Below, piece after piece: positions 1 through 64,000 of a stretch of 64,000 bases of DNA. Positions within the stretch are counted from its first letter, which is position 1. Each line of letters opens with the position of its first letter. The notes under the pieces are model-generated. The model did no database searches. It saw only the letters and a program-made list of their open reading frames with translations, and was not told where the DNA came from. The DNA comes from a virus (Duplodnaviria > Caudoviricetes): positions 9,170 through 73,169 of the IMG/VR virus record IMGVR_UViG_3300042317_000620; one strand, 5' to 3'. The translations under genes were made by a program, and so were the position numbers.

Positions 1-596
1 AGACTCACCTTAAGAAGGGTGATGTATTTTTTGATATTGGCACAGAATCTGGATGGTGTAATTTAGTTTATGCTGATATAGTTGGACCAGAAAACATGGT
101 GCTTATTGAACCAACACCAGAGTTTTGGCCAAACATTCATGCTCTTTGGTATAAAAATTATTCAGTAGATCCGTTAGGAATGTATGCTGGATTGATTAGC
201 GACAACACAACTGATACTCGCAAAGGTAGTGATCTTAATGCGTGGGGAGAAAATTATCTTGGTGCAATTATTGATCGCAATAAGTATGTCTATATTCATG
301 ACAATTCTGCAAACATACCTATGATTAAATTAGATGACTATGTTTCTGAAGTTGGCATTGTTCCAGATGTTTTAAATATTGATGTAGAAGGTGCAGAACT
401 TCTTGTATTTAAAGGTGCAGAAAACACGTTAAGAAATAATAATTTAAAAATATTTGTATCAATTCATGATGATTTAGGTCTGCGTGATTACAATACATCA
501 CCTGAAGATACTATATCTTATCTAGAATCTCTTGGATATGTTGGAGAATTTCTAGCAAAAAATCATGAAGCACATTGGTATTTTGAAAAGAAATAA
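1..596 (+). CDS. FkbM-family SAM-dependent methyltransferase, 5' end outside the window
   Basis: Frame is open from position 3 (THLKKGDVFFDIGTESG, SAM motif I) into the tracked ORF; contains IEP and LNIDVEGAELLVFKGA, typical of FkbM. Confidence 0.85.
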   Translation, partial: THLKKGDVFFDIGTESGWCNLVYADIVGPENMVLIEPTPEFWPNIHALWYKNYSVDPLGMYAGLISDNTTDTRKGSDLNAWGENYLGAIIDRNKYVYIHDNSANIPMIKLDDYVSEVGIVPDVLNIDVEGAELLVFKGAENTLRNNNLKIFVSIHDDLGLRDYNTSPEDTISYLESLGYVGEFLAKNHEAHWYFEKK

Positions 597-598
597 AA

Positions 599-1447
599 AT
601 GTTAACTGCCTATATTTATTCTAAAGATCCACTTGATTCTGCTAATGATAAATGGGATTACGGTCTATTAAAGCAAACATTTGAAAGAAATAAAATAGAA
701 GAAGTTGTTGTTGATACATTGCCACAAGAAGAAAGAGCCTTTGTTGTTATTCCTGGACAAGGTAATGCTGGTAAAGAAGATAGTATAAATGATGAATTAA
801 AAAATATAGGCAGAGTAGTTTTATTTATAACTGGAGATGAAGGAAATTTATTTGATATTGATAAAATAACGCATGAAAATATATCTATTTGGGTTCAATG
901 CCCGACAAGAAAACATCAAAAATATAATAAACTTCCTATAGGTGCACCAAATCACATTAAAGACAACATTCCTGAATATACAGAAAAAACACATACTGCA
1001 TGCTTTGCTGGGCAAATTACACACAATAGAAGACAGCAATTAGCAGACATAATGCCAAGTATTAAAGACTCTATTTATAAACCTACTGATGGTTTTGCCA
1101 AAGGCGATGAACCAAAAGAATATTATAAAAATTTGTTTAGTGCTAAAATTGCTCCCGCTCCTGCAGGCGCTGTAAGTATGGATTCATTTAGATTTTTTGA
1201 AGCAATTGAAATGCTTTGTCTGCCTATTGCAGACTTAAGAAACTCTAAAGGGCATAAAGATAATTTTTATCATTATATTTTTGATGAAACATTGCCATTT
1301 CCATCAACTAGTAATTGGTCAGAATTGCCAGAGATTATTAAATCAATATTAAAGGATTATCCAAACAATATGCATCGTGTAGTTTCTTGGTGGATTAAAT
1401 ATAAAAGAGATTTTGCAATTAAACTTATGAAGGAGATATATGCATAA
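599..1447 (+). CDS. Exostosin/GT47-like glycosyltransferase
   Basis: FAGQ...RR, SAKIAPAPAG, SFRFFEAIEMLCLPI resemble the GT47 C-terminus. Confidence 0.65.
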   Translation: MLTAYIYSKDPLDSANDKWDYGLLKQTFERNKIEEVVVDTLPQEERAFVVIPGQGNAGKEDSINDELKNIGRVVLFITGDEGNLFDIDKITHENISIWVQCPTRKHQKYNKLPIGAPNHIKDNIPEYTEKTHTACFAGQITHNRRQQLADIMPSIKDSIYKPTDGFAKGDEPKEYYKNLFSAKIAPAPAGAVSMDSFRFFEAIEMLCLPIADLRNSKGHKDNFYHYIFDETLPFPSTSNWSELPEIIKSILKDYPNNMHRVVSWWIKYKRDFAIKLMKEIYA

Positions 1448-2201
1448 GAATGACGTAACAATTATTGTTGTAACATCAGTTCTTCCAGATCACCCAGACA
1501 CTTCTATCCTTGATGAAACAATTAACTCCGTAAGATATCATTTTCCTGATAACGAAATCATATTGCAGATAGATGGCTTGCGTGAAGAAAGACTAAATAG
1601 AAAAAATGATTATGATGAATTTAAAAACAGAGTGCTATGGAAATGTTTGCATGAATGGAAAAATGTTTTACCAATAATTTTTGACAAACATAGTCATCAA
1701 ACAACAATGATGAAAGAAACAATTGGTTTAATAACTACATCAATATTATTGTATGTTGAGGGAGATGCTCCACTTGTTACTGAAGAGCCTATAGATTGGC
1801 AAAAATGTTTAGATATGCTTGAGTATAATGAAGCAAAAACAATTAGATTTCACTTTGAAGCATCTATTCCAAGATCACATGAGCATTTAATGTTTGGTCT
1901 TAGTGATGATTTTATGAAAACAGCACAATGGAGCCAAAGACCACACCTATCTTTAGTGTCTTATTATAGAAATGAGATTATGCCAAGAGTAAGGGATTAT
2001 TCGTTTATAGAAGACATTATTCATGGTTCTATACAAGATGACATTTTGCCTTATGACGTATTTGATAAAGAAGGATGGGAAAAACATAAACTTTGGATCT
2101 ACCATCCAAAAAATAATATTAAAAGATCTTACCACTTAGACGGACGCAGAGGTACAAGAAAATTTACATCAGATGATGAAGTATGGGGATATACTGAATG
2201 A
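1440..2201 (+). CDS. Putative GT-A fold glycosyltransferase
   Basis: VTIIVVTS start, IILQIDG, LYVEGD (DxD-like), HLDGR; overlaps neighbours in the operon. Confidence 0.55.
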   Translation: MHKNDVTIIVVTSVLPDHPDTSILDETINSVRYHFPDNEIILQIDGLREERLNRKNDYDEFKNRVLWKCLHEWKNVLPIIFDKHSHQTTMMKETIGLITTSILLYVEGDAPLVTEEPIDWQKCLDMLEYNEAKTIRFHFEASIPRSHEHLMFGLSDDFMKTAQWSQRPHLSLVSYYRNEIMPRVRDYSFIEDIIHGSIQDDILPYDVFDKEGWEKHKLWIYHPKNNIKRSYHLDGRRGTRKFTSDDEVWGYTE

Positions 2202-3241
2202 GACTTGGAATTATTGCTAGATCAGATAATACTGGACTTGGATACCAAACAAAACAATTAACAGATATGTTAAATCCTAGCAAAGTAATGTTAATTGATT
2301 TTTCTCAACATAACAATAATATACAACATCCTGAGTGGTATAACGGATATGAAGTAATAAATGTTGTTGGTATACCAGACAGTAGAGATATCGACAGATT
2401 TTTAAAAGATATAGACGTTGTATTAAGTTGTGAAACATTTTACAACAATGACGAACTTATATTAAAGGCTAGAGATAAAGGAATTAAAACAATTCTTCAG
2501 TATAATTACGAACTCTTTGGAAACCTTTCAAAAAAAAATATGGCGTTACCAGATGTTTTAGTATCTCCTAGTTTATGGAAAATAGATGATATTGAGTTTC
2601 AATTTGGCAGAAAAGCAAAAGTAATTCATTTACCACCGCCAACAAACATAGGCCTATTTGACGGGGCTAGTAAAATTAATAGATCAAAAACTCATAATCG
2701 CATACTGCACATTGGTGGAAAACGTGCTGCACAAGATAGAAATGGAACTAACACAATAGTTGACATGTTAAGATATTCTAAAGCAGATTATGAACTAGTA
2801 ATAAGGACGCAAACCAAACTTGATCTAAACTTTAATGATGATCGTATTGTATTAGATTATAATGATAGTGTAGATAGAGAGTCAATGTACGTTGGCTTTG
2901 ATGCTATGGTCTTACCTAGAAGATATGCTGGACTATGCTTACCTATGAATGAGTCTTTGCTTAGTGCCCTGCCAGTTTTTATGACAAACATATCTCCAAA
3001 TAACAAAGTTCTTCCAGAAAAATGGTTGGTAGAATCACATTTAATTGATAAGTTTAAAGCAAAAACTATGGTAAATGTTTATGAAGCAGATTTAAGAAAA
3101 CTAGCAGAAATGATTGATAATTATGTTGCACTTAGTGATGAACAAAAAAATATTGAAAAAGAAAAAGCCTTATCTATAGGATATGAAAACTTCTCTCCAG
3201 AAGCACTACTGCCACAATACAATAAATTAGTCAATGAATAA
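2198..3241 (+). CDS. GT4-like (GT-B) glycosyltransferase
   Basis: DNTGLG N-terminal loop; DAMVLPRRYAGLCLPMNESLLSALPV matches the GT4 E-x7-E region in degenerate form. Confidence 0.75.
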   Translation: MRLGIIARSDNTGLGYQTKQLTDMLNPSKVMLIDFSQHNNNIQHPEWYNGYEVINVVGIPDSRDIDRFLKDIDVVLSCETFYNNDELILKARDKGIKTILQYNYELFGNLSKKNMALPDVLVSPSLWKIDDIEFQFGRKAKVIHLPPPTNIGLFDGASKINRSKTHNRILHIGGKRAAQDRNGTNTIVDMLRYSKADYELVIRTQTKLDLNFNDDRIVLDYNDSVDRESMYVGFDAMVLPRRYAGLCLPMNESLLSALPVFMTNISPNNKVLPEKWLVESHLIDKFKAKTMVNVYEADLRKLAEMIDNYVALSDEQKNIEKEKALSIGYENFSPEALLPQYNKLVNE

Positions 3242-3934
3242 CTATTTTTCATAAATTGTTTTATTTTTAAACTGTTTAGATAAAAATAAATCTTTTAATT
3301 CTAAGAATGATCCACTTTCCGTTGATAGAAATGGATATTTTTTTTCCTCGTAGTTATAAGATAATGATGCAAAATTTTCTGATTTATAAACTTTAACATC
3401 TGACATTTCTTTTGACTCATCATTAGATATATTGCCATAAATAGATCGATATAACAAGTTATGATTCATTCTTAAAATATTATCAAATTTTTCTTTTGAC
3501 ATCTTCATTGGCACATGTATTTCATAGTTTAAGGGATTATCAATACCCATCTGTAAAAGTTTGTCATGTGTTGTTTTTAATCTATTTATATAAGAACTTC
3601 TTCCAAGCACAGTTTCATAAGCATCAATTTTATTTTCTAGTGTGCCACTATAATATGAAACTATTGTATCAATTGGTTTAATAATAAAAAAATCATCATT
3701 CATTAAAACAAAATCATCTGGAATATCAGATGTATTGCATATTGCTTTAAAGTTATTAAAAGCATTTTTATATTTAGAATATTTTTGATTTACTGGTGCA
3801 TACTGCCCAACATACCAATCTGGTTTACCACCAATTATCCATAAACTATCTACATTGCAATTTTTAACAACAGATCTTATAGAATAACGAAGTTCTTCGT
3901 TATCTCCATCTTTGCATATATATACAAAATTCAT
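3242..3934 (-). CDS. Stealth-family-like sugar-phosphate transferase
   Basis: EELRYSIRSV and FVLMNDDFF match Stealth conserved region 2. Confidence 0.65.
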   Translation of the reverse strand: MNFVYICKDGDNEELRYSIRSVVKNCNVDSLWIIGGKPDWYVGQYAPVNQKYSKYKNAFNNFKAICNTSDIPDDFVLMNDDFFIIKPIDTIVSYYSGTLENKIDAYETVLGRSSYINRLKTTHDKLLQMGIDNPLNYEIHVPMKMSKEKFDNILRMNHNLLYRSIYGNISNDESKEMSDVKVYKSENFASLSYNYEEKKYPFLSTESGSFLELKDLFLSKQFKNKTIYEK

Positions 3935-3936
3935 AA

Positions 3937-4515
3937 TTACCTTTCAAAGACTAAAACTACTCTATCTCCAAAAATTAACTTTGAATTAATTTTTTGATCT
4001 AATTCATTTAGTTTAATATTTTTTTCATACTTTAATTGCCAATCATTTTTAATAAAAATATTTTTAATTTCATCTATTTTATTTAATTTAATAGAATGAT
4101 TATCTATTTTGACAACTCTATCTTTTAGTTCATTATAATTTACTGTTTCTAAAACAAACATATTTAATGTTTTTATTTTTGTAATCATATTTAAAAAACT
4201 TAATGGATCTTTTAACAAATACAAAAGTCCAAAACAAGAAACAGAATCTATTTGATTCAAATAACATAATTCATCTATATCAATTGTCTCAATATCTTTA
4301 CAAAGAAAGGTTATGTCTACATATGAATTATTTGCAAACATAACCTTTTCTAAGGATATATCTATACCAAAAACATTTTTTGCACCATGCTTTAATAATA
4401 AATTTGAGTAATATCCGTCTGAGCACCCAATATCTATTATATTTTTATTAATAAAAAATTTTGTAATATTTTTATTAAATAAAAATGCATGTCTTTTTTT
4501 GATAAGACTAGTAAT
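3937..4515 (-). CDS. Class I SAM-dependent methyltransferase, probable ATT start
   Basis: Frame of tracked ORF 3937-4341 is open up to 4524 and contains IIDIGCSDGY...GAKNVFGIDIS; GAGG lies 5 nt before ATT at 4515. Confidence 0.7.
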   Translation of the reverse strand: MTSLIKKRHAFLFNKNITKFFINKNIIDIGCSDGYYSNLLLKHGAKNVFGIDISLEKVMFANNSYVDITFLCKDIETIDIDELCYLNQIDSVSCFGLLYLLKDPLSFLNMITKIKTLNMFVLETVNYNELKDRVVKIDNHSIKLNKIDEIKNIFIKNDWQLKYEKNIKLNELDQKINSKLIFGDRVVLVFER

Positions 4516-4524
4516 TGTTTCCTC

Positions 4525-5232
4525 TTACTTAAGCCAGTTAACCATAGAATATCTTGTGCCATTTGTGACAGCATTAACATTATGGTTATATACATATGTT
4601 GATGGGAAAAGCAATAACTGGCTTGCTTTTGGTTTAATTGTTACACCAAACTTTGGAAAAACAATTTCTCCACCATCGTAATCATCATTAAAATAATAAA
4701 CTAAAGAAATTTTTCTGGTATAAAAAAGACCATCATCAACATGATCAATAAAATAGTTGCCTTCTCCATATTTCATAATTTCATAGTCTTCTTTTTGAGA
4801 CCAGGTTGGATGCCATTCTTCAGTATATCTATCAATATAAGACTTAAAATCTCTTTCAAGTCTTTGAAAAATTCTATCATGCGTTATTACTTCTAATGAA
4901 GGAGATACTTTGTCAAAATCTCCATGTCGCCTTACATTTCTAATGTACATGGTATCCATTGCTTTTCTACCATAGTCTTCAGCAATCTTTTTTTGATCTT
5001 TTGGCTGCCAATGCAGTGTTTTTTTAGAAACTAACTCTTCAACATCTCTAATATATCTTGGTCCATCTCCAACATTTTGATAAGACACAATTCCTGGAGC
5101 ATGAACAATAGCATTGTTTTCTTGCGAGTAGTTTACAACTTTATTTACATCAATAACTGCATCTAGATTTTTTGGCAAAGCCTTGTCTACGTCAATAACC
5201 TCTTTAAGATCTGGAGGAATAATTTTTTCCAT
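4525..5232 (-). CDS. 2OG-Fe(II) oxygenase, prolyl-4-hydroxylase-like
   Basis: HVD, YFNDDYDGGEIVF, HNV, GTRYS; start moved to MEKII with AAAGGA RBS. Confidence 0.85.
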   Translation of the reverse strand: MEKIIPPDLKEVIDVDKALPKNLDAVIDVNKVVNYSQENNAIVHAPGIVSYQNVGDGPRYIRDVEELVSKKTLHWQPKDQKKIAEDYGRKAMDTMYIRNVRRHGDFDKVSPSLEVITHDRIFQRLERDFKSYIDRYTEEWHPTWSQKEDYEIMKYGEGNYFIDHVDDGLFYTRKISLVYYFNDDYDGGEIVFPKFGVTIKPKASQLLLFPSTYVYNHNVNAVTNGTRYSMVNWLK

Positions 5233-5253
5233 TTTGTTTCCTTTCTTTTTATA

Positions 5254-5282
5254 TGGGGTGCTACATATATTATAGCACCCCA
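5254..5282. promoter_or_regulatory. Perfect 10-bp inverted repeat overlapping a - strand extended -10 (TGcTATAAT)
   Basis: tggggtgcta-N9-tagcacccca; TATAAT at 5274-5269. Confidence 0.55.
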
Positions 5283-5294
5283 CTTAAAACATAA

Positions 5295-5579
5295 TTACTT
5301 TACTACCTTCTTTGCAGGTGTAGCCTTCTTTGCAGCCTTCTTTTTTACTGGCTTAACATTCTTCATTGCATTATCAACATCCTTTGCGATTGCATCGAAC
5401 TTGCCAAATGCTGGATCTTTTGGATTTACTGCACGAAGAACTACTGGAACTAGAGCAGCCACTAGAGCAGCCCACATGTCCTTTGGATCGGTAATCCCTG
5501 CGGTATATAGTGCAACTATACCAGCAAGAACTGAACGTCCGTATGAGGCTGCTATAGCCTTTAGTTGTGCTTGATTCAT
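5295..5579 (-). CDS. Holin-like small membrane protein with Lys/Ala tail
   Basis: Two hydrophobic segments, NPKD..FG motif, KKAAKK C-terminus, strong AGGAGG RBS. Confidence 0.55.
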   Translation of the reverse strand: MNQAQLKAIAASYGRSVLAGIVALYTAGITDPKDMWAALVAALVPVVLRAVNPKDPAFGKFDAIAKDVDNAMKNVKPVKKKAAKKATPAKKVVK

Positions 5580-5624
5580 TTATTCCCTCCTTTCTTATAT
5601 CATATAAGTATACTATATATAATT

Positions 5625-5711
5625 TTAATATGTGTACTTATGTCGTTTTTTTAATTCTTTTTTAAATTTTATCAAATAATATTTTTTTTTAAGATATAGC
5701 CAAATTTTCAT
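5625..5711 (-). CDS. 28-aa basic/aromatic peptide, not in the ORF track
   Basis: MKIWLYLKKKYYLIKFKKELKKRHKYTY; GGAG RBS; overlaps the upstream gene end. Confidence 0.5.
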   Translation of the reverse strand: MKIWLYLKKKYYLIKFKKELKKRHKYTY

Positions 5712-6573
5712 ATTTTTTTTCTCCTATTGTATTTAAAAATGCATCTTTCCACATAAAATGTTTACCATAGCCTTGATGACCGTCTCTTTTGCTAAAGAAG
5801 ATTTCTTTTTTGTTATCATTTTTAAATAATTTTTTATCTATTAAATCTTCTATTGCTTCATTTGAGTATTCAATTTCTATAAAATTGTTAAAATTGCAAT
5901 GATTTATATATGGAACATTCAGTTGCTGCCAAGTAGCAAATAATAACTCAATATTTTTTTCTTTACAAAACTTTACAAATAATTTCCAAGATACAATAAA
6001 ATCAATCATTTTTTGTTGATGAATTTCAAAGTCTAAATCATAGTTTTGTATGTATGTCCAAGATTGTATTTCTTTTTCCCATCTAAAAAATCTGTTTACA
6101 TCTGGCAACATTACAAATAAATAATCTGGAATACCAACTTGATCAAAATAAATTAAACAATTGCTAATTATTTTTTGCCATCCAAAGCCAGACTTTGCAA
6201 TATTAAAATACCCACTTAATTTATTGTGTTTGCTTAAATCCTCATATAGCATGTGTGCCCAACATGAGTCTAAATTACCACCAACACCTTCTGTTTCTGA
6301 ACATCCAGCAAATAAAATATGCGTGTCTTCATGATTTGTTTTGAAATCGTCACACCTAAAACCATTTTGATTAAGATGATACAAGACTGATGTATCATTT
6401 TCGTCAATATCTATTTTCATCGCCACTTCTGCAGGATGAACTCTCATTGTTGTAGGATATGTACAAAAGTCAGTTGCATCATTAAAACTAAACTTGTTAT
6501 AAAATACATCATGCACTGCAAGGCTATTAACAAAAGTTTCTCCATCTAAGTATAAATACTGACTAGATCTCAT
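5689..6573 (-). CDS. SGNH/GDSL-like hypothetical protein
   Basis: ILFAGCSETEG block, FNIAKSG, C-terminal DGH; start at MRSSQ with GGAGG. Confidence 0.55.
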   Translation of the reverse strand: MRSSQYLYLDGETFVNSLAVHDVFYNKFSFNDATDFCTYPTTMRVHPAEVAMKIDIDENDTSVLYHLNQNGFRCDDFKTNHEDTHILFAGCSETEGVGGNLDSCWAHMLYEDLSKHNKLSGYFNIAKSGFGWQKIISNCLIYFDQVGIPDYLFVMLPDVNRFFRWEKEIQSWTYIQNYDLDFEIHQQKMIDFIVSWKLFVKFCKEKNIELLFATWQQLNVPYINHCNFNNFIEIEYSNEAIEDLIDKKLFKNDNKKEIFFSKRDGHQGYGKHFMWKDAFLNTIGEKKYENLAIS

Positions 6574-6958
6574 TATTTTCCTCCACATTTTTTGGAACTG
6601 TTACTAATAACATATTTATAATATTATTCAATATATCTTTTTGTTCTTCATCTATTTTTTTATTTTCTATTTCATTATTGCAAAAATCAATTGTTTTGTT
6701 TACAACCTCTATAGTATTTTCAATATAATTAAAAGCCCATTCCCTTGAGTCTGATAAAAATTTAACAAATCCTTCGTTAGTTTCATCTTTTAACATTGAC
6801 GAATTTTCTATTTCATTTTTCATTGCTGACATCATAGCAACAGCAATTTGATTATCTGATAAACTTTGATTGAGAGCACCTTGTATTTGATATGCTCTAT
6901 AAATCATATAAATATTAAATGCTGATAGCCCAATAATTACCCAGTTATACCAATGCAT
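6563..6958 (-). CDS. Hypothetical protein with N-terminal TM helix
   Basis: GAGGAG RBS before MHWYNW; hydrophobic N-terminus. Confidence 0.6.
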   Translation of the reverse strand: MHWYNWVIIGLSAFNIYMIYRAYQIQGALNQSLSDNQIAVAMMSAMKNEIENSSMLKDETNEGFVKFLSDSREWAFNYIENTIEVVNKTIDFCNNEIENKKIDEEQKDILNNIINMLLVTVPKNVEENNEI

Positions 6959-7436
6959 TTCGCTCCTCATGTGTTGGCCAATAGTAATTGCATTTTTCAC
7001 AACATGGTTCATTGTATGGACTAATTGTTGCATACTGATACTTGTTATAAAAAATAGGATCCTTTTTAAATAGATTAGCCTTGTGAGTTGTTGTAATACG
7101 CATTACCTTATTGTCATTGGACCAGAACATTGGTGGGGTCTTTCCCCATCTACCCGAACATTTTTCTTTAAGATCATTAAGGTTGTTTTCATTGTTTATT
7201 GTCTTAATCCCACGAACCTTAGCCTCTTCTATCATGTGCTGTATATAAGACCACAGACCAGCCTCATAGCCCTTCCACATAAGCACTGCAGGGTGATTAC
7301 GCCATGCCCCAGACGGTGACTCTCCTGACAACACCTTGAGTATTTGATACCCCTCAAGGATTTGTTTATTAAGTCTTTTATTGTCTAAGGATTTTGCGGT
7401 ATATGAAATATTACTAGATGGAAGAAATGTTTGCAT
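6945..7436 (-). CDS. Pyrimidine-dimer DNA glycosylase / endonuclease V-like (MSMEG_6728 family)
   Basis: MQTFLP, LDNKRLNKQILE, HPAVLMWKG, YYWP. Confidence 0.8.
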   Translation of the reverse strand: MQTFLPSSNISYTAKSLDNKRLNKQILEGYQILKVLSGESPSGAWRNHPAVLMWKGYEAGLWSYIQHMIEEAKVRGIKTINNENNLNDLKEKCSGRWGKTPPMFWSNDNKVMRITTTHKANLFKKDPIFYNKYQYATISPYNEPCCEKCNYYWPTHEERNALV

Positions 7437-7558
7437 TAAACAACCTTAAGGGTATTGCAACGAGTACAGCCAACATATGTATTACCAGTAAATGGACATG
7501 CTCCAGCATCTACAAGAACATGACCTTTAAATTTGCAGACTAATCTTTGCATAATCAT
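7436..7558 (-). CDS. 40-aa Cys/His zinc-finger-like protein, not in the ORF track
   Basis: MIMQRLVCKFKGH...CPF...CTRC; ATGA and TAATG overlaps with both neighbours. Confidence 0.65.
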   Translation of the reverse strand: MIMQRLVCKFKGHVLVDAGACPFTGNTYVGCTRCNTLKVV

Positions 7559-7785
7559 TTTCCACCAGTCCTAACTAACATGACTATAGCGCCATTTTCT
7601 TCTAAGGCTTTTTTAACCCTTACCATATATTCTACAGCAAGTCTCTTATCTCTGTCAAATAACTTCATAAAACTTGTTTCGTCTGCTCTTACTGTAATAA
7701 AATGCTCATTATCAATAATATCTACACCAAATCCTTTTGGTGGGGCAATAGATCTAACGGCTCGCCTCATTGCGTCTGTATACAC
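7555..7785 (-). CDS. Hypothetical protein, leaderless
   Basis: GTG start 6 nt after TAGAAT; fits gene packing. Confidence 0.6.
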   Translation of the reverse strand: MYTDAMRRAVRSIAPPKGFGVDIIDNEHFITVRADETSFMKLFDRDKRLAVEYMVRVKKALEENGAIVMLVRTGGK

Positions 7786-7789
7786 TATT

Positions 7790-8215
7790 CTATTCTACCA
7801 GACCTGGATAATCTGTGCAAATGCCATAAACATTATTATATTTATAATCTAAATTTAAATCAACTATAATTGATTTTTCTGTAACATTTTTTCCTGGATA
7901 TGTCCATATATATCCGTTACTTGTTAATGTAAAATCATCTTCTTGATGCCAAAAAAACATATGCTTGTTTTTATCTAATGCATTTAAAGCATTAATATTT
8001 TTGCAATGAAACCAGGCTACATCTTTAATATTATCTACAAATATATCTCCTACTGGATATTGTGAAAAATCATGACCCAAATACCAAGTAGAGTTTATCA
8101 ATCTAATATCAACCTCTACATTAAATCCTTTTTGTATTGCATGATAAATAAGCCCAGGACTATTCTCTAATGGACCTGGACCATCAACATTTCCTCTATG
8201 TGCTATCTTAATCAT
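7790..8215 (-). CDS. GDPD/PLC-like phosphodiesterase
   Basis: IAHRGN, ENS, VEVDI, GHD, GICTD. Confidence 0.7.
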   Translation of the reverse strand: MIKIAHRGNVDGPGPLENSPGLIYHAIQKGFNVEVDIRLINSTWYLGHDFSQYPVGDIFVDNIKDVAWFHCKNINALNALDKNKHMFFWHQEDDFTLTSNGYIWTYPGKNVTEKSIIVDLNLDYKYNNVYGICTDYPGLVE

Positions 8216-9575
8216 TTTTATTCCTATTATATAAATAATAATTTAAATCTTCTGGAGTTCCAACTCCCCACATTTCTTCAACTAATAAAGCATAAATCTT
8301 TTTTTCATCCTGAATTGCTTCATTAAATATTGGACAAACATAAAATTCATTGTTTGTGCGAATATTTTTATCAATCATTTGGTTTGCATATTTTACAAAG
8401 TCTGAGCCATGTTTCCAGTAATATATTCCTACCGTTGCATTATCACTTATAGGTTTTTTTTCAGCAACTTCTGAAACTAATCCGTCATCATTTGTTTTTG
8501 CATAAGACCATTTTGGATGTGAAGATTTAAATATTGCTATTGCTCCATCAGCATTTTTAGTATATAAATCATATAAAAAATTTTTACTATTCCATTTTAT
8601 TATTTGATCAGAATTGGCAATAATTAACGGATTGTCATTATTAATATAATCTTTTGCCAATAAACATGTTATTGCTGCACCTTCTGTAATCTCAGAAATT
8701 TGTATAATATTACAATTAGGCGTTATAGCATTTAATAAATATTCTAAATTGTATTTTTCAAAATGTTCTTGCTGAACTATATACGTATATGTTGCATTAA
8801 TGCCTAAACTTTTTACAACTGCCTGAATCATTGGCATACCACCAATATCAACTAATGGCTTAGGAAAAGCATATCCAGCATCCAAAAATCTACTTCCTGC
8901 TCCAGCCATCGGAATAAGTATATTAAGACTGTAGTCTGTCCAAACATCATTATTGTTACTTAAATATTCAATTGCTTGATTAATTTTTTCTAAAGATAGG
9001 TCTAATCTATTGGTAACTTGAATAAGTTTTGAGTTACTATCAGTTGCAGCAAGTTTACCCACAAAACTATCTTCAAAAATTACTGTGTTTTGTGGTAAGG
9101 TTCCAAAATATGACATTGCCTTCCAATACATTTCTGGATGTGGTTTGCAAAACTGAACATCTTCATTAGAAATAATGTAGTCTACTAAACTTATTATTCC
9201 TAAAGATGTTAAGCATTGATCAACGGTTGCTCTTATACTATTGCTTGCAACTGCAATTTTTATTCCTTGTTTTTTGATATGTTGAAAAAAATAAAATAAT
9301 TCTGTATCTAGACTTAAATTTTTAAAATAAAGGCTAGTGGCAAACTGTTTGTCTTTCCATATTTGATCATAGTATTTTTCTTCTAAACCCTTATACTTAG
9401 ATAATAATTTTAATTTTTCTTTTGTTGGCAACCCTTCATATATTTGTTCTTGCTCTTTATTAGAAATAACATATTCACTATTAACATTTTTTAATGCATG
9501 GTTTAAAGATGAAAAATGTATAGTTTTGCTATCAACCAATACTCCATCTAAATCAAAAACAATCAATTTATTCAT
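8208..9575 (-). CDS. HAD phosphatase fused to a sugar-phosphate nucleotidyltransferase
   Basis: FDLDGVL, KPHP, FEDS (HAD); IPMAGAGSRF, PKPL, EKK, GTPEDL (NTP transferase). Confidence 0.85.
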   Translation of the reverse strand: MNKLIVFDLDGVLVDSKTIHFSSLNHALKNVNSEYVISNKEQEQIYEGLPTKEKLKLLSKYKGLEEKYYDQIWKDKQFATSLYFKNLSLDTELFYFFQHIKKQGIKIAVASNSIRATVDQCLTSLGIISLVDYIISNEDVQFCKPHPEMYWKAMSYFGTLPQNTVIFEDSFVGKLAATDSNSKLIQVTNRLDLSLEKINQAIEYLSNNNDVWTDYSLNILIPMAGAGSRFLDAGYAFPKPLVDIGGMPMIQAVVKSLGINATYTYIVQQEHFEKYNLEYLLNAITPNCNIIQISEITEGAAITCLLAKDYINNDNPLIIANSDQIIKWNSKNFLYDLYTKNADGAIAIFKSSHPKWSYAKTNDDGLVSEVAEKKPISDNATVGIYYWKHGSDFVKYANQMIDKNIRTNNEFYVCPIFNEAIQDEKKIYALLVEEMWGVGTPEDLNYYLYNRNKND

Positions 9576-10608
9576 GATAAACCCTTTTAAAAAATTGATT
9601 AATCCATTCATTATTTTTTAATAATTCTACTAAATCTGACCCATTTGATTTATAAAGATTTTTTATTGAAATATGCGTATGACCTTTAACCCATGAAAAG
9701 TCTCTATAAAAACTGTGTAAAGATAATTCATGTGTAACTGTTAATGTGTTTGGGTTAAATGGATTTCCACCTATAGGGGTATATAATTCTATTACATTTC
9801 CCTCATCTTGCATCATTAACATATTAATGAGCCCACTGCCAGTAAGCCCTATTAAAGTTTTTACAGAATTAAAATATTCAATTTGTTCTTCAAAAGTTTT
9901 AAAGTTTTCTGCTGCAACAATCTCACATCCAAAATTTTGAAAAAAGTCAACTAAACTCTCTTCGCCTTCAGTTCTAGCATTTGCAACCCAGTTTGCTGAG
10001 TTAGAAACTGCTGACCTACTTAAATAAACTGTTTTATTTGAAATAATTGTTTTATCTTTGGGTAAGTATTTTTTAAAAAGTTTTGATAGAACTGCTAATT
10101 GTTGTTCTTGCATCATTTGCGGATTCCATAGAGCATAATTATTAATTTGAAGTATTAAGTCTTTATTAGGATATGCTTCATCACTTTGAACTTGTTTATT
10201 ATTACTTTCTATAGATCTACTTCTAATAAAAATATAATTAATTTCTAAATCAGTTAATACTTTAAGAAAAAATGTAAAATAGGTTGGACCATCTCCATCA
10301 AACCAAGACGGGGGTATGTCTGATGTTTCTAAGACAAAACTAAACTTTCTTCTTTGTTTTTTATAATATGCATCCATAATAATTATTAAAGAAAGATTAT
10401 CTATAAAAAGATGAAACATGCGTGGATGTAAGGCAAAAAGTATTTTAAAATCATCATCAATTATTTTTATAATATTCTTTTTATTAACAACTTCTTCTTT
10501 ATTTAAAGTTCTAAAAGATTGAAATGGTTTTCTATACTCTAAATATCCTTCTTCTGGATTCAATAGAAGTAAACGGTACATTCCTATTTGATTAATTGAT
10601 AGTGCCAT
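9568..10608 (-). CDS. GT61 (DUF563) glycosyltransferase
   Basis: FH, VYLSR, FEEQIEYF, IGLTGSGLINMLMM, VIEL. Confidence 0.75.
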   Translation of the reverse strand: MALSINQIGMYRLLLLNPEEGYLEYRKPFQSFRTLNKEEVVNKKNIIKIIDDDFKILFALHPRMFHLFIDNLSLIIIMDAYYKKQRRKFSFVLETSDIPPSWFDGDGPTYFTFFLKVLTDLEINYIFIRSRSIESNNKQVQSDEAYPNKDLILQINNYALWNPQMMQEQQLAVLSKLFKKYLPKDKTIISNKTVYLSRSAVSNSANWVANARTEGEESLVDFFQNFGCEIVAAENFKTFEEQIEYFNSVKTLIGLTGSGLINMLMMQDEGNVIELYTPIGGNPFNPNTLTVTHELSLHSFYRDFSWVKGHTHISIKNLYKSNGSDLVELLKNNEWINQFFKRVYHE

Positions 10609-10626
10609 TTTTCCTCCAAACTAATT

Positions 10627-10911
10627 TTACCCCTCAATTGTTAAATTTTCCCAAATTTCAGCCCATCTAGGCTTCGTCTTATGGTTGTTAAACTCTCTAG
10701 AAATGTTTCCCTTGTCTAAGTATACTCCGCCCCATACTCCATACTCTTTTTCAGATATACCGACAGCAAAGCAGGTTCTTGCTACAGGGCATGCCATACA
10801 AACATTGTCTACTCCATGCCTAATGTTTGGATTATCTTCATATTTATCAAAGAATAAATTTGTATCATAGTCAAGACAAGCAGCATCTTCTTTCCATAAA
10901 TGCTTATTCAT
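10627..10911 (-). CDS. whiB: WhiB-family Fe-S transcription factor
   Basis: W..DAAC...LFF...C..CPV...C and GVWGG. Confidence 0.9.
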   Translation of the reverse strand: MNKHLWKEDAACLDYDTNLFFDKYEDNPNIRHGVDNVCMACPVARTCFAVGISEKEYGVWGGVYLDKGNISREFNNHKTKPRWAEIWENLTIEG

Positions 10912-11123
10912 TATGACTCCAAGTGTTTTTGGCTTATCTTCCACCCGTTTTGACCTGGAGCATAAACTGTTTTAACATACCAATTGCCATCAACAAATGC
11001 ACCATTTGTTTGGTATATTGCTGTTTTAGACTTTGATAGATGAATTACATTCCACCCATCCCACCTTAAACTTGAATTAGCAGAAACGATTTTTTCCATT
11101 TGATCTAATGCTGTGATATTCAT
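10911..11123 (-). CDS. Hypothetical protein
   Basis: AAGGA RBS; TAATG coupling to whiB. Confidence 0.6.
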   Translation of the reverse strand: MNITALDQMEKIVSANSSLRWDGWNVIHLSKSKTAIYQTNGAFVDGNWYVKTVYAPGQNGWKISQKHLES

Positions 11124-11130
11124 GATTTCC

Positions 11131-11481
11131 TTAGTATGAGAACACGTTTAATTCAACATTGTTAGATTGTGCAAGTGAAGCCAACTTCGATATATATTGA
11201 TTAGGCTTACTAAAATACGCAAAATAATTAATGTCGTTTATATTTTCTTCAATCCATTGAGGATTTGCTTTATAGAACTTTACCCTAATGCCTCTTGCCT
11301 TTAGTCCTTTTTCAGAAACATTGCAAAACTCAGAAACAAAAGAATGAACTTGTTGTGGACCAACTGAATAGACTATGTACTCTTCATTATCTTGTTTGAT
11401 AGATGAAAGAGCAATTCCCATAGCACGAAGAAATACCTGGTAGTCATTGAACTCATTTGTCCCCTGCACCACGACCTTCAT
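11131..11481 (-). CDS. Hypothetical protein, possibly SLOG/YspA-like
   Basis: MKVVVQGTNEFNDY resembles the YspA N-terminus. Confidence 0.5.
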   Translation of the reverse strand: MKVVVQGTNEFNDYQVFLRAMGIALSSIKQDNEEYIVYSVGPQQVHSFVSEFCNVSEKGLKARGIRVKFYKANPQWIEENINDINYFAYFSKPNQYISKLASLAQSNNVELNVFSY

Positions 11482-11863
11482 TCTTACTCCTATCAGTTAG
11501 TTTATCTAGTATATTAAGCATTTTTTTTAATTCTTCTTTTGACATACCTTCTGTATTTACAGGAGATGTTGTTGATCGATCCACATTACCATCTTCAACA
11601 TCGGCTTTATAAAAAATATTTTTATGAACCCAGTATGCATAATCTTCAGTTATTAAAACATCTATAATACTTTCTCTATTACGTTTTCTTGACTGAGTAT
11701 CTTTTACATCAATTGGAACCAAGTCTGGCAAAAATGGACCAATAATCTGATGTATACTACTTTGTCGATATTTAATTTTAGACCTTTTTTCTTTAGGCTT
11801 TCTTATATAAATTATAGCAAGAATAGCGACCGTTGTCAAGAACGATACAAGAAAATCATTCAT
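11453..11863 (-). CDS. Hypothetical membrane-anchored protein, leaderless
   Basis: N-terminal TM helix then basic patch; TACAAT 6 nt before ATG. Confidence 0.6.
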   Translation of the reverse strand: MNDFLVSFLTTVAILAIIYIRKPKEKRSKIKYRQSSIHQIIGPFLPDLVPIDVKDTQSRKRNRESIIDVLITEDYAYWVHKNIFYKADVEDGNVDRSTTSPVNTEGMSKEELKKMLNILDKLTDRSKNEGRGAGDK

Positions 11864-11882
11864 GTATCTATTGTAGCACTAC

Positions 11883-12221
11883 TTATCTTTTTTCATGGTA
11901 AACACGTTTAAGTTCTTTTAAAAAGTTTTGTAGTGTTTCATTTAAGTCATTAATTTCATTTTTATCAAATGCTTTTTTTGTTAACTTTACCGTTGGACTT
12001 TGTTCAAATAAATCCATGTCAACAAAACCCTTTTCCCATAATGCCATAACCTCTGTATTCAACATTGACATGTGCATTTTATAAAGATCAGGGTCAACAT
12101 CTTCTAGTTTTTCTGTAAAACGATAAAGTGGTTCGCCATCTTCGGCAAATCCTTCAAATGAAACAGCACCTTTATCAATTAAATTAATTAGTGCAAATTC
12201 TGCAGCCTCGTCTGGTGTCAT
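11883..12221 (-). CDS. Hypothetical protein
   Basis: GGAG RBS; TAATG coupling. Confidence 0.6.
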   Translation of the reverse strand: MTPDEAAEFALINLIDKGAVSFEGFAEDGEPLYRFTEKLEDVDPDLYKMHMSMLNTEVMALWEKGFVDMDLFEQSPTVKLTKKAFDKNEINDLNETLQNFLKELKRVYHEKR

Positions 12222-12478
12222 TAATGTGACTCTCCTTTGCTGCGATTTTCGATAAGTCTTTCTCTTTCATCAAGTACTGAATATGCATAAGCCATCATCT
12301 TTCTGGATCCTTCAATGTCATTCATGATTTTCCCATAATGATGTCCACAAAACATTAACTCTCCATTAACGCCAGTTACAGATACATAAGCCTGTGAAGA
12401 ACAACCATCGCATCTATCTTGTGCAGTCAACAGCCATTTACGCTCTTCTACTTTTTCTTCAGTGCCCATCTTAAACAT
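12221..12478 (-). CDS. Small zinc-finger protein
   Basis: DRCDGC...LMFCGHH; exact start uncertain. Confidence 0.6.
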   Translation of the reverse strand: MFKMGTEEKVEERKWLLTAQDRCDGCSSQAYVSVTGVNGELMFCGHHYGKIMNDIEGSRKMMAYAYSVLDERERLIENRSKGESH

Positions 12479-12479
12479 A

Positions 12480-12665
12480 TTATACCCTCTTATTGTCGGT
12501 GGAATAAAAACCCTTACCATTAAATTGTACACCAAAAGGAGTATATTGTCTAGTCAGAACCACACCACATTTTTCACAGTTGTACTGTGGCTCTGACTCT
12601 ACTATTGACCTAGTTTTAATTATTTCTGTATCACATTCAAGACACTTGTAAACATAGTCTGGCAT
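12480..12665 (-). CDS. FmdB-family zinc-ribbon protein
   Basis: MP.Y.YKC..C...C..CG...FNGKGFYSTD. Confidence 0.85.
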   Translation of the reverse strand: MPDYVYKCLECDTEIIKTRSIVESEPQYNCEKCGVVLTRQYTPFGVQFNGKGFYSTDNKRV

Positions 12666-12865
12666 TATTGTATTTTCTTGCTAAACCTTGCCCACACACG
12701 TTCGTGAATGTAGTATGCACAGAATTCCCAAGCAATATACACAAGAGATCCTAAACTGGCATATTCCCATTCACGAGTAAATGCGTAAATAAGACCATAT
12801 ACAAAACCAATATGGACAAACTGCCAACTAATTGTTTTTAACAAACTTCTCTTACTTGATTCCAT
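12665..12865 (-). CDS. DUF2061-like small membrane protein
   Basis: RSLLKTISW...YYIHERVW. Confidence 0.75.
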   Translation of the reverse strand: MESSKRSLLKTISWQFVHIGFVYGLIYAFTREWEYASLGSLVYIAWEFCAYYIHERVWARFSKKIQ

Positions 12866-13462
12866 TTATTTTGCTGCCTTCTTCGCTGCCTTTTTTACAG
12901 GCTTTGCTGCTGGCTTTGCAAGTTTTACCTCTAATGGCTGTCCTTCTTCACCTTTATAAACTGGACGACCCCAGGCAACAACTCCATTGATTAACTTTTT
13001 GCCATTGTTCTTAACGTATGCACGAGTTTTTTCTACGCACATTCCGCCGTTTCTTTGGTCTCCCTTTGCAGTTCCTGAAGTGTTTCCTTCAATAACTTGG
13101 ATGGTTCCATCTCCATTATTCTTAATGCAAATTCCAACATGTGAAATACGATTTACACCATCTTCTGGGAAATCAAAATAAATCCAGTCTCCTGGAGTTG
13201 GATCATCATTACGAGCATCTGACCAGCGATTATTTTTCTTAAACCAATCTGATGCTGCTACTGTTGATGCTGACTTTGGATACTTCTTTGGATCTAGCCC
13301 AGAAGTAAATGCACACCAAGAAACAAATGATTGGCACCATGGCTGAAAATTCATACCAGTCCATTTTCCGTACTTTGTTTCATTATCTTTTGGACCCTCA
13401 ATAGTTCCAATTTCTTTCTTAGCGATCTCAATGATTGCCTCTACTGTACCTTTTTCTGCCAT
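12866..13462 (-). CDS. CHAP-domain endolysin
   Basis: PWCQSFVSW (Cys), PGD, HVGI (His), IEGNT. Confidence 0.85.
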   Translation of the reverse strand: MAEKGTVEAIIEIAKKEIGTIEGPKDNETKYGKWTGMNFQPWCQSFVSWCAFTSGLDPKKYPKSASTVAASDWFKKNNRWSDARNDDPTPGDWIYFDFPEDGVNRISHVGICIKNNGDGTIQVIEGNTSGTAKGDQRNGGMCVEKTRAYVKNNGKKLINGVVAWGRPVYKGEEGQPLEVKLAKPAAKPVKKAAKKAAK

Positions 13463-13474
13463 TTTATTCTCCTT

Positions 13475-14899
13475 TTATTTGCAAATAGGAAAGTTATATG
13501 CTTTTTCCCATTCAATTATATCATGTTCGTCATTAAGCAACGGTTGTCCCTTAATGTTTAAACTTGTATTTAATAATACTGGAACCCCAGTTTCTAAATA
13601 AAACTTATTAAGAACTCTATATAACCCTGGATGTTGCTTTTCATTAACAGTTTGAACCCTGGATGTTCCATCAACATGTACTACAGATGGGATTTCTTTT
13701 GATTTTTTACATTTAACTGCATACTGCATATATGGAATAGATTTTGTTGGCATATCAAACCATTTATCTGCTAGATGTTCTAGTACGACTGGAGCAAATG
13801 GTCTAAACTCTTGCCTTTGTTTTATTTTATTTACCCTGTTTTTAATATCAGGATCTCTTGGGTCTGCCAAGATACTTCTATTTCCAAATGCTCTTGGTCC
13901 ATATTCTGCTCTTCCATTTGCTACTGCAACTATTTTATCTTTTTTTAATCCATCAAGTATGTCTTGTACTGGATACTTATCTCCAATTTTATGACCTAAA
14001 TAAGGTCCTTGCCAATCAAGATGTTTACCATATAACGCTGCTGCTGCCCCCAAAGACGAACCAGCATCTCCAGGATTAGGCATAATCCAAACATCTTCAA
14101 ATATATCCCATAATTTTGTATTAGCAGAACAGTTTAATGCACAACCACCCATAAAAACTAATTTGGTTTTTTTTGTTTTTTGTTTTGCATATCTCATAAA
14201 TTCCATAAGCCTATTTTCATAAACTTTTTGAACTGCTGCTGCAATATCAAATTTATCTTGTTCTAAAATTATATTTCGCCAATCATGTATTCCTTTATGA
14301 AGGTTATACTTTTGTCTATTAAACACAGGGAAATATTCATCCACTTCTTTTAAATATTTTGATGGATCGCCATAACCAGCCATGCCCATAAAAATATACT
14401 CTTCCTCATTGGGCTTTAATCCGACAAGTTTTGTAAATGCTGAATAAAATAATCCAAAACTTATTGGATAATTAATTGATTCAATATGATTTATTTTATT
14501 TCCTTCACCAGTCCAAATTGTAGACGTGTTCCACTCACCAATAGCATCAACAACAACTATCAATGCATTATCAAACTTGCTTGTATAGTATCCTGCTGAT
14601 GCATGTGAATAATGATGTTTAAAGTTTACCCTTGGTACTTCCAAAAGATCAAATTTAGGTTTCCAATCTGATGACCCACCGAACAACAACCTAGATTTTT
14701 TTAAATATGGTTTTTCATAATATGCGATCTTATCTGGTTTACCATAGTTAAATGCATCATTAATTAGTTGTTGATTAACATACCAATCATTTTTAACCTT
14801 ACTATATCTTTCTGCATGCCCTGCAAAAAGTATTTCTCCATCTTTAATTAAAGATACAGATGCATCATGAGAGGTTTCATTAATACCTAAAATTATCAT
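13475..14899 (-). CDS. NodU/CmcH-family carbamoyltransferase
   Basis: HDAS, HHYSHA, DAIGE, GGCALN, GDAG, EYGPRAFGNRS, RPFAP, NTSLN. Confidence 0.92.
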   Translation of the reverse strand: MIILGINETSHDASVSLIKDGEILFAGHAERYSKVKNDWYVNQQLINDAFNYGKPDKIAYYEKPYLKKSRLLFGGSSDWKPKFDLLEVPRVNFKHHYSHASAGYYTSKFDNALIVVVDAIGEWNTSTIWTGEGNKINHIESINYPISFGLFYSAFTKLVGLKPNEEEYIFMGMAGYGDPSKYLKEVDEYFPVFNRQKYNLHKGIHDWRNIILEQDKFDIAAAVQKVYENRLMEFMRYAKQKTKKTKLVFMGGCALNCSANTKLWDIFEDVWIMPNPGDAGSSLGAAAALYGKHLDWQGPYLGHKIGDKYPVQDILDGLKKDKIVAVANGRAEYGPRAFGNRSILADPRDPDIKNRVNKIKQRQEFRPFAPVVLEHLADKWFDMPTKSIPYMQYAVKCKKSKEIPSVVHVDGTSRVQTVNEKQHPGLYRVLNKFYLETGVPVLLNTSLNIKGQPLLNDEHDIIEWEKAYNFPICK

Positions 14900-15543
14900 T
14901 ATTCTTCTCCAGTTGAGTCATATTTTCTATGACTAGGGACATTGTGGTACCAATTTGGCAAAGAATACTTTATACCACTAGTAATTTCTTGAACTTCATG
15001 CACATATAAAAAATTGGATGGAAAAAATAAAATGCTGCCAGCCTCTGGCTTTAACGAAATATTTGAATGTTTAAAGACAATATTTCCACCTTCATAGTCA
15101 TCATTTAAATACATAAGAACAGATAGTGTTCTTGTGCTGACTCCATGATCTTGGTGTGGTGGCAAATGACCACTTTTTTCATATTTTAATAAATGCATAC
15201 TATCATCTCTAGACTTTATATTTAAAAATGGATATATTTCTTTATATTCCAATAAGTATTTATCTAAAGGATTAAAAAGTTTGTTAGATAAATCCAAAAG
15301 TTCTTTGTAATAATAATCATTTTTATCAATGAAGTCTGGTGGTAAAAAAAACTTTTGCCAGCAAAAATGTATATCTCCATAGGACCAAGAAGACCAATCA
15401 TCTACTAAAGTGTTTTTATTGTTATGCTCATTATCTAAAAATCTTTTGTTTAAACTTTCTACATCTTTTATAATTTGTTCTGGACTAGTGATTGCATTTT
15501 TAAAATAAACCAGTCCTAAATCTAAAATCTCTGCCATAATCAA
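14899..15543 (-). CDS. 2OG-Fe(II) oxygenase, prolyl-4-hydroxylase-like
   Basis: HQD, YLNDDYEGG, FPS, HEV, KYS. Confidence 0.85.
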   Translation of the reverse strand: MIMAEILDLGLVYFKNAITSPEQIIKDVESLNKRFLDNEHNNKNTLVDDWSSWSYGDIHFCWQKFFLPPDFIDKNDYYYKELLDLSNKLFNPLDKYLLEYKEIYPFLNIKSRDDSMHLLKYEKSGHLPPHQDHGVSTRTLSVLMYLNDDYEGGNIVFKHSNISLKPEAGSILFFPSNFLYVHEVQEITSGIKYSLPNWYHNVPSHRKYDSTGEE

Positions 15544-16100
15544 ACCAAAAATTCTGGATCTGCATGATCCTTAAAAGATGTATGCATATATAATAATGTA
15601 TGTCTGTTTCCTGATATAACTTCTGATATTCCATGAATATATTCTGTCCCAGCGCTTGGGAAAAATACTGCTGAATATTTTTTAGGTTGGTACTGAAAAT
15701 TTTGTCTTGGAAAAAAAATTTTACCTCCAACAAACTCATCATTTAGATATATTACAGTGCTCCATTCAATCCACGGTTCTGGATCTTGTGCGTCTGCATG
15801 AACCCCACCAGACATTCCAGATGTCCACCAAGAACCAAACGCTTTAAATGTATATATTGGATCATGAAATCCATTAATTTCTTTTTGAACACTGTTAGAC
15901 TTATCAGAATATTTTTTTAAAATAGACTGAACATTTTCATTATATGGAAATGCAGTTCCTCCAAATCTTTCTTTATAGTATTCTGGATATGGATTTTGTG
16001 AAGAAGGGCTCTTCATTTCAGAAATTAAAATATCAGCATCTTGTTCTTCTATAAAATTATCTTTAATAATTATCCTGTGTTTTGTAGAAAAATCTGTCAT
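15540..16100 (-). CDS. 2OG-Fe(II) oxygenase, prolyl-4-hydroxylase-like
   Basis: HAD, YLNDEFVGG, HGI, GNR. Confidence 0.85.
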   Translation of the reverse strand: MTDFSTKHRIIIKDNFIEEQDADILISEMKSPSSQNPYPEYYKERFGGTAFPYNENVQSILKKYSDKSNSVQKEINGFHDPIYTFKAFGSWWTSGMSGGVHADAQDPEPWIEWSTVIYLNDEFVGGKIFFPRQNFQYQPKKYSAVFFPSAGTEYIHGISEVISGNRHTLLYMHTSFKDHADPEFLV

Positions 16101-16112
16101 GATTATAGTATA

Positions 16113-16925
16113 TCAGTTAATTGCCTGAACGGAAGTATAAAATTTTTCTCCGCCAACAAGATTATAAATAGATTTATTTGTATCATACATAACATCGTTT
16201 TGCTCAAACGGAAGTGACAATAGATTATCTATAGATATATTATTATATTTAATAAAGTTATTGCTTTCTGAAATAATTGTTTTTAAATAATCATATCCAT
16301 GATTTAAAGAAAATGGAACATATGGATGTGTATTGAGATCTTGTGTATTATCAATATAAAAATCATTACTTAAAGAATATATGCTAATATTTTTGTTAAA
16401 GGCATTACATGAAAAATCTTCTTCGTCTCCATTATATTTCATAATATTAGAAAATCCAATCTGTTTTAATATTTTTGTTTTAGAAAAAATAAAATTTCTA
16501 TCTATTAATCCAATTTTATTATTTTTTAATGATTGTGTTTTTTCTTTTATTATTTTAAACCTATCAATTAAAATTTTTGGAATATAGTTTGATGATAAAA
16601 TAGAGTCTGGAAAAACAGATTCTTGTTTCATTAAATCAACATCCCAGTTTTTATTTAATAAAACACCATCTCCTATATATAAAAAAAATAATTCTTGACA
16701 CGATTTTAACACTTCGTTTTTATATAAATTTGGACTTTTAACACTATCCCAAAAAATATGTTTATAAAAACAACCACCAAATCTATCTTTACGATTTAAA
16801 GGATGTTGATCAAAAATATAAACATTAACCATATTTAAATTAGATTTATTTTTAATTAATGTATTTACAGTTTCTTGTAAAGTTTTTGACTTATAGCCAT
16901 AAATACATACAGCAATAGAACTCAT
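16113..16925 (-). CDS. Divergent GT-A glycosyltransferase resembling GT60
   Basis: IAVCIYGYK, DQ, NWD, NFIFS, GDEE echo the GT60 pattern, but the DSH motif is replaced. Confidence 0.5.
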   Translation of the reverse strand: MSSIAVCIYGYKSKTLQETVNTLIKNKSNLNMVNVYIFDQHPLNRKDRFGGCFYKHIFWDSVKSPNLYKNEVLKSCQELFFLYIGDGVLLNKNWDVDLMKQESVFPDSILSSNYIPKILIDRFKIIKEKTQSLKNNKIGLIDRNFIFSKTKILKQIGFSNIMKYNGDEEDFSCNAFNKNISIYSLSNDFYIDNTQDLNTHPYVPFSLNHGYDYLKTIISESNNFIKYNNISIDNLLSLPFEQNDVMYDTNKSIYNLVGGEKFYTSVQAIN

Positions 16926-17647
16926 TGCTTATCATACTCTTTTTTTTGCCATACATTTTTTTTATAATATCCATAGACACGAGATCTTCTTTTTTCTGCA
17001 TCAAAATCGTGTTGCTCATATGTAGATTCAGAATTATCTATCTCAAGATTCCAAGAATTTCTTTTAATTGGAACCAACTGCATTATTGGAGTTCCTTTTG
17101 GTATTACGCCTTCAAATCCAGTTTTTAAGAAAAATGCAATAAAAACTGGGAGTCCCCATATATCTGAATCAACTATTCCAGACATAGTGGTAAATGGTAA
17201 ATCAAACCTATTCATAGGATGAGTCATAAGCAAAGAATAATTTTCTGGTGTTTTATAATAAAAATTCATTCTCCATCCAAAATGCAGTGGATGATGTTTG
17301 TATGGAACAGCAACTTCTATCGTAGGCCTCTTATCAATTAAAAGACCTCCACTTTTCCATGACATTGTTGGAAATCCTTCTTCATCTAATTTTACAATTA
17401 AGTCATCATTTAGTAATGCCATATATCCTGATGTAATGGCATCATAGAATGGCAAACACATTTTTGTTGCAACCAGCGCACCGTCAGCCCCATGCTGGTT
17501 TACTGGATTTAAATTTTTTTGATCATTAGTATCTCCATGCTTTGCTAATGATTTATACCATTCTGGAACAAATTTTACTGCAGGCTCAGGCATTAGATCA
17601 TTACTATTAATATTTGATGGAGTTATAATAATTTTTTTATCACTCAT
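16922..17647 (-). CDS. Conserved phage protein, DUF6065/dUTPase-like beta fold
   Basis: PEWYK, KMCLPF.DAI..GY, TP..YS, SGIVDSD, IPKGTPIMQLVP. Confidence 0.6.
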   Translation of the reverse strand: MSDKKIIITPSNINSNDLMPEPAVKFVPEWYKSLAKHGDTNDQKNLNPVNQHGADGALVATKMCLPFYDAITSGYMALLNDDLIVKLDEEGFPTMSWKSGGLLIDKRPTIEVAVPYKHHPLHFGWRMNFYYKTPENYSLLMTHPMNRFDLPFTTMSGIVDSDIWGLPVFIAFFLKTGFEGVIPKGTPIMQLVPIKRNSWNLEIDNSESTYEQHDFDAEKRRSRVYGYYKKNVWQKKEYDKQ

Positions 17648-18284
17648 AAATTTTTACTATTTCCTTTATAACATTTCTATCTTTTATAATTATATCATAC
17701 ATGGCAGTTCCAAATTTTATTATCCCATAATCACTATCTATTTTATAATTTGATTGTTTATATATAAAAAATGAAATAAAATCTGTATTTATTTCTTGTA
17801 AGTTATGATCAATACAATCATAAGTAATATTTTTTTCAAATATTAAAAATGGAGTATCTTCATCTTGAACATTTTTGTATTCTATATTACACGGATAATC
17901 AAAAATCCATGGGACATAAAATCTAAATTGTTCGGGATAGACATGCTCATTTGGTAAAAAATTTTTTATTTTTGATGGATAGAACTGTCTTTGATGAGGT
18001 CTATCTAGAACATATCTGTAATCTTTATAATCATAAAACCAAATATCCGCATGAGTTCTTTGTCTTAAAATAATCTCATCTTCTTTGTACGATATCAATT
18101 CTGGTTTTGGATACAAATATAAGACATAGTTATTTACTGGTTTTAATATTAAATTTTTATATTTATCGTTGCTTAAAACTTTTTGAAAACTTTTCCAGTT
18201 TGACTTTACCATTGCTATATTTTGTATTTCAATAAAAGAGTTAGAGTGACAATCAAGCCAAGATTTTGCTGGATATGGACTCAT
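17640..18284 (-). CDS. Hypothetical protein
   Basis: 214 aa ORF with AGGAG RBS. Confidence 0.6.
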   Translation of the reverse strand: MSPYPAKSWLDCHSNSFIEIQNIAMVKSNWKSFQKVLSNDKYKNLILKPVNNYVLYLYPKPELISYKEDEIILRQRTHADIWFYDYKDYRYVLDRPHQRQFYPSKIKNFLPNEHVYPEQFRFYVPWIFDYPCNIEYKNVQDEDTPFLIFEKNITYDCIDHNLQEINTDFISFFIYKQSNYKIDSDYGIIKFGTAMYDIIIKDRNVIKEIVKIYE

Positions 18285-18297
18285 GTTTCTCCTTTCG

Positions 18298-18368
18298 AGC
18301 CTCTTGTAAGAATCGAACTTACGCCATCCGCTTACAAGGCGGAGGCACTACCACTATGCTAAAGAGGC
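18298..18368 (-). tRNA. trnT: tRNA-Thr(UGU), CCA not encoded
   Basis: Acceptor GCCTCTT/AAGAGGC, D arm GCAT/GTGC, anticodon arm TCCGC-CTTGTAA-GCGGA, T arm GTAAG-TTCGATT-CTTAC. Confidence 0.93.
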
Positions 18369-18374
18369 AATTTT

Positions 18375-18575
18375 TTAATGTTCCCATTTGTCTTCAATTA
18401 TTTTAAATACAACTTGACAAGGATCTCCACCATCATTCCATTCTTTGGCTTCTTCTTCTGTCATATAAGGATCTCCATCATGGGTATTACAAAATGGTTC
18501 TGTTATCCATCCCCGATCAATTCCATTATTAATCCATATTTCAAACTCTAATTCTTCTGCTTTATCTATAGACAT
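18375..18575 (-). CDS. Hypothetical protein
   Basis: GWI...C.THDG.P...GGDPC; AAGGA RBS. Confidence 0.65.
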   Translation of the reverse strand: MSIDKAEELEFEIWINNGIDRGWITEPFCNTHDGDPYMTEEEAKEWNDGGDPCQVVFKIIEDKWEH

Positions 18576-18584
18576 ATTATATCC

Positions 18585-19109
18585 TTAAATACTAACTGTA
18601 TCAATTGGGCCCATACATGATGTTGAGAATTTAATTGCAGATGCAACTGCACCAATAGATCTTTTACGTGCGTCCTTTTGATTTTCTGTAGCAAACAAAT
18701 ATCCCATTGCATACGATGAGCCAGAACCCATTGTAAGATATTCATTGTTATATTGAGTTAATGACATGTCTGCTGCACTATGTTCAAAGATTTCACCTTT
18801 AACGCAAATGATCATTCCAAAATCAGAATCTTTTGAAACGTCTACCCACCAATCATTATAAAAATCTCTAAGTTCTTTGATAAACTTTGTATACATAAAT
18901 TTTTGTATATTGTTTCCAGTTGGAATAGATGGTTTAAAATTATGTCGAATGCGTTCGCCATCCATACTGCCTGCATAACCGATAATATACGGACCTAATT
19001 GCCAAACTTTTGGCGTGGAAGATGCAAGCATCATATCATCATCAGATACACCACGTTCACCAGACATATAAATTTTATCTTCTTTACGAACAGCAACAAT
19101 ACAAGTCAC
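18585..19109 (-). CDS. HslV/proteasome-beta-like Ntn protease
   Basis: GTG start gives N-terminal Thr (TCIVA); K in PKV, GYAGS, MGSGS. Confidence 0.75.
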   Translation of the reverse strand: MTCIVAVRKEDKIYMSGERGVSDDDMMLASSTPKVWQLGPYIIGYAGSMDGERIRHNFKPSIPTGNNIQKFMYTKFIKELRDFYNDWWVDVSKDSDFGMIICVKGEIFEHSAADMSLTQYNNEYLTMGSGSSYAMGYLFATENQKDARKRSIGAVASAIKFSTSCMGPIDTVSI

Positions 19110-19137
19110 AAATACCCCTTTGATAGCACCTAAATCA

Positions 19138-19166
19138 ATTGTACCATCAGAGGGGTGTCGTGTCAA
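19138..19166 (-). promoter_or_regulatory. Sigma70/SigA-type promoter
   Basis: TTGACA-17 nt-TACAAT with extended TG. Confidence 0.8.
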
Positions 19167-19195
19167 ACAACCCAGATTAGGATGTCCTATTTGTC

Positions 19196-19486
19196 CTATT
19201 TGCCCTTTTTATCTACCGCAGAAAATGCATTATTGATCTCTTGAATGGTAAGTTTTCCGTCATCCAGAAAGCCCCTAGCGAGTCTCTCAACTACTGTTGC
19301 AACTCCTAATGTACCAGCCAAAATAACTGCTTCTACTGTGCTAATTCCTACTACTGCTCCAGCACCTATTACGGATAGTCCTGATGCTGCGAAAACTGCA
19401 ATAATACGCATAAGAATATTATTAATACTTGCAATTGCGCCAGATCCAACTTGGGTAGGCTCTTCAATTTGTTTTGCTCTTGCCAT
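19196..19486 (-). CDS. Small membrane protein
   Basis: Two hydrophobic helices; GGAGG RBS. Confidence 0.65.
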   Translation of the reverse strand: MARAKQIEEPTQVGSGAIASINNILMRIIAVFAASGLSVIGAGAVVGISTVEAVILAGTLGVATVVERLARGFLDDGKLTIQEINNAFSAVDKKGK

Positions 19487-19488
19487 AT

Positions 19489-19671
19489 TTAGCCCTCCTC
19501 TCTATTTCTTATTGGACTTGTGATTATCCAAAGAGTTGTAGTCGCTATGATTCCATAACCAACTATTGTTTTTGCACTACCATCTAATACTACCCAGGCA
19601 ATAAACATTCCAAGAAGGGTCCATGCCTGATCTATTAGATCTTTTATTATATTTTTTATTATTCTTACCAT
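19489..19671 (-). CDS. Small membrane protein
   Basis: Two hydrophobic helices; overlaps the upstream gene end. Confidence 0.6.
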   Translation of the reverse strand: MVRIIKNIIKDLIDQAWTLLGMFIAWVVLDGSAKTIVGYGIIATTTLWIITSPIRNREEG

Positions 19672-21809
19672 TTTCTTCCTCCTCTTGAACCTGGTGAATT
19701 TGCTCCTGAAGAGCCTCCCCCAGAACTTCCTCCGCTACCTGAACCTCCTGTAGCGCCACCTGCTGCTACTGCTGCTGCGTTAATTGCTGCACCTGTTGCA
19801 ACAACTGTTGCCACAACCATATCTGTTGCTTCTTCTCGTTCTTCCTCAGTCATATCTGCACCAATACTTCCAAGGGCTGCTAATGCTGCTCCTGGGTCAG
19901 TAAATGCTGCTTCTAATAATGCTCCTGGGTCTTGAACTAATTCTATGTTTGCAGCAACTTCAGCAGTAATAATAAGTGCGTTTCCATTTTCGTCAGTGCG
20001 TAGTTCTACTGGTGTTTCTGGTGGAAGATCTGCGTATGAAACTCCAGATGCCTGTACTTCTGCTGCTGAAATTGATTCTCCTGGCTTAAGATCTTCTATT
20101 AGTGCTGCTACTACAACATCTTTTTGTTCTTCAGTTAATTCTTTACCATCTTTTGCATCTTCAAGTATTTCGTTTAATTCTTCTTCTTCTGCTTTTGCTT
20201 CTTCTTCAGCAGCCTTTTCTTCTTCTAATTCTTTTGCTTCGGCTTCTTCAGCAATTCTTTTTTCTTCTGCAAGTGCTTCAGCCTCTGCTTCTGCCTTTGC
20301 TTTTGCAATTGCTTCTTCTTCTGCTGCTATACGCTCAGCCTCTGCCTTTGCTTCTTCTGCAAGTCTTTCTTCTTCCGCTATGCGCTCTGCTTCTATGCGT
20401 TCAGCCTCTGCTTTTGCTTCTGCTTCTGCTTTTTCTTCTGCTTCTTTAAGTTCTGCTGCAATGCGATCTGCTTCTTCTTGGGCTTCTATCTCTGCTTGAA
20501 TTCTTGCTGCTTCAATCTCTGCTGCTTCACGGTCAGCCTTTTCTTTTAGTTCCAATTCTGCTTTAATTCTTTCTGCTTCTTGTGCTGCTTGAAGTGCTGC
20601 AATTCTTTCAGCCTCCGCTTGGGCTGCTGCTGCCTGGGCTGCAATCAATGCTGCTGTTTCTGCCTGTATCCTTGCTGCTTCTGCTTGTTGTGCTGCTGCT
20701 TGGGCTGCTACCTGTGCTGCAATTTCTGCTTCAGTTGGTCCAGTTGGTATTGTTACAGTTGCTGTTTCGCTAGGTGTAGGCGTTGTTACTGTTGTTGTTT
20801 CAGGTGTAGGTGTTGTTACAGTCGTTGTTTCAGGTGTTGGCGTTGTGACTGTTATTGTTTCAGGTGTAGGTATTGTTACTGTTGCTGTTTGAGAAGGGCT
20901 AGGGGTTGGAGTAGGGGTAGGCTCTGGAGCAGGGGCTACATATGTAGAACCAGTAACAACATTTGAATTTGCAGAGTAAAGGGAGAAGGTATCGTTATCT
21001 GATCTAATATGAAATGACCAGATTGTTCCTGCTGGCATAAGTCCATTTAGCAAGGAATGGTCAATTGTAATTGTTGTATTTAAAGAGTTTGGTCCGCCAA
21101 CATTTCCAGTAGCAATTCCCCAACCATTACATCCAGTACAATTAAAACTAATTGCATATCTTTCTGGTTGAGTGTTTCCAGTGTCTGGTGCTTCCCAACT
21201 TAAAACTGTTGATGTTTCTCCACTACTTATTGTTAAATTTCTTGGAGGTCCTATTGTTTTTACTACTGGGGCTGCCTGCGAAGTAAATGCTGATGCTGGA
21301 ATAATATCCATAGATCCAGATTGATCCCAATGAAGGAATACATTTGCTCCCCCGCCATTTTCATAATACATTAATTCTATTGTTTTGGGGACTCCTGCTG
21401 TGAAAGATATTGGATCAGTTGTAGTTCCTCCGCCACCTTTGTCAACCCAGTCATCTGCCACTAAAATTCCATCAATATACAGTCTTGTTCCATCATCTGC
21501 TGTTGCTAAAAATGATATATTCTGAGTCGCATTACTAAGGATTGAACCAGTAAAACGTACGATAACATCCTCTGAGGGCCCACCTAAGACGCTACCACCA
21601 CCCCACTGGAAGTCAATGTTGGGTACAGTGGTAGTCACGACTGGAGAGGCTCCCTGGGGTATGTAGGGAGAGCCATTTTGTCCCAGCACATTATAGACCT
21701 CAGCAGTTATGCCGTTAGTGTTTGTGGCACCTGCTTCTTCTGAAAATACAAAGAAGGAAGTGGCTAAAACTATACACAATACTACAAGGATTCGGGCAAT
21801 CCGTTTCAA
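19665..21809 (-). CDS. Exported PA14 + FN3 protein with Pro/Thr linker and Glu/Ala coiled coil
   Basis: Signal peptide; IDFQWG, ADDG.RLYIDG, YYENGGGA (PA14); PPRNL...LSWEAP (FN3). Confidence 0.8.
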   Translation of the reverse strand: MKRIARILVVLCIVLATSFFVFSEEAGATNTNGITAEVYNVLGQNGSPYIPQGASPVVTTTVPNIDFQWGGGSVLGGPSEDVIVRFTGSILSNATQNISFLATADDGTRLYIDGILVADDWVDKGGGGTTTDPISFTAGVPKTIELMYYENGGGANVFLHWDQSGSMDIIPASAFTSQAAPVVKTIGPPRNLTISSGETSTVLSWEAPDTGNTQPERYAISFNCTGCNGWGIATGNVGGPNSLNTTITIDHSLLNGLMPAGTIWSFHIRSDNDTFSLYSANSNVVTGSTYVAPAPEPTPTPTPSPSQTATVTIPTPETITVTTPTPETTTVTTPTPETTTVTTPTPSETATVTIPTGPTEAEIAAQVAAQAAAQQAEAARIQAETAALIAAQAAAAQAEAERIAALQAAQEAERIKAELELKEKADREAAEIEAARIQAEIEAQEEADRIAAELKEAEEKAEAEAKAEAERIEAERIAEEERLAEEAKAEAERIAAEEEAIAKAKAEAEAEALAEEKRIAEEAEAKELEEEKAAEEEAKAEEEELNEILEDAKDGKELTEEQKDVVVAALIEDLKPGESISAAEVQASGVSYADLPPETPVELRTDENGNALIITAEVAANIELVQDPGALLEAAFTDPGAALAALGSIGADMTEEEREEATDMVVATVVATGAAINAAAVAAGGATGGSGSGGSSGGGSSGANSPGSRGGRKW
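20750..20935 (-). repeat. Imperfect ~30-nt coding repeats (TVTTPTPET-like) and PT dipeptide run
   Basis: TATVTIPTPE, TITVTTPTPE, TTTVTTPTPE, TTTVTTPTPS in the translation. Confidence 0.75.
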
Positions 21810-21863
21810 TTATCTCTCCTAATCAAACTGGGTAGTCTGATAGGATTATTATAACATTAAATT

Positions 21864-21966
21864 AAAAAATGAGCAGTTTTTTACAGTCATACTCAGGACT
21901 ATACCAGTTATTTAATGTCGCTGTCTCCCCCGACAAACCTGCGACTCCCCGATGAAGAGGTGCAGA
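21864..21966 (-). ncRNA. Candidate structured small RNA: two hairpins plus a 3' H-type pseudoknot
   Basis: GC-rich island just after a TACAAT box; stems TCTGC/GCAGG, TGTCG/CGACA, ATAGTC/GACTGT; loop TGAGTA pairs with TGCTCA; ends in T6. Confidence 0.6.
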
Positions 21967-21981
21967 ATTACATTGTACCGA

Positions 21982-22398
21982 TTATTTGATTTTAATTGAT
22001 TTTGGTTTCTTTTCTTCTGGAATATTACGTGTAACTTTAACACTCAACATCCCATCAATTAGATCAGCGGTTGTTACTTCCATGTATTCACCAAGAGCAA
22101 ATGAGCGAGTAAACTTTCTTGCAGCGATTCCTTTATGTAATACTTCTGCATCTGTTACTGTTACTTGTTCTCCCTTGATAATTAATGTTCCCTGATCTAC
22201 TGAAATATCAAGGCTTTCTTTACTAAACCCTGCTACTGCTAGAGTAATAATATAGTTATCATTATCTAATTTAAGTAGATCATATGGTGGGAATCCACCT
22301 GCATTAATTGAATGTGCTTGGTTTAATCTGTCTAATTCCCGATTAAATCCAATAAAAAAGGGATCTTTAAAAAGATCCATAGCGAACGTTGTTACCAT
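21982..22398 (-). CDS. hsp20: Small heat-shock protein (Hsp20/IbpA family)
   Basis: FPPYD, LAVAGF, LHKGIAARKFTRSF, GML, PEEKKP..I.I. Confidence 0.92.
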   Translation of the reverse strand: MVTTFAMDLFKDPFFIGFNRELDRLNQAHSINAGGFPPYDLLKLDNDNYIITLAVAGFSKESLDISVDQGTLIIKGEQVTVTDAEVLHKGIAARKFTRSFALGEYMEVTTADLIDGMLSVKVTRNIPEEKKPKSIKIK

Positions 22399-22404
22399 TT
22401 CTTT

Positions 22405-22446
22405 CTCCTTTTCAGCGAGTTAATTTATATCCCCGTTAGGCGGATA
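22405..22446 (-). promoter_or_regulatory. ROSE-like RNA thermometer in the hsp20 leader
   Basis: CTCGCT-GAAA-AGGAG hairpin (UCGCU opposite the RBS, bulged G) preceded by a TATCC/GGATA hairpin. Confidence 0.6.
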
Positions 22447-22463
22447 CTATATTATTATAACAC

Positions 22464-22492
22464 AAAAGGCAGGGAACTTATGTTACCCTGCC
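22464..22492 (-). terminator. Intrinsic terminator, followed directly by TGtTATAAT
   Basis: GGCAGGG-N11-CCCTGCC-TTTT. Confidence 0.75.
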
Positions 22493-22508
22493 CTAAGTGT
22501 TGGATTAT

Positions 22509-24272
22509 TTACTTCTTTAGTGCAACCTTAGCCTTTGGATTAGCCTTGTTCCACTTTGTAGCCAACTTGTTATAGTCAGCCTTTGCTTTTGCTGCTGCTG
22601 CGTCTGCAAGAGTCTTAGCAGTTAGCGCTTCTGCTGAAGCAGTAGCCTTAGCAAGCAAAGCCTCTGAAAGAGCCTTATCTGACAGGACTTTATCAGCCTT
22701 AAGTGTTGCAACTTCTGCCTTAAGACTATCAAAAATTCCTTGCATTGCATTGATCTGTGCAGCAAGTGCTGCAAGTGTAGCGTTTGTGCTAGAAGAAGAG
22801 TTTGACACTCTTGCTTGAGCAGTTACTAGAACTTGACCAGTAAGTGGCAATGATGTTCCACCTGCTGCTGAAATAGTTACAGTGTTTTCTGTCAAAGGCA
22901 TAAATACCTTGTATGACTTAACTGTTTCTGTATCAGTTGTAATTGATGTTGCTGTAAGAACATCTGAACCTGAACCAAATGCATAGGTTGAAGTAATTCC
23001 ACCTGTAGCAAATAGATTAGCATGAGTCTTTCCAGATACTGGAAGACCTGCTGCATCAAGAACCTGTACCTTAATAGTTGCTGCTTCTCCTGGAAGGTAT
23101 ACTTCCTTATCAAATGACAACTTAACTGTTGATACTGCTGATTCTACACGAGCAGCAACTGGAACAGAAACAATAGTTCCTGCTGAGTTCTTGACTGTAA
23201 TATTTGCTGATCCTGCCTTGATGCCAGTAACTGTGAATAGTGCTTCACCGTTTACGATTGTTGCTGCTGTACCTGAATCAGATACTGTTGTAATATCGCT
23301 TGAATAAGCGTAAAGTGTTCCAGCACCGACTGTTACGCCTGATGCATCCTTTGCAACTGCCTTTACAGTAGTTGTATTTGCTCCAACTGCGATAACAGAC
23401 TTAACTGGAGTTGCTACTATTGTAGCAATATCTCCGTAGAATGTTACTTGCTCTGTTGCAATTACTGTTCCTGTAAGTGTTGAAAGAGTGATTGTTCCAA
23501 CTCCTGCTGTACCGTCAGCAAATACACCAATGTAGTTTCCTGTAGGAATTACCAGTGAACGACCAAGAGCAGAGATGGTTGTAGCGTTTGTGCCATATCC
23601 AATCAAACCTGTTCCTGAAACTGTTGCAAGAATTGATTCAGTTGCTGGACCGCCTACTGCATTCCTAGGAGTAACAACAATAACTGCTGCTGCATCTGTA
23701 GATGTTGCCTTTGCTGCATAAACTGAAGCATCTGTTGTCGCACTTGTGACTTCTCCTGCATTTAGGATTGATGTTGTATTTGAAGGAAATGGAGTTATAT
23801 CCGCTGCCTTCACTGTTACTGTCCAAGATGCTGTTGGTCCATTGACTGGGCTAGTTGTTAAAATCTTAGCCTCATATGTTCCTGCTACTGTTGGAGCGCT
23901 CAAAGTTACCAAAAACTTTGCTGTTACATATGTTGGAGCGTTAACTGTTGAGTTAATATTTGCTAAAACATTGCTGCCTGCAATTACTACTGAGGCTGTT
24001 GATGTTTCTAGAAGTGATAGGGTTGCAGACTTTGCTGATCCCGCTGGTTGTGAAAACATAGCAGAGATCACTGTTGCAGTATCTGCTGATGTTTCTGAAA
24101 TAAATGACAATGTTACCACTGCTGTTGCGGTATCTCCAGATGTCACAACGTCAGTCGCTGAGTCAATTGTAAGAGTTGGTGCATTAACAGCAGCACTTGT
24201 CGGAAGTGCTGTTAGTACGCCAAAAGACATTGCTGCAGCGATGCCTAGGGCGATTTTCTTAAATGAATTCAT
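22509..24272 (-). CDS. Exported Ala/Thr/Val-rich Ig-like surface protein
   Basis: Signal peptide MNSFKKIAL...SA; beta-rich repeats; SFDKEVYLPGE; C-terminal coiled coil with basic end. Confidence 0.7.
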   Translation of the reverse strand: MNSFKKIALGIAAAMSFGVLTALPTSAAVNAPTLTIDSATDVVTSGDTATAVVTLSFISETSADTATVISAMFSQPAGSAKSATLSLLETSTASVVIAGSNVLANINSTVNAPTYVTAKFLVTLSAPTVAGTYEAKILTTSPVNGPTASWTVTVKAADITPFPSNTTSILNAGEVTSATTDASVYAAKATSTDAAAVIVVTPRNAVGGPATESILATVSGTGLIGYGTNATTISALGRSLVIPTGNYIGVFADGTAGVGTITLSTLTGTVIATEQVTFYGDIATIVATPVKSVIAVGANTTTVKAVAKDASGVTVGAGTLYAYSSDITTVSDSGTAATIVNGEALFTVTGIKAGSANITVKNSAGTIVSVPVAARVESAVSTVKLSFDKEVYLPGEAATIKVQVLDAAGLPVSGKTHANLFATGGITSTYAFGSGSDVLTATSITTDTETVKSYKVFMPLTENTVTISAAGGTSLPLTGQVLVTAQARVSNSSSSTNATLAALAAQINAMQGIFDSLKAEVATLKADKVLSDKALSEALLAKATASAEALTAKTLADAAAAKAKADYNKLATKWNKANPKAKVALKK

Positions 24273-24318
24273 TTTTCTCCTTGGTTTTATGTTATATCTG
24301 ACATTTCGCCAGAATTCT

Positions 24319-24348
24319 ATTATAGCAGATGTGTGAAGTCTGTGTCAA
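24319..24348 (-). promoter_or_regulatory. Sigma70/SigA-type promoter
   Basis: TTGACA-18 nt-TATAAT with extended TG. Confidence 0.8.
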
Positions 24349-25082
24349 ACTAGACTTTGTTTTATTAACCTTAAAGTTCTTTTATTAAGACCACCCCGTA
24401 CAAATTTATCATATAGGTATGACAAAGATCTGTTTGGGTCATGCCTTTTATATGTAGTAGTAGCATAAACAACATCTTCTAATTCCTGTGTCATATAAAA
24501 TCTTTTAAGTTTAACATTATCGTGTGTTCTAAAATTAATATACATCAATGGGTCGCCTTTTTCAGATTTAATGTTTTTATCTAAATTATCATAAAATTGT
24601 AAGGCTGGATTGACTGGTCTAAACCATTTAGAAATATCATAACTTCCAGGAACTATGTACCCGTTATTACAAAAATTACTTTTGTGCATAAAAGGACTTA
24701 GTATTTCTATTTCAACAGGTTCTTCTGAAAAAAAGATATACCCTGGCATATAATTTAAATTATAAGTATCTTTGACTTGTAACACTCTATTCAGATATAA
24801 ATCATCAAACGCCCTGTTACCTAAATTTAAAACTCTAGATTTTTCAACCCTTACATTTAGATCTACTGGATTGGTCATCATATATAAATTTTTTGTATAT
24901 TCTAAAAATGATCTACAGGAAAACATTGAAGCAATGTTTGGTATATCTTTATTACTTGTTTTCTTTAAATCTTTATAAACAGAAACAAGATTATCTTCTA
25001 ATAAATCAATTGCTGCATTAGTGTTAAAGGTGTTTTCAACTTTTTCAAATGTTGGCTTGGATGCATAGTAAACAGTAATCAT
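24345..25082 (-). CDS. Hypothetical phage protein, distantly like 16922-17647
   Basis: C..F, VPGSYDISKWFRP, KGDPL. Confidence 0.55.
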   Translation of the reverse strand: MITVYYASKPTFEKVENTFNTNAAIDLLEDNLVSVYKDLKKTSNKDIPNIASMFSCRSFLEYTKNLYMMTNPVDLNVRVEKSRVLNLGNRAFDDLYLNRVLQVKDTYNLNYMPGYIFFSEEPVEIEILSPFMHKSNFCNNGYIVPGSYDISKWFRPVNPALQFYDNLDKNIKSEKGDPLMYINFRTHDNVKLKRFYMTQELEDVVYATTTYKRHDPNRSLSYLYDKFVRGGLNKRTLRLIKQSLV

Positions 25083-26866
25083 AATAAATTTAACTTTCCT
25101 AAAAATTCTTTAACATCATCTGGCATCTCATTGTTTCTTTCATTTTCCAATTCTTGCCTTTTTTGCCTTTGCATTTCTTTGTGTGCGCTTGACCAAGTTC
25201 TAACCTCTACTTCAAGATTATTTTCTTTACTAGTATATGATATCGCACCAAAGGCTGCACCGCAAACTGCGTCAGCCAAATCTTTAGAAGATTTACGTGG
25301 ATGGTCTACACGATTATTTTTCATAATTTTAAGTTCTGATAATTCTTCTAATAAAAGTGGAATGCTTGGCATAACAATTCTATCCTCATAAATAAGCATA
25401 GCCAAATCTTCATAATGTTTTTTAGCAACTGAGACTGTGTCTGTATCAATATTTACAGCCTTAAGTTCTTGCTGAATATCATATGATTGCCATCTATCGA
25501 ATGTTACCTTGCCAATATTAAATCCTAATCTTCTAAGATTAATAATCCAGTTCTTTACCTCACTTAGGTTGACTGCTCCTTCTTTTTTAGGCTCCCACCA
25601 TGCAACAGCATCTACTACAACAATTGGCGCTACTTGCTCATAGTCTTTAATAACCTGCAAGTTAACCCATTTTTCAACGTGTGCAATTGCTACAGCACAC
25701 TTATCATGTCTTTGTGCTAAGTCTGCGTGAATGTAATATGTTTTATTTGGATCTGGAACAAACCCTTGATCAAATCTTCTAAATTCATCTACTGGATTAC
25801 GAATGGTCATACATTTTTCTAACTTATCCTTTTGTTTAAAGAAAGCATCAGAAGAATATGTTGGCATACATAGGAACCGCATCATTGCATCTCCTAAGTC
25901 TGTATAAAAAGCAATTTTAAAATCATCAATACTTCTAGTTGGATTTACTTCCCATGTTGGTCTTTTAAGTGCCCATACTCCAGGAAATTTGTAAGAAATA
26001 ATATGGTCTTCTTCCCACTCAATTTGTAATGTATTGTCTGGTGTTTCGTCTAGCAGTGGATTAATTATAAACTTATGTGATTTATGAACAATATCTTTGT
26101 CTGCTATAACACTCTCGTACTTTTCAGAAATGAAGTCTCCTTGATATCTTGGAAACGATAGCAATACAACCTTTCCTAAATCAGGAAAACGAGAATCTAC
26201 AGTTCCTCTAAATGCCTTATATATATTGTCTGCTGTTTTACCTTGTTCATTTCCAGTGCCAACCTCACTAGCAAACCCAGAAATTTCATCAAGAACTGCA
26301 AGCAATAAGTTTAAACCTTCATGGGATTCTCTTTCTGAATGTCCAGAATAAACTGTGATAGTTTTATCAAACTCAATAGAATCTACTTTAGCATTATATC
26401 TTCCTGCAAACCAAGGAGATCTTTCTATTTTTGTTTTAAATCCTTTGAAGAAGACGTTTTTTGCTTGTTGGGCGTTGATAGCAACGTTAATAAGGTCAAT
26501 TGCATCACCAGGCGGTTTGCCAAAATACCTCGCGGGATCTTTAAGACATAGCAACTTATAAACAATATAGGCACAAGCAACAGTTGAAGTGAAGTCCTTG
26601 CCACTACCCTTCCCAAGTTGTAAAATAATTTCGTTCTTAGTGTACTTGTCATAATATCTTGCTCCTTCGACATTCCCCATTAATAATTCAAGATCTGCCT
26701 TTTTATATATTTGACTCATTGCCTCTACAATTTCATATTGTGTATCTGACAATGGTGGTTGTCCAAGATAGTCTGATGACTCGACAAATGTTTTTGCATC
26801 TACTGGAGTTTCTTCAAAAGGATTATCCTGTAGCGCTTCTAAAAAATCATTGAACATCGTGGACAA
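25079..26866 (-). CDS. terL: Terminase large subunit
   Basis: Walker A LGKGSGKD, Walker B AVLDE, nuclease HADLA, FDRW, DH...SKDLADA. Confidence 0.9.
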   Translation of the reverse strand: MSTMFNDFLEALQDNPFEETPVDAKTFVESSDYLGQPPLSDTQYEIVEAMSQIYKKADLELLMGNVEGARYYDKYTKNEIILQLGKGSGKDFTSTVACAYIVYKLLCLKDPARYFGKPPGDAIDLINVAINAQQAKNVFFKGFKTKIERSPWFAGRYNAKVDSIEFDKTITVYSGHSERESHEGLNLLLAVLDEISGFASEVGTGNEQGKTADNIYKAFRGTVDSRFPDLGKVVLLSFPRYQGDFISEKYESVIADKDIVHKSHKFIINPLLDETPDNTLQIEWEEDHIISYKFPGVWALKRPTWEVNPTRSIDDFKIAFYTDLGDAMMRFLCMPTYSSDAFFKQKDKLEKCMTIRNPVDEFRRFDQGFVPDPNKTYYIHADLAQRHDKCAVAIAHVEKWVNLQVIKDYEQVAPIVVVDAVAWWEPKKEGAVNLSEVKNWIINLRRLGFNIGKVTFDRWQSYDIQQELKAVNIDTDTVSVAKKHYEDLAMLIYEDRIVMPSIPLLLEELSELKIMKNNRVDHPRKSSKDLADAVCGAAFGAISYTSKENNLEVEVRTWSSAHKEMQRQKRQELENERNNEMPDDVKEFLGKLNLL

Positions 26867-27383
26867 TTGTAATCACCTCGTCTGATCTTGATATATCAGA
26901 CAACCTTTGCATAATTAAATCACGAACCTGTGGATGATCTTTTGCAATATCTTTTAATATATTAACAAGAACTTCTTGTCTTCTTTCAATTTCAACCACT
27001 TCTTCTGCAAGTTCTTTGTTTTCAAGCAATCCTGCTTTTTGCAACATCTCAATTCTTTTTGCTTCAATATCTAGGACTAGTTTAATTCCAGCAGTTTTTG
27101 CTCCTAAGTTATTGTTCATTGTTGCTTCATCAATAACTTCATATGCTTTTGCAATAAGTTTTCCATAATGTGTATCTGCAGCAGCAAGTGCTTCTTTAGC
27201 CCTAGAACGAATGGCATCATTTGCAGATACCATAACTTTCCATTCATTTAAATGTGCAACAACACGAGTTCTTGGAATACTCAAATCTTTAGAAATTTTT
27301 GTTGGATCGCTACCCTTTAAGTATTCTTCAACAACCTTATTAATTTCATCTAGATGTTCTACTATCTCAATATCCTTAGACAT
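26847..27383 (-). CDS. Putative terminase small subunit
   Basis: N-terminal HTH-like segment, helical, overlaps terL start. Confidence 0.55.
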   Translation of the reverse strand: MSKDIEIVEHLDEINKVVEEYLKGSDPTKISKDLSIPRTRVVAHLNEWKVMVSANDAIRSRAKEALAAADTHYGKLIAKAYEVIDEATMNNNLGAKTAGIKLVLDIEAKRIEMLQKAGLLENKELAEEVVEIERRQEVLVNILKDIAKDHPQVRDLIMQRLSDISRSDEVITIVHDVQ

Positions 27384-27615
27384 TTTTTCCTTCAATTCTA
27401 TTAATTTCATCTTGTATATAAAAGATAGCCTTCTTTAAATCTTCAACATGTCTATACTCATCTTTTAATCCTGCTCTCCATAAATATTTAAATGCATTTC
27501 CAATATTAAAATTTCTATGACGGGTAATCTGAATACACTCAACACCAGATGGATCTGACGTGTAATGCTCAGGGTGATTTACTTGGTCTACTGTGATTTT
27601 AAGACTATCGCTCAT
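27376..27615 (-). CDS. DUF3310-family protein
   Basis: VNHPEHY, ECI, GNAFKYLWRAG.K, EDLKKA.FY. Confidence 0.85.
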   Translation of the reverse strand: MSDSLKITVDQVNHPEHYTSDPSGVECIQITRHRNFNIGNAFKYLWRAGLKDEYRHVEDLKKAIFYIQDEINRIEGKNV

Positions 27616-27770
27616 CTTTTTGACTTCCTTAATCCAAATTTTGCAAGATAAACATAGATTGTTTCTATGCTTGCCCCACACTCTTTTGCAATTTCTTCTG
27701 GAGACTTCTTGTCAATAACAAATCTTTTCTTTAGCCATACCTCTGAAGTATAAAGTTTAGCAGACATCAT
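27612..27770 (-). CDS. 52-aa HTH protein, not in the ORF track
   Basis: MMSAKLYTSEVWLKKRF..DKKSPEEIAKECGASIETIYVYLAKFGL; ATGA overlaps at both ends. Confidence 0.75.
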   Translation of the reverse strand: MMSAKLYTSEVWLKKRFVIDKKSPEEIAKECGASIETIYVYLAKFGLRKSKR

Positions 27771-27949
27771 GCCTCTTTGTCAACCTTAATAACGGGATCA
27801 AGCCTATTCCAATATCCGTGAGGGCTACCTTGATACATCTGTCCAGTTTCACGATCCATCAATATCCACTTTGTTGGAGCAAGAGTTCTTACAGTTAAGA
27901 TTACGTCAGAATCTTCCTCTTTAAATAAAAACATGTCTCTATCGCTCAT
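27767..27949 (-). CDS. Hypothetical protein
   Basis: 60 aa ORF coupled to neighbours. Confidence 0.55.
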   Translation of the reverse strand: MSDRDMFLFKEEDSDVILTVRTLAPTKWILMDRETGQMYQGSPHGYWNRLDPVIKVDKEA

Positions 27950-28590
27950 ACTTCACCATCAGATTCAAGAACATCATAGTTATAGGCATTGGAATCCTCA
28001 AGTATCCACTTGTCGTAACTTTCAACATCCCACTTATTTGTATTAATTAGCCTATTTATTACTAGATCTTTTTTAGTAACAAATGATGGCTCTTTAATTC
28101 TTACCCTGTTGTTTGGCTGTACGGCAAAATTTCCATCATCTCTTTGAATAACATGTCCACATTTATGTTGCCCTGGATTTTCAGAATACCCATCATCCAA
28201 AATATTAGTTTCTGGGCTATGCCAATCTAAAGTAAATAGATAAGTTCCAGGAACATTAGTTTTATTTCTATCAATATAAGACATTCTCATATTGCTTAAT
28301 GCCTGAAACTTTGTAACAGAAACGTGTGAACTAAAAGAATTCCATAAAACAAGATTATGTATCGGTTCTTCTGGAACTCCTGGCTTAGTGCAGAATGCAT
28401 TAATTGGCATTCTCCACCAAATCCCACCATCTTCCATCATAAAATGAAACAGTGGGCTTCTTGCTTTAATACTTGAAACACCAAATATTACACATGGAAA
28501 ATACTGATCATGACTATCCAATTGATCTCTTAAAAAATTTCCACGAACATAACATTCAATTGGTGGTATGTTTGCATTTAACTCTGGCAT
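27946..28590 (-). CDS. Conserved phage hypothetical protein
   Basis: LNANIP, YLFTLDW, HKCGH, QPNNR; TAATG coupling. Confidence 0.65.
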   Translation of the reverse strand: MPELNANIPPIECYVRGNFLRDQLDSHDQYFPCVIFGVSSIKARSPLFHFMMEDGGIWWRMPINAFCTKPGVPEEPIHNLVLWNSFSSHVSVTKFQALSNMRMSYIDRNKTNVPGTYLFTLDWHSPETNILDDGYSENPGQHKCGHVIQRDDGNFAVQPNNRVRIKEPSFVTKKDLVINRLINTNKWDVESYDKWILEDSNAYNYDVLESDGEV

Positions 28591-29159
28591 TAACCAACCC
28601 CTTTTTCCCAATTATTTAAACCCCAATGTCCTATGCCACAAGCATCTGCCACATCATTGTCATCTATAATCTTATCATAGTTGATTTCAATAAACTTTAT
28701 AGTTCTTTCTTTTCTTATGTTACGCTCATAAGATTTATACCACGCATCTGACTTACCTGGATTTTTTGATCTAATAACAAGTTTTTCTTCTTTAGATAAT
28801 GCTTTATTTCCAATATAATTTTGCCAAGTTATTGGTGATACCTTTGCTACATTAAGCACCCCAGAAACTCCTGCTGCTCCAATAATAGCGCCTTGAACCA
28901 ACGCAAGATCTGCTGCAGTTTTTGGACTATTCATAAATACGGTATGTTCAATAATTATAGAATCAGTATTAATAAATGATTTATCTTTTAAAAACGACTG
29001 CACTTTTTTTGATGCATCAATACATTTTTGATAAATATCTTTTCCTTCAAAATTAATCTTTCCAATCATTTTTAAATTGCCAAACTCAAAAAGGGCAAAT
29101 GCTAAACTATTAGTGCTTGCATCAATAGCAACAAATTTTTCTGGTCTAACGTATGTCAT
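28590..29159 (-). CDS. ruvC: RuvC-like Holliday junction resolvase
   Basis: AIDAST, IIEH, DVADA.GIG acidic catalytic set. Confidence 0.75.
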   Translation of the reverse strand: MTYVRPEKFVAIDASTNSLAFALFEFGNLKMIGKINFEGKDIYQKCIDASKKVQSFLKDKSFINTDSIIIEHTVFMNSPKTAADLALVQGAIIGAAGVSGVLNVAKVSPITWQNYIGNKALSKEEKLVIRSKNPGKSDAWYKSYERNIRKERTIKFIEINYDKIIDDNDVADACGIGHWGLNNWEKGVG

Positions 29160-29439
29160 AATAGTCTATTAGTCCTTTCAAATCTTTTAATGCTTTATTA
29201 ACCTTTTTATTATCTACAGAACAGTTTTCACAATAGTTAGAGTCGTTATATGCTGAAAGAACAGTTCCACATCCTCTTGCACATTTACGATCTTTGCCAT
29301 GTCTTTTTTTTCGTTTATTAATTGCTTGCTTTTCTGCAATTTTAATCTTTGTCGCCTCTACTCGACATTCTGGACTACAATAAATTTGATAACTTACAGT
29401 AGGAGAAAATTCATTCTCGCACCACTCACATGGCTTCAC
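29146..29439 (-). CDS. Cys-rich zinc-binding protein
   Basis: C..C...YCS..C and C...C...C..C. Confidence 0.65.
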   Translation of the reverse strand: MKPCEWCENEFSPTVSYQIYCSPECRVEATKIKIAEKQAINKRKKRHGKDRKCARGCGTVLSAYNDSNYCENCSVDNKKVNKALKDLKGLIDYYDIR

Positions 29440-30238
29440 TCAATTGCTCCAGCGAACCAATTTTAATTACCCCTGGTTCCGATTGGGCGCATGCCTTTTG
29501 TATTGGACATGCTTTGCAAATTTTAGAGTTTGATCTATAATTTTTTTGTGGTAACTGCTTATCTTGCCATGCTTGCCTTACGGTTTTCATCCAATCAAAT
29601 GTAGTATCAATCCATTTTCTATAGTGGTCATTAACACTAATTGGAACTATAAACAACTCATAATTATTTTTATTCTCATAGATCATTAAGCCATTAGACA
29701 TCTTCAATATCTTCATATAAATCAACAACTGTGCAATATGATATGTCTTTGCTTTGTTTGTTTTTTTAATATATTCAAAACCTTCATTGCTTACAGTTTT
29801 AATTTCAATAACAAACTCTTCGTTATTCCACTCAATCATTCCATCTGCCCAGCCATAAATAGGAGGGTCGTTGCTAAGAATTTTAAACTCTGTTGTGTCC
29901 TTACCATCTTCATCTACAAACTTTTTGGCAATCCCAGACTTTAGTAGTGCATCTTGAATTCTACCGTGAGAAAGAGATCCATTAGACATATTTGCTACTG
30001 AAAACGGAGTGTTTGTGCTTTCAAAAACAACACCATCAAATGCATGATACCAATATCTAGGACATTCTCCATGTCCATAAATTAAGCCTGATGGCGCAAA
30101 TGTTTTTTTCTTTTGATGTTTTGGATCTTGTCCGACCATATAGCCAGACTGTATTTTTTCAATAACTGCATTCACATCTATATCATTTTCTGATTTTGCT
30201 GGTCTAACCATTACTTGCTGTAGTAAACTTTTAGTCAT
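29426..30238 (-). CDS. Cas4-like PD-(D/E)XK exonuclease
   Basis: CPR, DG, EIKT, QLLIY, C..CP...C. Confidence 0.8.
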   Translation of the reverse strand: MTKSLLQQVMVRPAKSENDIDVNAVIEKIQSGYMVGQDPKHQKKKTFAPSGLIYGHGECPRYWYHAFDGVVFESTNTPFSVANMSNGSLSHGRIQDALLKSGIAKKFVDEDGKDTTEFKILSNDPPIYGWADGMIEWNNEEFVIEIKTVSNEGFEYIKKTNKAKTYHIAQLLIYMKILKMSNGLMIYENKNNYELFIVPISVNDHYRKWIDTTFDWMKTVRQAWQDKQLPQKNYRSNSKICKACPIQKACAQSEPGVIKIGSLEQLSEAM

Positions 30239-30266
30239 TATATTCCTTTGTTTATACAAGTATACA

Positions 30267-30566
30267 CTATTTCGTAATATATTTTAGTGCTGATACTAAA
30301 TTGTTTACTGATTCTGCTGCAGTGTAGTAAATATTTTTCTTTGCCCTGTTGTTTTTGTCAACATTTGCCATCCAAGTTGCCTTTAATGATAATTTAGCAG
30401 CAATAGCCTGAAGCCTGACAATCTCTAGTGTTGCCACTTGAATTGGGATATCTGGCTTAATGATAAGTTTAGCAATCATAGTAAGTGCAGTTGTAAGATC
30501 TTCATCTTCCATATATTCTGATATTTCTGAAAGACCATTAATCATTTCTAGTGTTGTTTTTTCCAT
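30267..30566 (-). CDS. Hypothetical protein
   Basis: 99 aa helical ORF; TAATG coupling. Confidence 0.65.
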   Translation of the reverse strand: MEKTTLEMINGLSEISEYMEDEDLTTALTMIAKLIIKPDIPIQVATLEIVRLQAIAAKLSLKATWMANVDKNNRAKKNIYYTAAESVNNLVSALKYITK

Positions 30567-31198
30567 TATATTATCCCTTTGTCATATTTTAACTTTATTG
30601 TTTTTTGTCTTATATCTCTTTCTTTGATAAACTCTGGTGATATTTCATTGATATAGGTTGTTTTTTCAGAAAATTGACACAACAACATATCTAAATATTC
30701 ATCATCATTAAAAACTTTTTTTTCTCTCCAATGTACTTCATTGGTTCCAGAAAATATTAATGCCTCATTATTTTTTAAAATACTGCTTTCTCCTTCAACC
30801 ACAATAGCCCAATCCAGGTTACTATCTAATTGAATATCAAAAGTTAATCTAGGAGTTTTAAATTTTGTATCAACATGTGGATGTAAATTTGGACTTCCAT
30901 ATTGTTTTGAATATCTAGTAAAAGAAATACTTTCTAATTCTAATTGTTTGTTTAATTTTTTTTCTGCTATATCAATAATTTTATCAAATATTTTTTTATT
31001 AATTTTTAAATTTATCGATCCATTATTTTCTTCCTTGTATTCTTTCCAATATAAAATTGAATACAAACGCCCTAATACTTCTTGAACAACATAATCTTCT
31101 TTTATAATATTATTAATTTCACTATAAAGAAAAGTCAATTCTTCTTCTGTAAAAATATTTTTTATAATTTTAGTATTAGTTATAGTATTTATATCCAT
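30566..31198 (-). CDS. 2OG-Fe(II) oxygenase-like, paralog 3
   Basis: LHPHVD, FDIQL, HWR. Confidence 0.65.
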   Translation of the reverse strand: MDINTITNTKIIKNIFTEEELTFLYSEINNIIKEDYVVQEVLGRLYSILYWKEYKEENNGSINLKINKKIFDKIIDIAEKKLNKQLELESISFTRYSKQYGSPNLHPHVDTKFKTPRLTFDIQLDSNLDWAIVVEGESSILKNNEALIFSGTNEVHWREKKVFNDDEYLDMLLCQFSEKTTYINEISPEFIKERDIRQKTIKLKYDKGII

Positions 31199-31817
31199 TT
31201 TTCAATTCTTTATCTAGCCAAACTTTACTTTTTACTTCACTCATTTTAACATTTGGAGGATTTTTTAAATCTTTAGAATCTAAAAAATGAAAGAAAACCA
31301 TTTGTAAAAAATCATCTTCTTTAAAATCATATGGTCTTCTCCAGTGAACTTGATCTTTTACATTAATCCAAAATCCTTGTCCGTCCAATAACTCAACCTC
31401 TTTGCCCTCTACCATGCTACGCCAATTAATATTTGATTTTAATTGATAATTAAAAGTTATAAAAGAAGATGTTTGGTCTAGATGTGGTGGCAAAAATGGC
31501 GTCCCATATTTTTTATTGTATTCTACAAAAAATGCTGGACCTAAATATAAAGATGGAGAGTATTGTTTAATATAGTTATTGAAAAATTTAACAATTTCTA
31601 AATCTGGTGTTAAATTAATCCTAATTCTTCCCAACTCTTTATTTAACAATACTGACGGTTCTTCAAAGCGCATACTTTCATTATTATTTGTTTCTGCTAA
31701 TGGCATAAACTTTCTTGTATCATCTAAAAATTTTTCAAAACTTTCTAAAACATCTGTTGGAAATATTTTGTCAATAATAACATTGTTATTTGTTAAAAAA
31801 TCAACAGTTTCATTCAT
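31176..31817 (-). CDS. 2OG-Fe(II) oxygenase-like, paralog 2
   Basis: LPPHLD, FNYQL, HWR. Confidence 0.65.
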   Translation of the reverse strand: MNETVDFLTNNNVIIDKIFPTDVLESFEKFLDDTRKFMPLAETNNNESMRFEEPSVLLNKELGRIRINLTPDLEIVKFFNNYIKQYSPSLYLGPAFFVEYNKKYGTPFLPPHLDQTSSFITFNYQLKSNINWRSMVEGKEVELLDGQGFWINVKDQVHWRRPYDFKEDDFLQMVFFHFLDSKDLKNPPNVKMSEVKSKVWLDKELKNGYKYYN

Positions 31818-32400
31818 TTATTTTTTCTTCCTCTCTGCTCATATTTAATTCACTTTGCCAAAAGTCACACTCAGACTCAAGATATTCTCTATATTCAGGA
31901 TCAAACTCAGCATATTGATCTGAAGAAAAATGAAAAAATATCATATCTAATTGTTGACCATCTAAAATTTTTTGATCTTTTCTCCAATGAATTTGATTTG
32001 TTCCAGAAAAAACAAGCGCTTCGTTATTATTTAAAACAAACTCTTTTCCTTTTACAAATAATGGCCATTCAAAATTGCCACCCAACTGAACATCTAACGT
32101 AATTCTTGGTTTAGGAAAAACTTCATCAAAATGAGGAAACAGTTTTGGTACGTATCCAGTTTCATTGGTATAACTGACAAAACTGTGCTCTGTCAAATAA
32201 ACAGAATAATCCAAAACATCATTCATTGTTTTGGTTACTTTATCTAAAATATTTGATGGCAAACCTGCATGATAAATTTTTTGACCTAGCAGTGTGGATA
32301 AATGGGTGCTGTCTACTGTTTTTATAAATTCATATATTTGATTTATTTCATTTGCTGTAAATATATCATTTATGATAAAGTTTTTATGGTTATTATACAT
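31810..32400 (-). CDS. 2OG-Fe(II) oxygenase-like, paralog 1, leaderless
   Basis: LFPHFD, LDVQL, HWR; TATAAT 6 nt before ATG. Confidence 0.65.
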   Translation of the reverse strand: MYNNHKNFIINDIFTANEINQIYEFIKTVDSTHLSTLLGQKIYHAGLPSNILDKVTKTMNDVLDYSVYLTEHSFVSYTNETGYVPKLFPHFDEVFPKPRITLDVQLGGNFEWPLFVKGKEFVLNNNEALVFSGTNQIHWRKDQKILDGQQLDMIFFHFSSDQYAEFDPEYREYLESECDFWQSELNMSREEEKINE

Positions 32401-32407
32401 AATACTA

Positions 32408-32692
32408 TTATACACCATCCATATATTGTTCTAAAACGTCTACTTCTATTATAGCAAGTCTTATTTTTTTATTGCCTTCACCCAAAACAATAACAAGTGC
32501 TGGATCGCTATTATTCTTAATTGCATCTGTTACTACTTTTGCCCAAACAGCAGCATTAAGAGTAAATGATTTTGCACTTTCCTTAAAATCTACAGTAAAA
32601 CCATTCCAAGAAGCATCTCCCTTTTTAGTATTTCTACCAGAGTTTTTATGCTGTATAGCCCCTAACCTTTTAGACTCAGAACGCTCACTCAT
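32408..32692 (-). CDS. Small PD-(D/E)XK nuclease, resolvase-like
   Basis: E, NSGR, KGD, VDFKE. Confidence 0.6.
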   Translation of the reverse strand: MSERSESKRLGAIQHKNSGRNTKKGDASWNGFTVDFKESAKSFTLNAAVWAKVVTDAIKNNSDPALVIVLGEGNKKIRLAIIEVDVLEQYMDGV

Positions 32693-32861
32693 TTTGATAA
32701 TCCCTTTTTGATTTAGGAAGTAGGTTTACTTTAGATATATGTTTTTTCGTACACATCCAAGTTACGTCTTTTGTTTCAAGCCAAAACCTACAGACATCTA
32801 TAACTTCACTACATTTTTGACATGCAAATTTACCAGTAAAAGTTTTAAACTTTTCAGACAT
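32685..32861 (-). CDS. 58-aa zinc-ribbon protein, not in the ORF track
   Basis: MSEKFKTFTGKFACQKC...WMCTKKH; fills the gap after recA. Confidence 0.7.
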   Translation of the reverse strand: MSEKFKTFTGKFACQKCSEVIDVCRFWLETKDVTWMCTKKHISKVNLLPKSKRDYQNE

Positions 32862-33870
32862 TATTAACTTTATTCTTTATCATATCTTGTAAGTCTAAAT
32901 CTTCTCTTACTCTGCTTACAAATGTATCTCTACCCTGGATCTTTGTGCCATCGTCAAGTTGATACCAAGCACCAGTCCTATTGATTATCCCCAGACTTTC
33001 TGCTGTATCAACCAAATCAGCGATGGAATCAATACCAAGATCATCACCTCTAAAATAAAAATCGTACTCACCAGATTGGAAGGATGGAGAAGTTTTTGAA
33101 AACTGTAACTCCCACCTAACTTTACGACCAACTTTTTCTTCAATGAGTTTGTCTCCGACATGTATCTTCCCCTTCAATGCTTGATTGTCTGATTCTGATG
33201 AAAATAGTTTAACAACAGTTGATGAGTAAAACTTTGTTGCCTGACCACCAGTTGGTTGTTGGCTGGTATACATTGCACTAATATTATTTCTTGATTGTGA
33301 AATAAGAATAAACAAAGTTGGCTTAACCTTATTGTTTGCATAATTAATCATCTTCCATGCATTACTAAAGTCACGAGATTCTGCACCAATTTGTTTAGTA
33401 TTTTCTAATTGTTTTAGTTCATCCGTATCTTTTTCAAAATATATTGCTGGTAACAATGAAGTAATTGAGTCAACTACAATTAAATCAACTCCAGCCTCCA
33501 TTAGTTGCACACCTACATCAACCATTTCATTAATTGTTCTAGCCTTTGAAACAATTAATTTAGATGTATCTACACCAAGTTTTTGTGACCATTCTTTATC
33601 ATATGACATTTCAGCATCAATCCAAGCACAAATCTTTCCTTCTTGTTGTGCTAAAGCAACTGTCTGAAGGCATAAAGAGGACTTAGCAGAAGACTTAGAT
33701 CCCCACATAAGGACTTGTCTACCATACGGCAAACCACCGTTTAAAGCCCTATTAAGACCAGTGCTAGGTGTTGCTGCATATTCTGTTGCTGGAACTGAAT
33801 CTCCAGACATTATGCTTTTACGTAATTTAGGATTAAGTTGTGCTAAAACTTCTTCTATACTAACTGACAT
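32854..33870 (-). CDS. recA: RecA-like recombinase
   Basis: LNGGLPYGR, WIDAE, IVVDSI, ISQ.R, TGG.ATKFYSS, GAWY. Confidence 0.9.
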   Translation of the reverse strand: MSVSIEEVLAQLNPKLRKSIMSGDSVPATEYAATPSTGLNRALNGGLPYGRQVLMWGSKSSAKSSLCLQTVALAQQEGKICAWIDAEMSYDKEWSQKLGVDTSKLIVSKARTINEMVDVGVQLMEAGVDLIVVDSITSLLPAIYFEKDTDELKQLENTKQIGAESRDFSNAWKMINYANNKVKPTLFILISQSRNNISAMYTSQQPTGGQATKFYSSTVVKLFSSESDNQALKGKIHVGDKLIEEKVGRKVRWELQFSKTSPSFQSGEYDFYFRGDDLGIDSIADLVDTAESLGIINRTGAWYQLDDGTKIQGRDTFVSRVREDLDLQDMIKNKVNNV

Positions 33871-36800
33871 GTACATCCTCCAATGTTACTGTTCCGTCTT
33901 TTGTCTTTCCAAAATCAAACTTATAGGACTTTCCTTCTTCAATATGCATATATGCTTTTGCAAATGCCGTAGGAAATACTGTGACAGAATGAAGATCTCT
34001 AGATGTATCTGCAAGTGTTAGAGAAGCCATCTTTTTACCTGTCTTTGTAGTTCTTGACTTAAGAGATATTACAAACATTTGATCGTCCTTGTATGGTAAC
34101 TGCTTGTATCCAAGGAACTTAACAAGTGCGTTAGATGATTCTTTTATTTCTTCAGAAGGTATGGAAGATACAATCCTATTATCATTACAAAGAACCAAGT
34201 AAGAACGACCAGTCTCAATAGTCGTATTTTCATCATCAAATATACCCACAGACCCAGTTTTGTCCAAAATTTCAACTCGTGACCATCCTGTTCCTCTTTT
34301 AATTGATTTTACCATACCCATAAAAATGTATGATCCCTTTTCTTCAAAGTCAACAATATCCTGAATAAATGCATAGTAGTGAGAAGGTATTGCAATATTA
34401 AACTCTGGAAGGTTTAAGTATTCATACAAGTTCTCTTTAATCTCTTTATCATTTCTAGGGTTGTCATTAAATGTTGCAGCACCAATTACCCTTAATGCTT
34501 GTAGAGCACGACTATTTACTCCGTTCCCCTTGGTAAATGTGAACTGTTCAAGTTCTTTGTACGAACTAAAAGGTCGTGCTGAAATATATCTTTCTGCAAT
34601 TTTATCAGATATGTACTTGATAGCAGTGAGCCCAAACCTAATGCCCTTACCCTCAATTTTAAAATCGATATCCGAATCGTTAATGTGAGGTAACTTAACG
34701 CTAATGCCCATTCTTTTTGCTTCAATAAGATATTCAGTTCTCGCATCTTTATCCTTTTCATTTTTTAATAGTGCGAACATAAACTCTAGGGGGTAGTAGT
34801 ATTTGAGCCACGCTGTCCAATACGAGAGAGTACTGTAAGCAACGGCATGCGATTTGTTGAACGAATACCCAGCATGCGCTTCAAAATCATGCCAAAGATC
34901 CAAAGCACTATTAGGGGAGATATACTTACTAGCACCACTAACGAAACGATCTTGGAACTCCTTAAACTCTTTAGCATCTTTTTTCTTGCCAATGATCTTT
35001 CTAACTTTATCTGCTTCCGACATGGACATACCGCCAAGGTGTACGCATGCTTGCATAACTTGCTCCTGGTAAAGAATGCACCCATAAGTATCCTCCGTAA
35101 ATGGTTTTAGAATTTGGTGAAGATAATTAATATTCTGACGACCGTGCTTACGGTCAATATAATCTTTACCAATTGTGTTAGCAGCACCTGGACGCACCAA
35201 AGCATTTGATGCTGCTAGTTCGTTGAGGTTCTTAACGCCCATCTTGACAAGAAGGTTGGTGTATGGTGCTGCTTCGCACTGAAACACTCCCTTTGTATAT
35301 CCATCTGATATCATCTGATATACATTCGCATCGTCCATCTTAATCTTAAGAAGGTCAATCTTTTTGCCATCTCGTTCTTTGATTATGTTAATTGTATCCT
35401 TAAGAACAGATAAAGTCTTAAGACCCAATGCATCAATCTTAATCAAACCAATTCTTTCAGCCTCTTCCATATCAACACCAACGACAGGAATTCTTTCATC
35501 AGATCCTGTAGATGATCTTGTTTCAAGTGGTGCGTATCTAAAAATTGGTTCCTTACTTGTTACTACACCTGCTGCGTGGATTCCTGTACCACGAATGCGA
35601 CCACGAAGTTGTTCTCCATAGACTTCTACTTCTGGATACTTCTCACGAAACTCTCTTGTTGATTTTGAACTACAGAAATCATCCCAAGAGTCTACAGTCT
35701 TCAAAACCTTATTGACATCTGATAGCGGAATGTTCAACACTCGTGCAATATCTCTAACAATTCCTTTACCAGTGAACTCAAGGAATGTAGCAATAGATGC
35801 AACATGTCGATACTGTCTAACTAGATAGTCTTTTACTTCTTCACGGCGAGTATCTTGAATATCTGTATCGATATCTGGAAAATCGTTACGCTCTGGGTTA
35901 ATAAAACGGAAAAACAAAAGGTTGTGCTCAATAGGATCAATGTCTGTAATCTTTAGTGCATAACAAACAAGAGAACCAGCAGATGATCCACGACCAGGCC
36001 CAACCATAATCTCTTCTTTCTTTGCCCAGTTAATCATATTGCTTACAACAAGGAAGTACGGAGCAAACTTTTTATCTTTAATAATCTGCAACTCTTCTTC
36101 AAGTCTATCAAGATACTCCTGATTTTCTGACAAACCTCGTTCTACCAAACCTTCTAATGCAACCTTTGCAAGTTCCTTATCAGGACTCTTATACTGTACT
36201 GGTAGTAAGTCTAATCCTTCTTGGATTCCATAGTCTTCTACTGTCTCTGCTAACAGAATTGTGTTTGAATAGATGTCAGGTCTATCTATCCCCTGCGATT
36301 CCATCGCTGCTTTAATCTCTTCGTATGAGAGCAGGTGAATATCAAACTTATTAAATGTAATCTGACGGTCTTCGCCATATAGATAATCTAGGCGTTCCAT
36401 CATGCTGCCTTTTTTCTTTGACTTCTCATACGTTGCATCTTTTACAAACTTGCCATGTGTATTCATTAACAACTTAAACTCTTGTACTTCTTTTTGTGAT
36501 GTATCAACATGGTGACAGTCTGGCGTAACAATAACTTTAATGCCAAACTCGTCTGCAAGATCTATTAAATGTTTATTAATATGCGCTTCGTTATGAGGCA
36601 TTACTTCAATATAATAGTCATCTCCAAAGCGTTCTTTAAACCAAGATATGTACTTCTTGGCAAGAGCGAACTCTTCTTCTTCTAATGCTTTTACAAGCAC
36701 ACTACTTGGACAAGCAGAGGTAACAATAATACCTTCTTTATACTTTTCCAAAATAGTAAAATCAAATCTTGGTTTCTTAAAAAAACCATCTGTCCAAGAT

Positions 36801-37135
36801 AGTTCACTAATCTTGTTTAGATTTTCCAAACCAATTTGATTCTTGGCTAGAAGGATAATGTGATTATAGACAAGATCTTGTTGACCTTCTCTTTCAGACT
36901 TATCTCGTGTATCAGATATGTCTGCACACATGTATCCTTCTAGACCCAGAATTGGCTTAATGCCCTTTGCTTTTGCAATACGGTGCAGTTCCCTATGCCC
37001 AGATAAAGTACCGTGGTCAGTGATTGCTATTGCTGGCATCCCTAACTCAACTGCACGGTCAACGTATTCTTCTGGAGTAGCAATCCCATCAAATAAACTA
37101 AAATGGGTGTGGACATGTAAGCCTACGTAATTCAT
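33860..37135 (-). CDS. dnaE: DNA polymerase III alpha subunit
   Basis: HVHTHFSLFDG, TDHG, GRGSSAGS, PDIDTD, HAAG, KIDALGL, FNKSHA. Confidence 0.95.
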   Translation of the reverse strand: MNYVGLHVHTHFSLFDGIATPEEYVDRAVELGMPAIAITDHGTLSGHRELHRIAKAKGIKPILGLEGYMCADISDTRDKSEREGQQDLVYNHIILLAKNQIGLENLNKISELSWTDGFFKKPRFDFTILEKYKEGIIVTSACPSSVLVKALEEEEFALAKKYISWFKERFGDDYYIEVMPHNEAHINKHLIDLADEFGIKVIVTPDCHHVDTSQKEVQEFKLLMNTHGKFVKDATYEKSKKKGSMMERLDYLYGEDRQITFNKFDIHLLSYEEIKAAMESQGIDRPDIYSNTILLAETVEDYGIQEGLDLLPVQYKSPDKELAKVALEGLVERGLSENQEYLDRLEEELQIIKDKKFAPYFLVVSNMINWAKKEEIMVGPGRGSSAGSLVCYALKITDIDPIEHNLLFFRFINPERNDFPDIDTDIQDTRREEVKDYLVRQYRHVASIATFLEFTGKGIVRDIARVLNIPLSDVNKVLKTVDSWDDFCSSKSTREFREKYPEVEVYGEQLRGRIRGTGIHAAGVVTSKEPIFRYAPLETRSSTGSDERIPVVGVDMEEAERIGLIKIDALGLKTLSVLKDTINIIKERDGKKIDLLKIKMDDANVYQMISDGYTKGVFQCEAAPYTNLLVKMGVKNLNELAASNALVRPGAANTIGKDYIDRKHGRQNINYLHQILKPFTEDTYGCILYQEQVMQACVHLGGMSMSEADKVRKIIGKKKDAKEFKEFQDRFVSGASKYISPNSALDLWHDFEAHAGYSFNKSHAVAYSTLSYWTAWLKYYYPLEFMFALLKNEKDKDARTEYLIEAKRMGISVKLPHINDSDIDFKIEGKGIRFGLTAIKYISDKIAERYISARPFSSYKELEQFTFTKGNGVNSRALQALRVIGAATFNDNPRNDKEIKENLYEYLNLPEFNIAIPSHYYAFIQDIVDFEEKGSYIFMGMVKSIKRGTGWSRVEILDKTGSVGIFDDENTTIETGRSYLVLCNDNRIVSSIPSEEIKESSNALVKFLGYKQLPYKDDQMFVISLKSRTTKTGKKMASLTLADTSRDLHSVTVFPTAFAKAYMHIEEGKSYKFDFGKTKDGTVTLEDVHVS

Positions 37136-37138
37136 CTC

Positions 37139-37786
37139 CTACCAGTCAGTATTTGTGCTGGTAATTGATGGGCTGTCAAAGCCAAGGTAGAACGCTTCTT
37201 GTTCTGCATAAGGAATCTTACGAAGAGCAGACTCTAGTGGATATGGCTCTGTGCCTGTCCAATCAAATGGCTCCTTATCTGGTGCAGATGGAATAAGTGT
37301 GTAGTTGGTTTCAGTTCCCTGACCATTACGTCTCAACTTCCAGACAACATTTGAAATGCTTCCAGTCTCCATTGCATATTCCTTGATTGTATTAAATGAT
37401 GATTGCTTGCTGATACCCATTGACCAGATAGCAACATATGGTGGCTCTAGGCCATCGTCTACAAGAACATTGCAGTAGAAACGAAGACGGGCTCTCCAGC
37501 CAGCCTTTGGATCCTTGCGATGCATCTCTTCTGCCCAATCACGACCTTCTGACTCCATTGTATCTAGAGCCTTACGCTTGTAGTCCTTTGGGTTGGTGTG
37601 TTCCTTGACAACTAGTGCAAGTCCACGACCTTCGTTATAGTTTGCAGAGTCTTCGTCAAGTTCTTCAATAAAACGAATCTTTGCTGATTGTCCGTCTGCT
37701 AACTTTAGCCAACGAACTTTTGGTCCATCTGATTTTGGTTTGTCGAGCAGGGCATTGATGTTTTTTAGTCCCTTTACTACGCTCAT
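37139..37786 (-). CDS. Single-stranded DNA-binding protein, gp32-like
   Basis: KIRF, NVLV, RNG.G..TNY, acidic/aromatic C-terminus; next to dnaE. Confidence 0.65.
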   Translation of the reverse strand: MSVVKGLKNINALLDKPKSDGPKVRWLKLADGQSAKIRFIEELDEDSANYNEGRGLALVVKEHTNPKDYKRKALDTMESEGRDWAEEMHRKDPKAGWRARLRFYCNVLVDDGLEPPYVAIWSMGISKQSSFNTIKEYAMETGSISNVVWKLRRNGQGTETNYTLIPSAPDKEPFDWTGTEPYPLESALRKIPYAEQEAFYLGFDSPSITSTNTDW

Positions 37787-37851
37787 ATTATTCTCCTTTT
37801 TGTTTGTTTATTTATTTAGTTTATCATAGATGGTTGTTTTGTGCAACTATG

Positions 37852-39285
37852 CTATAACAATTCTAGCATATCTTGGTGTTTAATCCATTGAATATCTTTT
37901 TTATTTATAATATCAATATATTGATAATATAATTTTTCATTATATTGATCAATTACAGAATAATTTTTTATACCATTTCCATAGTATATTTTTATAAAAT
38001 AATCATTGAGGTAAGACCCAGTCTTGTTAACAAAATCAGATTTACTTGGAACTGGAATGTTTGTTTTCATTTGTTCTAAAAAGTTTGATATCTTATCTGG
38101 CATTTTATTGTTTTTAGTAAAATCTTGCCAAAAACTATTATTTTTTTTGTTAGTTACGTAATGTATATAAATTGCAGCAATTATGTCATCTTCTAGATTT
38201 TTTATATAGTTATTAATTTTATCTCTAAAATTGATTTTATCAACAAGATATTCCTCAAAAGAATCTGCAAACTCTTCCATAACTGAAATAACATTCATTA
38301 ATGCGCTTGCTTCTAGTGGTTCAAAAAAACTAGCAGATAATCCTACTGCTAAACAGTTACCAATAAATTGCTTTTCATAAAATCCAGCATCATACTTTAT
38401 ACATCTTGCTGGTTCCCAGTTTTTATTTATTTTAGTTTTCATTTCTAGCACTGCATCTTCTTCGGAAATAAAGTTACTATCAAAATTATATCCCATGCCA
38501 TATCGTGATCTAGTTGGAATTTCAAACGTCCATCCATAGTCTAGTGCAGTTATTTTACTATAAGGTGGAATAGAATCTCCCATTGGAACTTGACCAACAA
38601 TAGAACTATTTATTGGTAAGGTTTTGTTAGCGCTTATCCATTTTTCTTTATAAAAGTTTCCAACAATAACTCTATTAAATCCAGAACAATCAAAAACAAA
38701 ATCTACATCCATAGAACTGTTTGATAATTGAATAGAATTAATTTCATCGCCCTCTGTTTTAAAACCTACTACTAAATCATCAACTATTGTTATTCCCATA
38801 TCAATGGCTACTTTTTTTAAAAACTTTGAACATAAAAATGTATCAAAATGTATTGCTGTTTGTAATCCATTTTTTTTATTAAAAGAAACAGGAACTTTAT
38901 TTTGCAATGAATATTTTGTACTTTCATCTATGTTTATTAAACTACCATCTTGTTTTATGGCTGTAGATATTAAAGACAAATACTTATCATTATAAATTTT
39001 ATTTTGTAATATTAATGGAACAAAGAAATCAATATCTTCATCATTCCAGTTGCAAAATAAAGACCCCATCTTGATCGTGGCATTAGTCTCTTTCATAAAA
39101 GTACCAATATCAATACCAAATTCTTTTAACATTGGTAAAAAATTTCCAGAGGTTGCCTCTCCCACACCAACAATGCCTATTGAAGAGTTTTCAATAACTG
39201 TAACATTATGATGTGGGAATTTTTTTTGCATCTTTAGAGCAACAATATAACCAGATGTTCCTCCTCCGACTACAACTATTTTCAA
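37852..39285 (-). CDS. Flavin-dependent halogenase, tryptophan halogenase family
   Basis: GGGTSG, GVGEAT, ATIK, HFD, DCSGF, GWTFEIP, FFEPLEAS. Confidence 0.88.
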   Translation of the reverse strand: MKIVVVGGGTSGYIVALKMQKKFPHHNVTVIENSSIGIVGVGEATSGNFLPMLKEFGIDIGTFMKETNATIKMGSLFCNWNDEDIDFFVPLILQNKIYNDKYLSLISTAIKQDGSLINIDESTKYSLQNKVPVSFNKKNGLQTAIHFDTFLCSKFLKKVAIDMGITIVDDLVVGFKTEGDEINSIQLSNSSMDVDFVFDCSGFNRVIVGNFYKEKWISANKTLPINSSIVGQVPMGDSIPPYSKITALDYGWTFEIPTRSRYGMGYNFDSNFISEEDAVLEMKTKINKNWEPARCIKYDAGFYEKQFIGNCLAVGLSASFFEPLEASALMNVISVMEEFADSFEEYLVDKINFRDKINNYIKNLEDDIIAAIYIHYVTNKKNNSFWQDFTKNNKMPDKISNFLEQMKTNIPVPSKSDFVNKTGSYLNDYFIKIYYGNGIKNYSVIDQYNEKLYYQYIDIINKKDIQWIKHQDMLELL

Positions 39286-39821
39286 ACCGAATATCTCCTA
39301 TCGTATCCAGCCTTATTAATTTGTTCTGCTGCAAATTCCCACTCAGCATAATTTTCTTGAACAATTCCATGCCCTTCAACGATTCTGTTATAGAAATTAA
39401 AAATTGCACAAACTGAAATTGCATCCTTGAGTTCTGCTTCAGAAAATCCAGCATCAAAAACATTTTGATAATCAGATTTTGTTAGTTGTGAAGGAGTCAA
39501 AGTTAACTTTTTAACCAAGTCTAAAATTGTTTTTAGTTTGTGACTTTCATAATCTTGATCAACAATATTTTTTAATTCTTCTTCATCTGCATTTAAAGAT
39601 TTTGCAAATACAAGATGAGATCCAGTGCAGTATTTACATCCATTCAAAGATGATGTAAACATAGCAACAATCTCTCTATCTTTTGATGAAAGGGCGCTAT
39701 CCTCTCTTAAAATTTCCTGAGCCAAAACTAATGCTGTTCCATACTTTTTTGGATTTTCCATAAATACATCTACAATTGTAGAATTGTTATTAAAACTAGA
39801 AAATACGTTTTCAATTGCCAT
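39282..39821 (-). CDS. AhpD/carboxymuconolactone decarboxylase-like protein
   Basis: REIVA..S.LNGCKYC..SH, FNFYNRIV. Confidence 0.85.
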   Translation of the reverse strand: MAIENVFSSFNNNSTIVDVFMENPKKYGTALVLAQEILREDSALSSKDREIVAMFTSSLNGCKYCTGSHLVFAKSLNADEEELKNIVDQDYESHKLKTILDLVKKLTLTPSQLTKSDYQNVFDAGFSEAELKDAISVCAIFNFYNRIVEGHGIVQENYAEWEFAAEQINKAGYDRRYSV

Positions 39822-40765
39822 TATTGTAACCTTCCTATTATGTCTGATTTAAAATCACTTTCTAACTCTATTATATCAGAATCTAGCATATCTCCAATAT
39901 CTTTGTACTTTTTATCAAGTCTAATGATTTGTGATCTGCTGCCTATTTTTTCAACTATTTTACTTCCCATGGAGTTTCCAGCATCATCATTGTCAACAAT
40001 CACACACACTTCATTAAAATATTTTTTAAGCAATTCTATCTGAGAACTTGATACATTTGCACCTAATGTTGCTACTGCTGAAAATCCAACCTGGTCTAAT
40101 CTAATAGCATCAAATGAGGACTCTACGACATAAACTTTATTTGACTGTTTTACTCTATGCAAATTAAAAAGTATTTTACTTTTTGGAAGTCCTGGAGTAT
40201 TCTTAAACTCTTTATTTTCAATAGTTCGTGCAACAAAACCAATGGTCATTCCTTCTGGGGATTGAACTGGTATTGTAACCATATCTTGTTTTTCAGAATA
40301 GCCAAGGCTAAACTTCTCTATAGATTTTTTTGTTATTTGTCTACCTTCAAAATATCGCATTGCTCTAGGAGACTCTAGCGTTTGATTGTTCAATCTTTTG
40401 ATTAATACCTCATCATATTGAATAAACTCTTTTGGTTTATATAACTTTTTATTAATAAGATTTTCAATGTTAGTTTCTTTTTCTTTACTCTTAATAAATC
40501 TGATAGACTCAAAATAAGACCTACCAGTCATCTTCATAATAAGTTCTTGAAGTTCTGCTGTTTGCTGACAACTAAAACAAAAGAACAATCCACTTTCTTT
40601 AGACACTTCTCCTGCTGGTGTTCTTGTGTTATTGTGATATGGACAAAATATAATAAAGTCTGAACCAACTTCTGATTCTAATGTTATGCCTGATCCAACA
40701 AGGACTCTTTTAATCTGTTCTTCTGTATATGTATTGGTCTGTACCCGTCTACCGCGATTATCCAC
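39821..40765 (-). CDS. dnaG: DNA primase
   Basis: CPYH...CFSC zinc finger; TOPRIM VVES.FD and DND.AG. Confidence 0.88.
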   Translation of the reverse strand: MDNRGRRVQTNTYTEEQIKRVLVGSGITLESEVGSDFIIFCPYHNNTRTPAGEVSKESGLFFCFSCQQTAELQELIMKMTGRSYFESIRFIKSKEKETNIENLINKKLYKPKEFIQYDEVLIKRLNNQTLESPRAMRYFEGRQITKKSIEKFSLGYSEKQDMVTIPVQSPEGMTIGFVARTIENKEFKNTPGLPKSKILFNLHRVKQSNKVYVVESSFDAIRLDQVGFSAVATLGANVSSSQIELLKKYFNEVCVIVDNDDAGNSMGSKIVEKIGSRSQIIRLDKKYKDIGDMLDSDIIELESDFKSDIIGRLQ

Positions 40766-41007
40766 TGTATCTTCTTTCTTCCAACGTGCATTCCATATGC
40801 TGTAAGGGCAAACTCAAAATAATTTTTGTCACTATCATATTTTAGCGTAAAGTCTGGTTCAATGTCAATTCTTGGGGCATATCCAGTTTCACGCATCTGG
40901 ATGACCAAAAGACGTAGATATTCTTCTTTAAGTCTAGGTATGTGAGATTCATCCTTGATGATGCCATCAAGATAGAAGTTTTTAATCGGTTTGTGATGAA
41001 GTGACAC
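40684..41007 (-). CDS. Hypothetical protein
   Basis: GTG start after TATAAT; lies between helicase and primase. Confidence 0.6.
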   Translation of the reverse strand: MSLHHKPIKNFYLDGIIKDESHIPRLKEEYLRLLVIQMRETGYAPRIDIEPDFTLKYDSDKNYFEFALTAYGMHVGRKKIQWIIAVDGYRPIHIQKNRLKESLLDQA

Positions 41008-41013
41008 ATTATA

Positions 41014-42240
41014 TTATAACGCCTTATCTTCGTAGTCTTTGTATCGATAGTAACCTTTATCAAAGTCTACCTGCACTAAAAACTCACCCATAAAACCATT
41101 ACGATTCTTTCTAAAGGCACACTCAATGATATCTGAGTTAGTTGCCCTACCCAAAGCCATAACCCAGTCAGCATCGTACGCAATCTGTCTAGACCAGGCA
41201 GTCTGACCAAGCGTAGGGACACTGCTAAGATCATTTACATCATCTGGGGTAGCAGAGGAGATAGCAATAATTGGAACCTCTTCTGAAATAGCCATAAGTT
41301 TAAGTTCACGAGACAAGTTCTTCATTCTTACTGTTTCATTATCAGATTTTTGATTTGGTGTCATAAGTTGTAGATAATCCACAATAACAAAGTCTGGTTT
41401 ATATTGGTCTATCTTGCCACGTAGAACAGACGGACTAATCTCTCCACCCTGATCATTTGAGATAATATGAAATGGGTTCTTGCCTTCAAGGTGGCGCTTG
41501 TGCCATTCCTTTAATGTGTCTATCTCAATATTACCTTGACTAATTTTACGATGCGACCAAAGTCCTTCACCCATAATTGTAAATACACGATTACGAACCT
41601 CTGTTTCAGACATCTCAAGACTAATAATTAGTGGTGTCTTGCCTTGCTTCCAAGCCTGTACCGCAAAATAAAGTGCAAGCCAAGACTTACCAATTCCTGG
41701 ATATGCAAGGAATACTCCTAGTTGTCCACCAGTAATTCCAGATGGTAGATAGTTGTCAAATCCTGGTAGTCCAGTTTTAATTCCTACATTGCCCGCTGCT
41801 TCCATTTTTTTGAGATGATCAAAATAAGCAATTGCAGAATCTAGATCAATAACATCAATATCACGAACGGCAGATGTATTCTTTTTTAACTCTGACGTTT
41901 TTGTAATTAAATTATTTAATGCTTCTACACCCTTGTCATTTTGAACATCTCCTGCTGCAGAACGCAGAATGTCTTTAAGGCTATCATTTAAATATTCATG
42001 CTGTAATTCTTCTAGATGGTGCTTAGTTGCTCCAATATCTTCAATTACCTCAAAGTCTCTAAACTTTTCAACGACAAGTGATGCTGGTGGAACAGAACTA
42101 TTGTGCTCAAAATAATTTCTAATAAAATTCCAGATATCTGAGTGCGTTCTAAGAATGCCATCAACGTTAGCCTGTAATAGAACGTGTATCTGCTTATCTT
42201 TTAATACAGCATTAATTACTTTTGCTTCTGAGTTATTCAC
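41014..42240 (-). CDS. dnaB: Replicative DNA helicase
   Basis: AYPGIGKS, SLEMS, IVDYLQLM, SRELK, DAD, KNRNG. Confidence 0.92.
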   Translation of the reverse strand: MNNSEAKVINAVLKDKQIHVLLQANVDGILRTHSDIWNFIRNYFEHNSSVPPASLVVEKFRDFEVIEDIGATKHHLEELQHEYLNDSLKDILRSAAGDVQNDKGVEALNNLITKTSELKKNTSAVRDIDVIDLDSAIAYFDHLKKMEAAGNVGIKTGLPGFDNYLPSGITGGQLGVFLAYPGIGKSWLALYFAVQAWKQGKTPLIISLEMSETEVRNRVFTIMGEGLWSHRKISQGNIEIDTLKEWHKRHLEGKNPFHIISNDQGGEISPSVLRGKIDQYKPDFVIVDYLQLMTPNQKSDNETVRMKNLSRELKLMAISEEVPIIAISSATPDDVNDLSSVPTLGQTAWSRQIAYDADWVMALGRATNSDIIECAFRKNRNGFMGEFLVQVDFDKGYYRYKDYEDKAL

Positions 42241-42541
42241 TTAGCCACGCCCTTGCCTTCCTACGTCTTTCTAATCGATCTTTATCATCTTGCTCTTTAT
42301 CAAGTTTAGCCTTTAAAATTTTTTCAGCATTATATGCAAAATAATTCCAAGACGGATCTTGTGCCACTTTAAAATAGTATTGAAGTAAATCGTAACATGC
42401 TGGCAATCCATAGGACTCAATTAACGCATCTGAGGCCCACTGTTCTACATTTAAATTTAAAGTAGACTTTGCCTGATATCTTTCGTTATGATACTTAGAA
42501 TATCTGCTTAGCAAAGCCATTCGGTCTTTGCGGTCTGCCAT
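42233..42541 (-). CDS. Hypothetical protein
   Basis: Coupled to dnaB. Confidence 0.6.
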   Translation of the reverse strand: MADRKDRMALLSRYSKYHNERYQAKSTLNLNVEQWASDALIESYGLPACYDLLQYYFKVAQDPSWNYFAYNAEKILKAKLDKEQDDKDRLERRRKARAWLSE

Positions 42542-42750
42542 TATTCTTCTATTTCTGCCTTAGCCTCATTGATCTTCTCAGTCAATTTAGCCTCTACAAA
42601 GCCATAGACGCGTTCCATAGCATCGTTGGTTGTCTCACCCTGCCTCTTTGCATCTACTACTCCCAAATCAAGCCGTAGCGATTGAAAATTGCCAAGATTT
42701 AATGTATATCCTAAAGTAACAGATACCTTAGTGTTTTCGTTTTGTTCCAT
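42541..42750 (-). CDS. Hypothetical protein
   Basis: TLNLGNFQSLRLD; GGAGG RBS. Confidence 0.65.
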   Translation of the reverse strand: MEQNENTKVSVTLGYTLNLGNFQSLRLDLGVVDAKRQGETTNDAMERVYGFVEAKLTEKINEAKAEIEE

Positions 42751-42765
42751 TAGTCCTCCAAAGGC

Positions 42766-43311
42766 CTAGTTAATGCTTTCATTCCAAACAGGGATAAATC
42801 TACCATCTTCAGTTCTTGTATATGTAAGTATACCATCGCCCATTCTGCGTGTCAACTCTTGTTTAGTGGGAGTATTATTGTTTGTAATTAGTCCATCTTT
42901 TCTTGGTTGCCCTTGATGAATTGATGCAAGAATATCTCTCATCTCTCTAACCTGACTTTCAGAATAATATGATCTAATCTGAAAACCTACTTTTCCATAT
43001 TTACTACATCCTTTAGGAGATGGAATAATACCTTTTTTCATTAAACGTGGCATATATTTTCTATGTCTATTTAATAGTTGTGATGTTTCACTCACGGTAT
43101 ATGCTCGCTCTCTTTTCTTTTTAAACTCATGTAAAAAACAAATTTCATTTTGATCTTTATTAATGTTGTATAAAGTTATAGTACCAGTAGATCTGCTATT
43201 GTGATATATTCTTACAAGGTCTCCATTAAGAAACCATATTTTTTTGCTGCCAGAAATTACAGGGGCGCTATTGTAGTCTTTGCCCTTATCTTTTCCTGAG
43301 AAAGCAGCCAT
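42766..43311 (-). CDS. Putative DNA-binding protein, MerR-like HTH
   Basis: YTVSETSQLLNRH...GIIP.P...YYSE. Confidence 0.55.
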   Translation of the reverse strand: MAAFSGKDKGKDYNSAPVISGSKKIWFLNGDLVRIYHNSRSTGTITLYNINKDQNEICFLHEFKKKRERAYTVSETSQLLNRHRKYMPRLMKKGIIPSPKGCSKYGKVGFQIRSYYSESQVREMRDILASIHQGQPRKDGLITNNNTPTKQELTRRMGDGILTYTRTEDGRFIPVWNESIN

Positions 43312-43445
43312 GATCCCTCTTTAGAACTATCTGGTGGATGATAAAATTTTCTTTTACCACACATAATACAGTATACCTCAAGATGCTCAGATGTGCTAAA
43401 TTGACGGTCTACTAGGATTTTGCCTTTACATTTTGCACATTTCAA
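43257..43445 (-). CDS. Zinc-ribbon protein
   Basis: C.KC.G...C..CG. Confidence 0.65.
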   Translation of the reverse strand: MKCAKCKGKILVDRQFSTSEHLEVYCIMCGKRKFYHPPDSSKEGSWLLSQEKIRAKTTIAPL

Positions 43446-43885
43446 TTTGGAATTCCAATAACAAGAACATTAACATCTATTGTAGCAACACCATTAGAAG
43501 AAAACTTTGCAACAAGGTTGGCCTCTGATGTTGTAACATTTGTAAGAAACACAGAAACATTTTTACCAGCCTCTGTTCCACCCTTATTCCATGGTGTTGC
43601 AACTACAATTGGTGGATATTTAAAACTAAAGTTAACTTTAAATGGAACTTCTCCTCCAGCCGTAGTGGTAGCAGCATTAGTTACGTTTACAGTTTCGCCA
43701 TATATAGAGGCTCCTGGTGTTGGAACCTCATAACCTGTTCTTGGTGTGGTAGTCCCAACAATTTTAGTATTATTAGAAGATGTTGGAGAGGACTGTCTTA
43801 AAAGTTGATTAACTGTTGTAACAATGCTAGAGATGTATGAAACATCTAATGGCTGACCTCTTTGTGGTATTGGTAACTCAGGCAT
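43442..43885 (-). CDS. Putative minor tail protein
   Basis: End of tail module; F.YPPIVVAT beta-rich C-terminus. Confidence 0.5.
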   Translation of the reverse strand: MPELPIPQRGQPLDVSYISSIVTTVNQLLRQSSPTSSNNTKIVGTTTPRTGYEVPTPGASIYGETVNVTNAATTTAGGEVPFKVNFSFKYPPIVVATPWNKGGTEAGKNVSVFLTNVTTSEANLVAKFSSNGVATIDVNVLVIGIPN

Positions 43886-43911
43886 GATATTTAATTATAG
43901 CACATTCCGAA

Positions 43912-44397
43912 TTAAAGATTTTCTTTAGTTGTTTTAACTAAAATCTGATTGGTATTTATTATCCTATCATATGTTGCATTTTGAACAATAACATTAAAAT
44001 TGTCTACGTCATTTTGATCTAACAGAAATCTAACACTAAAAAATCCTTGTTCGGTCTTGCTATATGAATAGGTTGAAACTGCTGGTTCTCCAACCGCAGT
44101 ATTTGTTTTTAAAAATATATCATAATTTCTCATATATTGCAACTCTATTCCTGAAGGAGCCCACTGTAAGATTACTTCATAAATTGAAGTGCTTCCCTGT
44201 TGTTGTACAGATAAAGTATATGAATATGGAGAAGCAATTGTTGGCAACGCAACCTCTTGTATTTTTGACCAGTGCGATGCTCTGTTTCTATCTTCAGAAA
44301 TAACTCTATATCTTAATCTAATTTTTCCAGTTTGCCCACTAAAAGGTGGAAGATCTTTGTTTTTAATAATAGATTTTTTAATATTTTTATCTGCCAT
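43912..44397 (-). CDS. Putative minor tail protein
   Basis: Position; RYRVISEDRNR.SHWS. Confidence 0.5.
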   Translation of the reverse strand: MADKNIKKSIIKNKDLPPFSGQTGKIRLRYRVISEDRNRASHWSKIQEVALPTIASPYSYTLSVQQQGSTSIYEVILQWAPSGIELQYMRNYDIFLKTNTAVGEPAVSTYSYSKTEQGFFSVRFLLDQNDVDNFNVIVQNATYDRIINTNQILVKTTKENL

Positions 44398-45524
44398 TAT
44401 TCAACACCAACAGACATCCTATACTCTATATAATTATTTGTGTTTGATGCTTTTAGTATTGGTTGCTCATCAGCATTTTTTACTACTGTATATGCTGTTA
44501 ATCCATATAGTGGATTTTGAGTTGTTACATTTTCAATTCTAATTGCATCAAGACCAATATAGTAATTATCGGTCAATGCATTACTTGTAACTGCACAAGC
44601 ATATATTTTTAAAGATGTTACATCTGCCCAAGAAAATCCATCTTCTTGTACAACATCTGAAATATTTTTTTCAATAGTATAATATCTATTGCTTGAAAAA
44701 TCAATGCTTGCGTTTCCTGCATCAACAACATTAAAAATTAATCTTGCTTTTTTAGTAGATGTATTGATAAAATCAACAATAATTTTTACGCTATCTGGGC
44801 CAGTGTAGGGGGTTGAGAGTGTTAGGGCTGCAGACTTATTTATAACAGAAAAGGCAATTTTAATTTTATCAGATAGAGAGTTTTGAGATAAGTTAATTGA
44901 TGTTCCAGTTTTTAAAATATGATATGCCGATGATAAATTTGTAGAAGATGTAGCATCTTTAATACTAGAAAAATCTCCAGCCACAAGAATAACATTATTA
45001 AAAAACCTACATCTTTCATGATAGTCATTTCTATTATTTCTATAAAAAATTCTATTATCAGAATTTGCTTGAAAAACATCATAGGCAACATCAATAACAT
45101 TATCATCACCAGGATCTAATGCAGTAGTTACAACAGGTATATTTGCTGTTGATGCAGTTACTGATTGCCAAGCCTCTTCTTGTGAAAATAAAACAATATT
45201 TCTGCTATCAAATCCCGCAGCAGATGGATTGCTTCCAGCAGAATAAATTCCAATTTCAGTAATTTCATATTTTTCCTGGCTAGGAAGTTCTCCTGTAAAC
45301 ACTAACTTATTTACTCCATCTTCATATACATAACCACGAGATGAAATCGGTACCCTAAACATTTCAAAGTCTAACGATTCTTTTTGTGCATATGTATTAA
45401 AACTGTGTGAGTCTGCAGACCCTAATGGTTGTGGTCCAGAACCAAAAGCCATGTAGGATGCGAATGCTGGGGCAGTGCCTAAAAGGTACTTTGCCACAAT
45501 TTCTTTGCCAGTATTAGTTATCAA
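44397..45524 (-). CDS. Putative tail/baseplate protein
   Basis: MITNTG...MAFGSG...ITEIGIY typical of tail-tip proteins. Confidence 0.6.
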   Translation of the reverse strand: MITNTGKEIVAKYLLGTAPAFASYMAFGSGPQPLGSADSHSFNTYAQKESLDFEMFRVPISSRGYVYEDGVNKLVFTGELPSQEKYEITEIGIYSAGSNPSAAGFDSRNIVLFSQEEAWQSVTASTANIPVVTTALDPGDDNVIDVAYDVFQANSDNRIFYRNNRNDYHERCRFFNNVILVAGDFSSIKDATSSTNLSSAYHILKTGTSINLSQNSLSDKIKIAFSVINKSAALTLSTPYTGPDSVKIIVDFINTSTKKARLIFNVVDAGNASIDFSSNRYYTIEKNISDVVQEDGFSWADVTSLKIYACAVTSNALTDNYYIGLDAIRIENVTTQNPLYGLTAYTVVKNADEQPILKASNTNNYIEYRMSVGVE

Positions 45525-45526
45525 GA

Positions 45527-46075
45527 CTAATCAACCCCTAATGTATCATTATATATTGTACCACCTGAAATGATTTCAATTTGAATTCTTTCATCAGAAG
45601 CATTGTCTTTTGTTTCTATAATTAAGTCTCCATTTGCATCTATATATACATTAGTTCCATTTGTGCTAGAATCTGTTGGAACATCTGGTATTCTAGTGAG
45701 AAGGTTAATAGCAAAATTGAAAAAATACACATCTGAAGTATCCTGAAGGGCTATAATCTTTTTTGGATCATAGGTGTTTTTAAAATTTGCAATATTTGCA
45801 ATAGGCTGATAATCTATATTTTTAGTATTAACAAAATTTTTATTACTTAATATTAAAAGTTCGTGTCCAGCAATTTGTTCAAACAACAAATTTACAATTT
45901 CTCCCTCTCCTATAGGATTTATAACGTTTTCATCAAAACCAACATATTGGGGAGTTGCTATTTTAATAGAGGCTTTTGTCACTAAACTAGATGACTTTTG
46001 ATCTATTTGTGGAACTGGTGGTGTTGCTGGTTTATCTTTGGTCATTTCTAACCATTCTTCTTCCCAAGTACCCAT
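45527..46075 (-). CDS. Putative tail protein
   Basis: Position; GAGGTG RBS before MGTW. Confidence 0.5.
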   Translation of the reverse strand: MGTWEEEWLEMTKDKPATPPVPQIDQKSSSLVTKASIKIATPQYVGFDENVINPIGEGEIVNLLFEQIAGHELLILSNKNFVNTKNIDYQPIANIANFKNTYDPKKIIALQDTSDVYFFNFAINLLTRIPDVPTDSSTNGTNVYIDANGDLIIETKDNASDERIQIEIISGGTIYNDTLGVD

Positions 46076-46076
46076 A

Positions 46077-49000
46077 TTACACCTCACTCAAATAAACTGT
46101 CATAGATGGTCCACTATCATTTCTATCGTATTGAATATTATAAACGATAAATCTTGTATTTGTTGTTGCTACCATATCAATATCATCATTGTTTTTATAA
46201 TCAATAGTAACAATATCTCCTAACTGAACTATTGGAGTTGCAAACATTTCAATCCCTACTGATTTTTTAGGTTGCATTAGTTTATTAATTATCCACCCCA
46301 TTAAATTTTCAGCATCGTCAGATGTTTGAATATAATCACTTTCAATAGAAAAATCATTTTTTCCATAAATAATTCTGCTATTTTTAATGGTATTATATTT
46401 TTGTTCTTCAGTAACAGGTGAATATACAATAGCATTTCCTTTAAGTTCTTGATCTGAAAAACTTGAAGTTTTCTTAAAATAATCATCAACAGTTAATGTA
46501 TTAGTATTATCTTGTGTAAATGCAATACCTAGAATATTTAAAAAATTAAAAGATGTAGTTCCTAGGTCTAATAAAGAATCTGTTGAATTAAAAATTAAAA
46601 ACTCTGCGCCATAAGCATTTGATTGATAATTTGAAATAGTAAAATCTTTTACTCTGTCTTGTGGTTTTAATATCTGTGAAGATAGTGCTGGATATGCATT
46701 ATCAAATCTAACATTTAAATATGCACACTCTCTCATAATAGTTCCAAACTCATCATAAAAAATTTTATAATTTGGATTATTCCCAGGGCCAACACCAGAT
46801 AAATATGTATCTTGTAAAACACCGCTTAGTGCATATTTTCTTAATGAGTCCTTAATATTAATTGAGTTACCACTAAATACTTTACTAATTGGCTCAGTTA
46901 TAGCAGTTGCTCCATTAGTAGAATAGTTTGGTCCCATGGCAAGTAGATGTTCAAACATACACTTTGATCCGCCACGAGTAAATAGTGCCGTATTATAATT
47001 TTTAGGAAGTGGGTCTTTGTCATCAACCGTAGCAATTAAAACATTGTTTATATACAAATAAAATCTTCTGCTATTTTGACCCAAAAGATTATCTACATAC
47101 TCTACCGCTAAATCATAAACTGTTGTGTATTTGTCTTCAAACTTTTTAGAAATACCAACAAAGTTTCCAGAGTCAGATAAAATATCTCCGTTGCCACTCC
47201 ACAAAAGTTCTGGTATTGCTTTAGTAGAATCTGAATCTTTTTTAATCTTATAAAATATAATATCTGGTTGCTCTTCAGTTCCACCATCTAAAGAAATAAT
47301 TTCAAAATAATAACCATTGTTATTTGCTGCATTAACCAATACACCAAGTCCTCCAGAATTACCAGATAGTTTAATTGGTTGGTTTGGAGAACTTGTTGGT
47401 ATTTGATAATATATTGATCCATCTAGTGGTGTAAGTGTTTTATACGAATCATTATTTTCGTCTTGAATTTCTCCAACAGATGCACCAATAATTCTAATTC
47501 TTGTACCAAAATAATTATATCGATCTTGAAAACTTTTAGTAATAAGCGTAATAAAATTTGTTGCATTTGGATCAGTACTTGTAAAGTTTGGACCTTTTAA
47601 TACAAGTGCTGACGATTGTATAACTCCTTTATGTTTTTGTGGATTAATAATATTAGTTGTTGATATTTCATTTTCTGTTAAATTAGATTTGCCCAAATAC
47701 TTTTTAACAACACTGTTGGCTGTAGATTTTTTAGCCAAATCATTATCTACACCAGCAGGGCCAGTTGTTGTGCTTCCAGCAAAAGTACTTCCTCCAAAAA
47801 GATACTGTGATTCCATAACACAGCCTTTTCTGTTATCATAACTTAACCATTCTTGTAAAAGTCCAGCAGTGTGATAGGCAATTTGTGTTCCAAACTGAGC
47901 CCTTCCACTTGATATTACTGCACCTTCTTTCATTCTACTAGTTCCAGCAATAAGTTCATAATATGGCTCAGAGTATATTCTTACCCTACCAGTATGATAT
48001 ATTTTTCCATTGAATGGCATATTTGATAAATAATATTTATATTCAGCATCATTACTAATCCAAACATTTCCAATTCCTGCGACATTATACTCAACAGCAT
48101 CATATTTTATAACTTCACCATTTGCATAAAAATAACCTTGATATCTAACTAACAAATATGCACTTTCGCCAAAATCAACAACATTATTTTGAATAACTCC
48201 ACCTTGAACGGTAGGTGGTAAATTGCTAAGATCTTTATTTAAAACAAGCGCAGCAAGACTATATCCTCCAGAACTATTGCCAATCTTTGATTCTTGTGTA
48301 TCTTGTATTTGCCATAACAAAGATGGTTTGTATATCCAAGATTTGTCTTCAGAACTAATACTTGTTTCTTGTCCTAATTGACTATACATCTTATCGATGT
48401 ATCTTGTTTTATAAGTAATCTTTCCATCATTATATATTTTTTTATCTTGAGATGCCACACTAATAATATTGGCAAGTTTTTTTCCGTCAATAATTTTGTT
48501 TTGAATAATATTGACAGTGTCAGTTACTTTTGAACCTATTAGTTCATAATTAATAGGTCTTTGCGATGCGCTTGGCATTAAATATTCTTTGCTCATAACT
48601 ATAAAATTATTATATTCATCAAAAAACATTGCCGTCTGTGTTGATATTGCTAAATCATTTAATATTTCCGCTAAATTTTTATCTGGACTAACAAAAAAAT
48701 ATGGAATAACTGGATCAATATCGTTAACATTTCTTTTATAAATATAATTGCTAAATCCAACATAATCAAGTAATAGTGCTACAGCATAACTTAGTGAAAC
48801 ATTTGTAATAAATAATTCTGGTGCTGGCATTGACTCAAAATAAAAATATAAATCTCTTAATTCAATAGAAATTGTTCCACCTGTTATGTCTGCTTGAGGA
48901 AAACCTTCTGAGTATAAAGTTTTTATTGGAACTAAATAGTCATATCCAGAAACATTAATAACATTTTCATAAAAAGTAAATTTAACATTTTTTCTAATAT

Positions 49001-50423
49001 AGTCTGAAATCAAACTATTTGAGTTTTCATTAAAAGACTGATCTTCATCAAAAATATTTATTGTTCCAGTTGATGCAAGCAATTGTCCAATAGGTAGTGC
49101 GCCTGAGCCAAGATCTCCTAAAGATTTTGTAACATTATAAGAAACAACTCTGTCAGAAATGTCCACATTAAGTCGTGGAGAAAACTCAATAAGGTCAAAT
49201 GTTGAATTAAATTTATTCATAGAGTCAACAATAATTCTAACACCACGAATATAATCAAACTCTCTATATCTAGTTTGATTAGTTGTTGCTTCTAAATATG
49301 AAGATGGATTAACCAAGTTAGTTACAAAATGTTTTGTTTGATCTAATGATTCATCAGTCAAGAACCATGTATACTCTGGAACAAATTGACTGTACTCATT
49401 GTCTAAATTATTCCAAATGTAGTATGTACCTTTATCGGAACTACTAGTTATAACTAAATATGCATACCCATCTACTGCATCTTTTGGAAGCAAGGTTGTT
49501 GATGATAAAATTTCAGCATGAATAAAACGAGATTTATATTGATCTGGAACTTTTAATCCGTAGGATAATTCTACGTACCCATCATCTGGAACAATTGGAG
49601 ATCCGTCTGGTCTTGTTGATGAAAAGTTAAAATCTTGAACAGTTACCCATTGATTTCCTTTTAATACTTGAATCTTCCATATAGTTGGAGTTGTTTTATT
49701 TACCATACCATAAAAAGGATCTGATAAAGTACTAATTGTAGATTTATACGGACCTAAATCAACACCACCAACATTGGTCTGCATTTTAATAATAACTCTA
49801 TTAGATGGAACATTATTTTTATAAACAACAAATGGGGCTGCATCATCTAAATAATATGATTGTCCTATAAGTCTATTTGCTATACCTCGTTCTGTTGTAT
49901 TAGCAGAAGAAGTAGATTCTTTTTCGGTTCTATAAGAAGTCCAGTATTTAAATTCATCATTTCTATCTGGCATATAATATCTTGGCCTTTGTGTAAAAAA
50001 AGAACCTTGATCATTTAATGCATCAGTAGTAAGCGAAGGGACATATCTGCCTGGAATATAAGATGTTTTGTTGATTCCTGATCTTGGTCTAAATGGCTTA
50101 ATACAATCTTCTAAAGAATAATATAGTTTAAGTTGTTCTTTTGTTGCGGTATAAAATATTGGGTTGTCATCATCATCTACCCCACCATCTACTACAACAT
50201 CAGCATCTGTTGCACCAGTATAAAATTGTCCGACATCATTTGCATCAAATGTTGACTGAATTGTTAAATATCTAGTATCACTACTTTGTGGGCGATATCT
50301 ATAGTTGCCTAACTTAAAAATATTATCTGGCATATTCATATTCCACTCAGCAACTATTTTTGATTTTGACTGAATAGTTGGTGAATTTTGAAAATGATTT
50401 TTTAGCGCTGTATTATTAAACAT
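46077..50423 (-). CDS. Large tail-tip/hub protein
   Basis: 1448 aa, two genes after the tape measure; PIVQLGDIVTI C-terminal motif. Confidence 0.7.
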   Translation of the reverse strand: MFNNTALKNHFQNSPTIQSKSKIVAEWNMNMPDNIFKLGNYRYRPQSSDTRYLTIQSTFDANDVGQFYTGATDADVVVDGGVDDDDNPIFYTATKEQLKLYYSLEDCIKPFRPRSGINKTSYIPGRYVPSLTTDALNDQGSFFTQRPRYYMPDRNDEFKYWTSYRTEKESTSSANTTERGIANRLIGQSYYLDDAAPFVVYKNNVPSNRVIIKMQTNVGGVDLGPYKSTISTLSDPFYGMVNKTTPTIWKIQVLKGNQWVTVQDFNFSSTRPDGSPIVPDDGYVELSYGLKVPDQYKSRFIHAEILSSTTLLPKDAVDGYAYLVITSSSDKGTYYIWNNLDNEYSQFVPEYTWFLTDESLDQTKHFVTNLVNPSSYLEATTNQTRYREFDYIRGVRIIVDSMNKFNSTFDLIEFSPRLNVDISDRVVSYNVTKSLGDLGSGALPIGQLLASTGTINIFDEDQSFNENSNSLISDYIRKNVKFTFYENVINVSGYDYLVPIKTLYSEGFPQADITGGTISIELRDLYFYFESMPAPELFITNVSLSYAVALLLDYVGFSNYIYKRNVNDIDPVIPYFFVSPDKNLAEILNDLAISTQTAMFFDEYNNFIVMSKEYLMPSASQRPINYELIGSKVTDTVNIIQNKIIDGKKLANIISVASQDKKIYNDGKITYKTRYIDKMYSQLGQETSISSEDKSWIYKPSLLWQIQDTQESKIGNSSGGYSLAALVLNKDLSNLPPTVQGGVIQNNVVDFGESAYLLVRYQGYFYANGEVIKYDAVEYNVAGIGNVWISNDAEYKYYLSNMPFNGKIYHTGRVRIYSEPYYELIAGTSRMKEGAVISSGRAQFGTQIAYHTAGLLQEWLSYDNRKGCVMESQYLFGGSTFAGSTTTGPAGVDNDLAKKSTANSVVKKYLGKSNLTENEISTTNIINPQKHKGVIQSSALVLKGPNFTSTDPNATNFITLITKSFQDRYNYFGTRIRIIGASVGEIQDENNDSYKTLTPLDGSIYYQIPTSSPNQPIKLSGNSGGLGVLVNAANNNGYYFEIISLDGGTEEQPDIIFYKIKKDSDSTKAIPELLWSGNGDILSDSGNFVGISKKFEDKYTTVYDLAVEYVDNLLGQNSRRFYLYINNVLIATVDDKDPLPKNYNTALFTRGGSKCMFEHLLAMGPNYSTNGATAITEPISKVFSGNSINIKDSLRKYALSGVLQDTYLSGVGPGNNPNYKIFYDEFGTIMRECAYLNVRFDNAYPALSSQILKPQDRVKDFTISNYQSNAYGAEFLIFNSTDSLLDLGTTSFNFLNILGIAFTQDNTNTLTVDDYFKKTSSFSDQELKGNAIVYSPVTEEQKYNTIKNSRIIYGKNDFSIESDYIQTSDDAENLMGWIINKLMQPKKSVGIEMFATPIVQLGDIVTIDYKNNDDIDMVATTNTRFIVYNIQYDRNDSGPSMTVYLSEV

Positions 50424-51058
50424 TACACTTCTTCCAAAGTAACAGAAATGTTCCAGAGATCGTGGTTGGTCCTACCTCTTTTTACAACATCATAACTAAA
50501 GTCTGCAATATACACCTGCACAATTTCACTATAACTTGTTAAGTGTAAGAATGCTGAATCATCTGATCCAAAATTTTTATAATTATCATATGATAAAAAC
50601 ATCCAAAATGGACCTTGGTGGTTTTCATACCAATCAAGAAGTTCAACTCCTCCTGCGCCACCGTCTGCTGTATACTCATTCTGTCCAGTAAGATCAGACT
50701 TACCCGTTGAATTAAAATCTGCAACCCTCAAATATGCTCTTGATGGCAAATTGTCCCAAGACATAGATATAGTCATTTTGTCTGCAATATGATGAGATCT
50801 CATATTTCCATTAATCATTCTTTGTCGTTGTTCTATTCTTGTTGGCTTAAATTGTATTGATGATCTATTATGATCTGATAAAATTAAAAATTGATTTGCT
50901 GGTTGAGCAGTAGTTGCTAATGATGAATCAGCACCTATTTCTTGTCCGATAGGAATATAAATACCAGTTGTATCTAATGTGCCAGAATTTTCTGACCAAA
51001 TTATAGCCTGTGGCCTAGCATGTCTTTTTCTACCTAAAATATATGATGCTGTTGCCAT
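50423..51058 (-). CDS. Distal tail protein-like
   Basis: Directly after the tape measure; RMING, SWDNLP, WNISVTLEEV. Confidence 0.65.
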   Translation of the reverse strand: MATASYILGRKRHARPQAIIWSENSGTLDTTGIYIPIGQEIGADSSLATTAQPANQFLILSDHNRSSIQFKPTRIEQRQRMINGNMRSHHIADKMTISMSWDNLPSRAYLRVADFNSTGKSDLTGQNEYTADGGAGGVELLDWYENHQGPFWMFLSYDNYKNFGSDDSAFLHLTSYSEIVQVYIADFSYDVVKRGRTNHDLWNISVTLEEV

Positions 51059-54000
51059 TATCTATTACCCCTAATTCTTTGTGAATCAATTTGTTTAATT
51101 TGATTAATAACAGTTCTTGCAATATCATTTGGATTTGCATTGCTATTTGATACATTGACGCTTAGACTATAATTATACACTGAGTTACCTGGAAGTTCTC
51201 CATTATTAATATTATTCATTACCCCTGTGCCAAGCATATCAACTGCTCTTTTTTGTATTACAAATTCTCCAGGAGTTAGCATTGCTGGAATAGTGTCTGT
51301 TCCTTTACCATATCCCCCTGCTGCAAAATATTTTGGAACAATTCCACCCATATTCATATATTTAGGAACCATACCGCCCGTAGACCTATACATTGCCGTC
51401 CATGCTCCCGTTGCTCTACTTGCTGCTAAATTTAATGGAGATGTAATATTTGCTTTGGCAGTTGCTTTTGCAGACTCTGCTTTTTTATCTGCTGCTTGTG
51501 CATCTCTATTTAGCGTTGGGTTAGATACCCCTGCTCCCTCTATTGCTCTAATGCTTGGTTTATTAATTTGAGAAGCAATAGATATACTTGAAAACTTTTT
51601 ATCTGCTGCTTGTGCATCTCTATTTAGCGTTGCTTGCTGTGCTGCAACTCCAGTATATATTTCAAACATTGTATTGCTTAACTTTTTATCATTTATTCTA
51701 CTTTCATTATTTGCGTCTGCTACCTTTTTTGCAATAATTGCTGTTGATGCTACTCTATCCGCCAGTCTTCCTGCGTCATTTGCTGCAGCAATTGCTTGTG
51801 GTACCGTTAAAGATTTTTTATCTGCTATTGCATTGTCTCTTGCTTCTATGGCTTTTGGCTCTGCAATTGCGTTCCGTTTTGCTTGTTCTATTGCTTCTGG
51901 AACAGTAAGAGCAGCCTTATCTTTTATTTGTTCTTCTCTAGCATTAGAGGCTGCTTTTTCATTTAATATTCTTTGTACATCTGCTACATCTTCTTTTTTG
52001 GCTTCAGCCCTTGCATTATTTCCAAGGAATTGCATTGTACTTGAATAAATACCCATCATTTCTGCTACCAGAGGACTCATCCTACCAACTGCATCAGATG
52101 CGTTTGCTGAAGATCGTTCAGCATTTTTAGAAGCAGTAAGTTGATCAATATTTCTTTGTCTTTGTTCTTCTGCTAATTGTTCTTGACGTTCTACCCAAGC
52201 AACTGTTTCCCTTACAACATCAGAAGATGGCCTTACGTTAATATCAATACCTGATCCACTTACCGTTGTTGGTTTTGTTGTATCTCCGTTTCTTACATTT
52301 ATTCCTGTTGGCGTAGTTACAACCTTTTTTTCTCCTTGTCTTACAGTTTCTGGTTTTTTTGTAGTAGGTTTTTTTGTAGTAGGTTTTTTTGTAGTAGGTT
52401 TTTTACCATCTGTAATTTTTGAAGAATTAGACGCTTTCTTTTTAGATGTTTTCTTTTTAGAAGGTTTAGATGAAGAACTTACTGGGGTAAAATTAAATCC
52501 AAGTCCTCTATTAAACATCCAGTCATCTGCAATAGCACCAGACTCTGATGTGCTGTCGCTTTGTTCAGATTTAGCAGATATAGATCCTACTGTAATTTTT
52601 TCTGTTAATGTTTTTAATGCTGCGGTATTATCAGTTGTAGCAGTCGTATTTATTCCTATTGGTGTTAGATCTGTTTCGTTTCCAGAAGGCTTTACTATTG
52701 GATTACCATTTTCATCATAGTTCATTGCAACGCCTGCTACTTTAGCACCAAATAAATCTTTTATTCGTTCATTAATAACACCTGCTACAGATGACAAAAG
52801 TGCTTGAGGTTTTCCAGCAACGGCATCTTTAATTGCTGATAGTAGACTTTGGCTGTCAAGTTTAAATCCACCAATTTCTTGAATTTTTGTAGCAATATCG
52901 TTATACGCCTTAAGTTCTTCTGGAGTTCTTTTAAGTGCTTTTGTAAACTCTTGAGCATATGCAATTTGTTTTTTAACAATATCTAAATTAATTTTAGCAA
53001 GGTCTGCAGCACTCTTAGCATTTTCTTCTTCAATTTGTTTTCTTGTTTTACCATCAGCAGTGATACTTTCAAGAGTTTTCTTTCTTGCCTCTTCAATACT
53101 CTTTCGTTTTGCTTCAAGTTGTGCCTGAATTTCTTGTTGTCTTACTGACTGAATTGCTCTTGCAGCAGCAGCCATATCTCCACGAGCAAGCGCTTCAGCA
53201 ATGCTAAATCTTCCTTCTTGCAAGCGATTAATCTCTTCATTGCGTTTTACAATTTCATCTAATGCTTGAATTTGTTTATCATAAACTTTATTGGCAAGTT
53301 CTTCTTCATAGTTTATAAGTTCTAATGCATAACCATTTCTTTTAGCAGCAATTTCTATTTCTGTTTTTTGTACAATAAATTGATTTTCTGCAATTGCATT
53401 TTGTAATTCAAGAAATTCCAACATTTGTTCATTTGCCGTTTGTTGACTTACAATTGCATCTTGTTGTTTAGTCAATACAACTTTATTATAATATTCTTCA
53501 AGATCGTTACGCTTTTGTTGTGATTCAACCAATTCCTCAAGCGCTTTACCCTTTAGTCTGCCATTTCTAATTTCAAGAGCAATTGAGTCACTTTCTGTAA
53601 TAGCCATTGCTGTAGCATAATCAATGCCTTGTTTCCTAAGTTTATTTACTGCAGCAGTTCTATTTTCTAGTTTTTGCATTTCTTTTGCATTGTTAGCAAC
53701 TATTTCTCCTGCAGCAATTGAGGCAAGTGCTTTATTAATCTGTTCAGCACCTGCTTTAATACCATTTTTAAACTTAACAACACCTTTTTCAATTTCTAAA
53801 CCAAATTTACCAAACTTCTTTTGTATTTCTTCTGGACTTAAGCCCTCTATCATATCTATAAATTCTGTACTAAGTTTTTTGGTAGCAACCAATTGATTTG
53901 TTATGCCATTAAATGTCATGTAGGCTCCGCCTTTTTTGCCACCTAAATCCATAACTCTTTTTAGTTCTTTAAATCCCTTTAATGAATTAACTGATGCTTG

Positions 54001-57000
54001 CTGAAAAAGTTTTAATTTTTTATTCATATCATCAAATGTTGTATCTCTTCCATCGCCTTTTTTCTTTGGTGGTGGTGTACTACCGCTTGGTTTTGGAAGA
54101 ATGCCAGTCTTACCATATATAGGCTTTACTTGACCAACAGTTGTTGCAACCTTGCCAACATCGCCTCTAATTTTTTGTTGAACAGATTCTGGAAGTATAC
54201 TTCCTCCAGCCTTTGCAATTGCAGCATCTTCTGCTGCTTTCTCTTCTTCTGGCGTTATTGTTTTATAAATTTGAATGAATGACTGAATAGCAGTTTTTTG
54301 TTGTTCTTTTGGTAACTTACTTATATAGTCCCAAAAAGCCATTAATTCTTTTTGTTCTCCAGCCTGGATATCTAAGCCTTCTGTTAAAATATTCATTATG
54401 GCATTTTTTTCAATTGGGTCTGGTAAATTTTCAATTTTATTAGAAAGTTCAATTATTTGATCTAACTTCTCTAAACTTCCATTATCATCAATAATCATTG
54501 AGGCTTTGAGTTCTTTGCCCTGAAGTTTAAATAATGCTGCAAGGGTTGCTGCTCTATCTTCAAATTTTCCAGAACCCTTTTTAGATGTAATTTCAGTAAA
54601 TATTTTTGCGCCAATTTCAGGATTTTTTTCTCCAAATAATGTATACAATACGTTAGAAACTTCAGAAACTTGGCCTGCGTCATTAATTTCAAATGCTGTA
54701 GATACTGTCTTAAGCATTTTTTCTTTATCACTACCAAACATTTCTAGTAAATTAGTTGCAGCACCTACTTCAAGTGCGCCACCTCCAACAAGTGTGTCAA
54801 TTATTACCTCTAGCCTTTGTGCTTTTACTCTAGTCTCATTAGTTGAAAATGCGCTAACTAAGTTTGAAGATTTTGCTAAAAATGCCTCTGCTCCTGCAGC
54901 ATTAGTATCTTTATATTTTTGTCTAACTTGCTCTTTTAATGATTCAAAAAATGGCACTTCTGTGCCTAATTTAACATTATTTACATTAGCAAGTTCATAT
55001 GCTTTCATCTGTTCGTCTAAAACTTTTCCAATACCTTTTCTTAATTGAGAAGTTTCTGTTTTTTGTTTTGTAGTTAATGCTGAAATTTGTTCATCAAGTG
55101 CTGCTTGTTTTTCTTTGTCTTTTGTTAATTCTTTTTGTTTTTTTAATTCTTGTATTTTTTTACTATATAGGTTATTTTGTGCATCTACTTGTGCCTGAAC
55201 TGCCTCAATATTTTGTACATTTACTGCTGCTACTTGTGCTGCATATCTTTCTACTTCTGTTTCTGTAAAGATGGATTTAAGTCCACTCCATGTTTTACCT
55301 GCAATACCTAACTTACTTATAGACTCTTCAAATCCTTTTAAAGAATTTTTGCCAATATCTAAATTTTCTTCAATAATTCTTGTTCTTAATAGTAATGGTG
55401 TTTCTAATAAATTTTCTCCATTTGGGCCAAGCAGTTCTCTTAGTTCTCCTACAATTTGAGAAGAAACTGTCATGTCATTAAGAGAAATACCTATAGATCT
55501 TGCAAAACTTTCTGCTTGTTCTAAACTCATAACTCCATCTGCAACATAAGAGCCTAGTTGTAAACCAAATTGTTTAACTGCTCCTCCTCTATCTGAAGAA
55601 AGTGCAACAGTAAAATTTTCATATATTTGTTTTCCAATGTCAGACTCCATCATTGATGTTCCAAACTGTTGACCTTTTCGATCAAAGCCAGTTAGATATT
55701 TATCTAATGTACCCATACTTCTTCGTTTATCCATTAATTCAGAAGCACCAATGTTGCCAGTTAATTTCCCAATTGATTTCATCTTTTCAGTCGTTGCAGA
55801 CATAGTTTCTATATATTGTGATTGTGCTTTTGCCTGTTGTTTATTTTTTTCTAGTAGATAATAAAATCCAGCAACTAATGCAATAGCACCAACAGCAAGA
55901 GCACTCCAAGGTCCTTGAATCACTTGCATTGCCATAGTAGCAACATTCATTGCAACCATAAATGGGGCAGCCTTTTGTGCAATTCCATTACCCATCATTC
56001 CAAGAACAGAGGATAGTGACGACATTCCAAATAATACCCCGTTTGTTCTAGCAAGCATTATTTTTCTTTTTTGTCTTTCAGCATCTCTAAGTTGTCCATC
56101 TTTTTCATCCACAACATTAGGAGCAGTAGTTCCAACTGGAACTATTTTTAGGCCATCTCTTTTATATTTAGGTTGTTTTGTTTTTTCTGTTGGCACCAAT
56201 TCGCCAGCAGCACCACTTCTTGTTAGTTTTGCAGCAGCATCTTTAAAACCTTTAATAGCACCTTTTGCTAATTCTGCTCCAGCAATATACATAATTCTAG
56301 ATGGCGATTTAATTTCTGCGGTATCTTTAAATCCATCAATTGCTCCTCGTGCTGCTTGAGATCCAACCGTATATGATGCTTTTAAGATTTTATAAGTTTC
56401 TGCTTTATCTTGTTTGTATTCTGCATTAATGTTTGCGTCAACAATTGCACTTTGATTTCTTGATAATCTTCTTCCTGATAACCCTTTAAATGCTCTACCA
56501 TTAAATTTTGCAGCATCTTCTGGCACAATCTCGTCATCCCCATACGGAGTTCCATATTGTAATTGGCTTCTCGGAATATCTCTTAAGACCATCTTTAACT
56601 GTGTTTTATTAAATACTTCAGTACTTGTTTTTGATTCATCATATCCAGCAAACATTGTAGAATGTTTTAATAATGCAGCAGTATGTGCTTTTTCTAATAT
56701 AACTTGTTTTTCTTTTTCTGACTTTGCCTGTAATAATAATGGCTGTACTGCTTTTTCTGCCTCAAGAATTTGATCTCTTGCCATAACTGAGGCTTTGCCT
56801 GCAGATACTCTACTTTTAATTAATGCATCTTCTATTGCTGCTGCATGCTTATCTCTTGAATAATCTATTTCTGCTTGTATTCTTTGTTTGTCAGTTAATC
56901 CAAGCATTTGTTTTTCAATATTAACTTGTTCAGAAACTAATGCAGCGGCTTCTTTTCTCTTATCTATATCTTTGCCTGAACTAACATATTCTTTAGCCTT

Positions 57001-59517
57001 TGCTGATGCTGCAACAAGTTCTTCATATGTTTTTGGTTCGCCTGCAATTCCAGCAGCATTTAGCATTGAGTTTCTTTCGCTAGATCCAGGAGTAGTTGTT
57101 CCAGAAAATCTATCTGTTCCTACTGCCGTTAAACTTTCAATATTATTTTGACTTAATTCTGTTGCTAAATCTTTTAAACTTATAATTAAAGGTTTTGCAA
57201 TTGTTACCAATCCGTCTGTAGTTGTAGATAACACACGTAGACCAACTTTTACGTCTGGCATTAGGCTTAATACTTTTTGTAATACTGGATCTGCTAATGT
57301 CGCAGGAAGTTGTGCTGGTGTTAATCCCTCAAGATGGCTTGCAACTCCAGAACTTCCTCCTGCAAATCCTGGAATATTATCTGCAATAATTCCCTGAATT
57401 AAAGGAGCATATTTTTTGTTTTGATCTGCAGGAATAATTGCCTCTCCTGGAGAAAGCATTGCAGGAACAACATCTCCAGCACCCTTTGGACCAGGAACAG
57501 ATACAACACCTTCTGCATATCCCTTTGGTTTTGGACCACCTGCACTAAAATAACCTGGATTTGACATTTTTAATCTAGTTGCTGCTAATGCAGCCTGTCC
57601 ATATGCCTCTGCAAGTAATGCAATAGAGTTACGTTCAAGAGTAAATGTTTGAATTAATTTAGAATGTGCTTGATCTAATGATGCTGCGATTGTTGCTGCC
57701 TCTTGTTGCTCTGTTGTTAAATAATTTGTTTGATTTCCTAAAAATTGTGAGTTTTTCCCTAAACCTAAAAATCCATTACGCACTGCTCCAAAAAGTTTAA
57801 TAATGTTTGCAAGTCCATTAGCGAGCAAACCAAAGGTCATAAGAACTACTGGGCCAATCGCTCCTACAATTAATACAAGTTTGGATATACCGCCTTTTAC
57901 TCCATCACTTAGTCCATTAAATTTTTCTAAAACTTTACCAACAAATTCTGCAATTGGAGTAACTGCTTTTAAAAACTGTTCTCCAACTGGAGCAATCGCA
58001 ACCTTAAGATCTTCCATTGATTTCTTAAACTTTGTACCAGTTGCATCTTCTACTGCGCCCAATTCTCGTTCAGACATAATAGCAAGTTCTTCTACAGACT
58101 TTGTTGTTAATTCTAAAGTTCTTGCTGCCTGATTACCATCTTTTGTTACGTTTTGAAACAATGTAGATAAACGTGCAAATTGGAACTTTCCAAATAACTG
58201 TTCAATTGCTCTTGCTCTTTCAAGTGGTGCTAATGTATCTAATGCTTGTGCAAAGCCAATAACAGTACCTTTAATATCGCCTTTGTTTGACTGAACAATT
58301 CCTTGGATATCAACACCCATCTCTTTGAGCATGGCTGATGCTTTTTCAGATGGATTAATTAAAGAAGCAAGACCAGACTTAAGTGCGTTAGCACCTTCTG
58401 ATGCGTTAATTCCACCTTCCTTCATTGCTGTTAGGAAGAATGCTAGATCTTCTACATCTCCACCAAGTTGCTTTACAACTGGACCTGCTTTTGGAATTGC
58501 AATAGTTAAATCTTCAATACCTACAACAGTCTGGTTTTCAACTGCGTTAAGAAAGTTAATTTTGCCTGCAAGTTGTTCTGCGGAATATCCAAAAGCATTT
58601 TGCAAAGACATTGTTGTTTCAAGTGCTTGTTGTTGCTCTACCTGTCCTAGCACCGCTAATCTTGTTGCCTCTGCAACCTGTGCCATTAAATCTGCGCCCT
58701 GTTTACCTTGTGCTGCAGCATCTGCTGCCATCTTCATGGTATCCACAACTGCTACACCATATTTTGTAAATTCTTCTGCTAGTTTTCTAATTTCATTTAA
58801 TGCTTTAGTTGTTTCACCTTGAGTAGTAAACATTTCGCCATAGACACGCTTGAATCTAATTGCTTGAAGTTCAAGATCCATAAATACTTGTGCTGCTTTA
58901 GTACCAAAAATAGTAAGTGGAATTGTAAAACCAACCATAAGTTGGCGACCTGCCCACTGTGTATTTTTACCAAAATTAAGAAGATTAGTTGATCCCTGTT
59001 TTAATAGTTGACCAAAAATTTGTTGTTTTTGAGATGTAATTGCAACCTTGGTAGCAAGATCGTCCATATCTAAAGAAAGTGGTCTAACAGCAATTGCCTT
59101 AAGTGCTCCATTAGCACCTCTACCCATTTTAATATACTGGGTTTGTAAATCTTTTACTCTTTCTTCTGCAACTTTTTGAATTGTATTAAACTCAGAAGAA
59201 AACATTTTAGAAAATGCTTTAGTGGATCCTGCTGCATATTTAAAATATTCTCTAGTTGAAAATTTATTTTTTTCTAATGACTGAGTAAATCTTTCAGTTG
59301 AACTTTGAATTTCTTGAATTCCAGCAGCAAACTTACCTGTAGCATTAATTGAGTTTATAAGATTATTAGAAAACTCTGCTTGTGCTTTTACTGCTGTTGT
59401 ACTTGATTTTGCAAAAGAGGCATTAAAGGTTGCCAACTGCCTTTGTAGATTTTTAAGGTTGGCAAGGGCTGCAGTCGTGTCAATATTGACCTGAATATTT
59501 GACTGTACATCAGCCAC
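51058..59517 (-). CDS. Tape measure protein
   Basis: ~2820 aa helical; TP901-type core (ANALKSGL, QLFG); two D..PAML.PGE motifs; GTG start with GAGGTG. Confidence 0.92.
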   Translation of the reverse strand: MADVQSNIQVNIDTTAALANLKNLQRQLATFNASFAKSSTTAVKAQAEFSNNLINSINATGKFAAGIQEIQSSTERFTQSLEKNKFSTREYFKYAAGSTKAFSKMFSSEFNTIQKVAEERVKDLQTQYIKMGRGANGALKAIAVRPLSLDMDDLATKVAITSQKQQIFGQLLKQGSTNLLNFGKNTQWAGRQLMVGFTIPLTIFGTKAAQVFMDLELQAIRFKRVYGEMFTTQGETTKALNEIRKLAEEFTKYGVAVVDTMKMAADAAAQGKQGADLMAQVAEATRLAVLGQVEQQQALETTMSLQNAFGYSAEQLAGKINFLNAVENQTVVGIEDLTIAIPKAGPVVKQLGGDVEDLAFFLTAMKEGGINASEGANALKSGLASLINPSEKASAMLKEMGVDIQGIVQSNKGDIKGTVIGFAQALDTLAPLERARAIEQLFGKFQFARLSTLFQNVTKDGNQAARTLELTTKSVEELAIMSERELGAVEDATGTKFKKSMEDLKVAIAPVGEQFLKAVTPIAEFVGKVLEKFNGLSDGVKGGISKLVLIVGAIGPVVLMTFGLLANGLANIIKLFGAVRNGFLGLGKNSQFLGNQTNYLTTEQQEAATIAASLDQAHSKLIQTFTLERNSIALLAEAYGQAALAATRLKMSNPGYFSAGGPKPKGYAEGVVSVPGPKGAGDVVPAMLSPGEAIIPADQNKKYAPLIQGIIADNIPGFAGGSSGVASHLEGLTPAQLPATLADPVLQKVLSLMPDVKVGLRVLSTTTDGLVTIAKPLIISLKDLATELSQNNIESLTAVGTDRFSGTTTPGSSERNSMLNAAGIAGEPKTYEELVAASAKAKEYVSSGKDIDKRKEAAALVSEQVNIEKQMLGLTDKQRIQAEIDYSRDKHAAAIEDALIKSRVSAGKASVMARDQILEAEKAVQPLLLQAKSEKEKQVILEKAHTAALLKHSTMFAGYDESKTSTEVFNKTQLKMVLRDIPRSQLQYGTPYGDDEIVPEDAAKFNGRAFKGLSGRRLSRNQSAIVDANINAEYKQDKAETYKILKASYTVGSQAARGAIDGFKDTAEIKSPSRIMYIAGAELAKGAIKGFKDAAAKLTRSGAAGELVPTEKTKQPKYKRDGLKIVPVGTTAPNVVDEKDGQLRDAERQKRKIMLARTNGVLFGMSSLSSVLGMMGNGIAQKAAPFMVAMNVATMAMQVIQGPWSALAVGAIALVAGFYYLLEKNKQQAKAQSQYIETMSATTEKMKSIGKLTGNIGASELMDKRRSMGTLDKYLTGFDRKGQQFGTSMMESDIGKQIYENFTVALSSDRGGAVKQFGLQLGSYVADGVMSLEQAESFARSIGISLNDMTVSSQIVGELRELLGPNGENLLETPLLLRTRIIEENLDIGKNSLKGFEESISKLGIAGKTWSGLKSIFTETEVERYAAQVAAVNVQNIEAVQAQVDAQNNLYSKKIQELKKQKELTKDKEKQAALDEQISALTTKQKTETSQLRKGIGKVLDEQMKAYELANVNNVKLGTEVPFFESLKEQVRQKYKDTNAAGAEAFLAKSSNLVSAFSTNETRVKAQRLEVIIDTLVGGGALEVGAATNLLEMFGSDKEKMLKTVSTAFEINDAGQVSEVSNVLYTLFGEKNPEIGAKIFTEITSKKGSGKFEDRAATLAALFKLQGKELKASMIIDDNGSLEKLDQIIELSNKIENLPDPIEKNAIMNILTEGLDIQAGEQKELMAFWDYISKLPKEQQKTAIQSFIQIYKTITPEEEKAAEDAAIAKAGGSILPESVQQKIRGDVGKVATTVGQVKPIYGKTGILPKPSGSTPPPKKKGDGRDTTFDDMNKKLKLFQQASVNSLKGFKELKRVMDLGGKKGGAYMTFNGITNQLVATKKLSTEFIDMIEGLSPEEIQKKFGKFGLEIEKGVVKFKNGIKAGAEQINKALASIAAGEIVANNAKEMQKLENRTAAVNKLRKQGIDYATAMAITESDSIALEIRNGRLKGKALEELVESQQKRNDLEEYYNKVVLTKQQDAIVSQQTANEQMLEFLELQNAIAENQFIVQKTEIEIAAKRNGYALELINYEEELANKVYDKQIQALDEIVKRNEEINRLQEGRFSIAEALARGDMAAAARAIQSVRQQEIQAQLEAKRKSIEEARKKTLESITADGKTRKQIEEENAKSAADLAKINLDIVKKQIAYAQEFTKALKRTPEELKAYNDIATKIQEIGGFKLDSQSLLSAIKDAVAGKPQALLSSVAGVINERIKDLFGAKVAGVAMNYDENGNPIVKPSGNETDLTPIGINTTATTDNTAALKTLTEKITVGSISAKSEQSDSTSESGAIADDWMFNRGLGFNFTPVSSSSKPSKKKTSKKKASNSSKITDGKKPTTKKPTTKKPTTKKPETVRQGEKKVVTTPTGINVRNGDTTKPTTVSGSGIDINVRPSSDVVRETVAWVERQEQLAEEQRQRNIDQLTASKNAERSSANASDAVGRMSPLVAEMMGIYSSTMQFLGNNARAEAKKEDVADVQRILNEKAASNAREEQIKDKAALTVPEAIEQAKRNAIAEPKAIEARDNAIADKKSLTVPQAIAAANDAGRLADRVASTAIIAKKVADANNESRINDKKLSNTMFEIYTGVAAQQATLNRDAQAADKKFSSISIASQINKPSIRAIEGAGVSNPTLNRDAQAADKKAESAKATAKANITSPLNLAASRATGAWTAMYRSTGGMVPKYMNMGGIVPKYFAAGGYGKGTDTIPAMLTPGEFVIQKRAVDMLGTGVMNNINNGELPGNSVYNYSLSVNVSNSNANPNDIARTVINQIKQIDSQRIRGNR
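51482..51632. repeat. 37-bp direct repeat within the tape measure gene
   Basis: tttttatctgctgcttgtgcatctctatttagcgttg at 51482 and 51596 (TLNRDAQAADKK twice). Confidence 0.85.
52352..52404. repeat. 15-bp tandem repeat, about 3.5 copies (KKPTT)
   Basis: ggtttttttgtagta units. Confidence 0.85.
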
Positions 59518-59535
59518 CCACAACACCTCTTTTTT

Positions 59536-59850
59536 TTACATATTTAGCAATGAAGTATCTTGTAGTTTAACTCCTGATGCCGCTTCAACAATCTTATAAA
59601 CTGTTGGCAGATCAATGTTTTCCTCAAGAGCCTTAATGTCTTTTGCTAGTTCTGGTTTGTATTGCTGCATTGCAATCTGTACACACTCAATTAGAATGTC
59701 CATAGATTTTTCATTATTATCAGCAACAGCCGTAACACCTTCAAACTTCTTTAAAAATTCTCTTAGAAGTGAGATTTTAAGTGGTCTAACTGCTACCTTT
59801 GTTCCATCAATAAGTTCGACAGTTTCTGTGTTGTCGTTCTTCGCTACCAT
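59536..59850 (-). CDS. Tail assembly chaperone, short form
   Basis: Between major tail and tape measure genes; paralog of the N-half of 59899-60585. Confidence 0.7.
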   Translation of the reverse strand: MVAKNDNTETVELIDGTKVAVRPLKISLLREFLKKFEGVTAVADNNEKSMDILIECVQIAMQQYKPELAKDIKALEENIDLPTVYKIVEAASGVKLQDTSLLNM

Positions 59851-59898
59851 GTTTTTCCTCCTAGTTAGGTTACTTAATTATAGCATAGATAGCCAATT

Positions 59899-60585
59899 TT
59901 ATGTAAGGTTTTCGTACTCTAAGCCCATGCCAATTCCAAAACCATATTTTTGTGCATTGGCTCCTTGTAAAGACAAAACATCATTGCTATCAGATGTTTG
60001 TCCTTTGCTAAACACCTTAGCCTTAAGATCTTCCCATTCTTTTTGTTTTCCTGCATTTTTATCTAAATCTACACCCTGCATTGCTGCTAAAAACTTTTTT
60101 TCTTGATAATCTAATTCCCTATTTGAAGAAAGAGTAGCCATTAACTCTGGCATAGACATAGACTCTTCTAAGTCTTGATAATCTTTCCAAATTCCTAGTA
60201 AAAATATTTCTGCTTCTAATTTAGCCAAATCTAGATCTTCCCAAGAGTTTTTGCTGCTGTCTTCTGCCTGTTTCTTTACTTGTTCTTCTGATTTATTATT
60301 AATTTTAATGTTGGCAGCAATATCTAAAATTTCATATACGGTTGGTAAGTCTAAATTATCTTCAATATCTTCTACCCTTTTTGATATTTTAGGATAATAT
60401 TGTTTCATAGCCACTCTAACACAGTTAACAAGAACCATAATAGTTTCTTCTTCTGTTGAAGCGTTTTTAATTAAATCAAAACTGTCCATAAATTCTCTTA
60501 AATATTTAATCTTAAGAGGAATTATTTCTATTTCAGTTCCGTCAACTAAAGATATTGTTTTTGTATTATATACTGTGGTAGCCAT
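59899..60585 (-). CDS. Tail assembly chaperone, long form
   Basis: Same N-domain plus W..Y..LEE.MSMPEL extension. Confidence 0.7.
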   Translation of the reverse strand: MATTVYNTKTISLVDGTEIEIIPLKIKYLREFMDSFDLIKNASTEEETIMVLVNCVRVAMKQYYPKISKRVEDIEDNLDLPTVYEILDIAANIKINNKSEEQVKKQAEDSSKNSWEDLDLAKLEAEIFLLGIWKDYQDLEESMSMPELMATLSSNRELDYQEKKFLAAMQGVDLDKNAGKQKEWEDLKAKVFSKGQTSDSNDVLSLQGANAQKYGFGIGMGLEYENLT

Positions 60586-60601
60586 TAATTAATTTTAGCA
60601 C

Positions 60602-60634
60602 AAAAGGACAAAGCCCATCTATAAAAGATGGGCC
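60602..60634 (-). terminator. Intrinsic terminator after the major tail gene
   Basis: GGCCCATCT-N5-AGATGGGCT-TTGTCCTTTT. Confidence 0.7.
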
Positions 60635-60651
60635 TTATCAATCAGTTAAGA

Positions 60652-61293
60652 TTATGATGCAGTGTGAGTGCGATCAACGATCTTGCCGTATGTTGCTGTC
60701 AAGTCATCTGGAAGAAGACGGAATGAAACTTCAAACATTGAAGCCTCGTCACGCTTAGCAGATACTGTAACATTTTCAATGGAAAGAGCACGATACGCAA
60801 CGTATACACGCTCAACGTTTCCAGAATCTTCACAGTCACCAGTTCCTGGACCTACTGCAACGATACCACGCTCAACTGGGCATTCTCCAATGTCTCCTGC
60901 GGAGAGATTAAGAGTGCGACCTGTTGATGAAGACTTGTTACCTGAAAGGTCAGAATCCTGGCCTGCGGTAGCAAGAAGAAGATTCTCAAGAGTTGCCTCT
61001 GCAAAAGCGGTAGCAAGATTTACTTGCATTCCCTGCTTGTAGAGTTTTGCAACGTCTAGAATCTGGTCAACCTGAACCTCACCAAAATCTGGTTGGAATT
61101 GGAGTTCAATACCGTTCATTGTATAACCAACGTTTGTGTAGTCTGGGTCTGCTGAAAGAGTAGACTTGTAAGACTCTGTGCTTACAAACGATGGAATAGC
61201 GTTAGTAGTGGTATTGAGATTGGCATCAGCAACGAAAAGGGCTGCTGCACCTACGATAATATTTGTGGACGTACCACGAGAATATGCTGGCAT
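60652..61293 (-). CDS. Major tail protein
   Basis: NIIVGAA, VGYT..G, VDQ, AEATLENL; own promoter and terminator; higher GC than neighbours. Confidence 0.8.
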   Translation of the reverse strand: MPAYSRGTSTNIIVGAAALFVADANLNTTTNAIPSFVSTESYKSTLSADPDYTNVGYTMNGIELQFQPDFGEVQVDQILDVAKLYKQGMQVNLATAFAEATLENLLLATAGQDSDLSGNKSSSTGRTLNLSAGDIGECPVERGIVAVGPGTGDCEDSGNVERVYVAYRALSIENVTVSAKRDEASMFEVSFRLLPDDLTATYGKIVDRTHTAS

Positions 61294-61381
61294 ATTTAAT
61301 TCACCTCTTTTTTAATTTTGTATTAAGTTGTGTAGTGGCAAACAAGGCGATGTTTCCTCTAAACCCAGTATATCAGTGTTT

Positions 61382-61993
61382 TTAGGTATAATTAATATCA
61401 GGATCTGGAATGGCAGTATTAACAGTTTTCTGTTGATTAATAGAGTGGTAGTCATATTCAATAACGAATTTATTGAGCGTCAATCCTCTTAAAGCAGCAA
61501 GTTCTGTTATGTCTCTAACCTCTTCTAATTGGTAAACCTTAATATCATGAAAATATACGTTATGTGTAATTGGTACGGCTGAATCACTTATTGGACTAGC
61601 CCCGCTTTGCTTAGCCATACACCATCTATTTAGGTCCTCTGCAGCAGCATCTGATCTATCAAGAAGTTGTGAAATTATAATTCCAGCATCTATGATCTTG
61701 CTTGGCACTGAATAAACATAGTATAAAAGTTGTTCACACTTCATAGCATAAAAAGCATCTCTTCTAAATCTTAAGAGCCTATCATATTGAATAGCAATAT
61801 CCCATTGCACTGAAAGAGCAGTTCCATTTTCATCATATTGTTGTGGAATATCAACTCTGTTTTTTGTTAAATCATCTATTGCATTTGGACTACTTGGAAT
61901 TGTAAGAACACTAAAGCCATACTTGTTTAGTTCTTCTTTAATATATTCATTAATCCAGATAGGTGGAAATGGGAGGTCTCTTATGTCTTTCAT
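61382..61993 (-). CDS. Putative tail terminator protein
   Basis: Position before the major tail gene; leaderless start. Confidence 0.5.
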   Translation of the reverse strand: MKDIRDLPFPPIWINEYIKEELNKYGFSVLTIPSSPNAIDDLTKNRVDIPQQYDENGTALSVQWDIAIQYDRLLRFRRDAFYAMKCEQLLYYVYSVPSKIIDAGIIISQLLDRSDAAAEDLNRWCMAKQSGASPISDSAVPITHNVYFHDIKVYQLEEVRDITELAALRGLTLNKFVIEYDYHSINQQKTVNTAIPDPDINYT

Positions 61994-61997
61994 AATA

Positions 61998-62684
61998 CTA
62001 TTCTACCTCAATTGTAGCATTAACAATCCAAGAATATCCAGTATTATATCCAACACGTCTTCCACCAATACTACCCCGTTGAAAATTAGATTTAAATGCT
62101 TTTGGATTGCTTAAATATTCAAAAATTCCACTTGATCTTAAAAAAGATTGTGAAAAGTAATTTTGAAAAAATGAATCAAATGTTTTTTCGTAAGATCCTT
62201 TAACCTGATCTCCACCAGGGTTATTTACAACCACTGGATTTGGTGTAAAAATATCTTGTCCATCTTCCGTAAAAGCCAAAACATTGGAATTTCTTGGTTT
62301 AATAACAACCGAAACTCCTTCTTCCATGATCTTTGCTTTATTATAAAATGGAACATTTGATCCTTCTTTTAAAGATCTAGACTGACTGAAATTAGAAAAA
62401 AATGCTACTGCGTCTCCTTTAACAGACATTGATATTGAGTATAATCTTGCATCTGGACTACCAGTTTTATGCCACTCATAAATATGATGTAATGCTCCAG
62501 GACTCATTTTTGCTTGAACATCTATAAATCTTTTTAAACCTTCAATTGTTGACATTCCAAGTTGCTTTAAAAACTGAGATTTACCCTTTTGCGTTCCATC
62601 TAAAAATCCAATAGAATAATCAATAACATTGTTCATTATTCTAGAAAAATCTTTAGTTTTTATTTGTGGAACAACCAAAGCCAT
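61998..62684 (-). CDS. Putative neck/tail completion protein
   Basis: Position; LHHIYEW, KA.IMEEG. Confidence 0.5.
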   Translation of the reverse strand: MALVVPQIKTKDFSRIMNNVIDYSIGFLDGTQKGKSQFLKQLGMSTIEGLKRFIDVQAKMSPGALHHIYEWHKTGSPDARLYSISMSVKGDAVAFFSNFSQSRSLKEGSNVPFYNKAKIMEEGVSVVIKPRNSNVLAFTEDGQDIFTPNPVVVNNPGGDQVKGSYEKTFDSFFQNYFSQSFLRSSGIFEYLSNPKAFKSNFQRGSIGGRRVGYNTGYSWIVNATIEVE

Positions 62685-63130
62685 TAATCATCAACTCCTT
62701 GATTTTCTGCTCGTCTAACAAGTATTTTATAGTATTCAGTATTTCCAAATGGACCAGTAAATGGCTCAAGAGTTGCAATTTCATATATTGTTCCACGATC
62801 TTCTCTAGCACCAGATGTTTCTTTATAAATAACTTCTCCAGAACAGTTACGAACATTAGTAATTAAAATATTTGTAATTGAATTATTTGTTCCATCTTTT
62901 CCTATACGAATATCATTTTTAACTCTACCAACAAGCATGTTTTCGTACTGTACAAATATTTTTGGTTTTACTTCTTCTTCAAATGCTGAGCCTACTGGAT
63001 TTAAACTAATTACGATAGTTCTGTCAAATCCCCAGTCTTTTTTTATTTGACCATAGACATCTTGTTCAACAATTGGATGATATACATCTGCAATCATTGG
63101 GTACATAAAGTCTATTTCGTTGCATGACAT
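62684..63130 (-). CDS. Putative head closure protein
   Basis: Position; QDVYGQI...W. Confidence 0.5.
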   Translation of the reverse strand: MSCNEIDFMYPMIADVYHPIVEQDVYGQIKKDWGFDRTIVISLNPVGSAFEEEVKPKIFVQYENMLVGRVKNDIRIGKDGTNNSITNILITNVRNCSGEVIYKETSGAREDRGTIYEIATLEPFTGPFGNTEYYKILVRRAENQGVDD

Positions 63131-64000
63131 TACAATACCCCAGGAACAATAATGTTACTCGCATACCTCTCAAGAATCTTATCAACAATAAGATTTCCAG
63201 TACCAGCAAACAGGGTCTTATCAAACTGAATTCTAAATTGATCTGTATTATATGCAGAGGCATACCTCTTAAAATAATCTAACTTTCCACACTTAATGTC
63301 ATCCATTAACATTAATGTTGCTTCTTTTATATCTGTAGGAACAACCTTATATCCTGCTTCTACCACAAACGTATAGTCTGAACCCTTAGAAAATGTATTG
63401 CCCCAGCCAATTGGACCAAGCCAGTCTGATTGTGCGGTAGGCAGCATAAGCGGTGCTTGATCTGCTCTATTGTAAGCACCTGTAATTTCTTGAATAATAG
63501 CAGTTTTGTTGTCACTTAACTTATAAGTAACTCCAAAAATTGCTGGCTCTTCTAACGAAGAATCATACCAAAGTTCGTTGTTTTGATATACCCTTAATAC
63601 TTTACGTGCTCTATGTTTGATTGGAGCATAGTCTGTGTTAAGCCCAGTATGTTCTATTGTTTCAGTTTTATAATAAAATCCACCAGTAATGGTATCAATA
63701 ATTAATCTTGCTGTTAATTCTCTTTGAGTGATTTCCGCTATTTCTGTTGCTGTTGTGCCAAGGCTTGCTGGATCAACATACGGCCTTGTAATTTCAAGCA
63801 TATCTTCTACAACAATATCTTCATCAGCCTCTTGAATTCTTAACGCATAAACTTTATCATATAAATGCCACTGATCTGTTTCAAACGTATAGTTTATTTT
63901 TTTGCCTGCTGTTGATGTTATTCTTTCTTCTAGAATAACTATATCTCTATCTTCGTCTTCAATAATCAAATCATATGCTGTAGATGCTGCTGGTACATCA
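63130..64000 (-). CDS. Head-tail adaptor, 5' end outside the window
   Basis: Frame open to the window edge; GY..VP.DIKEA and VD.IL..Y motifs. Confidence 0.6.
   Translation of the reverse strand, partial: DVPAASTAYDLIIEDEDRDIVILEERITSTAGKKINYTFETDQWHLYDKVYALRIQEADEDIVVEDMLEITRPYVDPASLGTTATEIAEITQRELTARLIIDTITGGFYYKTETIEHTGLNTDYAPIKHRARKVLRVYQNNELWYDSSLEEPAIFGVTYKLSDNKTAIIQEITGAYNRADQAPLMLPTAQSDWLGPIGWGNTFSKGSDYTFVVEAGYKVVPTDIKEATLMLMDDIKCGKLDYFKRYASAYNTDQFRIQFDKTLFAGTGNLIVDKILERYASNIIVPGVL

Follow-up and report, generated by a model that had tools for sequence, protein, structure and literature searches.

A modular RNA with a compact pseudoknot behind a phage hsp20 gene and its possible role at transcript ends

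The gap between an hsp20 gene and a PA14-domain gene in a caudoviricete virus (IMG/VR record IMGVR_UViG_3300042317_000620) carries, judging from comparative alignments, a conserved and real chain of three independently evolving RNA modules: two hairpins, H1 and H2, and a 33-nt H-type pseudoknot, PK. PK is a very widespread phage element that is not matched by Rfam 15. The gap is 172 nt long and non-coding, and the RNA lies on the minus strand of the window, the 64,000-nt stretch that was analysed (positions 9,170 to 73,169 of the record). An earlier, sequence-only reading of this DNA had described a structured, non-coding RNA bounded by a promoter and holding a compact pseudoknot, and this description was borne out by a covariance model and by pairing across 30 sequences. 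The strings that it quoted are all present on the minus strand (TACAAT at 21977-21972 and U6 at 21869-21864), as is its GC-rich island, the GC content being 62% over H1 and H2 (21916-21965), 42.1% over the whole element (21864-21977) and 33.3% over the window.

Features of the locus, in the direction of the RNA:
21982..22398, minus strand: hsp20 gene, directly upstream of the RNA; open reading frame with Pfam HSP20 match (E 1e-17)
21972..21977, minus strand: TACAAT, a -10-like box, likely promoter of the RNA
21939..21965, minus strand: H1, hairpin at the putative 5' end, from alignment pairing and RNAalifold
21965-21962 with 21942-21939, minus strand: H1 outer stem CUGC/GCAG
21960-21957 with 21950-21947, minus strand: H1 inner stem CCUC/GGGG
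Within H1, minus strand: hexaloop UUCAUC and asymmetric internal loop A / AGUC
21916..21935, minus strand: H2, 5-bp stem UGUCG/CGACA with a purine-rich 10-nt loop, GGGGAGACAG
21904..21915, minus strand: A-rich linker UUAAAUAACUGG between H2 and PK
21897..21902, minus strand: PK stem 1, 5' arm AUAGUC, partner 21888-21883; its pairs vary freely with compensation in relatives
21889..21896, minus strand: PK loop CUGAGUAU, of which UGAGUA (21895-21890) is the 5' strand of stem 2
21883..21888, minus strand: PK stem 1, 3' arm GACUGU, from covariation
21876..21882, minus strand: PK loop 3, AAAAAAC; the AAA ahead of stem 2 is invariant
21870..21875, minus strand: PK stem 2, 3' strand UGCUCA, from covariation; helix chosen by RNAalifold
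21864..21869, minus strand: U6 run, immediately 3' of PK
21848..21856, minus strand: extended -10-like box TGTTATAAT, likely the PA14 gene's own promoter
21807..21820, minus strand: start of the PA14-domain gene, with AGGAG ribosome-binding site (21820-21816) and TTG start (21809-21807)
19665-21809, minus strand: PA14-domain gene (PA14 29.3 bits against a cut-off of 24)

Structure and conservation of the three modules

The promoter region of the RNA sits in the 3' end of hsp20 (21982-22398), and H1 begins at 21965, 6 nt past TACAAT (21977-21972). This spacing recurs in relatives: among 165 unique regions, TAYAAT ends exactly 6 nt ahead of H1 in 114 and 6 nt ahead of H2 in 21 where H2 comes first, so that the box and the first hairpin are 6 nt apart in 135/165. 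A TAYAAT-type box also lies no more than 30 nt from the hsp20 stop in 54 of 67 distinct hsp20 loci. A two-hexamer promoter scan made no call at TACAAT, because there is no -35 match. Transcription would start about 6-7 nt past TACAAT.

In the conserved register of H1, 99.1% of cells were paired across 14 sequences, which showed compensatory changes at three of the four inner-stem pairs, and RNAalifold arrived independently at the same register. The register proposed earlier, CUCUUC with GGGGAG around a loop AUC, was paired in 87.1% of cells, no better than in shuffles, and gives way to this one. Because H1 contains G-U pairs, its fold is strand-specific. In H2, four stem pairs are invariant in 30/30 sequences, and the fifth is formed, by eye, in 12/12 alignment rows as U-A, G-C or A-U. 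The exact H2 18-mer was found in at least 120 viral contigs. The linker AAAUA and CUG are likewise invariant in 30/30 sequences. The CUG (21907-21905) could pair with CAG in the H2 loop (21923-21921), a possible second small pseudoknot over which covariation has no power, since AAAUA and CUG do not vary.

PK consists of a 6-bp stem 1, a 1-nt first loop, a 6-bp stem 2 and an A-rich third loop. A covariance model derived from relatives matched 21864-21905 on the minus strand with 49.4 bits (E 6e-10). In an unfiltered alignment of 55 distinct PK units derived from the covariance model, 90.5% of cells were paired, compared with 27-47% in slid controls, and double changes were found at 8 of the 12 pairs, in both helices. 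In stem 2, one pair is AU in 41 units and GC in 12, another is GC in 50 and AU in 3, and a third is CG, UG or UA (32/19/2), with no unpaired cell at any of the three; the U-G wobbles, which fill 19 of the 53 cells of one stem-2 pair, fit an RNA of this strand only. The AAA of loop 3 is invariant in 30/30 picked PK units and 30/30 full-length RNAs. Stem 1 was left out of the PK search pattern and is thus independent evidence: it reaches at least 4 bp in 112 and at least 3 bp in 138 of 140 viral pattern matches, whereas only 27 of 118 matches in bacterial genomes reach at least 4 bp. These 118 bacterial matches, considered as a host-range list, were mostly chance (named isolates such as Aliivibrio and Pseudomonas have no stem 1 of at least 4 bp) and were therefore not used for host range. 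The window site carries the whole family signature: a free-sequence stem 1 closed by C-G, a loop C-YNRRNN, a stem-2 3' strand after the invariant AAA, and a location between genes, on their strand. The sequences of stem 2, loop 1 and loop 3 are far more constrained than a plain roadblock seems to need, and this hints at a specific partner or chemistry.

Single-sequence measures gave no signal beyond chance at this site. The 114-nt sequence has a minimum free energy of -23.2 kcal/mol (z = +0.09), with 108 of 200 shuffles as stable, and a generic hairpin-plus-pseudoknot descriptor gave 161 matches in the window vs 102-176 in shuffles.

The search for homologs and covariation proposed earlier thus yielded relatives, with covariation in both PK helices and in H1. 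Across 30 distinct full-length H1-H2-PK sequences, 96.4% of cells were paired, compared with 24-46% in slid controls. The window row fits this alignment without exception, having the -10 box 6 nt from H1, an H1 of 4+4 bp with a NUCAYY loop, the invariant H2, the AAAUA linker and PK. Instead of the single integrated fold of about 100 nt that had been envisaged, the element is a chain of modules in several arrangements: H1-H2-PK in 55 of the 165 unique regions, H1-Hx-PK in 41, H1-PK in 27, H2-PK in 20 and H2 alone in 15, the loose PK regular expression having made false PK calls inside hsp20 in 5/165. The suggestion that CUCUUC might switch partners through a second GGGGAG found no support; since H1, H2 and PK also occur in other combinations, a dedicated switch is unlikely.

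The gap behind hsp20 is strongly mosaic, with at least six module types in many combinations and different genes next to them. An hsp20 gene lies upstream on the same strand in 135 of 160 unique H1/H2-bearing regions elsewhere. Some RNA units behind hsp20 have no PK (module c) and end in a long closing stem followed by a T run, and in locus L433 tandem units of promoter and structured RNA succeed one another behind hsp20. The box TGTTATAAT is also found 3' of PK in related loci L002-L005, L009-L011 and L082. L009 and L010 keep this PA14 gene together with its promoter, but PK-U6 follows hsp20 directly and H1, H2 and the -10 box are all absent, so that PK is there simply a 3' element of hsp20.

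RNA contigs of relatives (88% likeness) cover hsp20 and the gap parts 21867-21941 and 21941-21978, and a search of sequencing runs gave only small shares (0.06-0.13) in RNA libraries labelled as freshwater or lake, all of them stored as contigs. These data are assembled contigs of relatives, which cannot reveal ends, strand or level, and they count neither for nor against expression or habitat.

Distribution and genomic context of PK

The element is not specific to this phage. PK is present in the cultured Synechococcus phage S-SM2, Roseophage SIO1, Lactobacillus phage KC5a and Arthrobacter phage Amigo. A blastn search (E up to 10) listed 88 phage records, four of which were checked by eye, and the S-SM2 match was confirmed both by the covariance model and by eye. 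The stem-2 and loop sequence is conserved in phages of Actinobacteria, Firmicutes, Bacteroidota, Proteobacteria and Cyanobacteria, and unrelated phages carry PK at sites remote from any hsp20 gene. A single PK is present in the window, as in the entire 73-kb record; the covariance model found 4-7 in each of five related or PK-bearing virus records, placed after successive small genes, with no promoter evident after each PK in these clusters. The cluster genes encode DUF932 and small coiled-coil proteins and are not structural, and the idea that PK marks capsid genes was dropped as a general rule.

Context was assessed at 137 non-identical viral sites using crude ORF calls of at least 70 aa. 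PK was intergenic at 132 sites and had a gene upstream on the same strand at 109, with a median of 16 nt from the stop codon to stem 1 and no more than 11 nt at 50/109. A same-strand tRNA gene followed PK at 19/132 sites (16 of the 19 at a distance of 4-13 nt), and a tRNA preceded it at one site only. In Arthrobacter phage Amigo, PK lies 3 nt past the SSB stop and 2 nt ahead of tRNA-Gly, so RNase P cleavage at the tRNA would be expected to leave an mRNA ending in PK. Twenty-three sites with an opposite-strand neighbour by the crude ORF calls mostly dissolved by eye, and such sites cannot separate a 5' from a 3' role of PK. Sequence 3' of PK is variable, G-poor and devoid of conserved helices, with almost no G over 8 nt. 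The triplet seen most often there is CCA, and its presence at only 18/137 sites led us to reject the idea of a tRNA mimic.

Behind H1 and H2, PK leads directly to a ribosome-binding site and gene, mostly with no T-run, in 98/160 unique regions, and a separate -10-like box stands between PK and the gene in this window and 26 other regions. A T-run after PK is found at 17/27 sites where a -10-like box comes next vs 20/98 where a ribosome-binding site does (p 6e-5), and a second comparison gave 17/28 vs 3/26 (p 2e-4). PK ends about 8-12 nt short of the ribosome-binding site, which it does not cover. The genes that follow the chain are mutually unrelated and include thermonuclease-like (MFEYRVKQ), zinc-ribbon-like (MPxYEYKC), lysin-like and PA14 genes.

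Comparison with known RNAs

Covariance searches against Rfam 15, as the sequence-only reading had proposed, likewise matched the RNA to no known family. A cmscan of 21500-22300 (E up to 10) returned three unrelated weak matches, none at PK, and scans at gathering level found only tRNAs in the window and 15 loci. No relevant family was found in nine further loci (gathering level), in a locus with seven PKs (E up to 5) or in L433 (E up to 2). No description of the element was found in the available parts of the literature, including those of PMC2864571, PMC10690425 and the Minerva preprint. The 10,006 unnamed candidate RNAs from IMG/VR in PMC10690425 may include the motif anonymously.

The three resemblances suggested earlier did not hold. 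PK has the size and topology of preQ1-I, in that stem 1 is 5-6 bp long, loop 1 is short, loop 3 is rich in A and the 3' strand reaches back to pair with the loop of the hairpin. Unlike preQ1-I, however, it matched no such model (E up to 10), its stem 2 excludes the ribosome-binding site, and it is multi-copy at gene ends and before tRNAs; the genes downstream are PA14, thermonuclease-like, zinc-ribbon-like or lysin-like genes or tRNAs, with no queuosine genes among them. Pistol likewise had no Rfam match, and no conserved helices corresponding to P2/P3 lie 3' of PK. As for ToxI, the RNA contains no tandem repeats; the one repeat found, a 10-nt unit (x2.2), lies within the end of hsp20, and there is no ToxI-type array.

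Two cyanophage structured RNAs of unknown function, wcaG and manA, offer another comparison, manA being reported to adjoin ibpA (hsp20-type) genes (PMC2864571). The present element is also a phage-borne structured RNA, but it lies downstream of hsp20, not upstream. The wcaG model (RF01761) scored at best 8.8 bits in the 73-kb record, against a cut-off of 42 and elsewhere than this site, and manA had no match in Rfam searches of the window region and loci.

A close mechanical parallel is with the xrRNAs of eukaryotic RNA viruses, among them class 3 of plant viruses (PMC12397905) and the coremin motif (PMC10321173, PMC10520033), in which viruses use a mechanical block to create stable RNA ends. 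Frameshifter-type H-type pseudoknots are reported to stall Xrn1 as well. Like xrRNAs, PK folds autonomously as a small unit whose hairpin is locked through pairing with a strand further downstream. No Rfam family of the known xrRNA classes matched in the window region or loci. Unlike xrRNAs, PK belongs to viruses of bacteria, and a ring topology and nuclease stalling are at most predictions for it; its positions before tRNAs and after stop codons suggest that the upstream RNA would be protected, not the downstream one. A 5'-3' exonuclease is missing from many of the bacterial groups concerned.

T7 RNase III sites and REP-type 3' stem-loops are intercistronic hairpins that process or stabilise messages. 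Like them, PK is a structure in short co-directional gene gaps that would punctuate polycistronic RNA and protect the upstream message; unlike them, it is a pseudoknot with a conserved loop sequence instead of a long duplex, and it is common to phages of very different hosts.

A possible role at transcript ends and the alternatives

The reading that we favour, tentatively and with slightly less than even confidence, is that the RNA is capped at both ends and that PK sets and shields one RNA end. In this view, a modular non-coding RNA of about 100 nt would be made from a promoter lying at the extreme end of hsp20; H1 would fold from the first transcribed bases and shield the 5' end; H2 would serve as a conserved payload hairpin displaying its purine-rich loop; and PK, as an autonomous, mechanically tough fold in short co-directional gaps, would fix an RNA end; this would most likely be the upstream RNA's 3' end, produced by termination or by processing just downstream. 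Since PK is followed here by U6 and then by the extended -10 box likely to belong to PA14, transcripts from hsp20 and from the small promoter would most likely stop, or be trimmed back, at PK. Two products would be expected, an hsp20 mRNA whose 3' end is shielded and a doubly capped small RNA. Among the functions guessed earlier, a nuclease-resistant RNA would come closest to this reading, and a decoy role for the H2 loop is possible. PK lies within 5' leaders no less often than at 3' ends, and compact phage gaps put any intergenic element near both neighbours, which weakens the argument from spacing. The tight sequence constraint on PK, the absence of a terminator call at it and the ordinary stability of the 114-nt sequence also tell against this reading.

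A hairpin flush with the 5' end hides that end from 5'-end-dependent RNases in other leaders, and the aprE, ermC and ompA leaders are 5'-terminal stem-loop stabilisers of bacterial mRNAs. H1 resembles them in lying at the putative first transcribed base, a geometry that would block 5'-end-dependent decay. Unlike these leaders, H1 is conserved in its internal loop and hexaloop, a hint that it is not just a generic hairpin.

Should PK indeed set RNA ends, phages of very different hosts would share a tiny portable module that fixes transcript boundaries and RNA lifetimes, helping to explain unequal gene output within an operon and the survival of mRNA beside tRNA processing sites, and offering synthetic biology an insulator or stabiliser part of about 33 nt. 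Because the PK family is large, strongly covarying and present in cultured phages, its function is directly testable. We regard as unlikely a far-reaching version in which PK is a protein-independent, direction-specific roadblock, a phage counterpart of xrRNAs across all major bacterial phyla, that would halt exonucleases and, given a U-run, also RNA polymerase (as the first pseudoknot-based terminator), and in which H1-H2-PK would form a small RNA of exceptional stability, capped at either end, with its H2 loop acting as a trans decoy in infection.

It is quite unlikely that the element is instead a regulatory leader for the downstream gene, a riboswitch, protein-binding operator or thermosensor in which PK or H2 does the sensing. 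Several small riboswitch aptamers have the topology of an H-type knot whose third loop is A-rich, conservation is high at unpaired positions (internal loop and hexaloop of H1, loop of H2, AAAUA and the AAA of PK), and the chain stands directly before a ribosome-binding site and gene in the 98/160 regions described above. However, those genes are unrelated to one another, a separate -10-like box precedes the gene in this window and 26 regions, PK stops short of the ribosome-binding site, and PK is also found before tRNA genes and after many different genes; in addition, L009 and L010 keep the same PA14 gene without H1 or H2, and no riboswitch model in Rfam matched.

A trans-acting small RNA or decoy, in which the H2 loop GGGGAGACAG would titrate a protein or some pyrimidine-rich RNA, for instance a site in ribosomal RNA or mRNA, also seems rather improbable. 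The RNA has its own -10 box and is followed by a T-run and a new -10-like box, and could therefore constitute a separate transcription unit; the H2 loop hardly varies among the at least 120 contigs, and the tandem units of L433 agree with such a role. Nevertheless, H2 is optional, being absent from the H1-Hx-PK (41) and H1-PK (27) arrangements, and most copies run straight into a gene.

We assign a similarly low probability to PK being a processing signal (a stacked 12-bp helix, for example a mimic of the tRNA arm recognised by RNase P) or a tiny self-cleaving RNA, either of which would cut polycistronic phage transcripts into units. The conservation of stem 2 and loop sequence across five host groups suggests a universal partner or chemistry, PK is common immediately before tRNA genes (19/132 sites), and the flank is marked by CCA (18/137) and by the near absence of G over 8 nt. 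Against this, CCA occurs at only 13% of sites, no known ribozyme model in Rfam matched, and a 33-nt catalyst would be, to our knowledge, smaller than any known self-cleaving class. Hammerhead-like words 3' of PK in L086 and L090 fell below the Rfam gathering threshold and were discarded.

That PK and U6 form an unusual pseudoknot-based intrinsic terminator, PK being only a pause site where no U-run follows, is very unlikely. U6 directly follows stem 2 here, and the T-runs that are frequent before a new -10-like box (17/27 and 17/28) are scarcer before a ribosome-binding site (20/98 and 3/26). These T-runs may just as well be AT-rich spacer sequence belonging to the next promoter, a simple terminator scan of the minus strand called nothing at PK, and stem 2 has only 6 bp, two of them weak. 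In comparison with the GC-rich hairpin and U-run of an intrinsic terminator, stem 1 is followed by A6 and stem 2 by U6. We know of no pseudoknot terminator. Because 98/160 regions have a ribosome-binding site and gene after PK, mostly with no T-run, and the PK clusters have no evident promoters, PK is no general terminator.

Finally, although the mosaic gap with its at least six module types would suit promoter-and-hairpin cassettes that act mainly at the DNA level or selfishly, driving recombination and the shuffling of genes behind hsp20 and lacking any function as RNA, this is extremely unlikely, as the compensatory changes, strand-specific G-U pairs and pseudoknot helix are the product of selection for RNA folding and PK is also carried by unrelated phages at a distance from hsp20. 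The hsp20 gap in these freshwater-type phages appears to be a nursery of small, uncatalogued structured RNAs.

The RNA in the gap behind hsp20

The window is a portion of a 73-kb IMG/VR virus record with an estimated completeness of 67%, and its 172-nt non-coding gap between hsp20 and a PA14-domain gene carries the RNA on the minus strand. The strings and coordinates assigned by the sequence-only reading were correct, all parts being present on that strand: hairpin 1 (H1), hairpin 2 (H2) and a compact pseudoknot (PK).

Features of the gap and its flanking genes
21982-22398, minus: hsp20 gene (Pfam HSP20, E 1e-17); its stop opens the 5' side of the gap
21977-21972, minus: TACAAT box, 6 nt before H1
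21965-21939, minus: H1 hairpin
21935-21916, minus: H2 hairpin
21915-21904, minus: linker UUAAAUAACUGG
21902-21883, minus: PK hairpin (stem 1)
21895-21890, minus: PK loop UGAGUA, able to pair with UGCUCA (21875-21870) past AAAAAAC
21869-21864, minus: U6, directly 3' of UGCUCA
21856-21848, minus: extended -10-like box TGTTATAAT, 3' of U6
19665-21809, minus: PA14-domain gene, AGGAG followed by a TTG start

The GC content of H1 and H2 was 62%, compared with 33.3% for the window. As a single sequence, the 114-nt RNA was no more stably folded than shuffles (z +0.09; opposite strand, -0.51), and a generic hairpin-plus-pseudoknot descriptor showed no enrichment, matching the window 161 times and shuffled sequence 102-176 times. 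The two-hexamer promoter scan did not call the TACAAT box, and the terminator scan called no terminator at the RNA 3' end. Searching the region around the RNA against Rfam 15 at E up to 10 returned no relevant family; the sequence-only reading could not place the RNA in one either. The loose likeness to preQ1-I, pistol and ToxI suggested there did not extend to membership, as judged by model search or defining features; wcaG and xrRNA families were rejected on the same grounds. The topology of PK is like that of small riboswitch knots, preQ1-I among them. No published description of PK or of the hsp20-linked RNA was found in the accessible text, and PK may be among the 10,006 unnamed candidate RNAs catalogued from IMG/VR (PMC10690425).

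In the 714-aa PA14-domain protein (19665-21809, minus), the N-terminus is signal-like and is accompanied by Thr/Pro-rich repeats (TPTPETTTVT...) and by a long coiled stretch rich in Ala and Glu. The protein has the look of a phage adhesin, either secreted or at the surface.

Conserved folds and the putative promoter

A covariance model for PK (R1), built from 30 units with stem 1 as its sole structure, gave 75 solid matches (E at most 6e-5) across the window and 71 of 81 loci; its one match in the window (21864-21905, minus, 49.4 bits) was also the sole match in the whole 73-kb record. The unfiltered model-derived alignment comprised 55 distinct rows (53 solid PK units). In it, 90.5% of PK cells were paired, compared with 27-47% for slid partners, the fairer comparison, and 78% for shuffles, which overstate significance because the sequences are related. 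Double changes occurred at 8 of the 12 pairs, and the three central stem-2 pairs were never broken (AU 41, GC 12; GC 50, AU 3; CG 32, UG 19, UA 2). On the other strand the U-G wobbles would read as A-C mismatches, hence it is the gene-strand RNA that is under constraint. With a stem 1 of 4-7 bp, a 1-nt loop 1, a stem 2 of 5-6 bp and a loop 3 of 4-9 nt whose last three bases are an invariant AAA, PK is by its predicted geometry a classical compact H-type knot.

Covariation among homologs was present in the pairs of both PK stems and in the H1 inner stem, where three of four pairs showed compensatory changes. The H1 register proposed earlier, CUCUUC with GGGGAG, was 87.1% paired, no better than shuffles, and one of its pairs failed in 10 of the 14 sequences; the conserved register, CUGC/GCAG with a 4-bp inner stem and a hexaloop, was 99.1% paired and was independently recovered by RNAalifold. 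The suggested switching of CUCUUC between two GGGGAG partners lacked comparative support, because H1 was found without H2 and H2 without H1. Four H2 stem pairs were invariant, and the fifth was U-A, G-C or A-U in 12/12 rows (by eye, alignment A5 covering H2). A putative 3-bp pairing of the H2-loop CAG with the linker CUG was invariant (30/30) and hence beyond the reach of covariation. Across 30 distinct full-length H1-H2-PK RNAs, 96.4% of cells were paired. These comparisons demonstrate three conserved RNA folds on the gene strand that assort modularly.

Among the matches listed, 114 of 165 unique regions had a TAYAAT box ending exactly 6 nt short of H1, and 21 H2-first regions had one ending 6 nt short of H2. 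Because these regions were collected without reference to the box, the fixed spacing provides good support for a promoter, from which the transcript would begin at the base of the first hairpin. A -10 box followed by an ATG ~7 nt later was also seen 3' of PK in L012 and L042 and at the end of the RNA island in L433 (L numbers denote viral loci gathered as relatives or pattern matches); the genes concerned look leaderless, and this, taken with the -10-only promoters, would hint at an actinobacterial host.

A mosaic of structured modules

A viral-contig scan for hsp20 relatives gave more than 592 stretches, of which the best 80 were used, and one additional contig had a near-identical gap (97% identity over 176 nt). 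When the 220 nt behind hsp20 were compared across all loci, interchangeable structured modules were found, with PK recurring almost everywhere, which shows the gap to be a mosaic assembled from such modules. The H1 pattern and the exact H2 18-mer each occurred in at least 120 viral contigs; counts from several scans are lower bounds and no measure of prevalence. The 165 unique regions among the matches listed included the architectures H1-H2-PK (55, the window's type), H1-Hx-PK (41, Hx being another small hairpin), H1-PK (27), H2-PK (20) and H2 alone (15), and hsp20 lay upstream in 135/160 regions listed. L009 and L010 share the window's PA14 gene and TGTTATAAT box, with hsp20 running straight into PK-U6 and the -10 box, H1 and H2 absent between them. 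Relative to these loci, the promoter with H1 and H2 represents an insertion or deletion, and PK the constant element ending hsp20.

Other modules were observed behind hsp20. Module c (~85-95 nt; first ~110 nt after hsp20 in L017, L020, L022, L031, L043 and L069, and 3' of H2 on the minus strand of L433) takes the place of PK-ending units, with a TAYAAT box of its own lying 6-7 nt upstream and a 12-13 bp closing stem round a multi-branched core, then a T-run. Module d (~110 nt; L030, L042, L049, L063, L068, L074-L076, L079, L084, L085, L173 and L433) begins at a TATAAT box, which is followed by three hairpins, starting UUCCG...ACGGAUGCUC, and finishes in a 10-nt-loop PK variant whose loop and 3' strand could pair over 8 bp; module b of L002-L008 is related to it. 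Neither c nor d matched Rfam. Hx, which replaces H2 in the 41 of 165 regions, has an NNGG/CCNN stem covarying as CGGG/CCCG or CAGG/CCUG and an NCGCUA loop; it lies between H1 and PK in L013, L102, L155, L183, L198 and L454, and directly 3' of hsp20 in L023, L025, L038, L047 and L070.

Placement and possible role of the pseudoknot

A degenerate pattern with the PK loop and 3' strand fixed and stem 1 left free was found in at least 120 viral contigs. Of the 140 viral matches listed, 112 had a stem 1 of 4 bp or more and 138 one of 3 bp or more, compared with 27 of 118 reaching 4 bp in 596 Gb of bacterial genomes; this excess serves as an internal control that the predicted fold is real. The bacterial matches are mostly chance, so host range cannot be read from them. 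By crude gene calls (ORFs of at least 70 aa), PK was intergenic at 132 of the 137 non-identical viral sites listed, with a same-strand gene upstream at 109 (stop codon to stem 1, median 16 nt; at most 11 nt at 50/109). Downstream on the same strand lay a gene at 95 sites and a tRNA at 19, the tRNA starting 4-13 nt past PK in 16 of these 19; a tRNA preceded PK at only 1 of the 137. These predicted sites establish that PK sits in the short gaps separating co-directional genes and is strongly biased towards positions before rather than after tRNAs. The 8 nt 3' of PK are nearly devoid of G. The sole tRNA gene of the window, tRNA-Thr(UGU) (18297-18368, minus), has no adjoining PK.

Five records, the contigs with L002, L019, L061, L138 and L149, carried 4-7 PK copies each (E at most 0.001), clustered 3' of successive small genes, a DUF932 gene and tRNA-Asp. 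A conserved, early-looking block with PK after each gene (~55-aa, ~140-aa coiled-coil, ~135-aa, DUF932, then tRNA-Asp) recurs in several otherwise different phages.

PK clusters (sequence handle and positions)
G001:C1:13659-16243
G003:C1:5577-10822
G004:C1:26173-29087
G005:C1:32269-35807
G002:C1:1681-2816

PK is also present in cultured phages. S-SM2 has one copy (43 bits); in Roseophage SIO1, PK begins 12 nt past the gene for ribonucleotide reductase; in Lactobacillus phage KC5a, it separates the prohead protease gene from the scaffold gene; in Arthrobacter phage Amigo, it lies 3 nt past the SSB stop, and tRNA-Gly follows 2 nt later; a crAss-like phage (cr7_1) is another carrier.

We propose that transcription would start at H1, the flush 5' hairpin protecting the 5' end, and that PK would be an autonomous, tough fold marking and protecting an RNA end, tentatively the 3' end of the upstream RNA. 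Where a tRNA lies just downstream, RNase P would leave a naked 3' end a few bases past PK, and a 5' protector would be pointless there. The 3'-end role is further favoured because PK in L009 and L010 is simply the tail of hsp20, because PK-less units behind hsp20 end in a long closing stem and a T-run, and because T-runs (5 or more T within the 7-8 nt that follow PK) go with a following -10-like box, likely the start of a new transcription unit. Among the matches listed, such a box lay 3' of PK in 27/160 unique regions and an RBS with a gene, mostly thermonuclease-like or zinc-ribbon-like, in 98/160; T-runs followed PK in 17/27 of the former and 20/98 of the latter (p 6e-5), and in the hsp20-anchored set in 17/28 versus 3/26 (p 2e-4). 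The window belongs to the minority class, with PK, U6 and then TGTTATAAT. Such a PK would have its closest functional parallels in viral xrRNAs and in the structures that stabilise or process RNA between the cistrons of phage operons.

Against the 3'-end reading, PK is equally often internal to a 5' leader, as would suit a regulatory leader, one of the rivals; the tRNA-followed sites fit that rival poorly. PK is also clearly not a general terminator, and its loops are conserved beyond the needs of a plain roadblock. A trans-acting decoy acting through the H2 loop would accord with the near-invariance of H2, and the H1-PK regions do without H2. A processing signal or ribozyme would suit the PK sites directly ahead of tRNA genes, and no known ribozyme model matched. 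PK as a true pseudoknot terminator would account for the T-runs. The modules as a DNA-level cassette would explain their interchange, and the U-G wobbles speak against that reading.

Hammerhead-core-like words (CUGAYGAG ... CGAAAC), below the Rfam gathering score, were seen 3' of PK in L086 (~30 nt after PK 13750-13773) and L090 (minus strand, after PK 2605-2628). Two or three tandem PKs within 60-170 nt, with other small hairpins in between, occurred in L186 (around 7400-7600, plus), L128 (11872-11954, plus) and L106 (about 9933-10030, plus), and L186 also carries a phage-borne tmRNA match (11486-11558, plus; 47.3 bits, cut-off 47) ~95 nt past a PK.
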